Below, one piece after another: positions 1 to 64,000 of a stretch of DNA of 64,000 nt; the stretch's first letter is position 1; every line of letters starts with the position of its first letter. A program made the position numbers and the translations under genes. Source of the stretch: Scyliorhinus canicula (taxonomy: Eukaryota); NCBI RefSeq assembly GCF_902713615.1, contig NC_052147.1, forward strand, positions 201,903,140-201,967,139, written 5' to 3'. The notes below the pieces were generated by a model. The model searched no databases. It was not told the DNA's origin and worked only from the letters and a program-made list of their open reading frames with translations.

Positions 1-182
1 TTGTTGAGACGCCATCACAATAATTATTCCACAACTCTGTTTATGATCAAGGTCCGTCGAGAAGCTGCAAATGAAATCAGTGATTTTTTAAAAAATCTCT
101 CAAACCGCCAGAAAATAAGTGGACTTTACAGAAGTTTTCTGAAAATTGGCTGGATTCAAAAACATTTAGAGACCATTATCTA

Positions 183-474
183 AATAAATAAATAAATTAT
201 CTTTATGCGTGTCACAAGTAGTGAAGTTACTGTGAAAAGCCCCTAGTCACCACATTCCGGCGCCTGCTTGGTACACTGAGGGAGAATTCAGAATGTCCAA
301 TTCACCTAACCAGCACGTCTTTCGATACTTGTGGGATGAAACCGGAGATCCCAAAGGAAACCCACGCAGACATGGGGAGAACATGCAGACTCCACATAGA
401 CAGTGACCCAAGCCATAAATCGAACTTGGGTCCTTGGTGCTGTGAAGCAACAGTGCTAACCACTGTGCTACCAT
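183..474 (-). mobile_element. tRNA-derived SINE, type B (HE1-like head/core with a cttttcacagtaacttc...gtgaca tail)
   Basis: Minus strand has A box (ggtagcacagtgg) and B-box-like agttcgattta, core gggtttcctttgggatctccggtttcatcccaca. Tail is shared with the copies at 33555, 55130 and 21745. Confidence 0.85.
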
Positions 475-700
475 CTACAAGCTCGCAGCAGAATTTCTTT
501 GTTTCTTTGTAGGCTTTTTCTGCACACTGCCCGGTTATTTGTTATATTTTCCTGAAGTGCATCCATCATTTATTTGTGAATTTCCTCTACACCACCTTGA
601 TAAATTAAGAAATTATTTATTTGCTATATTTCTGGTACAAGAAATAAATTTCTGTGAGGTCAGCTGCAGAATGTATAAAGCTATTATATATTGGTACTAT

Positions 701-950
701 GATGTGGAGATGCCGGCGTTGGGAATGGGGTGATCACAGTAAGAAGTCTTACAACACCAGGTTAAAGTCCAACAGGTTTGTTTCGAATCACTAGCTTTCA
801 GAGCACAGCTCCTTCCTCAGGTGAATGAAGAGGTGGGTTCCAGAAACATATATATGCAGACAAAGTCAATGATGCAACATGATACTTTGAATGCGAGGCT
901 TTGCAGGTAATTTAGTCTTTACAGGTCCAGGAGCAACTGGAGAGAGTTAT
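701..950 (-). mobile_element. Penelope-like element terminal (pseudo-LTR) fragment
   Basis: Close second copy at 35039-35160; contains a minimal hammerhead motif. Family assignment is from recall. Confidence 0.7.
788..824 (-). ncRNA. Minimal type I hammerhead ribozyme motif
   Basis: Minus strand reads UCAC-CUGAGGA-A-GGAGC-UGU-GCUCU-GAAA-GC-UA-GUGA: stem I UCAC/GUGA, core CUGANGA and GAAA, stem II GGAGC/GCUCU, palindromic AGCU in place of stem III, NUH site CUA. Confidence 0.75.
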
Positions 951-1129
951 ATTGGGAATAGAATATATTAGTACTTGTTTTGAAAGACTACGCTGTCAGT
1001 AATCATGCTGAGGTAGATCTGAGCTAAACAACCATAGCATCTAAATTGTGTTTCATGGAATAAGAAATTGACCAAAACTAGTACCATTATACCACGAGAT
1101 GGAGGAGAGGACTATAATAGAAAATTGAA

Positions 1130-1410
1130 GACAATAAACTTTAGAATGCATGAGTAATTGGCAAATAAACTTCAATGTGGATAAATGTGTGTCAAACATT
1201 TTGGTGGGAAGAATAAACAGGCTACATGCAACTTGGAAAACAAATACCTAAATGGAGCAAATGAGCAGAGGGATCTGGGAGTACAAGTACACAAATCTTT
1301 GAAAGTGGCTATGCAGGTTGATAAAGTTCCTTTGTTTAAAAAAACAAAGCACAGCGATTCCATTTTTAGAGGGATAGATTGAAGGTTAGGGAGGTGATAT
1401 TAAACTTTCT
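1130..1410 (+). mobile_element. Old CR1 LINE ORF2 fragment
   Basis: Translates to KHFGGKN...QRDLGVQVHKSLKVAMQVDK, a CR1 post-RT motif. Confidence 0.85.
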
Positions 1411-1412
1411 CC

Positions 1413-1930
1413 TGTTACAATCAGGCGAAGAGGAGTCGAATGGCTCCCTTCTTTTCCCATTTCTTGTTTGACCGCAACAGATTGAAAAAGAGATCTGCTT
1501 GCAAATTAAATGAGTGTTTGACTGTTTGCGTGCTGAGACTATAAAAGTCACAAACCGGTTTTCTTGAGTTTTAGAAAAAAGAGGGAATCCTATGTATTGG
1601 CTGAGATTCTCTGGCCTCCAAGCAACATGTTTCGCAGTGGTGGGAGGAAGCCTGCCGTTGGCAAGCGGTGGAATCCCACCACTGTCAATGGGATTTCCTA
1701 TAGAATCCACCCACGCTGCCAGGAAACCCGCTGCGAAGGCGGACAGTCGGCAGGACCGGAAGATCCAGCTGGTGTGAACTGCTGTAAGATCGCGCCCATT
1801 GTATTTGAGCCAGTCCAAGTAAAATGATAATGCTCTAGCTTTCACACACAAACAAACCGATTACAGAGTGGGAGGCTCGATTAAGCAACTTAAAGTTCAG
1901 TCGAGTTAAAGGATATATGACTCTTGAAGG
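1413..1930. mobile_element. Possible degraded LTR fragment, interrupted by a MITE
   Basis: Begins TGTTACA and resembles shark Gypsy-type LTR ends from recall. No clear far end or TSD. Confidence 0.3.
1599..1797. mobile_element. MITE, PIF/Harbinger-like
   Basis: Imperfect TIRs ggctgagattct / aagatcgcgccc, with ATT on both flanks (1596-1598 and 1798-1800). Confidence 0.6.
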
Positions 1931-2204
1931 TTGGTTGAGGCCTGAACAATTGCTGTGCAGAGATACTGTAGTGTGGTTTTAGAATGAACCTCCAACATGA
2001 GTGATGATTATCCATCTTGTGGTTCCATGCCAGACTGCAGGCATGCTGCCACGAGTGCACTGAGGATTGCAGTGCTGCTCCTGCTCTTGAAGGCTGCTGT
2101 GGAATGTCGGCAAGATTCTTGAAGCTGCACCATCTCTACTTATCCCATAACAGAAAGGCCACATGCTCCCGAGGCTGCCACACATTCCAAGCGTGAGGAC
2201 AGCA

Positions 2205-2431
2205 TTTTTTTTTTAAACTTAGAGTACTCAATTCTTTCCTTCCAATTAAGGGACAACTTAGCGTGGCCAATCCACCTACCCTGCACATCTTTTTGGGTTG
2301 TGGGGTGAGGCCCACGCAGACACAGGGGAAATGTGCAAACTCCATACAGACAGTGACCCTGGGCCGGGATCGAACCTGGGTCCTCGGTGCCGTGAGGCAG
2401 CAGTGCTAACCACTGTGCCACCGTTCTGCCC
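2205..2431 (-). mobile_element. SINE type D (HE1-like head/core with A-rich poly(A) tail)
   Basis: Pol III boxes; tail cccttaattggaagg...ctaagtttaaaaaaa; imperfect TSD tgaggacagca / tgaggacgtca. Confidence 0.9.
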
Positions 2432-2686
2432 TGATTGAGGACGTCATGATGTGAGTGTGAAATTACTGATTCTGAGATTGATTTGATGAATTAAAGGTGG
2501 TAAGGTGGACCCAGCATGGTTGGCATTGGTGAACAAGGCTCTGATGAGCTATTCTTCACCATCCTCCTGGTGACTGTAAGCATCTCGTGCACACCTGCCC
2601 ATGCTATGGCCTCTTCCTGTGGAGCCTCCACTTCCTCATGCTCACTGAGCTCATCCCTCTCGACGTCCACATCATTGGCGGAGGGA

Positions 2687-3415
2687 GAACATAGAACAGT
2701 ACAGGCCCTTCAGCCCACGATGTTGTGCCGACCATTTATCCTAATCAAAGATCAACCTAACCTTCACCCCTTCAATTTACTGCTGTCCATGTGCCTGTCT
2801 AAGAATCGCTTAAATGTCTCCAATGACTCTGACTCCACCACCTCTGCTGGAAGTGCATTCCACACACCCACCACTCTCTGTGTAAAGAACCTACCTCTGA
2901 CATCTCCCCATACCTTACTCCAATCACCTTCAAATTATGTCCCCTCATGACAGCCATTTCCACCCTGGGGAAAAGTCTCTGGCTATCCACTCTATCCATG
3001 CCTCTCATCACATTGTACACCTCTATCAAGTCACCTCTCTGCCTTCTTCGCGCCAGTGAGAAAAGCTCCCTCAACCTTTTTTCATAAGACATGCCCTCCA
3101 GTCCAGGCAGCATCCTGGTAAATCTCCTCTGTACCCTCTCCAAAGTATCCACATCCTTCCTATAATGAGACGACCAGAACTGGACACAATATTCCAAGTG
3201 TGGTCGAACCAAGGTTTTAAAAAGCTGCAGAAAAACCTCGCTGCTCTTAAACTCAATCCCCCTGTTAATGAAAACCAACATACCATACGCCTTCTTAACA
3301 ACCCTATCAACCTGGGTGGCAACTTTAAAGGATCTATGTACGTGGACCGCAATACCCCTCTGTTCCTCCACACTTCCAAGGATCCTGCCTTTAACCCTGT
3401 ATTCAGCATTCAAAT
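2687..3415 (-). mobile_element. CR1 (HER1-like) LINE 3' end
   Basis: ORF 2799-3413 has LVRPHLEYCVQFWS...RGDLIEVY; 3' UTR ends in (tgttcta)-type repeats. Confidence 0.95.
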
Positions 3416-3426
3416 TCGAGGGCAGA

Positions 3427-3767
3427 TCATAGAATTGATAGAATGTACAGTGCAGAAGGAGGCCACTCGGCCCATCGAGTCTGCACCGGCTCTTGGAAAG
3501 AGCACCCCACCCGAGGTCAACACCTCCACCCTATCCCCATAACCCAGTAACCCCACCCAACACTAAGGGCAATTTTGGACACTAAGGGAAATTTATCATG
3601 GCCAATCCACCTAACCTGCACATCTTTGGACTGTGGGAGGAAACCGGAGCACCCGGAGGAAACCCACGCACACACGGAGACTCCGCACAGACAGTGACCC
3701 AAGCCGGAATCGAACTTGGGACCCTGGAGCTGTGAAGCAATTGTGCAATCCACAATGCTACCGTGCT
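3427..3767 (-). mobile_element. SINE type A (HE1-like: tRNA head, core, CR1-type tail)
   Basis: A/B boxes; tail gatgggccgagtggcctccttctgcactgta...ttctatg resembles the CR1 3' ends in this window. Confidence 0.9.
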
Positions 3768-4732
3768 CAATGTGGGCTCTTCCATCTCTTGTCCTATTAA
3801 ATCATCCCCTCCTTTGGAGCCAGTTTGTGTCGATCGTAGCAAGCCACAATGAGGCAGGAGACTCACTTGGGAGAGTACTGGAGAGCACCACCTGACCTGG
3901 TAAGGCATCAAAAATGCATCTTCAAGATGTCAATAGGCATGTTGCAGATGAGCTGCATTATCCCTCGCCTCTGAGGTACTTTGTGGCTGCCAAATGGGCG
4001 TCATTGGCCACATGTTTTGTTGGTCGCCTTTGTCTCCAAGGAGCCAAACATGGGTGTGCTGAGGGCCCTCAAAGATCTGTGGCACCTTTGACTGATGCGA
4101 GATGTACATGGTGTGTGAGCTTCCAAGTTATCTCACTCATATCAGCATTATTTACCTCCGGTGGTTTCAGACCAGCTGCACATCCGAGTGGAACCTTTTC
4201 CTGCTGATAAATTAAGTGGCTTCTGTCAAAAGTTCTTAAAGCCACATGAGTGCAGTCAATGCTACTGTGCACTTGTTGGAATCCTGGGATTCCTACAGTG
4301 GCAGCCTAGCTGGTTTCATTTCTGGAGCAACGGGCATAATAGTGCCACTTGCTAAATAGGGCACCCATAATCTCGCTGATGCCTTTGTTCTTGGGAAATT
4401 CCTCCTGTGGTCCCCAGTGGGGCCATAGAATGAGCCACTTGCAAAGAGGTTCAGAGCAGCTGTCACTTTTTGAGCCACTGGCAATAGATGACCTCTAGTC
4501 CCTGCAGCACCAACTCTCCCAGAAAATGTGGCAGATGTGAACCACCATATTCCTCAGATGACCCACAAGTTCACTGTTTGACATGAGCCCAGAGAGCGCT
4601 CAGATATCAAATTTTATTATATGTTCTCAGTTGCATCATTGGATCAGCTTGCCCCCCACGCATCCCCGATTGTCAAAATCCCTCCCACTGTGTTGGAAGA
4701 GCATCATGTGCCGGTTTCTCTCCTTGATCCCA

Positions 4733-6650
4733 TCATAATGCATAATAAGGGACAAAGAAATGGCTGAGCAATTGAATACATACGTTGGTTCTGCCTTCAC
4801 AAAAGAGGATACAAATCAGATCCCAGAAATGCTGGAAAATGAAAGGTTTGTTGAGAGGGAAGAACTGAGGGAAATTAACATTAGTAGAGAAATTGTGCTG
4901 GGAAAATTGATGAGATTGAAGGTGGATAAATCCCCACAGACTGTTAATCTGCATCCCACAGTGCTTAAAGAGGTGGCTCTGGAAATGGTGGATGCATTGG
5001 TGGTCATCTTCCCGGATTCTGTAGACTCTGGAACTGTCCCTACAGATTGGAAGGTAGCTCACGTCACTCCGGTATTCAAAAAGGGAGGCAGAGAGAAAGC
5101 AGGGAATTATAGACCAGTAAACGATAGTGGGGGGAAAAGCTTGATAATGGATTCAAGGACTTTATCGCGGAACATTTAGAAAGTAGTGGCAGGATCTGTC
5201 AGAGTCAGCATGGATTTATGAAGAGAAAATCATGCTTGACAAATCTGTTGGAATTCTTTGACAAGGGGGAGCCTGTCGATGTGTTATATTTAGACTTTCA
5301 GAAGGTGTTTGACAAAGTCTCACGTAAGAGATTACTGCTTTAAATTAAAGCACAGGGAATGGAAGGAAATGTATTGAGGTGGATAGAAAACTGGTTGGCA
5401 GAGAGGAAAAAAAAGAGTAGGGTTAATGGGTCCTTTTCAAATTGGCAGGCAGTAACTAGTGGAGTACCACAGGTGCTGAAACCCCAGCTATTCACAATAT
5501 AATGAAAATGAAAATCGCTTATTGTCACGAGTAGGCTTCAAATGAAGTTACTGTGAAAAGTCCCTAGTCGCCACATTCCGGCGCCTGTTCAGGGAGGCTG
5601 TTACGGGAATCGAACCGTGCTGCTAGCTTGCTTTGGTCTGCCTTCAAAGCCAGCGATTAGCCCAGTGAGCTAAACATATATATTAATGATTTGGATGAGG
5701 GAACAAAATGTAACATCTCAAAGTTTGCAGATGAACCAAGTTAGGTGGGAGGGTGAATTGTGACAAAGTTGCAGGGATCCTACAGCAAGATCATGACAGG
5801 TTGGGCGAGTGGGCAAATCAATGGCAGATGCAGTATAATTTGGATAAAAGTGAGGTTATTCGCTTTGGAAGCAAAAACAGGAAGGCAGATGACTACCTGA
5901 ATGGTTATAATTTGGTAGAGGGGAGTGTGCAACGGGACCTGAGTGTCTTTGTGCACCAGTTTCTGAAGGTAAGCATGCAGGTGCAGCAGGCGGTAAAGAA
6001 GGCTAATGGTATGTTGGTCTTTATTGCGAGAGGCTTCGAGTATAGAAGCAGCGATATGTTGCTACAAATATACAGGGCCTTGGTGAGGCCACACCTGGAA
6101 TATTGTGTGCAGTTTTTTTCTCCTTTTCTGAGGAAGAATGTTCTTGCTCTTGAGGGAGTGCAGCGAAGGTTTACCAGACTGATTCAAGGGATGGCGGGAC
6201 TGTCATATGGGGAGAGATTGACTAGGTTGGGATTGTTCTCGCTGGAGTTCAGATGAATGAGGGGGGAACTCATAGAGACTTATAAAATTCTAACAGGACT
6301 AGACAGGGTAGATGCAGGGAAGAGGTTACCAATGATGGGTGTGTCCAGAACCAGGAACCACAGTCTGAGGATTCAGGGTAAACCATTTTGAACAGATATA
6401 AGGAGACATTTCTTTACATAAGAGTGGTGAGCCTGTGGAATTCATTACCACAGGAAGTAGTAGCTGCTAAAACTTTAAATATATTCAGAGTTGGCTAGAT
6501 ATAGCACTTGGGGAGAATGGGATCAAAGGCTATGGGGAGAAAACAGGATTAGGCTATTGAGTTGAATGATCAGCCATGATCGTGATGAATGGCGGAGCAG
6601 GATCGAAAGGCCAAAAAGCCTCCTCCTGCTCCTATCTTCTGTGTATGTAT
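4733..6650 (+). mobile_element. CR1 LINE, 5'-truncated, RT to 3' end, disabled
   Basis: WKVAHVTPVFKKGGREKAGNYRP, LDFQKVFDKV, SKFADE and RPHLEYCVQF motifs with frameshifts. Confidence 0.95.
5502..5675 (-). mobile_element. SINE type C (short; different tRNA head with the type-B tail), inserted in CR1
   Basis: Head gtttagctcactgggcta...ggttcgattcccgta; tail ends tgacaataagcg(attttc)n; ATATA on both sides. Confidence 0.9.
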
Positions 6651-6679
6651 TTTTGTATCTATGTATAATTGTTGTTGAT

Positions 6680-7220
6680 ATCCCTGTCCTCCCTGTTTGA
6701 TGCTGATGCCTGATGCTTCATGTGGACCTGCAATTGCAGATTTGCAGAAGGTGCAACAGCTCCCCTTTGCTCCTCCCTCCTCACCGTTCAAGGCCCCAAA
6801 TACTCCTTTCAGGCTAAGCAGCATTTCACTTGCATCTTATTCAATTTGGTCTATTGAATTTACTGCTCCCAATGCAATCTCCTCTACATTGGGGAGACTA
6901 AACGCAGACTGGTGACCGCTTTGTGCAATACCTCACAGTCTAGAAACATGACCTTGGTCTTCCTGTTACTGACTCCCTCAACTCAGCACCTTGCTCTCAT
7001 GCCCACATGTCCATTCTTGGTGTGCTGCAATGAAATCCAACACAAACTAGAGGATCAGCACCTCGTTTTCCGACGAGCCCTCAGGGCACAGCATTAAGTT
7101 GAACAACTTTAGTTCAACCATTCTCCTCCATCTTAAACCCTTTGTATAACTAGCCCACACATTTATTGTTATCTGTTTTCTCTCCCTACATATGCTGCCA
7201 GACCTGTTGAGTTTTTCTTG
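6680..7220 (+). mobile_element. Penelope-like element 3' part (GIY-YIG endonuclease remnant)
   Basis: Translation QHFTCILFNLVY*IYCSQCNLLYIGETKRRL; terminal atgctgccagacctgttgagt matches the 10.57 kb copy in reverse. Confidence 0.85.
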
Positions 7221-7279
7221 TTTCGGACTGTTTGCAAACAAGGTGTCACATTTTATACCAAGGTGAGCTTCCAAACACA

Positions 7280-7600
7280 CATCCGTGTCACCTATTCCCA
7301 CCTTCGAACCATGGCTCCCACCTGTCCTCCCTCAGCTCCCCGGCTGCTGAAACCTTCAACCATGTCATTGTTACCTCTACACTTGACTATTCCAATGCAC
7401 TTCTGGCTGGCCATGTTCTTAGCTCTTGCCAAGTTCCATTTACTCATCACCCCTTTGTTGGTCTGCCGACACTGGAGCCTGGTTAAGCAGTGCCTCAACT
7501 TTAAAATTCTGTTTCTTGTTCATTATTCTCTTCGTGGTCTCGCTTCTCCCTCTCTCTGTAATTTCCACTTCCAGCCCTCCCATGATATTTGCATTCATCT
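7280..7600 (+). mobile_element. L2 LINE ORF2 C-terminal fragment
   Basis: AAETFNHVIVTSTLDYSNALLAG, matching the L2 motif HAFVTSRLDYCNALL. Confidence 0.8.
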
Positions 7601-7635
7601 AAACCTGGCCGTTTTATTTAAATTGTTCCACCTTA

Positions 7636-8988
7636 GGGAGGAACTGAAAGAAATCAGCAATAGTAGAGAAATGGAGTTGGGGAAATTGATGGGATTGAAG
7701 GCTGAGAAATAGTGGATGTATTGGTGGTCATCTTCCAAGATTCTATGGACTCTGGAACAGTTCCTACAGATTGGAGGGCAGCTAATGTAACCCCACTATT
7801 TAAAAAGGAAAGTAGAGAGAAAAACAAAATTATAGACCAGTCAGCCTGACATTGGTAGTGGGAAAAATTCTATAGTCCTTATAAAAGATTTTATATCAGG
7901 ATACTTGGAAATCAGTGGCAGAGTCGGACAGAGTCAGCATGGATTTATGAAAGGGAAATCATGCTTGACGAACCTACTGGAATTCTTTTTGAGGAATTCT
8001 TCTGAGGATGTGACTAGTAGAGTTGACGAGGGGGAGCTAATGAATGTGGTTTATTTGGACTTTCAGAAGGCTTGCAACAAAGCCCCACATAAGAGATTAG
8101 TGGATAAAATTCAAGAGTATGAGATTAGAGGTAGTGTACTGAGACGGATAGGAAACTGGCTGGCAGCAAGGAAACTAAGAGTAGGGATAAACAGGTCTTT
8201 TTCCGAATGGCCGGCGGTGACTCGTGGGGTACCACAGGGATCAGTGCCGGAACTCCAGTTATTGACAATATATATTGATGATTTAGATGAGGGAACTAAA
8301 TGTACTATCTCCAATTTTGCAGATGGCACAAAGCTGGGTTGGAGAGTGAGCTGTGAGGAGGATGCAGAGATGATTCAGTTTGATTTAAAAAGCTGTATGA
8401 GTGGGCAAATGCATGGCAGATGCAGTATAATGTGGATAAATGTTAGTTATCCTTGTACACCAGTCACTGAAAGTAAGCATGTAGGTGCAGCAGGCGATGA
8501 AGAAGGCAAATGGTATATTGGCCTTCATAGCGATAGGATTCGAATCCAGGAGCAGGTATATCTTGATGCAATTATACAGGGCCTTGGTGAGACCACATCT
8601 TGAGTATTGTGTGCAGTTTTGGTGGTCTTATTTGAGGAAGAATGCATTTGCTATAAAGGGAGTGCAACAAGGGTTTACTGGACTGATTTCTGGGATGGTG
8701 GGACAGATGTATGTGGAGATATTGTGTTAGTTAGGATTATATTTTCTGAAGTTCAGGAGAATGAGGGGGAATCTCAAGGAAGCCTATAAAATTCTAACAG
8801 GATTGAACAGAGTGGGTGCGGAAAGGATGTTCCCAATGGTGAGGGAGTCCAGAACCAGAGGTCACAGTGTGAGAATATGAGGTAGACCATTTAGGACTGA
8901 GATGAAGAGAAAATCCTTCACCCAGATATTGGTGGGTCTGTGGAATTCGCTACCACAAAGTAGTTGAGGCAAAAGTATTATGGGCGGT

Positions 8989-9022
<34 letters not shown>

Positions 9023-9600
9023 CCTGGTGGGAGAATCGCTGGGGCGCCGCGCAAATTGTGCCACGCTGCCCCAACACCCGCACGCAATTCTCCCCCCCCC
9101 CCCCCCCCCCCCCAAACCGTGAGGTAACCGCGCATGCGCTAGTTGGCGTCGGCCCAACTGCGCATGCATGGGACCCAAGGTGCGCGGCTTTTACGCAGCG
9201 CCGGGTCTCTGACGCCACGCCGAGGCCCGGCCTGTCCCCGTAAACCACGCGATGCCCCTGCCAGCCCCACGGAGGGGGGAGAATAGGGGTCTGGGAACGG
9301 GCGCCGACGCCAGAGTAAAACATTCCAGTTTGTACTCCAGCGTCGGCACTTAGACTCCCGTTGGGAAAATCCCGCCCTATATGTTTTCAAGAAGGAGTTC
9401 GATATGGCTCTTTGGGTGTTGGGTGAAAGGGATCAAAGGATCTGGGGGGGGGGGGGGGGGGGGGGGGGGGAGTGTGGCCGGTGGGAAGAGGTGGGAACAG
9501 GCTATTGAGTTGAATGATCAACCATGATCATCATAAATGGTGGAGCAGGCTTGAAGGGGCAAATGGCCTACTCTGCTCCTATTTTCTGTGTTTCTATGTT
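7636..9600 (+). mobile_element. CR1 LINE, 5'-truncated, disabled
   Basis: ORF 7905-8603 has QHGFMKGKSCLTNL, GVPQGSV and FADGTKL; CR1 3' UTR present. Confidence 0.95.
8982..9377. mobile_element. GC-rich MITE, PIF/Harbinger-like, inserted in CR1
   Basis: Termini GGGCGG / CCGCCC, 3-bp TSD TAT (8979-8981 and 9378-9380). Removing it restores the CR1 sequence. Confidence 0.85.
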
Positions 9601-10312
9601 TTATTGCATTGAAGATACTGCATAAAATACACATTGAGGTCATTGTTGGAGTGTGGAACATGCCACCACAGGGAGTGGCTTAAAAGACTAGTATAGATAT
9701 ATTTAAGGGGAGGCTCTATAAACATGGGACAAAGGAATAGAAAGATATTTGTGAGAAGTTTGTGTGGAAACTTGTGTGGAGCATAAGCACCAATTAAGTA
9801 CAAATCTGCCCCTATTCCAGATCCTCCAGCCTGAGTGGTTGATGGTACCAGTCGCCACAATAAGATCCTTCTCGCACAGGTTAATTAGTAAAGGATCCTC
9901 CCAGTTGAATTCAGCTGAGTGGTCTACGAAGTTTGCAATGCCATTAAATCTAACCAAAGACTTAAATCCAATAATATGTGACTAATAGTTTGAATCTATA
10001 CACACCATTTAAACTGAAGGTTATAACTTGTGAAATACTGCTGTACTTCCTACTTGGGTGATGTCCAACAGGCTGAATGAGTTATATGTACGACTCACTG
10101 ACAAATTATAATCCAGTGTGACATGGATGTACATCGCACTTGAACTCTTACCTAGTTTGAGTTTTGCACTTTATTTAATTGTGCAAATCCTTACATGATC
10201 CTCTTCAAGTTTGGATGCTTGAGAATAAAATTGAAATCACAAATAAACACACATGCCTAAGAAAATAGAAGTGTATATTGGGATAACAGGTTAATACTCG
10301 AAAATCATAGAA

Positions 10313-10485
10313 ATATTAATAATCACTTATTGTCACAAGTAGGCCTCAATGAAGTTACTGTGAAAAGCCCCTAGTCACCACATTCCGGCACTTGTTTGGG
10401 GAGGCTGGTACAGCAATTGAACCTGCGCTGCTGGCATTTTTCTGCATTGCAAGCCAGCTATTTAGCTCTCTGTGCTAAACCAGCC
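10313..10485 (-). mobile_element. SINE type C
   Basis: Similar to the copies at 5502-5675 and 20557-20736. Confidence 0.85.
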
Positions 10486-10539
10486 TAACAAGTCAACATT
10501 TGAAAAGAGAAAGCTTGTTTATTATTTCAGGCCAGACTG

Positions 10540-10655
10540 TTCATCTGAAGCAAAATGTTGCTTTATCCTGGAGAAACTCAGCAGGTCAGGCAAGACCTGT
10601 GGGTGGGTGCAGGCAGCCAATGTTTCAGATCTTGAGACCTATCTTCAGGACTAAA
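10540..10655 (-). mobile_element. Penelope-like terminal fragment (second family)
   Basis: ctggagaaactcagcaggtcaggca is the reverse-complement homologue of the 7195-7220 terminus; it is adjacent to a hammerhead motif. Confidence 0.7.
10615..10652 (-). ncRNA. Minimal hammerhead ribozyme motif (diverged)
   Basis: Minus strand AGUC-CUGAAGA-U-AGGUC-UCAA-GAUCU-GAAA-CA-UU-GGCU. Stems I and II still pair, using G-U wobbles. Confidence 0.6.
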
Positions 10656-10827
10656 AGCTATTTCAAATAAATGGCATTTGAAAAGAAATCAAACAAAGGA
10701 AAGAAAAAATAACAGACAGAAAAAGAAATAAATGACTTGGGTGGAGAACAGGAGATGCTTAAAATGGCACAAGGGCTATTATTAGAAATCAATAATGAGA
10801 GAGATTAAAGACCCATCATACATTCAA

Positions 10828-11203
10828 AGGCTAGGATTTTATGTGACCCCCCTCCTTGGCTGGGATGGTAGGCGGGGTTGAAGCTGACCCAGGTAAAGTG
10901 CCTCCTAGGGTGCAGTTACCTTATGCCCATCGGAAGCCCACCCGAGGTATTCTTCTACACGCTACTCACTCTATGCCACTCTCACACTCGCCCAAGTGGC
11001 CACCCTCCCGGTCGGTGATGCTGTTGAGATAAGGCAGCTGTCGGTCATTTTATTGGCCACCAGCTCTAAGAGGGGAGATTTCCTCCCCAGTGGAGGCAGA
11101 AGGCTGGCCTCAAACCAATGGCTGTAAACTGGCTCCAAGGGGGGTGGGTGGGAGGAGGGTGGGGGGGGGGCTTGGCCACTACCCGTTTCATAAAATTCAG
11201 CCC
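10828..11203. mobile_element. MITE, PIF/Harbinger-like
   Basis: Imperfect TIRs aggctaggattttatg / cataaaattcagccc; GC-rich body in AT-rich flank. Confidence 0.7.
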
Positions 11204-12079
11204 AAAAGTGTGAGTGACTAAAGGATAATTGAGGACATTTTCTCTCTACATTAATGCATTGTACTTGTAGTGATTTAAGGACTTTTAAGAAATGGTGAGG
11301 GGTTTTGTCGGAGCAATTTTGGAGGACTGATGATTCTCTGTTCCAGAAAAATTGAGTGACAATCAGCAGGTAGTCGAGTAATAGCCCAGAAAAAGAATGG
11401 GAGGTAGGAAGCAGTGGGCCCACAACAAAGGAGTGCGCATACTTTGAAACTTTGTCAAGTCCACTCGCGTATTACTTGGTCCGACTGGTTGTCCACCTGG
11501 TTTACAGTGAGACAGTAATGTACCCAACTACTTAGAATGTACTTAATATTTGAGTATTCACCTGAATATTTATAGACGCTCTTTTATGTGAGTGATTTGC
11601 AACTCGATTTTACTTATTTGCTCAGACATGTAGACTTTGCAGATGACCGAACCTGAAAAAAGAATTAGAGGAAATTGAACGGCTTTCTGCTGTGTAGTAA
11701 GCTGTCAAAAGGATGTTGGCTGCTTCCTTTGTGGATCAAGTAACTTAGCAAAGAAACTTGAACTTCAAAAAATACTCTTGCAAAAATAGAGGAAATATAA
11801 GTTCGATCTCTCTCAGCAAAAAGTGTATGAGAAAAATGACTCCGGCTAAATATATTTTATGTGTTGATGTGAAAATAAAAGACTGTTCGGTTTTGGTTCA
11901 GCTATAAATACTGCAGTCACAAGCACTGCTGTTTCTATTATAAGTTGCAGTTTTAGAAAACTGGTGAATCCTAGGAAGGCTATTGTTTTTGAATCCAGGA
12001 GATTAGTGAAGATGGTAAAATATAAAAATAATGATCAGATATTAAAGAAAAACAAATATTATTTTAGAACGATACTTAT

Positions 12080-12195
12080 CTGCATGTAACGCCGGCATTC
12101 CAGCAGTGGTTGTACTTCAAAAGCACTTCTTTAACTGTAAGTTGATTTGGGATATTCTGACAGGTCATGAAAGGCACTATATAATTTGAAATAAG
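12080..12195 (+). mobile_element. Ancient DeuSINE (SacSINE1/AmnSINE1-like) 3' tail
   Basis: acttcaaaagcacttc...catgaaaggcactatataa matches the recalled L2-derived tail of this group. Confidence 0.6.
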
Positions 12196-12299
12196 TGGTA
12201 TAGGGTATATGGCAGGAACTATCGATGCATTTCTATGACGAGTTGTAAAGGCTTTTATTTTTGGGTCACCGTTACGTTTTCTGTATGTAATTTTGAAAG

Positions 12300-12481
12300 G
12301 TGGAAACGAGCCAATAGTGTTGTTACACCGTGAGCTTAACCACTGTTGTGAGAGCACTGATCTCAAGTGAGGTGCGTTGAGGAAGTCTGACATTCAACAT
12401 ACAGCTAACAGGAAGCAAGCAGAACAAATTTCAGGGAACTGTACAAATTTAAAGCTTTTGAATTAGACAAACATTCTGAAG
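12300..12481 (+). other. Candidate non-coding (UTR or lncRNA) exon
   Basis: T-rich tract ending AAG upstream, strong donor GAAG/GTAAGC downstream, stops in all three frames, unique sequence. No transcript evidence. Confidence 0.25.
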
Positions 12482-13451
12482 GTAAGCAAAGTAAATTTAA
12501 ACATAAAACTGTGATAAATAGTCAATTTGGTACTTCCAATGCTTCAGTGATTAGTATTTGTAGCCAATCTAAACCTTGAACTGTTTAAAGGTCTGCAACA
12601 GATGAAGCTTTGGAGGACAGAGTACTCTAGTTAAAACCACAAGCAATTTGGAGGAACTGAAACATGAATGTAGCATTGAAGTTTGCTGCAGCTAGTAGCC
12701 ATACTCAACAAAAAGAGGTTGTGCTTTAGAAGTTATTTTGAAAAACAAACATGCAACAACGGTCTTTACCATTTTTGGAAGAATTTATCAGAAACATTAA
12801 TTTGAAAATCAAGCCTGCTGCTTCTGGTTCGTACAGCATTTTGAGTAACATTTGAGATGGATCAGTACAAAAAGCACAAATCCTACATTGTATTGTGGCT
12901 TTCTTCAGCAGGAATTTATTGTGCAATATACTTCTGGATTTGCAGTACAAATACAAGAATCCTTTAAAGCATTTATTTAGAATGCTGATATGGCAAATAA
13001 TACAATGCTCAGCACTAGGGAAACACTGAATTGTTATTACAGGAAGTAAGCTTGTTATACCCATATTTAATTTTCAGAACAAAAAATTGAATCAAAAACA
13101 TCAATACCGTGTTAACAATATTTAATGACATTGCTGGAGCACACATTCGATTTGAAGAAGTGCGACACTGGTCCATTTCAATAAACTCTCTCAACAGGAG
13201 AAAATACTCTGTTCAACCCTTTCGAATAAAGAAAGATTTCAATAGGTTTTTAAATGGAGTATTTGTATTTAATTTTTGAAGTGCTACTGAATATTTTAAA
13301 AATAATCTCTTTCAGTAGCTTATTTCTCAATTAATGATTTTGAAAAGTATAAACTCCATTCTTCATATAGGTTTTCTGTTGTAGCAGGCACAATTTAAAC
13401 AATTAATGTATACACATCATCAGGGGAACAGCCAGTTGAAAATTGGTGAAA

Positions 13452-13898
13452 TATGAGAGGGTCGGTACAAGGGTTCTTTAGGCGGTGTCAACGTTTTCTC
13501 GACTTTCTGGCTCAACGATAGGGTACGGGGACAGTAGCAGCAGCAACCCGGGGGGGTGTGGGGGAAGGAGGAGGGAAAAGGTGGGGGAGGGAAAAGGTGG
13601 GGGAGGGAAAAGGTGGGGGAGGGAAAAGGTGGGGGAGGGAAAAGGTGGGGAGGGAAAAGGTGGGGGAGGGAAAAGGTGGGGGGGCGGACGATGACTATGT
13701 TTGTTTATTTAATTTAAATTTATTTTTAAGTTCTTTTGTTCATTGGGGTTGCGGGGTGGAGGATGGGATACATGCGTCGATACGGTCTGGGGGTGATACA
13801 GTTATTATGGGTTATTTTGTTGCATTTCATTGTTTGTCATTACGTTTTATATTTTCTGTAAAAAATTCCAATAAAAATTATATTTAAAAAAAAAAAAA
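13452..13898 (+). mobile_element. Young L1/Tx1-type LINE 3' end
   Basis: End of ORF2 (FLDFLAQR*), AATAAA and poly(A), TSD gaaaattggtgaaa (13438-13451 and 13899-13912). Confidence 0.9.
13572..13684 (+). repeat. G-rich minisatellite (ggggagggaaaaggtg)n, about 7 units
   Basis: Directly visible 15-16-nt tandem units. Confidence 0.95.
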
Positions 13899-15063
13899 GA
13901 AAATTGGTGAAACATAACTTGGTTATAAAATGAGGGGGTGTGTGTTGAGAATTCTAAACTTTTTAAATATCTTAATTGTATTAGCAGCAAATGTCTTAAA
14001 TTATTGAAAGCCAATGACTCCATATTAAATTGACTTCATTATTATAAAGGAACATGAAGCTAGTACTTTGGAAGTGTCCAACTCAATATTTAACATAACT
14101 TTATTGAAATTATTGACTATTAGTTGAGTACGTTTATTGGTCTATGAAATTTCAGTATCGGGGGTTGTTGAGACAGTGTATGGAGTATATGAAAAATAAA
14201 ACTTCAGACAGCAATATGTAGCTTCAATATGCTCAGCTTGAAAATACTGTTTTTAATGAAGAAGTAAGAAGTTCTTTTCATTGGTGTCATGGGTGAAGGC
14301 AATAGAATTTGAAGGGATTAATTTTTGTATGTTAGTGTAGTAGTGACATCCACATTGGTACTAATACGTCTGAGCAATTTTAAGAAGTGGAAGAAAGCTG
14401 GAGATTTATCTTTTATATAAAGCAAAAGTATGGGAATTGGAATGTGTGTGGGTTTTTCAGCAAAGTGCTAACGTAAGCGTAAGTTCAGTGTTTTTCCTAA
14501 ATACTAGCTGATTTAGCAACTGTGCTGAAAGATCTGCATGCTAAATTCCTTGTGCTAAACAGGAAATATGAAAAATGTGACTTTTGAAGCCTGAAGGCTT
14601 TGGAGACTTTGCTAGTGGACTAAAATTGCTAACCTGAAGAGAGAATTATTTTGACTAGCATCTATTTTTAAAAATATAAACAAATATGAACATGATTGGT
14701 ATTTAAAGTTGTACAGTCGCACTTGTCTATCCATTTCATCAGAAGCAAAGATTCTTTAGATTTACAGATACTGAGTACTTACTGGCTGTACAATATGCTC
14801 TGTTGGTCAAACAAATCAAAGTGACATTGCTTGAAATGTAGGGGTTGAGAGCCCATAACGGAAGTGTCTGAATGGAAATAGTGCTTCCATTTTGTCTTTC
14901 ATAATTGCTGAGACGTGATATTGTTTTTAAGAGCATTCAAATTTAATACTGAGTTTACAAAATTATATGTAATTATGTTATCAAAATTTACTTTAATGCA
15001 GAAAATCTCAGTATCACAAATTATATAAGAATTAGGATTATATAAAAGTCAACACATTAATAG

Positions 15064-15306
15064 TTTTGCATGTACTCCCCCTGTCTGCATGGGTTTCCTC
15101 CGGGTACTCCGGATCCCTCCCACAGTCTAAAGACCGTTTAGGTGGATTGGCCATGCTAAATTGCCCTTGTGTGTCCAGGGATGTGCAGGTTAGGTTATGG
15201 GGTTACGTGAATAAGGGGGAGTGGGCTTGGATAGAATGCTCATTCGAAGGGTTGGTGTAAACTTGATGGGCCGAATGGCCTCCTTCTGCACTGTAGGGAT
15301 TTTATG
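15064..15306 (+). mobile_element. SINE type A, 5'-truncated
   Basis: Core and CR1-type tail present; head missing. Confidence 0.85.
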
Positions 15307-16557
15307 ATGTTTAAGTGTTATTAATTGTGGATGCAAGTAATTATAGAATCAAGGTAAAAGAAGGAAGCTGCATCACCAGATGGGATTTAGTTTTTAAGCA
15401 ATGTAATAATATTTACCTTAATAGAATTACACTGTAGCTTATAAAGGAACAATGCTTCACCTTGACATTCAAGCCATGCATTGTATGTTACATGGTATAA
15501 TGTTTATGTCCTTTTCAGACCGCATTTATCCTATTCCAAAATTCTAATTGTGACCAGGAAAGATTAATCTATCAATTTGATCAACATTTTTTTCTTAAAT
15601 AAACTTTTGTGATAAGGGTCAAACACAATAAATGGAGAGATCATTATCTGCAGTTGTCAGAGACTGCTTTCCTGAAGTTCCTGGTCTCTAGGAAGGGAGA
15701 GAGCCTGGGAAGTGAAGAGAGAGAACCACACAAAGAAACAAGGGAGACCCGATGAAAAATTCAATTCATTGGACTAGCATTTGTATAGCTGCATTTGGTC
15801 TAATTTACAAAATATTATTTAATGTTTTCAATTATTTTCAGAATCTACTTCAATCTACCTAGTTCAAATCAAATGGCTGACGTGACATAATTTATCAAAT
15901 CGATAAATATATAAGCTAACATGAACTTTTCCGAAATGAAATGTTGTAAGTTTGATGTCCACAAGTGACCAGCATTTATTTTCTCTGACGTGAGTTTTGT
16001 CAGTTCTGTGCCCACTCATAATTATGACATGGTCTTACATCTGATAGCCTGGCTGGGTTTGGGGGGATAAATGCTTCCTGACTGTAAAATGCAGAACTGT
16101 ATGAGGAAAGGTTAAGAAAGTTGATTTTGTTGTTGTTGCAAAGAGGAAGTTTTGAGCCGTTTCATTTCTATTTAGAACTTTTATTTGAAGGATTTAGTAT
16201 TACCCAAAAAACAAACGTTTGGATGTCATTTTTCAATCCAGGGTTATGACATAAGATAAATTTAGATTGTGGCGACTTTAAAACCTGCAGAGTTTACTTA
16301 ATTTCCGAGAATGAATTTTTAGTGTTCAGTCAGCTGTACTAAAGGAGAATGTTTTTTCATTTTACAGTAGTTTTAACAACTTAATTTCTCAAAATTATTC
16401 AAACAATAGCTAGAGATCAAGTTGCAAAAGCATAATTCAGTTAAAGGTTACATGGAGCAATTTGAGGGCGAGAAAAGTATGTGTTTCAGAGTGGAAATAA
16501 TGAGAAAATGTGGTGCTCTGATTTTAAAGCCTTATTTTTTAGTTTTCTTTGATAAAC

Positions 16558-18126
16558 AATTTTTTAAATAAATGTTTTTATTGGGTTTTTAAACAAAGTA
16601 TATTCAACTCTGTACAACTGGAACAATTATTTGCAACACATAAGTAGGTGACTGTTTGGGGGGGGGGGGGGGGGGGGAAGGGGGGTGGAGACTGGGAAGG
16701 TAAATATACAGTTGGGTGCCGGAGAAAAATTACAGTGGGCAATACTCGAATGGGTTTGGTGTTGGTGTTGTCACATGCTTGTCCCGGACGGATCTCGCTG
16801 CCGTTGTCGTCTCGCGCTCACCTCCGCTTCTACCATTCCTCCTGTCTTTCGTCTGTATTCTCCTTGTTCTTTATTCCTGGAGATGCCAAGTTTGTTATCG
16901 TATCCCATGCCCTCCTTCTGGCTGTCATTTCCCTGCCTCCTCCCCACCTCCCTGTTTCTGCTCGCTTGTTCCCTGTCCCTTCCCTCCCGCCCCCTCACCC
17001 GCCCTCCTGTGGTTCGCCTTTCTTTCCTCTTAGGTTTAGCTGTCCCCTCCCCCTCTCCCAGTCTATTTCCCTCTCATGCTTTGGCTACTTTCCCCTGATT
17101 CTTGGCTACCTGGATATTCTTCTGCTTATTCATTGGCAACAAACAGGTCCCGGAACAATTGGGTGAATGGCTCCCACGTTCTGTGGAAGCCGTCGTCTGG
17201 GTGGTGCTGCTGACCGCCAGCCGAACAGGATTCTACGGCGGGCGATCAGGGAGGCAAAGGCAAGGGCGTCCGCCCTCCTCCCCAGGAATGGATCTGGCTG
17301 GTCTGAAACCCCGAAGACCGCCATTGCCTCGAAGAAGGCTGTCCAATACCCCGCAAGTGTGGGGCAAGACCAGAACATGTGGGCGTGGTTGGCCGGGCCT
17401 CCTTGGTACTGTTCACATCTATCCTCCACCTCCGGAAAGATCCTACTCATACGGGTTCTTGTTAAGGGGGCTCTATGTACCACTTTTAGCTTTGTCAGGC
17501 TGAGCCTTGCGCACGTGGAGGTGGTGTTGACCCTGTGTATGTAGTGCTTCGCTCCAGAGTCCCCATACTATTTCAATCCCCAGGTCCTCTTCCCATTTCT
17601 TTCTTGTTGCGTCCAGTACGGTGTCGGCCCTCTCTACTAGTCAGTCATACATGTCACTACAGTTTCCTTTATCTAGTATGCTTGCGTCCAGTAACTCTTC
17701 CAGTAATGTCTGTTGTGGGGGTTGTGGGTACATCCTTGTCTCCTTTCGTAGAAAGTTTTTGAGCTATAGATACCTTCGCTCGTTCCCCTGGCCAGCTGGA
17801 ATTTCTCAGTCAGTTCGTCCAGTGTTGCGATCCTGCCGTCCGTGTACAGGTCCCTGACTGTCAGTGTCCCCCCGTCCTGCCCCCACCTTTTGAAGGTGGC
17901 GTCAGTCAGTGCTGGTGTGAACCTATGGTTGTTGCAGATGGGAGCTTTGTCCAACATTTTGGTCAGGCCAAATTGCTGCCGAAGTTGGCTCCAGGATTGG
18001 AGGGTGGCTATCACCACCGGGCTGCTGGAGTGATTTTTGGGTGGGGATGGAAGTGCTGCCATGGTGAGGGCCCGGTGGGAGGGCCCCATGCAGGAGGCCT
18101 CTTCCGCACGCACCCACTCGGCTTTG
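16558..18126 (-). mobile_element. L1/Tx1-type LINE 3' fragment (second subfamily)
   Basis: ORF2 C-terminus ANHAHMFWSCP and AFASLIARRRIL; AATAAA and A tail; TSD tttgataaac (16548-16557 and 18127-18136). Confidence 0.9.
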
Positions 18127-18558
18127 TTTGATAAACGTGAAGTGTATTGATTTGGGCTAATATTTTATTCCAGTGTAGTACATAGCCGATTCATTAGGAG
18201 GTTCTGAAACAGCCTGTTTTCTTATGTGGTTTAAAAATCTGTGGTCCCATAAATCTTTCCACATTGCAGATATTTTGTAAAAATTCTACTTTTTAAAATA
18301 AATATGTTTTTGATGATTGTTATATTATCGAATTCAGTGCAACGGTTATTAATTCCACTACTGTGCAATAAACACATTTTTGTCTATAGGTACACCAAAG
18401 GTTGTGGTCAGGGCAGTGGTACTCCAAATCTTTAGGCCACAGAATAGTTGGGCACAGTTCATCTTCTTCCCTGCACCAAATCCAATTCTTGCCAGTCAAT
18501 GCTGAACATCCATGTTTGATGCTGACAAGGAGAATTTTGTACATTTGTGTGTATCAAT

Positions 18559-18986
18559 CGTGCAAAGTGTGGAAAGACAAATGATTCTATTTGCTTTAAC
18601 CTCCACGAGGACCATGGGGAAACAATCATTGATCTCCCTGTGGGGCTCCTAGAATACAAGCTCCCTAGGTCGGGGGCAGAGGCCAACCACCTGGGGCTCG
18701 TTAAGGCAGGGGATAAAAACAGACCCAACTTGGGGCCTGGTCAGAACTATCCTCCCAGCAAGATCTGCACTGAGTGAGATGCTGCGCTAAGCATGTAATT
18801 GTAAATAGGTAAATAAATTCACCTTCGCTCAGGAACATGAACCCGATGTTAACCATGAACATTTGACTGCTGCATCTCGGCAAGGTAGAATCGTAGTCTT
18901 GGAACATTGGTCCAGGACTTACTTCTGAAGTTGTTGTCGTCATGGTATTTATTGACAAGAACTGGGAATTGTAGCGAAGAACTACA
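18559..18986 (+). mobile_element. Probable solo LTR (428 bp)
   Basis: TCAAT on both flanks (18554-18558 and 18987-18991); ends CA; starts CG rather than TG; TATA-like GATAAAA then AATAAA. Confidence 0.55.
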
Positions 18987-19042
18987 TCAATGATCTAAGA
19001 TGATTTGTGCATATCGGAATCTTTTGGAGATTTTTTGTTTTC

Positions 19043-19640
19043 ATTCATGGGATGTGCGCATCACTGGTGAGGCCAACATTTATTGCCCATCGATAATTAT
19101 CTTTTGAGAAGGTGGCCGTGTGCTGCCTTTCTGAACAAACTGAAATCCATGTGCTGTTAGGAAGTGAGTTGCAGGATTTTTGACCCACTTTCAATGAAGG
19201 AACTATATAGTTCCAAGTCAGGATGGCTTGTGACTTGGTAAGAAACTTGAAGTTGGTGTGTCCCCTACATCTGCTACCCATGTTCTTTATAGATGGTAGA
19301 GGTTACGGGATTGGAAGGTGCTATTGAAGGAACCTTGGTGACGTGTTGCAGTGTTTCTTGTAGATGGAAAACACTGCTGCCACTGTGCAAAGGTGGAGGA
19401 TAGGATGCTAATCAAATGGGCTGCTTTGTCCTGGAAATTGTCATGCTTCATGAGTGCTAATGGAGCTGAACTCATCTAGGCAAATGGAGAGTATTCCATA
19501 ACACTCTTGACCGACTTTGGGGAGTCAGGAGGTGAGTTACTTTCTGCAGAATTCCCAGCCTCTGACTTGCTCCTGTAGCCAGATGTAGCTGGTCCAGTTC
19601 AGTATCTGGTCAATGATGACCCCCAGAATATTGATTGTGG
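19043..19640 (-). mobile_element. Non-LTR retrotransposon 3' fragment (CR1/L2-group lineage distinct from the main CR1)
   Basis: NILGVIIDQILNWTS and FQDKAAHLI motifs; 3' end catcccatgaatgaa. Confidence 0.75.
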
Positions 19641-20180
19641 AGACTGTCAGCCAATCGGAGGCCAGCAGCTCTTCTTTACTCAGCAGAGCCACCAGGAAGG
19701 CGAAGACTGCAGCCAGTACTACACCCATCCGAGGCCTCGGATTGAGGAGGGACTCGTGCACAGGTGAGTGATTGCACTCAGGAATTGCAGGGGAGAGGTA
19801 TGTCAGCAAAGGCAGGGATATGGATCACCGCTGACCTCATCCTGATGATGGGTCCCTCAATCAGGCAATGAGTGTCTTTGAATGAGGGTCTGCCAGCTAC
19901 CCACCACATCCCGAAAACCCGGTAGCTTGCAAGTGAGTACGCCAAGGTTTGCTAATCATGCTTATCATTTGACAAGCTGATTACCCACCCGTGGCTTGAA
20001 ACCAGCAGCAGTGGGATGGGACCCTTAAGTGGGTATTAATTGCCTGCTTATGAGCCTCAATTAGCAGAAGGAAGGTCTTCCGTTGGCCTTTCAGCCACAG
20101 ATTAATTGGGAGGAGATGGAGCAGTGACGGGGTTGCCTCCCGCCAGATTAGATGCCACCGTGCCACCAAATGGTAAAACT

Positions 20181-20915
20181 GGGCAGGATTTTTCAGATGT
20201 CAGGGCTTTTTGCCCCACCACCTGAAGAGTTGGAATGGAATGTGCCCCCACTGATGACAGTAGCCCACAGCCGTTTAGTGGTCTGAGGAGCATCAATTTG
20301 CTGGAAACGGGACTTTGGTCCCTCACTCGGATGAAAGTCCCTCCTTGGTGAGATCAGAGGGAAGGGAGCATCTGCCAGGGGAGGGGGAGGGAGGTGCACA
20401 GACCTCGGGTGCTGTGTGCCCAATGTGGAAAGGGGGCCCTTGTGGGATGTGCCCTCTCTCTTCCCATCTGAGGCCCAAGCAGGGTGACCTGCCAGTCTTT
20501 ACCCCACCCTTGAACCTTTTCCAAAAGCCTCAAAATTGAGGTTAGGTGGGAAGTTAGGGGCTAGTTTAGCTCACAAGGCTAATCGCTGGCTTTAAAGCAG
20601 GCAAGCAGGCCAGCAGCCACGGTTCGATTCCCGTACCAGCCTCCCCGGACAGGCGCCGGAATGTGGCGACTAGGGGCTTTTCACAGTAACTTCATTGAAG
20701 CCTACTCGTGACAATAAGCGATTTTCATTTTTTTTTCCAAGTGCCACTTAAGGGTGTCAGCTGTGGTGAGGGCAGGCCGCCAAAAGGCCTTGCCTGATCT
20801 AGGTAAAATTGTGGTCCGATCGGGCGTGGAAGGGCAGCCAGGAGGCAACCCAGAAAGACTATGCCCCACCCCATCTCCATCTTCAACTCACTGGTGAGGG
20901 ACAATAAAATCCCGC
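20181..20915. mobile_element. Harbinger-like non-autonomous element; related GC-rich sequence extends left to about 19645
   Basis: Termini gggcaggatttt / aaaatcccgc, similar to the other MITE ends. Confidence 0.5.
20557..20736 (+). mobile_element. SINE type C, young and full length
   Basis: ggggctagtttagctc...ggttcgattcccgtaccagc head and tail; CpG-rich. Confidence 0.9.
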
Positions 20916-21160
20916 AAAATTCATTTGCAAATCTTATGGCTCCTATTCCTCAACCGGTCTTGATTTATAATTTTTAATTATAGGGTGGCACGGTAGCACA
21001 GTGGTTAGCACTGTTACTTCACAGTGCCAGGGACCCGGGTTCAATTCCCAGCTTGGGTCACTGTCTGTGCGGTGTCTGTATGTTCTTTGTTGATCTTTGA
21101 GCTTCCAAAAAATGTTTTCAAGTGGTTCAGAGTCCTTTTAACTTGTTTATTATTAATTAC

Positions 21161-21470
21161 GGGCGGCACAGTGCTTATCATTGCTGCTTCACAGCGCCAG
21201 GGACCCAGGTTCATTTCCAGCCTTGGGTGACTGTGTGGAATTTGCTGTCTGCATGGGTTTCCTCTGGGTGTTCCGGTTTCTTCCCGCAGTCCAAATATGT
21301 GCAGGTTAGGTGGCTTGGTCAGACTAAATTTCCCCTTATTATCCAGGGATTTGCAGATTGGGTGGGGTTATGGGGATGGGGTGAGTGAGTAGGCCTTGGA
21401 AGGTGCTCTTTTGGAGTTTGGGTGCAGACTCGATGGGCTGATTGCCCTCCTGCCACTGTGGGGATTCTTC
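21161..21470 (+). mobile_element. SINE type A, diverged
   Basis: Head, core and CR1-type tail recognisable. Confidence 0.8.
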
Positions 21471-21744
21471 TATCTAAACCTGTCAACAATATTGACTGTC
21501 TGATTCCTTCCTGGGTTTTGAACTCCAACACCAAGAGTGGGAAAAGCATTCCACAGGACAGGGCCTCCAGGTGAAGCCAGGATTCTTCGCTGCAGCAATT
21601 GGAACTAGGAGGGAGGAATAATGCAGTTGATTTGACTTTGCGATGTGTTGCAATGTTAAAAGGTGCTATATAAATGCAAGTTGTTGTCAATTGTAGCAGG
21701 CACCACCTAAGTGATTGGGATTTGAATCCATACCATTTGCCAAA

Positions 21745-21998
21745 CCTATGAATGCGTTAACACTGAAAATCCCCGAGTCACCACATTCCGGCGCCTGTTC
21801 GGGTTCACTGAGGGAGAATTCAGAATGTCCAATTCAACTAACAAGCATGTCTTTCGGGATTGTGGGAGGAAACCGGAGCTCCTGTACACGGGGAAAATGT
21901 TCAGTCTCCACACCGACTTGTGACCCAAGCCGGGAATTGAGCCCGGGTCCCTGGCACTGTGAAGCAACAGTGCTAACCACTGTGATACCGAGCCACCC
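21745..21998 (-). mobile_element. SINE type B
   Basis: Head, core and partial type-B tail. Confidence 0.85.
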
Positions 21999-22404
21999 TA
22001 TAATTAAAAATTATAAATCAAAACCGGTTGAGGAATAGGAGCCATAAGATTTGCAAATGATTTACTAACAGAGACAAATCAAAATAGTGCTTTCATTGCC
22101 CCAGTATTTCTCAGATAATAGATGAATTTTGGACCAATAGAGTGAGAACTTGTTGGATTGCGAGTTTTCTTTAAGAAATGTTGACTAACTAGGAATGGAA
22201 AGCTTCCAAAGACCAGAAAAATCCCTTTGTTTGTTCCAATTTACCCTTTCAGTTTGTATATCTTGTTCCAATTGCTCAAAATAAAAGGATGCTTATGATG
22301 GGTTGAAGTCAAATACTGAGTCAGAGGGCTGTTTACTTGTCTAATTGCCGGAGTCTTTGTGGAACTGTTGCAGAAATAATGACAAAAGGGCAAGTTTAGC
22401 TGGT

Positions 22405-22610
22405 TGACTGGTTTAGCTCAGTGGGCTAGACAGCTGGTTTGTGATGCAGAGCAAGGCCAGCAGCGCGGGTTCAATTCCTGTACCAGCTGAGAATTCTGAA
22501 TTCTCCCTCTGTGTACCCGAACAGGCGCCAGAATGTGGTGACTAGGGGCTTTTCACAGTAACTTCATTGCAATGTTAATGTAAGCGCCTACTTGTGACAA
22601 TAAAGATCAT
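22405..22610 (+). mobile_element. SINE type C variant with a longer type-B tail
   Basis: Type-C head joined to attctgaattctccctctgtgtacccgaacaggcgcc...tgacaataaa. Confidence 0.85.
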
Positions 22611-22704
22611 TTACATTTACAAGTGATGAAGTGGCAGGCGTGGTGATGCTTGATGCTATAGCTGCAAGCGTGCATATAGGCAGCCTGGACCCTGATTTTT
22701 GGTC

Positions 22705-23090
22705 ATAGAATCGTATTGGACAGAAAAGGCCCTTCGGCCCATCTAGTCTGCACAAACAATAACTACTCCTAATCACACGCTAATCGTACTTACCAGCAAT
22801 TGTTCCATATCCTTGAATGTGATGGTGTTTCAAGTACTCATCTAAGTGCTTTTTAAAGGTTATAAGGTTTCCAGGTAGTGCATTCCACAATCTCACCACC
22901 CTTTGAGCGAAAATGTTTTTTATCAAATCCCCTCGGAATCTCCTGCCCCTCACCCTAAAACTATGCCCCCTTGTGATTGACCCCTCAACCAAGGGGAACA
23001 GCTGCTTCCTATTTGCCTTGTCCATAACCCCTCATAAGCTGATACATCTCAATCATATTTCCCCCAACCTTCTATACAGTTCCAACATAA
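22705..23090 (-). mobile_element. CR1 LINE 3' fragment
   Basis: LFPLVEGSITRGHSF...QRVVRLWNALP. Confidence 0.85.
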
Positions 23091-23289
23091 CCTGTTTGCT
23101 CTTGGTGTTGACTGTTTGAAGCTGCATCATCATTAGTTGAAGTGCATACATAGAAAAGCAACTAGAAAAGTTGTCCTAAAACATTGATTGTTTCCTGGCA
23201 GCTAGTCAACTAAGCACAGCATTATAAAACAGGCAACAAGAAAAACAGAACTTGCATTAGCTTCATGAAACATCGGTTCTCATGGCAGA

Positions 23290-24280
23290 AAAGATAGAGA
23301 TGGACCATAATGGCAAAATGTGTTGAAGAATTTCAGCTGGCTTGGAAAAATATCAGTATTGTTTCTGTGAATGAAAAGAGGCTGGCCAGAAAGGGCTTCC
23401 AGCACCATTGTGTGTATGAATGGATCTAAATTAATTTTTACCAAGCCATTTCCCCTTCCCTGTCTCTCCATTGTACAAGAAGGTTGCCAAACTTTAATGT
23501 GTAGTCCATGAAGAAAACTTTTTGCAATCTTAACTTTATGGTACTCATTTGCCACATCAGTGGTGCAAGCTTGCTATCCCTATAGTTCGAAATAGAAACA
23601 GCTAAAATAGAGCAGGAGTATCCCAAAGCCCCAAATCACTTGAGCAGCCCCATTATGTCCCCCACCATGGCAACTGGGTTGGAAATATATGGCAAAAGGT
23701 CATCAGCATACAAGGATGCTCTACCCACCCCTACCTCACTATCCCCTTCTGCTTATCCAAGCTCCTCAGTGCAATGGCAAAGGGCTCTATCACCAGCACA
23801 AACAAACGGGGGGGAGACATAGGACACCTCGTCCTCGTCCCTATGCAGTTGAAAATATCCTGAGTTTGCCTCATTTGTATGAACACTCGCCTTCGGTTTC
23901 TTTTTTTAAATTTAGAGTACCCAATTCATTTTTTCCAATTAAGCGGCAATTTAGTGTGGCCAATCCTCCTAACTTACACATTTTGGGTTGTGGGGACGTA
24001 ACCCACGCAAACGCAGGGAGAATTTGCAAAGTCCACATGTGGCCCAGAGCTGGGATTGAACCTGGGACCTCGGCGCTGTGAGGCAGCAATGCCACCGTGC
24101 TACCCCTTGCTTTCGGTTTCTTATGCAACAATTTAACCCATGTCACAAACTTAGGCCCAATTCCAATCTGTTCCATCACTGCAAATAAATAAACACTCTA
24201 CTCGATCAAAAGCCTTCTCCGCATCTAGTGCCACATTTATCTCCTGCTCCCCTAGGCCCCCCCATTCTGATGGGGTTCAT
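23290..24280 (-). mobile_element. Old L1/Tx1-type LINE RT fragment
   Basis: Minus-strand ALDAEKAFDRVE, IGPKFVTWVKLL and degenerate RGTRQGCP and LYADD regions. Confidence 0.75.
23901..24106 (-). mobile_element. SINE type D
   Basis: Poly(A) tail; about 16-bp TSD tcgccttcggtttctt / ttgctttcggtttctt. Confidence 0.9.
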
Positions 24281-25124
24281 GATTTAATTCTTACTCTGTT
24301 ATTGAAACAAAGAGAACGATAGGGAAATATAAATGAATGACTGAATCCTGCTACATGGAAGCCTGAAAAATAGAAAGGGGTAGGGAGGGAAAACCACCCA
24401 AGTTCTGGAATGGAACAAAACTCAAGCTTTCTAATCTAGAAGACTTGTGTTTCTGTGGCAACTGGACAGTTTTCCAACATGACTTGGACAATATTGTGCA
24501 TGAATAACTTGAGCTGTACCTTTGGAAAATGATTGTGAAGATTACTAGTTTACTGGTAGCTTTTCTAATCGTTTGGGATTCTATTTCTGACTTGTAAATT
24601 TTCAGTGATATTGTAGATATTCAGTGACAACTGCACAATGATTTTTTGGCGGAAGGAGGGGAAAGAGTATTGCATCTTATTTTTTGTTCAAGTGAATCAG
24701 CACTTGTGAGACATGATTCAAATGTATTTTCCCAAACACCTCCCATGTATCATCAAATGTGTTAGAAATCATTCTAAGAACGCCTGGCTAAATGGCTGTA
24801 TCTTCTATGGTGTTATCTTCCTTAAACGTTAAAAATGTCAGTAACCCAGTTTGTCATCAAAATTATAGAAGTGATTTTGCCCTCCTCCATTGTATAATTT
24901 TAATCAGACAAGAAAATGAAATGAAAAACTAAACTGTAATTGAAAACATAGGGTATGTTTTTGTTCAGCATATCTTTTCTACACGATGTGAATTTCCAGT
25001 AAGCGGATTTTTCTAAATTTTTAATCCAATGCTGCTTCAGATTAATTGATTTTAGTATTACAACTGATTTAATTAAACAAAATTTAATTTGATTGTAGTC
25101 AAACTTCCATTTCTTTGTTGCCTT

Positions 25125-25470
25125 GTGGATAGCACAATTGCTTCACAGCTCCATGGTCCCAGGTTCGATTCTGGCTTGGATCACTGTCTGTGTGGAGTCT
25201 GCACATCCTCCGCGTGTGTGCGTGGGTTTCCTCCGGGTGCTCCGGTTTCCTCCCACAGTCCAAAGATGTGCAGGTTAGGTGGATTGGCCATGATAAATTG
25301 CCCTTAGTCTCCAAAATTGCCCTTAGTGTTGGGTGGGGTTACTGGGTTATGGGGATAAGGTGGAGGTGTTGACCTTGGGTAGGGTGCTCTTTACAAGAGC
25401 CGGTGCAGACTCGATGGGCCGAATGGCCTCCTTCTGCACTGTAAATTCTATAATTCTATGATATCTATGA
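25125..25470 (+). mobile_element. SINE type A
   Basis: Near-identical to 3427-3767; (ttctatga)-like end. Confidence 0.9.
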
Positions 25471-27799
25471 ATCGAATTAAGATGCACAACAGAACAAAAA
25501 TGATTAAGGAATTTAAGAATAGTTTTAAAAATCTGCAGCTGTTTCATATAACCAACTGGATCTTTATGGTGGAATGGAGATCTTGTAGACTGCTGAATTT
25601 TGTATTGTGCATTTAACGGGTTCACTGCTTCCCTTTCCGTTATAAAAGCTGTTACACCATGTGCAGAAGCTGCATTAATCACCATACTATTTTGGTCTTT
25701 TGTGCAATTCTATGACTCATAATGGAGTGATCGGAATTTATGCAAACAGTGTATCCATCACCTTATTTCAGATGTTGCTTGTTAATTTTTCAGAAGCTGA
25801 AGTAATTCATTAGTTTTCTCTGAAAAAATAATTCTGTTTCAAAATTGTGGGCAGCTGCAATGGTTAGCCCTGTATATTCATGGAAACATGTTTGCTGAGT
25901 ACTTTTCAACTGAGATTCTCTGTGAAAGGAGCAGGCAATCTTTAAACTTGGAAATCAGAACTTTTTCTCTTGAAGTGAAATTGACGCTGTTGGCGGTACA
26001 AAAAAATGACTTTTAAAAAAGCAACTACAACCCCATTGGCTTTAGTGCATCACAAAGTTATGCGGTTTATGTGCTATTCCTGCTGTAAATTTTGGGATAA
26101 AAAGTAAAATTGTTTTAATTTTAACCTACCTTCTCTCATCTATTTCTCAATATTAGCAGTTTAGTAATTTGAGTTGAAAGTCCAACAATTATATAAAGTT
26201 TGAACAAGTTGAATTTTTTTAAAGTTATCGTATATTGAAGATTACATGTACATATAAATTAACCAGAATTCCACTTACTTTTTGACTCCAAAAATAAGCA
26301 CATTGTCAGAGACATTACTATTATATAGATCGACTTGCTACTGCAAGTATAATTTGAGGCATTGTAACCCTCTTCGTACTAGCACATTGACAGCAAAGTA
26401 ACAGCAAAAATGAACAGTTAACATTAGCTGGCTCCACCATCTTTACTGTGGCTGCAGGAGATTGGGATCTGAGCCACCTATAAAAGAAAGAAATATTCAT
26501 CACTGCCAAGATAAGCAAAGTGTGGCCAGAATGATGAAAGTCACAAATGCAACTTTAGACAAAGATTTGCTCATATATGACATATTTGTGACTTTTGAGC
26601 TACTACGCGACTGCAAAAACATATCCTGATCTGTTTTTGGTGATTCTGCTTCACTGTTAAAACGGAGATGTAAATACGATATAATGGCCGCAATAGGAGC
26701 TTTTCAAAGTTAGCTCCAGAGGCAGTACTTACATGTAAGTGCACTGATACATCAGCTCACTGTGCTGTGGAGGATGGGGCAGTGTCTTGCATTATTTATT
26801 GAGTTTTCAATCACAGCAATATTACCGGGAGGTTTCTTCAGCATTTTGCTTGCAGGGCGAGGGATAAAATGGTCAGATATGTCAGTTTTCGGCAATTATA
26901 TCAGATTGGCAATGCAGAAACTGATCCACCTTTTTCATATAAGACGTTGCAAGAAGGGGGCATGAAAATATGAAATAAATGAAACCTTTGGGTCTGCCAT
27001 GTAACTGTTGTGGGGGCGGGGGGAAACAATGTCTCATCTCCATTTTACTCAATATTATATAAAGTTATTAATCTACATACATGTATCTGTAATGGGGAAC
27101 TGATAATACTTCTTGGTTTATTTTCCAATGACTGCATATACTTGGTTTGTGATGAAAACAAATGTCACAAAAACGATTGACAAATCGGAATCCTAGACCG
27201 ATTAATTCAGTTTTAGCAATCTGGATGGATAATTTTTAAAATGTATACACCCACTACCAAGCTGCTGCTTTTAAATACTAGATACATCAGAATAAGTGCT
27301 AGTTAGACTACGTGTATTGTGTATTAGTTATGAGGTAGGTAGGTAAAAAGTGATTCTTGACTTAATCTGAAAATTTGCAATGTCCATTAGAATTTGCACA
27401 AAAAAACTTCACCTTCCCTCTGTTTTATTCCGATTATTTGGTGAAGGATAGTTGGGAACCAATAGTTACAGTTTATAACATTTATTTAGAGTTACACACT
27501 ACACACAAACGCCTCCTAATCCAACAGGTACAGTTTAAAATTTTGCCCATTTATTTGGGCTGAAGGGAATCCACACTTGATGTTCTCTGCCTGCATACAA
27601 TTAAACACAATTAATTCCATCCCTTTACCCTCTGGTGTGGATATGACTAAATTAGTGCATAGTGCAACCAGTCGCTGACTGAAGAAACTACTAGGAAACT
27701 GAACAACCAAGGGTCATTGTTTTTTTTTGTTTTATGAATGCAGTAATTGAATTGTAATGTTGTTTACAGTACTGCACTACATTTTCCTGTTTTATTTTG

Positions 27800-28100
27800 A
27801 GAATTGCATTTATATTGTGGCTTTTACAAGCTCAGGATATTCCAAAGTGCTTCACAACCTCCTGAAATACTTTTGAAGTAGTCGTCTTATGTAGGCAAAC
27901 ACAGCAGCCAGTTTGCACACAGCTAAGCAGTGGGACCATTGAATACACAATGTTTTAGGAATGATGGTTGTTGACCAATTCTGGCCTTGACACTGGAAGG
28001 ACTTCCCTTCTCCATGTCATCACTAATGCCCATCTGAGCAGGCAAATTAGACTTCAGTTTTACATCTCATCTGGACCATGGCACCTCCGATGACCTATTC
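27800..28100 (-). mobile_element. Ancient DeuSINE-like remnant
   Basis: ttgcatttatat...caaagtgcttcaca...acttttgaagtagtc...tgtagg, and a Deu-domain-like acatctcatctg. Confidence 0.6.
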
Positions 28101-28119
28101 TAGATTGTTGCTGTATGCA

Positions 28120-28255
28120 CTTTGCCTTTGCTTTATATAGGCTACCATGCTTGCCTGCATAAAAATGATTTAACTTCTCAACTGATTCATTTGGTTGTGA
28201 AGTGCTTTTGGATGTCTTAACAATGTGATGAGGCACTATGTAAATCCAAATTCTT
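28120..28255 (+). mobile_element. Ancient DeuSINE-like 3' tail
   Basis: ttggttgtgaagtgcttttggatgtc...aggcactatgtaaat. Confidence 0.5.
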
Positions 28256-28760
28256 TTTAAATAGGAAATGCACGTTTCCTGAGTGGGTGAGAAGTGCACT
28301 TGATACTTTACTTCTGATGCACCGACCATAAGTTACATTTGACAGAGAAGGAAAGTTGGCTTCTTAAAGATAACGGTCGCTTGCTGTAACCAGAGGTAAT
28401 GACATCTCCTGCATAACCTGCCATATTCTAGCAGACACATAGATCAAGCAGATTCATTTATTAACAAATATTTTGGATGCTAAAGCAATGTTTTATTGGG
28501 TAATTTTCAGATCACTAATAAAATGCCTCAAAATAAGTCTACAGAACGATAGTGACATGCATCACAGTGGTCATTGATATGTATATGGATGAGTTATAAA
28601 ATTTTATCTTCCATAAAAGAGTAGGAAGTGAAGTTGTAAAACCAGTAACACATTAGCTGTTACTCAAAAATAAAATTTGCTTGAGGAACCAATTTCCCAG
28701 TTGTTTAAGCTGCAAGTTACAGAGAAACCCTGTGGAAGGAAATTTTTCGGAGGTATTTCT

Positions 28761-31700
28761 TTTTTTTTATAAATAATTTTTATTGAAATTTTTACAAAAT
28801 ACAAAATATAAACATCTTGACTCTATTAACGTACAACCGCGGTAACACCCCATCAACAATGCCCCCCAGCTTCAAGAGCAACTTCAAACAAAAGGAAGAA
28901 ACAAAAACAAAGAAAAAGAGAAAAGAAAAAAAAACAAACAAAGGAGAGAGATAGCACCCTCCACAAACCCTTGTGCACAGTTCTCCCTGTGGGGGCCTCG
29001 CATCCTTCCATTGGAGCAAGATCCTCCGCCGGGCTACTAGGGACGCAAAGGCCAGGACCCCGGCCTCTATCGCCTCCTGCACTCCCGGCTCCACTGCAAC
29101 CCCAAAAATTGCGAGTCCCCAGCCTGTCTCGACCCTGGATCCCACCACCCTCGACACCGTCTTTGCTACCCCCTTCCAAAACTCCCCCAACGCTGGGCAC
29201 GCCCAAAACATATGGGCGTGGTTCGCTGGGCTCTCCAAGCACCTAGCACACCTGTCCTCGCCCCCGAAAAACCTACTCATCCTTGTCCCAGTCATGTGGG
29301 CCCTATGCAGCACCTTGAACTGTATGAGGCTAAGCCTCGCACAGGAAGAGGAGGAATTCACTCTCTCCAGGGCATCCGCCCACGTCTCCTCCTCAATCTC
29401 CTCCCCCAGCTCCTCTTCCCACTTCCCCTTCAGTTCCTCCACCGAGGCCTCGTCTACCTCCTGCATTACCCGGTATATGTCCGAGATCCTCCCTCCTCCG
29501 ACCCACACCCCCGAGAGCACCCTATCCCGCACCCCTCGTGGGGGCAGCAAGGGGAACCCCTCCACCTGCTGCCTGGCAAACGCCCTCACCTGGATATACC
29601 TAAACATGTTCCCCGGGGGGAGCCCAAACTTCCCCTCTAACTCCCCCAAGCTCGCGAACCTCCCCTCCACAAACAGGTCCCTCAACCTCCTAACCCCTGC
29701 CCTGTGCCAGCCCAGAAATCCGCCAACAATGCTCCCTGGGGCGAACCGATGGTTCCCCCGTATCGGGGCCTCCATCGAGCCCCCCATTTCTCCCCTGTGC
29801 CGTCTCCATTGCCCCCAAAATTTGAGGGTAGCCGCCACCACCGGGCTCGTGGTATACCTTGTTGGAGGGAGCGGCAACGACGCCGTTACTAGCGCTTCCA
29901 GGCTCGTGCCCACACAAAACGCCGCCTCCATCCTCTTCCACGCTGCCCCCTCCTCGTCCATTACCCACTTACGCACCATCGCTGCGTTGGCCGCCCAGTA
30001 GTACCCACAGAGGTTGGGCAACACCAGCCCCCCCCTATCCCTGCCTCGTTCCAGGAACACTCTTCAAACCCTTGGAGTCCCATGCGCCCACACACAACCC
30101 GTGATACTGCTGTTGACCCTCCTGAAAAAGGCCTTTGGGATAAAGATGGGGAGGCACTGGAACAAGAACAAAAACCTCGGGAGCACCGTCATCTTAACGG
30201 ACTGCACCCTCCCCGCCAGTGACAGCGGTAACATATCCCACCTCTTAAACTCCTCCTCCATCTGCTCCACCAACCTTGTGAGGTTGAGCTTGTGCAGGGC
30301 CCCCCAACTCCCAGCCACCTGGACCCCTAGGTACCTGAAGCTCTTCCCTGCCTGCTTCAGTGGGAGCCTACCAATCCCCTCCTCTTGATCCCCCGGATGC
30401 ACCACAAACACCTCGCTCTTGCCCAGGTTCAGCTTATACACCGAGAAACCCCCGAATTCCCCAAGGATCCTCATCACCTCCGGCATCCCCCCCACTGGGT
30501 CCGCCACATACAGCAGCAGGTCGTCCGCGTACAGTGACACTCGATGCTCCTCCGCACCCCGCACCATGCCCCTCCAGTTCCCTGACTCCCTCAATGCCAT
30601 GGCCAGGGGCTCAATTGCCAACGCAAAGAGCAAGGGGGACAGGGGGCACCCCTGTCTCGTCCCCCGATGCAGCCGAAAATACTCCGACCTCCTCCTATTC
30701 GTGGCTACACTTGCCATCGGGGCCTCGTAGAGCAGCCTCACTCACCGAATAAACCCCTCCCCAAACCCAAACCTCTCCAACACCTCCCACAAGTACTCCC
30801 ACTCCACCCTATCGAAGGCCTTCTCCGCGTCCAACGCCACCACTATCTCCGCCTCCCCTTCCACCGCCGGCATCATAATGACATTGAGGAGTCTTCGCAC
30901 ATTTGTGTTCAGCTGCCTTCCCTTCACAAACCCCGTCTGGTCCTCATGTATGACCCCCGGCACACAATCCTCTATTCTAGTGGCCAGGATCTTTGCCAGC
31001 AGCTTAGCGTCGGCGTTCAGCAACGAAATCGGCCTATATGATCCACACTGCAGAGGGTCCTTGTCCCGCTTCAGGATCAAGGAAATCAGCGCCTGCGACA
31101 TAGTTGGGGGCAAAGCCACCCCCTCCCATGCCTCGTTAAAGGTCCGGACCAACAGGGGGCCCAACAGGTCCAAATACTTTTTATAAAATTCCGCCGGAAA
31201 CCCGTCCGGCCCTGGCGCCTTCCCCGACTGCATGCTCCCAATCCCTTTGACAACCTCCTCCAACTCGATCGGTGCCCCTAGTCCCTCCACCCGCTCCTCT
31301 TCCACCCTCGGGAAACGCAACCTGTCCAGGAAGCGCCCCATACCACCACCCTCCACCGGGTGCTCAGAGTGGTACAGTTCCCCATAAAAGTCCCTGAAGA
31401 CCCCATTGACCTCTACCTCCCTCCGCACCACCTTCCCAGCGCTATCCCTCACTCCCTCAATCTCCCTGGCCGCGTCTCGCTTCCGGAGCTGGTGCGGCAG
31501 CATCCTGCTCGCCTTCTCCCCGTGTTCATACACCGCCCCCTGTGCTTTCCTCCACTGGGCTTCCGCCTTTCTGGTCATCAGTAAGGCGGTCAAATCTGGT
31601 CTGAAGGCTACACCTCTCCCCCAGCAATCCCTCCTCCGGGGCCTCCGCATATCTCCTATCCACCTGCACCATCTCCCCTATCAGTCTTTCCCTTTCCCTC

Positions 31701-32890
31701 TGCTCCCCCCTCTCCCTCTGGGCTCGGATGGAGATCAATTCCCCCCTCATCACCGCCTTTAATGCCTCCCAGACCGTCCCCACCCGAACCTCCCTGTTAT
31801 CATTGGCCTCGAGGTATCTCTCAATACACCCCCGGACCCTCCCGGCCACCTCCTCCTCTGCCAGCAGCCCCACCTCCATGCGCCAGAGCGGATGTTGGTC
31901 CCTCTCTTCCCCCAGCCCGAGGTCCATCCAGTGCGGGGCATGGTCCGAAATGGCAATGGCAGAGTATTCCACTTCCTCCACCCTCGGCACCAGCCCCCTG
32001 CTCAGGACAAAAAAGTCAATCCTCGAGTAGGCCTTATGTACATGGGAGAAAAACAAGTATTCCCTGGCCCTTGGCCTCTCAAACCTCCAAGGGTCCACCC
32101 CCCCCCCCATCTGGTCCATAAATCCCCTCAGCACCTTAGCCGCCGCCGACCTCCTACCCGTCCGGGACTTGGATCGATCCAATGGGGGATCCAGCACAGT
32201 GTTAAAGTCTCCCCCCATGATCAGGCCCCCCACCTCCAGGTCCGGAATGCGGCCCAGCATACGCCGCATGAACCCCGCATTGTCCCAATTTGGGGCATAA
32301 ACATTCACCAACACTACCCGCTCCCCCTGCAGCTTGCCACTCACCATCACGTACCTCCTGCCACTGTCAGCCACCACCTTCAACGCCTCAAACAACACCT
32401 TCTTCCCCACCAGGATCGCCACCCCTTTACTCTTCTCGTCCAGCCCTGAGTGGAATACCTGGCCCACCCACCCCTTTCTCAGCCGGACCTGGTCCACCAC
32501 TCTCAGGTGTGTCTCCTGGAGCATGGCCACATCCGCCTTCAGTCCCTTCAGGTGCGCAACTACTCGGGCCCTTTTGACCGGCCCATTCAGCCCCCTCACA
32601 TTCCAGGTTATCAGCCGGATCCGAGGGCGCCCTGCCCCCTTCCCCTGCCGATTAGCCATACCCCATCCCTTGCCCACCCTCGGCCAGCGTCCCACGCTCT
32701 GCCAGTTTCCCACGGCGGCACCTCCCCCCCTCCAGCACTCCCTGCGTCCTCCAGCTCCTTCCTGACCGTTTCAGCAGCAACCCGGTAACCCCCCCCTCCC
32801 CTCCCCCCCAGGCTAGGACCCCTCCTAGCCGCGCCCCCCCCCCCCCCCTCTCTACAGCACTCCCGTGAGCCAGCTATCTTCTGCTTTTAT
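28761..32890 (-). mobile_element. Young L1/Tx1-type LINE, lacking ORF1, nearly complete ORF2
   Basis: GC-rich and CpG-retaining; AATAAA and A tail; TSD gaggtatttct (28750-28760 and 32891-32901). Confidence 0.95.
28990..32659 (-). pseudogene. L1-type ORF2 (APE endonuclease, reverse transcriptase, C-terminal Cys/His domain)
   Basis: ITWNVRGLN, VYAPN, GGDFN, SRIDFF, SDH; GKAPGPDG, YRPISLLN, LDAEKAFD, GTRQGCPLSP, YADD; CARC...HMFWAC. One frameshift near 31600, in-frame stops near 30742 and 30064, and a 3' deletion. Confidence 0.95.
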
Positions 32891-33554
32891 GAGGTATTTC
32901 TAACAGACACTACCTCTATTGGATAAATTGATTTGTTTACAATATATTATGAACCAGCTGGATCAAAATTGAAGGTGGCTGCTTGAATGAATTTGATCTG
33001 TTCTATGGTATCTGTTGCTGCCATATTGATGCTATTGAATTGGTTGGTTTTGTCAAAGTTTCTTATTTCTGAGAACTTTATATACTTTGTGGGCCAATCA
33101 AAAGTGTTGCAGCTGATTTTTTTTTTCTTGCAAAGTGTACATTTAATGCATCACCATATACATTTAATGCATGTGCAATATTTCTGTGTAGACAGGTATA
33201 CGAGACAACAAATTCCAAAATAAAATTAAAGTAATCTAACAGTCACCAAAATGGATAAATGGTGCAACTAAAATTGCATAAAAGAACAAAACCGAAGAGA
33301 AAGGGATAAGCTTGGAATGTGATTGGCAAAATACTAAACAAGCTTTGTGTTTTTTTTAAAATCCAGTTTTAAAATAAGACATCAGACTCGCACAGCAAAG
33401 GATGTTCACGGAAATAAGAGTTTTTGTTTTAAAGATAAAAATTGTTACAGCATTTGAAGATGTAGGCAAAACATTTGAGTTGCTTAATTGTTTTCCAGAA
33501 ATATTTCTTAAGGTACAAAATGATGACTTCACGCGTAGGAAGTACAGTATTTCT

Positions 33555-33850
33555 AATAATGTTTATTGTCACAAGTAGGCTTACATTGCAATGAAGTTAC
33601 TGTGAAAAAACCCTAGTCGTCACATTCCGGCGCCTGTTCGGGTACACACAGGGAAAATTCAGAATGTCCAAATTACCTAACAAGCACATCTTTCAGGACT
33701 TGTGAGAGGAAACCGGAGCACCCAGAGGAAACCCATGCAGACATGGGGAGAACAGTGAAGACTCCGCACAGTGACCCAAGCCGGGTATCAAACCTTGGAC
33801 CCTGGGCACTGTGAAGACACAGTGTAACCACTGTGCTACCGTGCTACCCT
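33555..33850 (-). mobile_element. SINE type B, full length
   Basis: Head, core and tail ending tgacaataaacattatt. Confidence 0.9.
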
Positions 33851-34793
33851 TTGGGAAATTAAAGGTACTAAATAGTAACACATTCCCTGTACCGGATTAC
33901 ATAAATCTGGGGAGGAACTGTGTGGCTCGAGTCATGAAAGAATCATTAAGCACTGGAGAGGTTTCATGGGGTTAGAAGCCAGAAAATATTGCATCAATAT
34001 TTACAAATGAGGGTAGGACTGACTCCAGCGATTTCAATTCCACTGTGTAACAAATTTATTTGAGTAAAATAATGGAACAATTGTGAAGAGAAGACTGGAG
34101 GACAAAAGGCCAGAATGAATTGAGAATTTAGAAATGCATAATATAATCAAGCAGAGTCATGAAGGGGAAATTATGCCTGACAAATTTATTAGAATTCTTT
34201 TGAGGTGGCAACGAGCAAGGTAGATGAAGGGGAATCAATAGATGTAATACTTGGGTTTCCAAAATGCGTTCAATAGGGTACCATGCAAAAGACTACTTAA
34301 CAAGATAAGAGCCCATGGTGTTGTGGCAGTATCTTCACATAGATAGAGGATTGGCTAATTGATAGAAGACAGAGTTGGGATATGAGGGGCATTTTCAGGA
34401 TGGCAACCTGTAAGTGCTACAGGGATTCATGCAGGGGCCACAATTATTCACAATATATATCACTGACTTGGAAAGGGAAATGAATGCACTTTTGCCAAGT
34501 TTGTGGATGATACAGAAATAGGTGGGCAGGCAAGTGGTGAAGAAGACAGAGTCTTCAAAGGAATATAGACAAGTTAGGTGAGTGGGCAAAAACTTGACAG
34601 ATGGAATATAATGTGGGAAAATATGAAGTTATGCACTTTGGTAGGAAGAATAAAGGAGGTTAATATTATTTAAATGGAGAAAGACCTTTGAAAATTGCAG
34701 CAAAGAGGGATTTGGGGGTCCTCGTGCATAAATCACAAAAAACTAACATGCAAGTTCAGCAGGTAATTGGGAAGGCAAATGGAATGTTGGCCA

Positions 34794-34979
34794 TTAGACT
34801 TAGACTTAGAACAGTACAGCACAGAACAGGCCCTTCAGCCCTCGATGTTGTGCCGAGCAATGATCACCCTACTTAAACCCACGTAACCCGTATACCCGTA
34901 ACCCAACAATCCCCCCATTAACCTTACACTATGGGCAATTTAGCATGGCCAATCCACCTAACCCGCACATCTTTGGACT
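34794..34979 (-). mobile_element. SINE 3' half with a CR1-type tail
   Basis: Core gtccaaagatgtgcgggttagg; tail acaacatcgagggctgaagggcctgttctgtgctgtactgttc(taagtc)n closely matches the CR1 end at 2687. Confidence 0.85.
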
Positions 34980-35038
34980 ATTATTATTTCAAAGGGAATA
35001 GATTATAAAATATAGGGAAGTCTTTCAAAACAATAAAA

Positions 35039-35160
35039 TGTGGAGATGTCGGCATTGGATTGGGGTAAGCACAGTAAGAAGTCTTACAACACCAGGTTAA
35101 AGTCCAACAGGTTTGTTTCAAATCACTAGCTTTCAAATCACTGCCCTTTCCTCAGGTGAA
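35039..35160 (-). mobile_element. Penelope-like terminal fragment with a decayed hammerhead motif (35123-35159)
   Basis: Homologous to 702-825; core CUGAGGA and GAAAGCUA intact, stem II weakened. Confidence 0.7.
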
Positions 35161-35732
35161 ACAATACAAGGCATTAGTTAGACCAGACCTGGAATAATGT
35201 GAACAGTTGCGATCACTTTGTCTAAGGAAAAATTAACTGGCATTGGACGCAGTCCAGAGGAGGTTCACTAGGTTGATCGCGGATATGGAGGGATTTTCTT
35301 GTGAGGAAAAGTTTAAATAGATTGGGCCTGTACTCATTGGAGTTTAGAAGAATGACACATGACTTTATGGAGACATAGGATTCTTGGGGCTTGGCAAGGT
35401 AGATGCTAAGAGGATGTTTCCTCTTGTGGAAGAGTCTAGGACTAGAGGGCATAATCAAAGAATAAGGGGTTACCCAAAAGACAGAGATGAGGAGAAATTT
35501 ATTTTCTCAGAGGGGAGTGCATCTGTGGAATTATTTACTGCAGAGGCTGCGTCATTAAGTATGTTCAAGGCTGTGATAGATTTTTAATCAGTAACGGAAT
35601 GGAGGGTTATGGGGAAAAGGCTGGAGAGTGGCGTTGACAATGATATCAGATCAACCATAATCTAATTGAATGGCGGAGCAGATTTAATAGGTCAGGTGGC
35701 CTACTTCTGCTCCTATGTCTTATGGTCTCATA

Positions 35733-38170
35733 CATAGAAACATACTTGGAAAATAGAAGCAGGAGGAAGCCATTCAGACCTTTGAGCCTGCTCTGCCATT
35801 CGTTATGATCATGTCTAACTATCGAATTCAATACCCTGATCCCGCCTTCCCCCATATTCCTTGATCCATTTAGCCCCAAGAGCTATATCTAATTCCTTCT
35901 TGAAATCTCTCAAAGGTTTGGCCTCAGCTACTTTCTGTGGTAGTGAATTCCACAGATTCACCATTCTCTGGGTGAAGAAATTTCTTCTCACCTCATTCCT
36001 AAAAGGTTTACCCCTTATCCCTAAACTATGACCCCTAGTTCTCGACACCCCCACCATCGGGAACATTCTTTCTGAATCTATCCTGTCTAATTGAATTTTA
36101 TAAGTTTCTATGAAATCCCCTCTCACTCTTCTTAACTCCAATAAATACAATCCTAACCGATTTAGTCTCTCCTCTTATGATAGTCCCGTAATCCCAGGAA
36201 TCAGCCTGGTAAACCTGCACTGCACTCACTCCATAGCAAAAACATCCTTCCTCAGGTAAGGACACTAAAACTCCACACAGTATTCCAGGTGTGGCCTCAC
36301 CAACACCCTATACAATTGTAGCAAGACATGCCTATTCCTATACTCCAATCCTCTCATGATGAAGGCCCTCTCACGATGAACATACCGTTTGCCTTGTATA
36401 CCTACGCACGTGCTTTCAGCAACTGGTGCACGAAGACACCAAGGCCTCGCTGAGTATCCACCTCTCAATTTACACCCATTCAAATAATAATCTGCCCTCA
36501 TATTTTTTCTACCGAAGTGGATAACCTCACATTTATTCACGCTATACTGCATCTGTCGTGCATATTCCACAGTTCCCTTTCTATTCTTGCGCCAAATAGG
36601 AATAAAGAACATTTGGAATTCACCACCTATTCGTTCCTTGAATGTCTGCTATTGTCTGTCCATGGTCCTTCAGTAATGTTTCACGGTTCAACATAGCCAA
36701 CTCCTGCATCATGCCTCATACCATCATAGTTACCTTTATTGAGATTTAGGACCCTGGTCTCAGAATCAACTACCTCACTATCCACCTTAAAAAAAAAAGT
36801 CTTATCATAATTACGGTCACTCATCCCCAAAGGTGTTCTCATAACAAGATTGCCAACTAATCCTTTTTCATTGCAGAACACCAAGTTCAAGATGACCTGC
36901 TCACTTGTTGGTGCCTCAACGTATTGGTCCAGAAAGCCATCCCGTATATACTCCAGAAATTGCTCCTCTATTGCACTGTGACTAATTTGACTCACCCAAT
37001 CTATATGCCGATTAAAGTCACCCATGATCACAATGTTCCTTTATCACATGCATCTTGGTCAGCACGGTAGCACAGGTGGATAGCACTGTGGCTTCACAGC
37101 GCCAGGGCCCCAGGTTCGATTCTCCGCTGGGTCACTGTCTGTGCGGAGTCTGCACGTTCTCCCCGTGTCTGCGTGGGTTTCCTCCGGGAGCACCGGCTTT
37201 CTCCCACAGCCCAAAGACGTGCAGGTTAGGTGAATTGGCCATGATAAATTACTCTTGGTGACCAAAAAGGTTAAGAGGGATTACGGGGTTACGGGGATAG
37301 GGTGGAAGTGAGGCCTTAAGTGGGTTGGTGCAGACTCGATGGGCCGAATGGCCTCCTTCTGCACTGTATGTTCTAATGTATCTCTAATTTCCTGTCCAGG
37401 GCAATTCCCTACATTACCACTGCAATTTGGTGGTCTGTATACCACCCCTACAAATGTTTTTTGCTCCTTGGTGTTTCTTAACTTGACCCATGCAGATTCC
37501 ACATCGTCTGTGCTAATATCTTTCCTCAATATTGGATCAATATCTCAAATCAACAATGCAACTCCACCACGTTTTCCTTTTTGCTTGTCCTTCCCAAAAA
37601 ACGAACAGCCCTCAATTTTTAATTCCCATCCTTGGTCACCTTGTCTCTGCCATGTCTCCGTAATCCCAACTATATCATACCCATTACATCTATCTGCGCA
37701 ACAAGTTCATCCATTTTATTTTGAATGTACTGAGTCTTGAGGTACAAAACCTTAAGGCTGGTCCTTTTAATGTTCTTTGTCCCGTCCTTACTATCTTTTA
37801 TTGTCTCCTTATCTGATTCTGGCCCTTGATTTCTCTCCCTATCTCTTCACTTATTCTCCTTGCTGTCCTTTTGGCTTGTTCTTGATTCCCACTGCTCTGA
37901 ACTCTTACATAGGTTCCCAACCCACTGCCATATTAGTTTAAACCCTCCCCAACCACTCTAGCAAGTACCTGGCCGCGCACGTCTGTCCGGTCCTGCCCAG
38001 GTGTAACCCGTCCAGTTCAATACTGGTCCTACCTGCCTCAGACCCAGTCCCAATGCCCCAGGAGTCTGAAACCCTGTCCGTCATACCATCTTTTCAGCCA
38101 CATCTTCATCCTATTTATCCTGCTGTTTCTATCCTGATCTTGAGGAGTAACTCCTGCCATTCAAACCGCC
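35733..38170 (-). mobile_element. CR1 LINE with ORF1 esterase end, APE domain, large internal deletion and 3' end
   Basis: GFRLLGHW...DGLHLG (SGNH esterase-type ORF1), VGVVYRPPN and IMGDFN; most of RT missing near 36550. Confidence 0.9.
37057..37373 (+). mobile_element. SINE type A variant in CR1
   Basis: Head, core and CR1-type tail. Confidence 0.9.
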
Positions 38171-38744
38171 TAGTTTCCTTTAAATAAATATCAGTAATGC
38201 AGCATTGAAATTTTCTATGAGGTAGTTTAATTGGAATTAGAAAAAAGCAATTGAAAAGTAATCTATAGATAGTTCATATAAACTTCGAAGGGTCGTGGTT
38301 GCTTGCAAAAGAGGATTTGGCGAGGGAACAAGAGAATTGGGTTGGACTACGTGGTTTGTGGAGAAAATCACCAGGGTAGACTGATTTAGCACATGGCCTG
38401 TGTCAGTGGATTTCTATGATTCTTAGGATACAAATAGTGTAAGGAAACTGAGAATGTGAATTGGAAGCATCTGGGTACTGCTTGTGGCTGCCTTTGCCTC
38501 AGCTCAGCTGTTGCTGCAACACACATTTGTGCCTTTTCGGCTTAACCCAACACATTCCTGACTGACCTTACATTTTGCACCCTCTGCAACTTTGAGTTCA
38601 TCCAAAACTCTGATCCTTGCATCTTAATGTGCACCAAATCCTGTTCAACCTTGAGTTACATTAGCTTCAATTCTCATTGGAACACGAGTAGGCCAGTGGA
38701 ACACGAGTAGGCCATTCATCTCCCCGAGCCTGCTCCACCATTCA

Positions 38745-39687
38745 TAAGAACATAAGAACTAGGAGCAGGAGTAGGCCATCTGGCCCCTCGAGCCTGCTCC
38801 GCCATTCAATTAGATCATGGCTGATCTTTTGTGGACTCAGCTCCACTTTCCGGCCCGAACACCATAACCCTTAATCCCTTTATTCTTCAAAAAACTATCT
38901 ATCTTTACCTTAAAAACATGTAATGAAGGAGCCTCAACTGCTTCACTGGGCAAGGAATTCCATAGATTCACAACCCTTTGGGTGAAGAAGTTCCTCCTAA
39001 ACTCAGTCCTAAATCTACTTCCCCTTATTTTGAGGCTATGTCCCCTAGTTCTGCTGTCACCCGCCAGTGGAAACAACCTGCCCGCATCTATCCTATCTAT
39101 TCCCTTCATAATTTTAAATGTTTCTATAAGATCCCCCCTCATCCTTCTAAATTCCAATGAGTACAGTCCCAGTCTACTCAACCTCTCCTCATAATCCAAC
39201 CGCTTCAGCTCTGGGATTAACCTAGTGAATCTCCTCTGCACACCCTCCAGCGCCAGTATGTCCTTTCTCAAGTAAGGAGACCAAAACTGAACACAATACT
39301 CCAGGTGTGGCCGCACTAACACCTTATACAATTGCAACATAACCTCCCTAGTCTTAAACTCCATCCCTCTAGCAATGAAGGACAAAATTCCATTTGCCTT
39401 TTTAATCACCTGTTGCACTTGTAAACCAACCTTCTGTGACTCATGCACTAGCACACCCAAGTCTCTCTGAACAGCAGCATGCTTTAATATTTTATTGTTT
39501 AAATAATAATCCCGTTTGCTGTTATTCCTACCAAAATGGATAACCTCACATTTGTCAACATTGTATTCCATCTGCCAGACCCGAGCCCATTCACTTAACC
39601 TATCCAAATCCCTCTGCAGACTTCCAGTATCTTCTGCACTTTTCGCTTTACCACTCATCTTAGTGTCATCTGCAAACTTGGACACAT
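38745..39687 (-). mobile_element. Young 5'-truncated CR1 LINE; uninterrupted 282-aa ORF2 C-terminus at 38837-39685
   Basis: SKFADDTK through AGKWS* without disablement; 3' end (ttcttatg)n. Confidence 0.95.
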
Positions 39688-39969
39688 CAATGAGATTATG
39701 ACTGATCTGTTGCCTACTCTGATACCTGCCTTTGGCCCATATCCCTAATATCTTTGCAAAAATTTATCTATCTCAGATTTAAAATTAACGACTGATCTTG
39801 CATCAGTTACCATTTGTGAAAGAGAATTCCACATTTTGTGGGTAGATGTGCTTCCTACCATCTCTCCTGAATGGCCTGGCCCAATTTTTAAACTATGCCC
39901 CCTAGTTCTAAACTCTCCAACCTGTGAAAACAGTTTATCTTTATCTACCCTATCTTTTCCTGTTTATAT

Positions 39970-40200
39970 ATTTTTTAAAATATAAATTTAGAATACCCAA
40001 TTCATTTTTTCCAATTCAGGGGCAATTTAGCATGGCCACTCCACCTGTCCTGCGCATCTTTGGGTTGTGGTGGTGAAATCCACGCAAACACAGGGAGAAT
40101 GTGCAAACTCCACACAGACAGTGACCCAGAGCCAGGATCGAACCTGGGACCTCGGCACAATGAGGCAACATGGCTAACCCACTGCGCCACCGTGCTGCCG
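39970..40200 (-). mobile_element. SINE type D
   Basis: A-rich tail; 13-bp TSD ttcctgtttatat (39957-39969 and 40202-40214). Confidence 0.9.
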
Positions 40201-41469
40201 CTTCCTGTTTATATCTTGAAGACTTTGATCAGATCACCCCTTAACCATCTAAATTCTAGAGAAAGCAGCCTAATTAGTATAATCTCTCCTCGTAACTTAC
40301 CCCTCAAATCCAGGTATCGTTCTTGTAAACCTTTGTTGCATTCCCTCCAAGACCAAAATATCCATCCTAAGGTGTGGCGCCCAGATATGCTCAGAACACT
40401 CCAAGTAGGGTTTAACCAGAGCTTTGTAAAGCTGCAGCATAACCTTTGCATCCTTATACTCCAGTCCTCTAGATTTAAAGGCCAACATTCCATAAGCCTT
40501 TGTGGCATTTTAAAGATCGATACCCTTGACCCCCAGGTCTCTTTGGACATCCATTGTATTTAGCTTTGTACCATCTAGGAAGTACCCTGGTCCATCCTTT
40601 TCTGGTTCATAATGGATATCCTCACACTTGCTTATATTAAAATCCAAGTGCCACAGTTTTGCCCATTCACCTAGTCTATCAATATCACTTTGTAATTTTA
40701 TGCTGTCATCAACACTGTCTATAATGCCACTCAACTTTGTAATCAGCAAATTTGGATATATGATTTTCTGTGCCATTATCCAAATCATTAATGAATAATG
40801 TGAACAATTGAAGCCCTAACACAGATTCTGTGGGGGAACACCACCAGTCACATCCTGCCAACTTGAGTTATCCTATTATCCCTACTTTCTGCCGATTGTC
40901 ACTCACCCAATTTCCCAGCCATGTCAATAATTTTCCCTAAATTCATGGGCTTTTACCTTGGTTAACAGTCTATTATGTGGAACTTTATTAAATGCCTTCT
41001 GGAAGTCCATATAAACAACATCCATAGACATTCCCCTGTCAACTACCTTAGTCACCTCTTCAAAAATTTCAATGAGGTTTGTCAGGAATGACCTACCTGT
41101 CATGAATCCATGCTGGTTTTCATGTCCCTCCCCCCAACCCTGCCATTTCTCTGTAGTTTCCTTAAGCTCTGCCTCTCTCATAGATCACTGCACTCTTCCA
41201 ATTCTGACACCTCTACACATTAATTACACCACAATTGGAGGCAGTGTATTCTGCAGCTGGGGCTCTAAACCCAGGAATTACCTCCCTTATATTCTCAGCC
41301 TCTCTCTCCCTCTCTTGAGATGCTATTTAAATCTACCTTTTGATCAAACCTGTCCTAATATTTTCTTCCCACGAGCAAGCTGATTGTAGCACCATGTTGC
41401 AGGGGCGCATTCAAGTGGGGGAGTAAAAAGGAATTTAGGATTTTGCAGCTGAGAGCATGAGTCCTAAAG

Positions 41470-41830
41470 GCTGTGTTGCCTCTTTGGTGCTAGCATTAAA
41501 GACACCTCTTCAGGGCTGGAGAGGAACTTGTAGTGAGAGGAAAAATATCCAGTTATAGTGATCAAGGTAGGTGTCAACAACAGAGATAGAACTAAGAAAA
41601 TGGTTCTGCTGGTGCCATATGAAAAGCTGGGACCAAGTTTAAAAATCAGAACCACAAAAGATTTAATTCCTGGATTACTACCTGAGCCAAAGGAAAGTTA
41701 GCACTGGATCAGTAAGGTCAAGAGTTGACTGCATGGCTTAAAGATTGATGTGGAGAAATGGGTTTCAATTTATGAGCACTGCCACCAATACTGGGGAAAG
41801 TGTTCTGTTGGGATACATTATGCTGAAGAA
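41470..41830 (+). mobile_element. CR1 ORF1 (SGNH esterase-like) fragment
   Basis: PVIVIKVGVNNRDRTK...KIRTTK...GLLPEP. Confidence 0.7.
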
Positions 41831-43300
41831 GCCATACACATCGTGGTCATCGGCGAGTTGCTGAGTCTCCTCTGCTCTTTCCACCCACCATCAGTTCTTT
41901 AGGTCGCAGGTTCTTTGAACATTGTTGGAACTAGTTATGGGTGGCAGGTTCAACTGAGGATTGGATTGGATTTGATTTATTGTCAGGTGTACCGGGGGAC
42001 AGTGAAAAGTATTGTTCTGCGTACAGTTCAGACAGATAATTCCATACATGAAAAAACATAGGGCATACATGAATACACAATGTAAATACATAGGCACAGG
42101 CATTAGGTAGAGTGTAGTACTACTCCGTAGAGATCAGTACATTTAGAAAGTCGAAGAGAAAGGACAGATAATAATGCAAGCAATATGGGTAATGACCAGA
42201 GTATGACAGGAAGGGACAGAACATACGAACATAAAACTGAAAGAGCAAGTAGGGACAGATGAAAAAACAATAGTAAGAGAACAAATTAAAGGCCAGGTTA
42301 GCGGTGAGGCACCGACTGAATAGCTCTTTCTTCTCAGGGTCTTGAGTCCAGCAACATTGAGTCTCCTGCGGCAGAGTTTTTTCAGTCTGTGCCGGTTTGG
42401 GGCCAGGCTGATGGAGATGGACATGGCAGAGAGGATTAGCCGGTGGTCAGTCCAGCAGTCATCAGCTCCGGTCATGGTGAGGGTGATGCAGACATGGTCC
42501 CTTGCTCGGACGATGATATAGTCTATTGGTTGCCAGTGCTTGGAGCGGGGTTGTTGCCAAAGTCTTCTGCTTGTCCCTCTGGCGGAACAGGGTGTTCATG
42601 ATGACCAGGTCATGTTCTAAACATTTTGTCAGGAGGAGAACTCTGTTGCCGTTTGTTTTCCCTACACCGTCCCTGCCTAACACACCTTATGAAAGGTTTG
42701 CACAATTCTCAACTCTAGCATTCAAGTCACAGAGGGGAATCAGATTGTCACCCTTTGGGATGTGGGACAGCGATTGGTTCAGCCTGGAGTAGAATGCCTT
42801 GTTTGTCTCCTCTGTTGCATCTAAGTTTGGAGCGTAGGCCCTGATGGCTCTAATGTGCTGCTTCTGGGCCAGGGTGAGCTGTAGGGTCATGCAGCATTCG
42901 CTCACCCCGCCGGGGGGGGGGGGGGGGGATTCATTGAGACATCCAATCAATTTGTTTTTTACAGTGAAGCCAACCCCATAGAGTCAACAATCTTCTTCTG
43001 GTTTGCCTTTCCAGAAGAAGGTGTATCCACCACCTTGTTCTTTAAGCTGGTCTTCTCCTGCCAGTCATGTCTCGCTCAGGGCGATGATGTCGATGTCAGA
43101 GTTCTCAGGCTATGAAGGCAGTGCGATGTTCAGGTCTGTTGCTGTTGGTGTTGACCATAAGGGTTCTGACATTCCAGTTTCCGAAATTCATTTGGGTAGG
43201 TGGAATTGGGGTGGAAGATGCCTGTGAATGGATTCTTTTAACATGCGGTGGTTGTTGCGTACCAACGACCTCGCGGTCCCAGTGGAGCGAGCTCTTGGTC
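41830..43300 (-). mobile_element. RTE-clade (BovB-like) LINE endonuclease region, interrupted
   Basis: IRAYAPNLDATEETNKAFYSRL...DLNARV, GVGKTNGNRVLLLTKCLEHDLVIMNTLF and ADDCWTDHRLI. Confidence 0.85.
41959..42135 (-). mobile_element. Rex1/Babar-type LINE 3' end
   Basis: Sense end tacttttcactgt...cctgacaataaatcaaatcc(aatcc)n. Clade assignment is from recall. Confidence 0.6.
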
Positions 43301-43339
43301 CAGTGGCAAGGAAATCAGAGATGGCTGGAGACGAGGCTT

Positions 43340-44540
43340 TGCTGCAGCTTAGGATGTTATATGCCTTAACTGCTCTCTCCAGCTGTCCTGCCGCCTTCAA
43401 TAATCTAAGCACATATTACACCCAGGTCCCTCTGCTCCTGCACACCTTAAGAATTGTACCCCTTATTTGTCCTGTTCTTCCGACCAAGGTGCATCATTTC
43501 CCACCTCTTCACATTGAACCTCATCTCCCACCTATCTGAGAAACTCCACCAACTTGTCTATGTTCTTTTGAAGTTCTACACTGTCCTCCTCACAGTTTAT
43601 AATTCTTCCAAGTTTGTGCCAAGTTCACAAACTTTGAAATTGTCTCCCTGCATACTAAGGTCTAGATCACTGATGTATATTAGGAAAAGAAAGGGTCCTA
43701 ATACTGACCCTTGGGGAACTTCACTTCAAACCTTCCTCTAGCCTGAAAAATATACATTGACCGTTACTCTCTGCTTTCTATTATTCAGCCAATTTTGCAT
43801 CCACATTATTACTGTCCCTTTTATTACATGAACTATATTTTTTCTCAAGTCTGTTGTGTGGCACTGTATTGAATGCCTTTTGAAACTTCACGTACACCAC
43901 ATCAACAGCGTTGCCCTCCTCAACCTTTTCTGTTACCTTTTCAAAAAATTCCAGCAAGTTAGTTAAAGACTGTTTCCCCTTTAGAAATCCACGTTGGCTT
44001 CCTAATTAATCCATATTTTTCCATGTAACTAATTATATCCCAAATACATTTTTTCTTGAAGCTTCCCCACCTCTGATATTAAACTGACTGGTCTGTAATT
44101 TCTGGGATTACCTTTACCACCTTTTTTAAACAATGTTTGCAGTTTTCCAGCCCTCTGGCAGCTCTTGAACCTAGAGAGGACTGGAAAGGTATGGCTAGTA
44201 TCCTGGCAATTTCCACTCTCACTCTCTTCAATATCCTTTTATGCATCTCATCCAGTCCCAGTGCCTTGTAAACATCCAACAGTCTATCCAACACTTCCTC
44301 CTTATCAGTTTGAACCCTTCTAGTGACAGAGTTTCTTCCTCCTGTCACCATGGCCTGGATAGCATCTACCTCCTTGGTAAAGACAGATGCAAAGTATTCA
44401 TTTTACACCTCAGCCATGTGTAGATTCCTGTTTGGGTCTTTAATCAGCCCTACTCCTCTTTTTACCAATTACTTTTAAGGTGCGATTGAATACTTTGGGA
44501 TTCCCCCTGGCTGCCAGTTTTTTCTCATAATCCCTTCACT
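43340..44540 (-). mobile_element. Old CR1 LINE RT fragment
   Basis: Minus-strand VPQGSVLGP and KALGLDEMHKRILK. Confidence 0.85.
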
Positions 44541-44549
44541 TCTCTCATT

Positions 44550-44910
44550 TTTTTGAAAGAAAAGACTTGCAATGTTTTAAAAAATTAGCGGCAGATCAGA
44601 AGATTGGAAAATTTTAGAAATCAGCAAAGGATGATTTATAAAATAGAGAGGATTATGAATAAACCAGCACAAAATATAAAGATGGACATTGACCTTCGAC
44701 AAATGTATAAAATGGGAGTGAATAGCTAAATATTAGTCGATTGGAGGGTGAGACTGGGGAATAAAAAATGGGAAACCAGGAAATGCTAGAGACTTTGGAC
44801 AAATATTTTGTCTCTTTCTGGTGGAAAATTTGAAAAGCGCCTCAGTAATACTAGAAAATCAGAGATAAGATGAAGGGAGGAAGCTAAAACAATAATTCTC
44901 CCTGAAAAAA
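44550..44910 (+). mobile_element. Old CR1 ORF2 linker fragment
   Basis: Homologous to 46830-47010 and 49365-49500 (EMLETLDKYFVS). Confidence 0.65.
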
Positions 44911-45729
44911 TGTACACCTCTCATCAACCTCCCATGGTTCCTCATCACCTCCATGCCACCTTTATAGCCACCAGCCCCCCAAAAAATTAACTTTTAACTA
45001 TCTAGCACAGTTCTTACTCCGACACACTTCACTGGTTAAGAAGAATAATTCACCAAACTCATTCAAAGCCTTTAAATCTCCTTAAGTGGTATCCCTTATA
45101 AAAGAAATGATCTTTCCTTTAGACCATGCATCGAATACAGCTAATCCTTTAATAGCCTCTTTGAACTGCCGATCAATCTATTAATCAAACTGCAAACTCG
45201 GGAACCCCTTTTGAGATAATTGTAGCTTTTGAAATGCAGCCAAGTATTTATAATGGCGTAGTATTAAGATGTGATGTCAACAAAGAATTCTACTGAAACT
45301 GCTCAGATAGATACCTTTTTTTTCTAACCTGCAACCAATGACCTGCCAACAAATCAGAGGCTTTTTTCACTGCTCAGTATTCTTTGCAGCCTTTTTATAT
45401 GTTGAAAAAAGCAGGGGTTTAAAAAACTTAAGATCATGGTAGCTATATACAGACCTCGCTGTTTATGATTATTCTATCAATTCGTGACTCCTGTACTGTT
45501 GGTTCAGGCTCTTGCCGAAGTCAAAATAGGATGTTCACTGAGTTCAAATGGCCGTGCTGAGTTCAGGTTTGCCTCCTGTCTGAAACATGTGGCGCTTCCT
45601 TTTCCCTTCCTGAGAAAACTGATTTGTTGGAAATGGAAAAGGTCTTTGGCGTCCAGGTCCCGTTCATCATTTTTATCAATTATATTGACTCTGTGAAAAT
45701 CCAGACCAGTTAAGATAAGTGCGTAATTC

Positions 45730-46150
45730 TCAGATTGGCAGACTGTAATTAGCGGATGCTGCTGGGATCAGTGTGGGCATCTCAATTTTTAAAAATCTAT
45801 ATCCGTGACTGGGTGAAAGGACCAAGTTTATTTTAACCAAATTGTTGATGATGCAAAGGTAAGTGGAAAAATGTAATGAGGAAGACATGAGTTTGAAAAA
45901 GGTTATAGATGGGTTAAGAGAGTAGGCACAAGATTGGAAGATGGGGTGCAATGTGGGAACATGTAAGGTTATCCACTTTGGTAGGAAGAATAGAAAAACA
46001 AAGTAGTTAAATGCAGAGAGACTACAGAATGCTGTAGTACAGAGGGATCTGGATGTCTTGGTAGATGAAGTACAAACATTTAGCAGGCAGGTACATCAAG
46101 TAATTAGGAAGGCAAATAGGATTTTGGCCTTTATTGAAAAGGGAATGATA
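45730..46150 (+). mobile_element. Old CR1 RT fragment
   Basis: Degenerate VDDAK, VIHFGRKN and QRDLDVLV motifs. Confidence 0.8.
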
Positions 46151-46550
46151 TATCACCTCCCAAGATTTGAATGTTGAGTCCAAACCAGCAGGTAGGAAAA
46201 GGTGATTATTGCAAATAGAGGATAGCGAAGACAGGGAAAGTAGCAAGAAATTCTGCCTAACCTGCTTCCAAATTCTCATGGAAGAAGGAGACCACCACTG
46301 GATTTGAGGAAAATCTAACAGGGGGAAAAAGGCAACAATGCACTAACTATTGCACAAAGAATAGAAGTAGTGCAGGAGCACGCTTCCATTTGTCCCCAAA
46401 TGGACCCGGAATCACTAAACCATAACAATATTTTTTGAATATTGGCTGCCCAATGATAAAACAACAAAGTGGGGAGGGTGAGGCCCTCCGATTGTCTGTA
46501 CCTTTGGAGCAGAACACCATGGATTCTAGGAGTCCTACTCCACCAAATTC

Positions 46551-46803
46551 TCCCACGTTCTCCCTGTGTGTGCGTGGGTTTCCTCCGGGTGCTCCGGTTT
46601 CCTCCCACAGTCCAAAGATGCGCAGATTAGGTGGATTGGCCATGCTAAATTGCCCTTAGTGTCCAAAATTGCCCTTATTGTTGGGTGGGGTTACTGGGTT
46701 ATGGGGATAGGGTGGAGGTGTGGGCTTGGGTAGGATGCTCTTTCCAAGAGCCGGTGCAGACTCGATGGGCCGAATGGCCTCCTTCTGCACTGTAACGTCT
46801 ATG
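46551..46803 (+). mobile_element. SINE type A, 5'-truncated
   Basis: Core and CR1-type tail. Confidence 0.9.
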
Positions 46804-47013
46804 AAAAATGGAAGAGCATACAAATTAGCAAGAAAAAGTAATAGAGCTGAGGCCTGGAAACAGTTTAAAATTCAGCATAGGCGGACAAAATGATTGATTT
46901 AAGAAAGGAAAAATGCAATATGAAAGTAAGTTAGCGGTGTATTCTGTAAATATATAAAGAGAAAAAGGTTGAAAAAAATGAATGTAGGCTCCTTAGTCAG
47001 AAATGGGGGAATT

Positions 47014-49129
47014 TGTTGTGCACGAGGACCAGACAGGTTTTGTAAAGGGGTTGTGCACGAGGACCAGACAGGTTTTGTGAAGGGAAGGCAGCTGAACACG
47101 AATGTGCGGAGATTGCTGAATGTCATTATGATGCCGGCGATTGAGGGGGTGGCAGAGATAGTGGTGGCACTGGATGCGGAGAAGGCCTTCGGTGGAGTGG
47201 GGGTACCTATGGGAGGTGTTGGGGAGGTTTGGATTTGGTGAAGGGTTCATTAGATGGGTACGGCTGTTATATGAGGCCCCGATGGCGTGCGTGGCTATGA
47301 ATAGAGGTCGGAGTACTTCCGGCTTTACCGAGGGACCAGGCAGGGTTGCCCCTTGTCCCCCTTGTTGTTTGCACTGGCAATCGAGCCGCTGGCGATGGCA
47401 TTGAGAGATTCAGAGAGGTGGAGAGGCTTGGTGCGAGGTGGAGAGGAACATAGGGTGTCGTTGTATGCCGACGACCTGTTACTGTATGTGGCGGACCCGG
47501 TGGGAGGGATGCCGGGAGTGATGGAGTTACTAGCCGAGTTTGGGACCTTCTCAGGTTATAAATTAAACTTAGGCAAGAGCGAGGTGTTTGTGGTGCACCC
47601 TGGAGACCAGGAGGAAGGAATTGGTAGGCTCCCGCTTAGGCGGGCAGGGGAGAGCTTTAGGTACCTGGGGGTGCAAGTGGCCAGGGACTGGGGGACTCTC
47701 CACAAGCATAACTTTACCAGGCTGGTAGATCAGATGGAGGAGGAGTTCAGGAGGTGGGACATGCTGCCATTGTCGTTGGCGGGGAGGGTGCAGTCCGTCA
47801 AAATGACAGTGCTTCCGAGGTTTTTGTTCCTTTTTCAGTGCCTGCCCATATTTATCCCCAGGGCCTTCTTTAGGAGAGTGACTAGCAGTATTCTGAGTTT
47901 TGTGTGGGCACATGGGACTCCGAGAGTGAGGAGGGTGTTCCTGGAGCGAGGAAGGGATGGAGGTGGGCTGGCACTGCCCAACCTTCTGGGGTACTATTGG
48001 GCAGCCAATGTGTCAATGGTGCGTAAATGGGTGATGGAGGGGGGGAGGTGTGGCGTGGAAAAGAATGGAGATGGCGTCATGTAGAGGTACGAGCCTGGGT
48101 GCTATGGTAACGGCACCGTTGCCGCTCTCCCCTAAGAGGTTTACCACGAGCCCGGTGGTGGCGGCGACCCTAAGAATCTGGGAACAATGGAGACGGCATC
48201 GGGGGGAAACAGGGGCCTCGATGGAGGCTCCACTGGGTGGCAACCATCGGTTCATCCCGGGGAACACGGATGGGGGATTCAGGGGGTGGCAAAGGACGGG
48301 CATCAGCAAATTGAGGGACCTGTTTATTGGCGGGAGGTTTGCGGGCCTGGGGGAACTGGAAGATAAATTTGGCCTTCCCCAGGGGAACATGTTCAGATAC
48401 CTGCAGGTAAAGGCGTTTGCTAGGCGACAGGTAGAGGGATTCCCTTTGCTGCCCTCGCAGGGGGCGATGGACAGAGTGCTTTCGGGGGTGTGGGTAGGAA
48501 AGGGGAAGGTGTCTGACATCTATAAGGTAATGCAGGAGGTGGAGGAGTCGTCAGTGGAGGAGCTGAAGGCTAAATGGGAGGAGGAACTCGGGGAGCAGAT
48601 AGAGGACGGGACTTGGGCGGATGCCTTGGACAGAGTCAACTCTTCCTCCTCATGTGCGAGGCTTAGTCTCATCCAATTTAAGGTGCTGCACCGGGCCCAC
48701 ATGTCCGGGACTAGGATGAGTAGGTTCTTCGGGGGTGAGGACAGGTGCACCAGATGTTCGGGGAGTCCTGCGAACCACGCCCATATGTTCTGGGCATGCC
48801 CAGCACTGGAAGAATTCTGGAAGGGGGTGGCGGGGACGGTGTCGAGGGTGGTTGGATCCAGGGTCAAACCAGGGTGGGGACTCGCGATTTTTGGAGTTGC
48901 GGTGGAGCCGGGAGTGCAGGAGGCGAAAGAGGCCGGTGTCCTGGCCTTTGCGTCCCTAGTAGCCCGTCGAAGGATTCTGTTACAATGGAAGGATGCAAGG
49001 CCCCCAAGTGTGGAGACCTGGATCAGTGACATGGCGGGATTTATAAAATTGGAAAAGGTCAAATTTGCCCTGAGAGGATCAATACAAGGGTTCTATAAAC
49101 GATGGCAGCCTTTTTTGGACTTCCTGGCT

Positions 49130-49162
<33 letters not shown>

Positions 49163-49350
49163 TTATTGTAGTGTTTATTCTGTAACTTTATAGTGTGTTA
49201 ATATGCGTTGTTGTTAAAATGCTGGGTTGTTCATGGGGATGGGGCGAATGTATATGATTGTTAATATTATTGTTATTTTCGGTATTTTACTAAGGTGCGT
49301 CAATGTTGTATAAAATCAAAATTTCTCAATAAAAATGATTTAAAAAAAAA
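47014..49350 (+). mobile_element. Young 5'-truncated L1/Tx1-type LINE (same family as 28761-32890)
   Basis: YADD and C-terminal domain ORFs; AATAAA and poly(A); TSD gaaatgggggaatt (47000-47013 and 49351-49364). Confidence 0.95.
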
Positions 49351-60805: not shown

Positions 60806-61714
60806 AAAAAAAAAAAAAAAAAATTTTTATTAAGATTTTCACAAAATATAAACAACAAAACAATATTAACAAAACAACATGGTAAAAACCCAAGAACAAC
60901 GACCACCCAACTACAAAAGCAACTACAAAAACAAAAAACAAGCAAACAACAAAAGGAAAGAGATTACACCCACCACATCCAACAAACCCATGTACACAAT
61001 TCTCCCTCCCCCCGAACCAAACCCCCCCCTCCCCCCGGGTTGCTGCTGCTGCCGGCCTATTTCCCTACCGTTCCGCCAGGAAGTCCAGGAAAGGCTGCCA
61101 CCGCCTAAAGAACCCCTGTACTGATCCACTCAGGGCAAATTTCACCTTCTCCAATTTGATGAACCCCGCCATATCATTGATCCAGGCCTCCATGCTTGGG
61201 GGCCTCGCATCCTTCCACTGAAGAAGAATCCTCTGCCGGGCTACTAGGGACGCAAAGGCCAGGACACCGGCCTCTTTTGCCTCCTACACTCCCGGATCCA
61301 CTGCAACCCCAAAAATTGCGAGTCCCCAGCCTGGCTTGACCCTGGATCCCACCACCCTCGACACCGTCTTTGCTATCCCCTTCCAAAACTCCCCCAGCGC
61401 TGGGCACGCCCAAAACATATGGCCGTGGTTCGCTGGGCTCCCCGAGCACCTAGCACACCTGTCTTCGCCCCCGAAAAACCTACTCATCCTCGTCCCAGTC
61501 ATGTGGGCCCTATGCAGCACCTTGAACTGTATGAGGCTAAGCCTCGCACAGGAAGAGGAGGAATTCACTCTCTCCAGGGCACCCGCCCACGTCCCCCCCT
61601 CAATCTCCTCACTCAGCTCCTCTTCCCATTTACCCTTCAGTTCCTCCACCGAGGCCTCATCTACCTCCTGCATTACCCGGTATATGTCCGAAATCCTCCC
61701 TCCTTCAACCCACA
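60806..61714 (-). mobile_element. Young L1/Tx1-type LINE 3' fragment inserted in an older L1
   Basis: Near-identical to 28990-29505; TSD cctgtctccacttt (60792-60805 and 61715-61728). Confidence 0.95.
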
Positions 61715-62796
61715 CCTGTCTCCACTTTTTAAAGGTGGTGTCAAGCATGGCTGGCGGGAATTTGTGGTTGCCGCAGATGGGGTCCATGGAGGACAGCTCG
61801 GTTAGGCCGAAATGCTGCCTCATTTGATTCTACATCTTCAATGTGGCTACGACCACAGGGTTGGATGTGTACTTTGGTGGAGGGGATGGGAGCGCTGCCG
61901 TAGCGAGTGCTCGGAGGGTAGTTTCCTTGCAGGAGGACTCCTCCAGCCTCACCCATTCCGTGGTTGGCTCCCATATCCATCCCCTCACCCTCTCGGCTGT
62001 GGCCGCCCAGCAGTAGTACTGTACATTCGGTAAGACCAGCCATGTTTTTCCTCCTTCACAGCGTTGATCCTCCCCCGCTTCACACTCACACACAAATGGC
62101 GTAATCATTTTGTCCACTTTGTGGAAAAAGGTCTTGGGATGAAGATCAGTATGGATCTCAACAGGAAGAGGAGCCTCGGCAGTATGTTCATTTGGTTCGT
62201 CTGCACTCTCCCTGCCAGGGTAAGAGGGACTGCATCCCATCGCTGTGGGTTCTTTTTGGCATCTTCTGCCAGACTGATCAGGTTCCATCTGTGTCCAGTC
62301 ATGAGCTATCGGAATCCCTAGGTAGTGGAATTTGTTTTGGGCTAGTTTGAAAGATAGTCCCTCGAGCTCTGTCCTTCCCCCATTAGTGTTCACCAGGAAT
62401 GCCTCGCTCTTGCCCAAGTTGAGTTTGTAGCCCGAGAATGTTCTGAACACTCTCATAAATTGCGTGATTTGCTTTCAGGCTGTTCTGTGGGTCCAAGATG
62501 TAGAGGAGCAGGTCATCCGCGTAGAGCGACAACCTCTGTACGCTCTCCCTCTTCTTTGTATACCCTTCCAGCTTTTCACGTTTCACTGAGCGATCGCCAG
62601 TAGTTCAATTACCAGGACGAACAAGAGCGGGGACCTTCTCATTGAGGTGTAGGAACAGCCATGGGTCCACCGCCCCCATTTGCTCCATCAATGTTATCAG
62701 CGTACACATTAACCAGGACTATCTGTGCTCCATCTAGGACTTCACTGATCATGACATCCGTCCCATTTGGTCCATAATCCTTGTCGCCGTGAATCT

Positions 62797-63160
62797 CAAA
62801 GAACCAAGAACAAAGAACAATACAGGACAGGAACAAGCCCTTCAGCCCTCCAAGCCTGTACCGGTCATGATACTAACCTTGGCCAAAACCCTTAGCACTT
62901 CCTTGTACCGTATCACTCTATACCCATCCTATCCATGTGTTTGTCAAGGTGCCTTTTGAACGCCATTAATGTACCTGCTTCCATAACCACCCCTGGCAAC
63001 GCGTTACAGGCACTCATCACCCTCTGCGTAAAAAAATCTGCCTCGTACATCTCCTAAAACCTGCCACACGGACCTTAAACATATGCCCTCTGATGACTGA
63101 CCCCTCCACCCTGGAAAGAGTGCCTGCCCATCCACTCTATCCATGCCCCTCATAATCTTG
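62797..63160 (-). mobile_element. CR1 LINE 3' end
   Basis: 3' UTR similar to 2687-3010; (ttctttg)n end. Confidence 0.9.
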
Positions 63161-63297
63161 TTGTCCTCTTAATAATCAATATGGCTACTACTCTAGCCCT
63201 CATCCTGTAACATGTGTGATATGTCTGTCTCACCCAGCCCTTTGTTATCCGCAGTTGGTCCTTCTCCCTCGGGTGTTTTTCCTGTGGGAAGATTATG

Positions 63298-63480
63298 GGC
63301 AGCACGGTAGCACTGTGGTTTCACAGCGCCAGGGTCCAAGCTTCGATTCCCAGCTTGGGTCATTGTGTCTGCATGGGTTTTCTCAGGGTGCTCCGGTTTC
63401 CTTCCACAAGTCTTGAAAGACGTGCTGTTAGGTGAATTGTACATTCTGAATTCTTCATCTGTGTCCCTGAACAGGTGCAC
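63298..63480 (+). mobile_element. SINE type B, internally deleted and 3'-truncated
   Basis: Head, core and the start of the type-B tail. Confidence 0.8.
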
Positions 63481-64000
63481 TCCGGGGTTTCCCTTTGTTA
63501 GGGGGCTGTCCAAGATGGCCACAGTCACCAATGAAGCCGGGCTTCTGCGCTACAGGGTTTCCTCTTGTCCAGAGGGCACCCAACATGGCTGCCAACTATG
63601 TGTACGCCACGTGGGTGAGCCCCTGCACTCCGGGGTTTCCCTTCGGGGACTCTCCAAAGTGGCTGCTTGCGACGCCATCTTCTTTCCTCAGCCTGTTCCT
63701 CCCCTTCTAAGGCCTGTAAGATATCCAGCCATTTTTCCCTCTCTGTCCCTTTTATGTCTCTTCTCCCCCTGCCCTCCCGTTCCTCTCCCTCTCTGCCCCC
63801 TTAATTGCCTCCTCCCGCCCTTCCCCGGCCAAGCGCTCCCTCCCTGCCCAGAGGTGCGCTGTGGAACTCCTTGCTTTCTGCCCTCCCGTGCTAGCTATTC
63901 CTGCTGGTGTGGTGGCCCTCCTCCCTGGGCTGGTCTAGCCCATTCCTTATGCCCGCTGACTGCCCGTTCTCCCTGTCTAAACCCCTCACCTGCCTTCCCC

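What the first reader, a model, noticed from the sequence alone, without database searches (positions are those of the whole stretch)
9127..9176. 50-bp double GCGCATGCGC module shared by MITEs of two different transposon superfamilies
Seen: the reverse complement of 9127-9176 (Harbinger-like MITE, 3-bp TSD) matches 59441-59490 (hAT-like MITE, 8-bp TSD) at 45/50 nt, all differences being transitions, while the termini are unrelated. The module is quasi-palindromic with two GCGCATGCGC-type sites. Known: this is the NRF1 consensus, a methylation-sensitive promoter motif. Inferred: cargo capture or recombination between unrelated DNA transposons, potentially spreading paired NRF1 sites as a mobile cis-regulatory cassette.
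Basis: partly seen in the sequence, partly recalled or inferred. Interest (0 to 1): 0.72.

Follow-up and report, generated by a model that had tools for sequence, protein, structure and literature searches.

The report
Shark transposon borrowed another transposon's core
A 53-base palindrome holding two perfect binding motifs for the host factor NRF1 really is shared by two unrelated small cut-and-paste transposons in a catshark genome. Read data suggest that a young hAT-type family copied it from an older Harbinger-type family and then multiplied; whether any protein binds it is untested.

Summary
The reverse complement of 9127-9176 matches 59441-59490 at 45/50, and the match extends to 47/53 (9127-9179 against 59438-59490). 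Every difference is a transition and the similarity stops sharply at both ends.

Element B (59368-59932) has CAG-type inverted ends and a perfect 8-bp target duplication, which is hAT-type. Element A (8982-9377) has GGGCGG/CCGCCC ends and a TAT/TAT duplication, and it sits inside a LINE tail. That fits Harbinger, but it is not the canonical TWA target.

I laid contigs of public runs on B.
- B's left arm is a very abundant repeat in the window's species and is absent from a sister species.
- The module is abundant in both species, mostly with different flanks and a 30-bp phased repeat.
- The module variant typical of B is about as deep as B's arm, and a non-identical contig bridges arm and module.
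- The sister species' contigs stop at B's end, which looks like an empty site.

So the module is part of the hAT family and is older in the other context. This supports capture, Harbinger-type to hAT-type. The NRF1 motif match is exact, but binding and regulation are untested. Copy A has already lost one site to CpG decay. This scan had already noted NRF1-motif Harbinger MITEs elsewhere in this genome; the hAT chimera is the new part. It is a new member of a known kind, the composite MITEs.

The parts
8979..8981 (.). Left copy of the 3-bp target duplication (TAT) of element A
   Evidence: the host LINE tail is interrupted here (paralogues aligned)
8982..9377 (-). Element A: a 396-bp non-coding element with inverted ends GGGCGG...CCGCCC (Harbinger-type by its 3-bp duplication). 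It is a chain of internal palindromes with the module near its centre. The module lies in the opposite orientation to the one in B.
8990..9020 (+). Run of 31 C just inside the left end of A
9092..9113 (+). Run of 22 C inside A, 13 bp from the module
9127..9179 (-). Shared 53-bp module, copy A (47/53 to copy B)
9130..9139 (.). Intact GCGCATGCGC (NRF1 consensus) in copy A
   Evidence: consensus per PMC10810270
9160..9169 (.). Decayed site GCGCATGCAT in copy A (two adjacent CpG-type transitions)
9378..9380 (.). Right copy of the 3-bp target duplication (TAT) of element A
59360..59367 (.). Left copy of the 8-bp target duplication TGCGTGCC of element B
59368..59932 (+). Element B: a 565-bp non-coding hAT-type MITE (84% G+C, CpG observed/expected 0.83)
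   Evidence: In one search depth jumps at 59368 and RNA reads of other copies diverge exactly there.
59368..59383 (+). Left inverted end CAGGGCCGGCTCAAGG
59368..59437 (+). Left arm of B. It holds a 17-bp direct repeat (59408-59443) with the motif CCCGGGGCGCCA, which recurs in the right arm. The arm is abundant in organism A and absent from organism B contigs.
59438..59490 (+). Shared 53-bp module, copy B: a palindrome with two intact sites
59448..59457 (.). Intact GCGCATGCGC site 1
59478..59487 (.). Intact GCGCATGCGC site 2, 30 bp from site 1
59514..59877 (+). GC-rich minisatellite inside B (period about 25, about 13 units). Each unit holds CTCGGGTCC, the same 9-mer as the module's left edge.
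59917..59932 (-). Right inverted end (CAGCGCCGGCTCTAGG on the minus strand)
59933..59940 (.). Right copy of the 8-bp target duplication TGCGTGCC

Best explanation
The 53-bp palindrome (two GCGCATGCGC sites 30 bp apart around a GC-rich spacer) is the core of an older, very abundant lineage of Harbinger-type MITEs. That lineage is present in the window's species and in a sister species. Element A is a diverged, decaying member of that lineage.

A non-autonomous hAT-type element acquired one copy of this core. The most likely route is template switching during repair of an excision gap. The alternative is a nested insertion that was later trimmed. The resulting chimera (family B) then amplified to very high copy number in the window's species only. 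The copy at 59368-59932 is a young insertion that is absent from the sister species.

Shown here: the homology and its sharp limits; the different end types; that family B is a multi-copy family carrying the module; and that the module exists without B arms in the sister species.

Inferred: the direction of transfer, the repair mechanism, and any role of the motifs. The motifs are perfect NRF1 consensus sites. Whether they recruit NRF1 and act as a mobile regulatory or anti-silencing cassette is not shown.
For: 1. Homology: 47/53 identity, transitions only, E about 2e-13, local score 76 against a shuffle maximum of 33, and nothing significant outside it.

2. Different transposition chemistry: B has an 8-bp duplication TGCGTGCC and CAG-type ends. 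A has the 3-bp duplication TAT and GGGCGG ends, and it interrupts a LINE tail whose paralogues run uninterrupted.

3. Contigs laid at 80% likeness or more on 59150-59560:
- The unique flank 59304-59359 has depth 1-3 (X1) and 11-23 (X13).
- B's left arm has 17,000-106,000 (X1) and 14,000-35,000 (X5), but 0 in X13, the sister species.
- The module has 158,000-190,000 (X1), 46,000-55,000 (X5) and 17,000-27,000 (X13).

4. Most module-bearing contigs carry other sequence before 59446 (45-55 contigs per run). Joints and loose ends show further GCGCATGCGC units in phase at 30 or 60 bp (tables 5c and 7).

5. At 59469 the B-type letter T makes up 91% (X1) and 66% (X5) of the depth in organism A but 16% in organism B. 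In X5 the T-variant depth (about 31,000) equals the B-arm depth (18,000-35,000).

6. Contig record 24 (X5) spans 59385-59497 with 8 mismatches and 2 gaps. It is therefore another B copy with arm and module joined.

7. X13 depth in the bin 59360-59373 is 13.2, which equals 23 x 8/14. Organism B's orthologous contigs therefore stop at 59367, exactly at B's end, as an empty site would.

8. The centre of the module, TGGCGTCGGC, recurs as an inverted copy elsewhere in A. The sequence 14 bp upstream of the module in A matches the majority flank at 12/13. Both fit a module that is native to the A-type lineage.
Against: - Summed contig depths are not copy numbers, and contigs drop rare variants.
- Only one bridging contig was listed by the tool, and 374 loose-end rows were not shown.
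- A's TAT duplication is not the canonical Harbinger TWA.
- No junction footprint proves template switching over nested insertion followed by deletion.
- There is no evidence at all for NRF1 binding.
Confidence: 0.68

Rival explanations
1. Mobile NRF1 cassette. The paired sites are bound by the host's NRF1, and their spread by two transposon families seeds promoters, CpG-island-like hypomethylated patches or insulators.
For: Three of the four sites equal the preferred NRF1 sequence GCGCATGCGC (PMC10810270). Both elements look like CpG islands: G+C 64-84% and CpG observed/expected 0.8-1.0, against 0.29-0.47 in the flanks. MITEs are known to spread factor-binding motifs (PMC5950925, listed).
Against: No binding, accessibility or methylation data exist here. 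Copy A lost one site through two CpG transitions, so that copy is not protected. High CpG content in B is equally explained by youth: its 8-bp duplication is perfect and the site is empty in the sister species. RNA reads showed no start sites (table 6: none). The window around both copies is LINE-rich, and its long ORFs gave only retrotransposon domains or none, so no gene was found nearby.
Confidence: 0.2
2. Both families took the module independently from a host promoter, for example a bidirectional NRF1-type promoter, and not from each other.
For: hAT elements of this genome were noted to capture host promoter and exon fragments (earlier notes s1-249153 and s1-246648, not checked here). NRF1-site minisatellites in host promoters were also noted (s1-237866, not checked).
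Against: A and B share the non-motif spacer and the sub-variant left edge CTYGGGTCC, which the majority carriers lack. The bulk of module copies in both species sit in a repeated, TE-like context with phased units. No single-copy host source was seen.
Confidence: 0.07
3. The module is private to this one B copy, through local gene conversion, a nested fragment or a misassembly, and is not part of the family.
For: Only one B copy lies in the window. The region is GC-rich and repetitive.
Against: A non-identical contig joins arm and module (record 24). The depth of the B-type variant matches the arm depth. The tool listed no loose ends at the arm/module boundary, although many rows were hidden.
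Confidence: 0.04
4. Convergence or chance: two GC-rich palindromes built from the same motif happen to look alike.
For: Both elements are rich in GC palindromes.
Against: The 20-bp spacer and both edges are also shared. Identity is 47/53 with transitions only, E is about 2e-13, and no shuffle comes close.
Confidence: 0.01

Closest known systems
MER6/MER6A composite MITE of mammals (mariner ends plus the V domain of a SINE), PMC6887750
   Same: A short non-autonomous cut-and-paste element carries an internal module that comes from an unrelated transposon family, and it spread that module during its own burst.
   Different: There the donor is a retrotransposed SINE and the module is a conserved domain of unknown role. 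Here both partners are DNA-transposon MITEs, and the module is a 53-bp palindrome made of two NRF1 consensus sites.
Pack-MITEs and transduplication by hAT, PIF and Mutator elements (for example mHatvine-10.1 in grapevine, PMC2817404)
   Same: A hAT-type non-autonomous element holds foreign DNA between its own ends, and the composite is then amplified. Capture during gap repair is the usual explanation.
   Different: Those cases capture host gene fragments of hundreds of bases. Here the cargo is only 53 bp and comes from another transposon.
MITEs that amplify transcription-factor motifs (plant MITEs, PMC5950925; Xenopus hAT, Harbinger and Kolobok MITE enhancers, PMC12676858)
   Same: High-copy MITEs carry ready-made factor-binding motifs and scatter them through the genome.
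   Different: In those studies binding or open chromatin was measured; here nothing was. Those papers describe no exchange of the motif module between superfamilies.
NRF1-motif Harbinger-type MITEs already noted by this scan in the same catshark genome (s1-249269, s1-231821, s1-203737)
   Same: The same GCGCATGCGC sites with 30-bp phasing in the centre of palindrome-rich Harbinger-type MITEs. One search shows the same phased units around the module.
   Different: Those notes concern the Harbinger-type family alone. The hAT-type family carrying the same core is the new element here.

Membership tests
hAT superfamily, non-autonomous (element B) | 8-bp target-site duplication | tested here: met
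   TGCGTGCC at 59360-59367 and 59933-59940, 8/8 identical
hAT superfamily, non-autonomous (element B) | Short terminal inverted repeats that start with CAG (YARNG type; this consensus is recalled from general knowledge) | tested here: met
   CAGGGCCGGCTCAAGG against CAGCGCCGGCTCTAGG, 14/16
hAT superfamily, non-autonomous (element B) | Related autonomous element with a hAT transposase and the same ends | not tested
   None lies in the window, and no eukaryotic genome search was available.
MITE (element B) | Small, non-coding, many copies with different flanks | tested here: met
   565 bp. Arm depth is 10^4-10^5 against 1-3 for the unique flank. Reads of other copies diverge exactly at 59368.
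PIF/Harbinger superfamily, non-autonomous (element A) | 3-bp target-site duplication, usually TWA | tested here: inconclusive
   A 3-bp direct duplication TAT/TAT flanks perfect GGGCGG/CCGCCC ends. The length fits but the sequence is not TWA, and this is a single copy. An 8-bp duplication is absent.
PIF/Harbinger superfamily, non-autonomous (element A) | Ends shared with an autonomous element that encodes a DDE transposase and a Myb-like protein | not tested
   No such element lies in the window. Earlier scan notes call the family Harbinger-type, but they are unchecked.
PIF/Harbinger superfamily, non-autonomous (element A) | Multi-copy family with these arms | not tested
   No second copy in the window.
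NRF1 binding site | Match to the consensus GCGCATGCGC / GCGCNTGCGC | tested here: met
   Exact at 9130, 59448 and 59478; decayed at 9160. Consensus from PMC10810270.
NRF1 binding site | Bound by NRF1 in vitro or in vivo; unmethylated state | not testable with these tools
   No ChIP, ATAC or methylation data.
Composite (Pack-type) MITE | Internal segment homologous to foreign DNA and present across the family's copies | tested here: met
   A 53-bp segment homologous to the core of the other family. A bridging contig and matched variant depth support it. The support is semi-quantitative only.

The most novel reading that the evidence does not exclude
The NRF1-site palindrome is a portable 'success module'. 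Any non-autonomous DNA transposon that holds it gains in amplification. It could do so by recruiting NRF1 in the germline to stay unmethylated and open, or through its hairpin during excision and repair. This would explain its retention in Harbinger-type MITEs of two species and the species-specific burst of the hAT chimera that acquired it.
Probability: 0.1. Interest if true: 0.8.

Novelty: new member of a known kind. Interest (0 to 1): 0.42.

Why it matters
It gives a datable example in a vertebrate of one family of small DNA transposons taking the core of another family and then bursting in a single species. If the motifs are bound, thousands of paired NRF1 sites were spread by two independent vehicles. 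That would make cartilaginous fishes a good system for asking two questions: do transposons recruit a methylation-sensitive host factor to escape silencing, and do such copies seed CpG-island-like promoters? As it stands, the finding is a solid piece of transposon natural history and not a demonstrated regulatory system.

Tried and rejected
- Extended homology outside the 53 bp. The only candidate is GCGYCAGAGAC (11/12) beyond a 27-bp indel. It is not significant in the gapped alignment. It is also part of B's own 17-bp direct repeat, so I do not count it.
- Other copies of either element or of the module in the window. None were found, including CpG-decayed forms of the motif.
- Exact-pattern scans for the module in metagenome contigs and in prokaryotic genome contigs: 0 hits each, as expected for shark DNA.
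- Rfam scan of the whole window: no family reached its threshold, so the palindrome is not a known RNA.
- Earlier findings searched by sequence, and one search by words: blank. One call failed on too many words.
- Literature. No paper was found on NRF1-motif transposons in sharks or on GCGCATGCGC in transposons. The 'NRF1' of the Xenopus MITE paper is a different protein, the ER membrane sensor NFE2L1.
- A TA (Tc1/mariner-type) duplication for A was considered. It needs asymmetric ends, so TAT is preferred.

Full report
**What is in the sequence**

The reverse complement of 9127-9176 and 59441-59490 agree at 45 of 50 positions. BLAST and a Smith-Waterman alignment extend this to 47/53, 9127-9179 against 59438-59490. 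The E-value is about 2e-13, and the local score is 76 against 23 +/- 3 (maximum 33) for 200 shuffles. The similarity ends sharply on both sides.

All six differences are transitions. Four are CpG-type decays. Three of these are in copy A, and two of them turn one GCGCATGCGC into GCGCATGCAT. The fourth is in copy B, at 59469.

The 10-mer GCGCATGCGC occurs three times in the 64-kb window, and all three lie inside these two modules. A pattern that tolerates CpG decay finds no further sites.

The module is a near-palindrome. Its 20-nt arms are 85% complementary. The single-strand DNA hairpin has dG -24.2 kcal/mol, z -5.4. The two sites are 30 bp apart.

**The two carriers**

- Element B spans 59368-59932 (565 bp).
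  - Its ends are CAGGGCCGGCTCAAGG and CAGCGCCGGCTCTAGG.
  - A perfect 8-bp duplication, TGCGTGCC, flanks it. That is the hAT signature.
  - Its left arm holds a 17-bp direct repeat with the motif CCCGGGGCGCCA, which recurs in the right arm.
  - To the right of the module lies a GC-rich minisatellite (59514-59877, period about 25). Its units contain CTCGGGTCC, the same 9-mer as the module's left edge.
- Element A spans 8982-9377 (396 bp).
  - It interrupts the tail of a CR1-like LINE. Three paralogues in the window run through the insertion point.
  - Its ends are GGGCGG and CCGCCC, flanked by TAT/TAT.
  - It holds two long C runs (31 and 22), and its body is a chain of palindromes with the module near the centre.
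  - It has no 8-bp duplication. A 3-bp duplication fits PIF/Harbinger, but TAT is not the usual TWA and I have only this one copy.
- Both elements look like CpG islands. G+C is 64-84% and CpG observed/expected is 0.8-1.0, against 0.29-0.47 in the flanks.

**Family-level evidence from public reads**

Earlier notes of this scan say that the genome is a catshark and that a very abundant Harbinger-type MITE carries GCGCATGCGC at 30-bp phasing (s1-249269 and others, which I treated as leads).

I found DNA runs of the same species (coded organism A) and of a relative that holds 18% of the sampled words (organism B). I then laid their contigs, plus one RNA run, on 59150-59560 at 80% likeness or more.

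| Stretch | X1 (organism A) | X5 (organism A) | X13 (organism B) |
|---|---|---|---|
| Unique flank 59304-59359 | 1-3 | 0 | 11-23 |
| B's left arm (59360-59443) | 17,000-106,000 | 14,000-35,000 | 0 (59374-59415) |
| Module (59444-59485) | 158,000-190,000 | 46,000-55,000 | 17,000-27,000 |

Further results from the same call:
- In all runs most module contigs carry a different sequence before 59446 (45-55 contigs per run with one consensus).
- Joints and loose ends show further GCGCATGCGC units at 30 and 60 bp. This is the phased repeat noted earlier by the scan.
- At 59469 the B-type T makes up 91% and 66% of the depth in organism A but 16% in organism B, where C restores a CCGGCGCC palindrome.
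- In X5 the T-variant depth (about 31,000) equals the arm depth (18,000-35,000).
- One contig (record 24) spans 59385-59497 with 8 mismatches and 2 gaps. It is therefore another B copy with arm and module joined.
- RNA reads of other B copies diverge from the window exactly at 59368, which confirms the end of the element.
- Organism B's depth in the bin 59360-59373 is 13.2, which is 23 x 8/14. Its orthologous contigs therefore stop at 59367. An empty site would look like this.

**Reading**

The module is an integral part of a multi-copy hAT-type family, and that family is abundant only in the window's species. The same module is abundant without hAT arms in both species, in a phased, palindrome-rich context that matches the Harbinger-type MITEs.

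A and B share the left edge CTYGGGTCC. Most other carriers read differently there. In organism B, depth in the bin 59430-59443 is only 502, against 17,000 in the next bin. B's module therefore seems to come from an A-like subvariant.

A's own link to the majority carriers is weak. It rests on a 12/13 match 14 bp upstream of the module (score 21 against a shuffle maximum of 20) and on the recurrence of the module's centre elsewhere in A.

The best explanation is one capture event, from Harbinger-type to hAT-type, followed by a species-specific burst of the chimera. I infer template switching during gap repair, possibly primed by the GGCGCC microhomology that B's arm motif shares with the sequence next to the donor core. 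Nested insertion followed by trimming is not excluded. No junction footprint decides between the two.

**The regulatory claim**

GCGCATGCGC is the preferred NRF1 site. The human homodimer binds it with a Kd of 0.31 uM and needs the intact sequence for activity (PMC10810270). That is all that can be said here.
- There are no binding, accessibility or methylation data.
- Copy A has lost one site to CpG decay.
- B's intact CpGs are explained by its youth.
- RNA reads on the module (14, on one strand) come from one diverged Harbinger-type copy, and the tool reported no start sites.
- The surroundings are LINE fragments, and the long ORFs I scanned gave only retrotransposon domains or none.

**Comparison with what is known**

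Composite MITEs are known. MER6 joins mariner ends to a SINE domain (PMC6887750). Pack-type MITEs, including a hAT-type one, amplify captured DNA (PMC2817404). MITEs that multiply factor-binding motifs are also known (PMC5950925; PMC12676858).

I found no paper on NRF1-motif transposons in sharks. This scan has noted the Harbinger-type family several times on other DNA of this genome. It has also noted traffic in the other direction, a hAT tip inside a Harbinger-ended element (s1-228647, unchecked).

The hAT chimera that carries the Harbinger core is the new item. It is a new member of a known kind.

**Limits**

- Summed contig depth is not a copy number, and contigs hide rare variants.
- One run stands for the sister species.
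- Many loose-end rows were not shown by the tool.
- Run and organism names were coded, so the species names rest on earlier notes.

Noticed in passing
window: 8990-9020, 9092-9113, 9444-9470, 16658-16677, 32834-32848, 42912-42928, 49131-49160, 53725-53751, 56565-56584, 58819-58834, 59954-59965: Eleven runs of 12-31 C (or G) in 64 kb. Two lie inside element A. Others lie in or next to LINE fragments (9444-9470, 32834-32848, 49131-49160) or in unrelated DNA. Long poly-C/G tracts seem to be a general feature of this genome or assembly.
   Followed up: partly
window:59150-59291: An extremely abundant repeat in both species, with summed contig depth of 10^5-10^6. It ends sharply at 59291 and holds an AATAAA-like signal. 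It is probably the end of a SINE or LTR. I observed it only.
   Followed up: no
window:28792-32713 (- strand): A LINE with long open frames carrying an endonuclease domain (Exo_endo_phos, E 9e-17) and reverse transcriptase (E 2e-18 and 2e-13). G+C is 58-62% with strong C skew, so it may be a young copy. A second reverse-transcriptase fragment lies at 47353-48084 (+), followed by a long open frame without a Pfam match (48050-49171) that runs through a G30 run.
   Followed up: partly
window:59514-59877: A GC-rich minisatellite inside the hAT-type element. Its units contain CTCGGGTCC, identical to the left edge of the shared module, so the array may have grown out of the module's edge. Four contigs of organism A continue differently after 59514, so the array may be private to some copies.
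   Followed up: partly
window:788-824: Another note on this window proposes a minimal hammerhead ribozyme in a Penelope terminus. The Rfam scan of the whole window at gathering thresholds reported no family. I did not look further.
   Followed up: no
window:59444-59487 (RNA run X22): Fourteen oligo-dT RNA reads, nearly all on one strand, come from one diverged Harbinger-type copy of the module elsewhere in the genome (11 of the 14 share the same five variant letters). At least one module-bearing MITE is therefore part of a polyadenylated transcript.
   Followed up: no
window:9144-9153 and 9303-9312: The centre of the module in A (TGGCGTCGGC) is perfectly complementary to a 10-mer 150 bp away. 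That 10-mer is itself one arm of a further hairpin (9303-9320 / 9330-9347). Element A is built from recurring GC-rich palindromes.
   Followed up: partly
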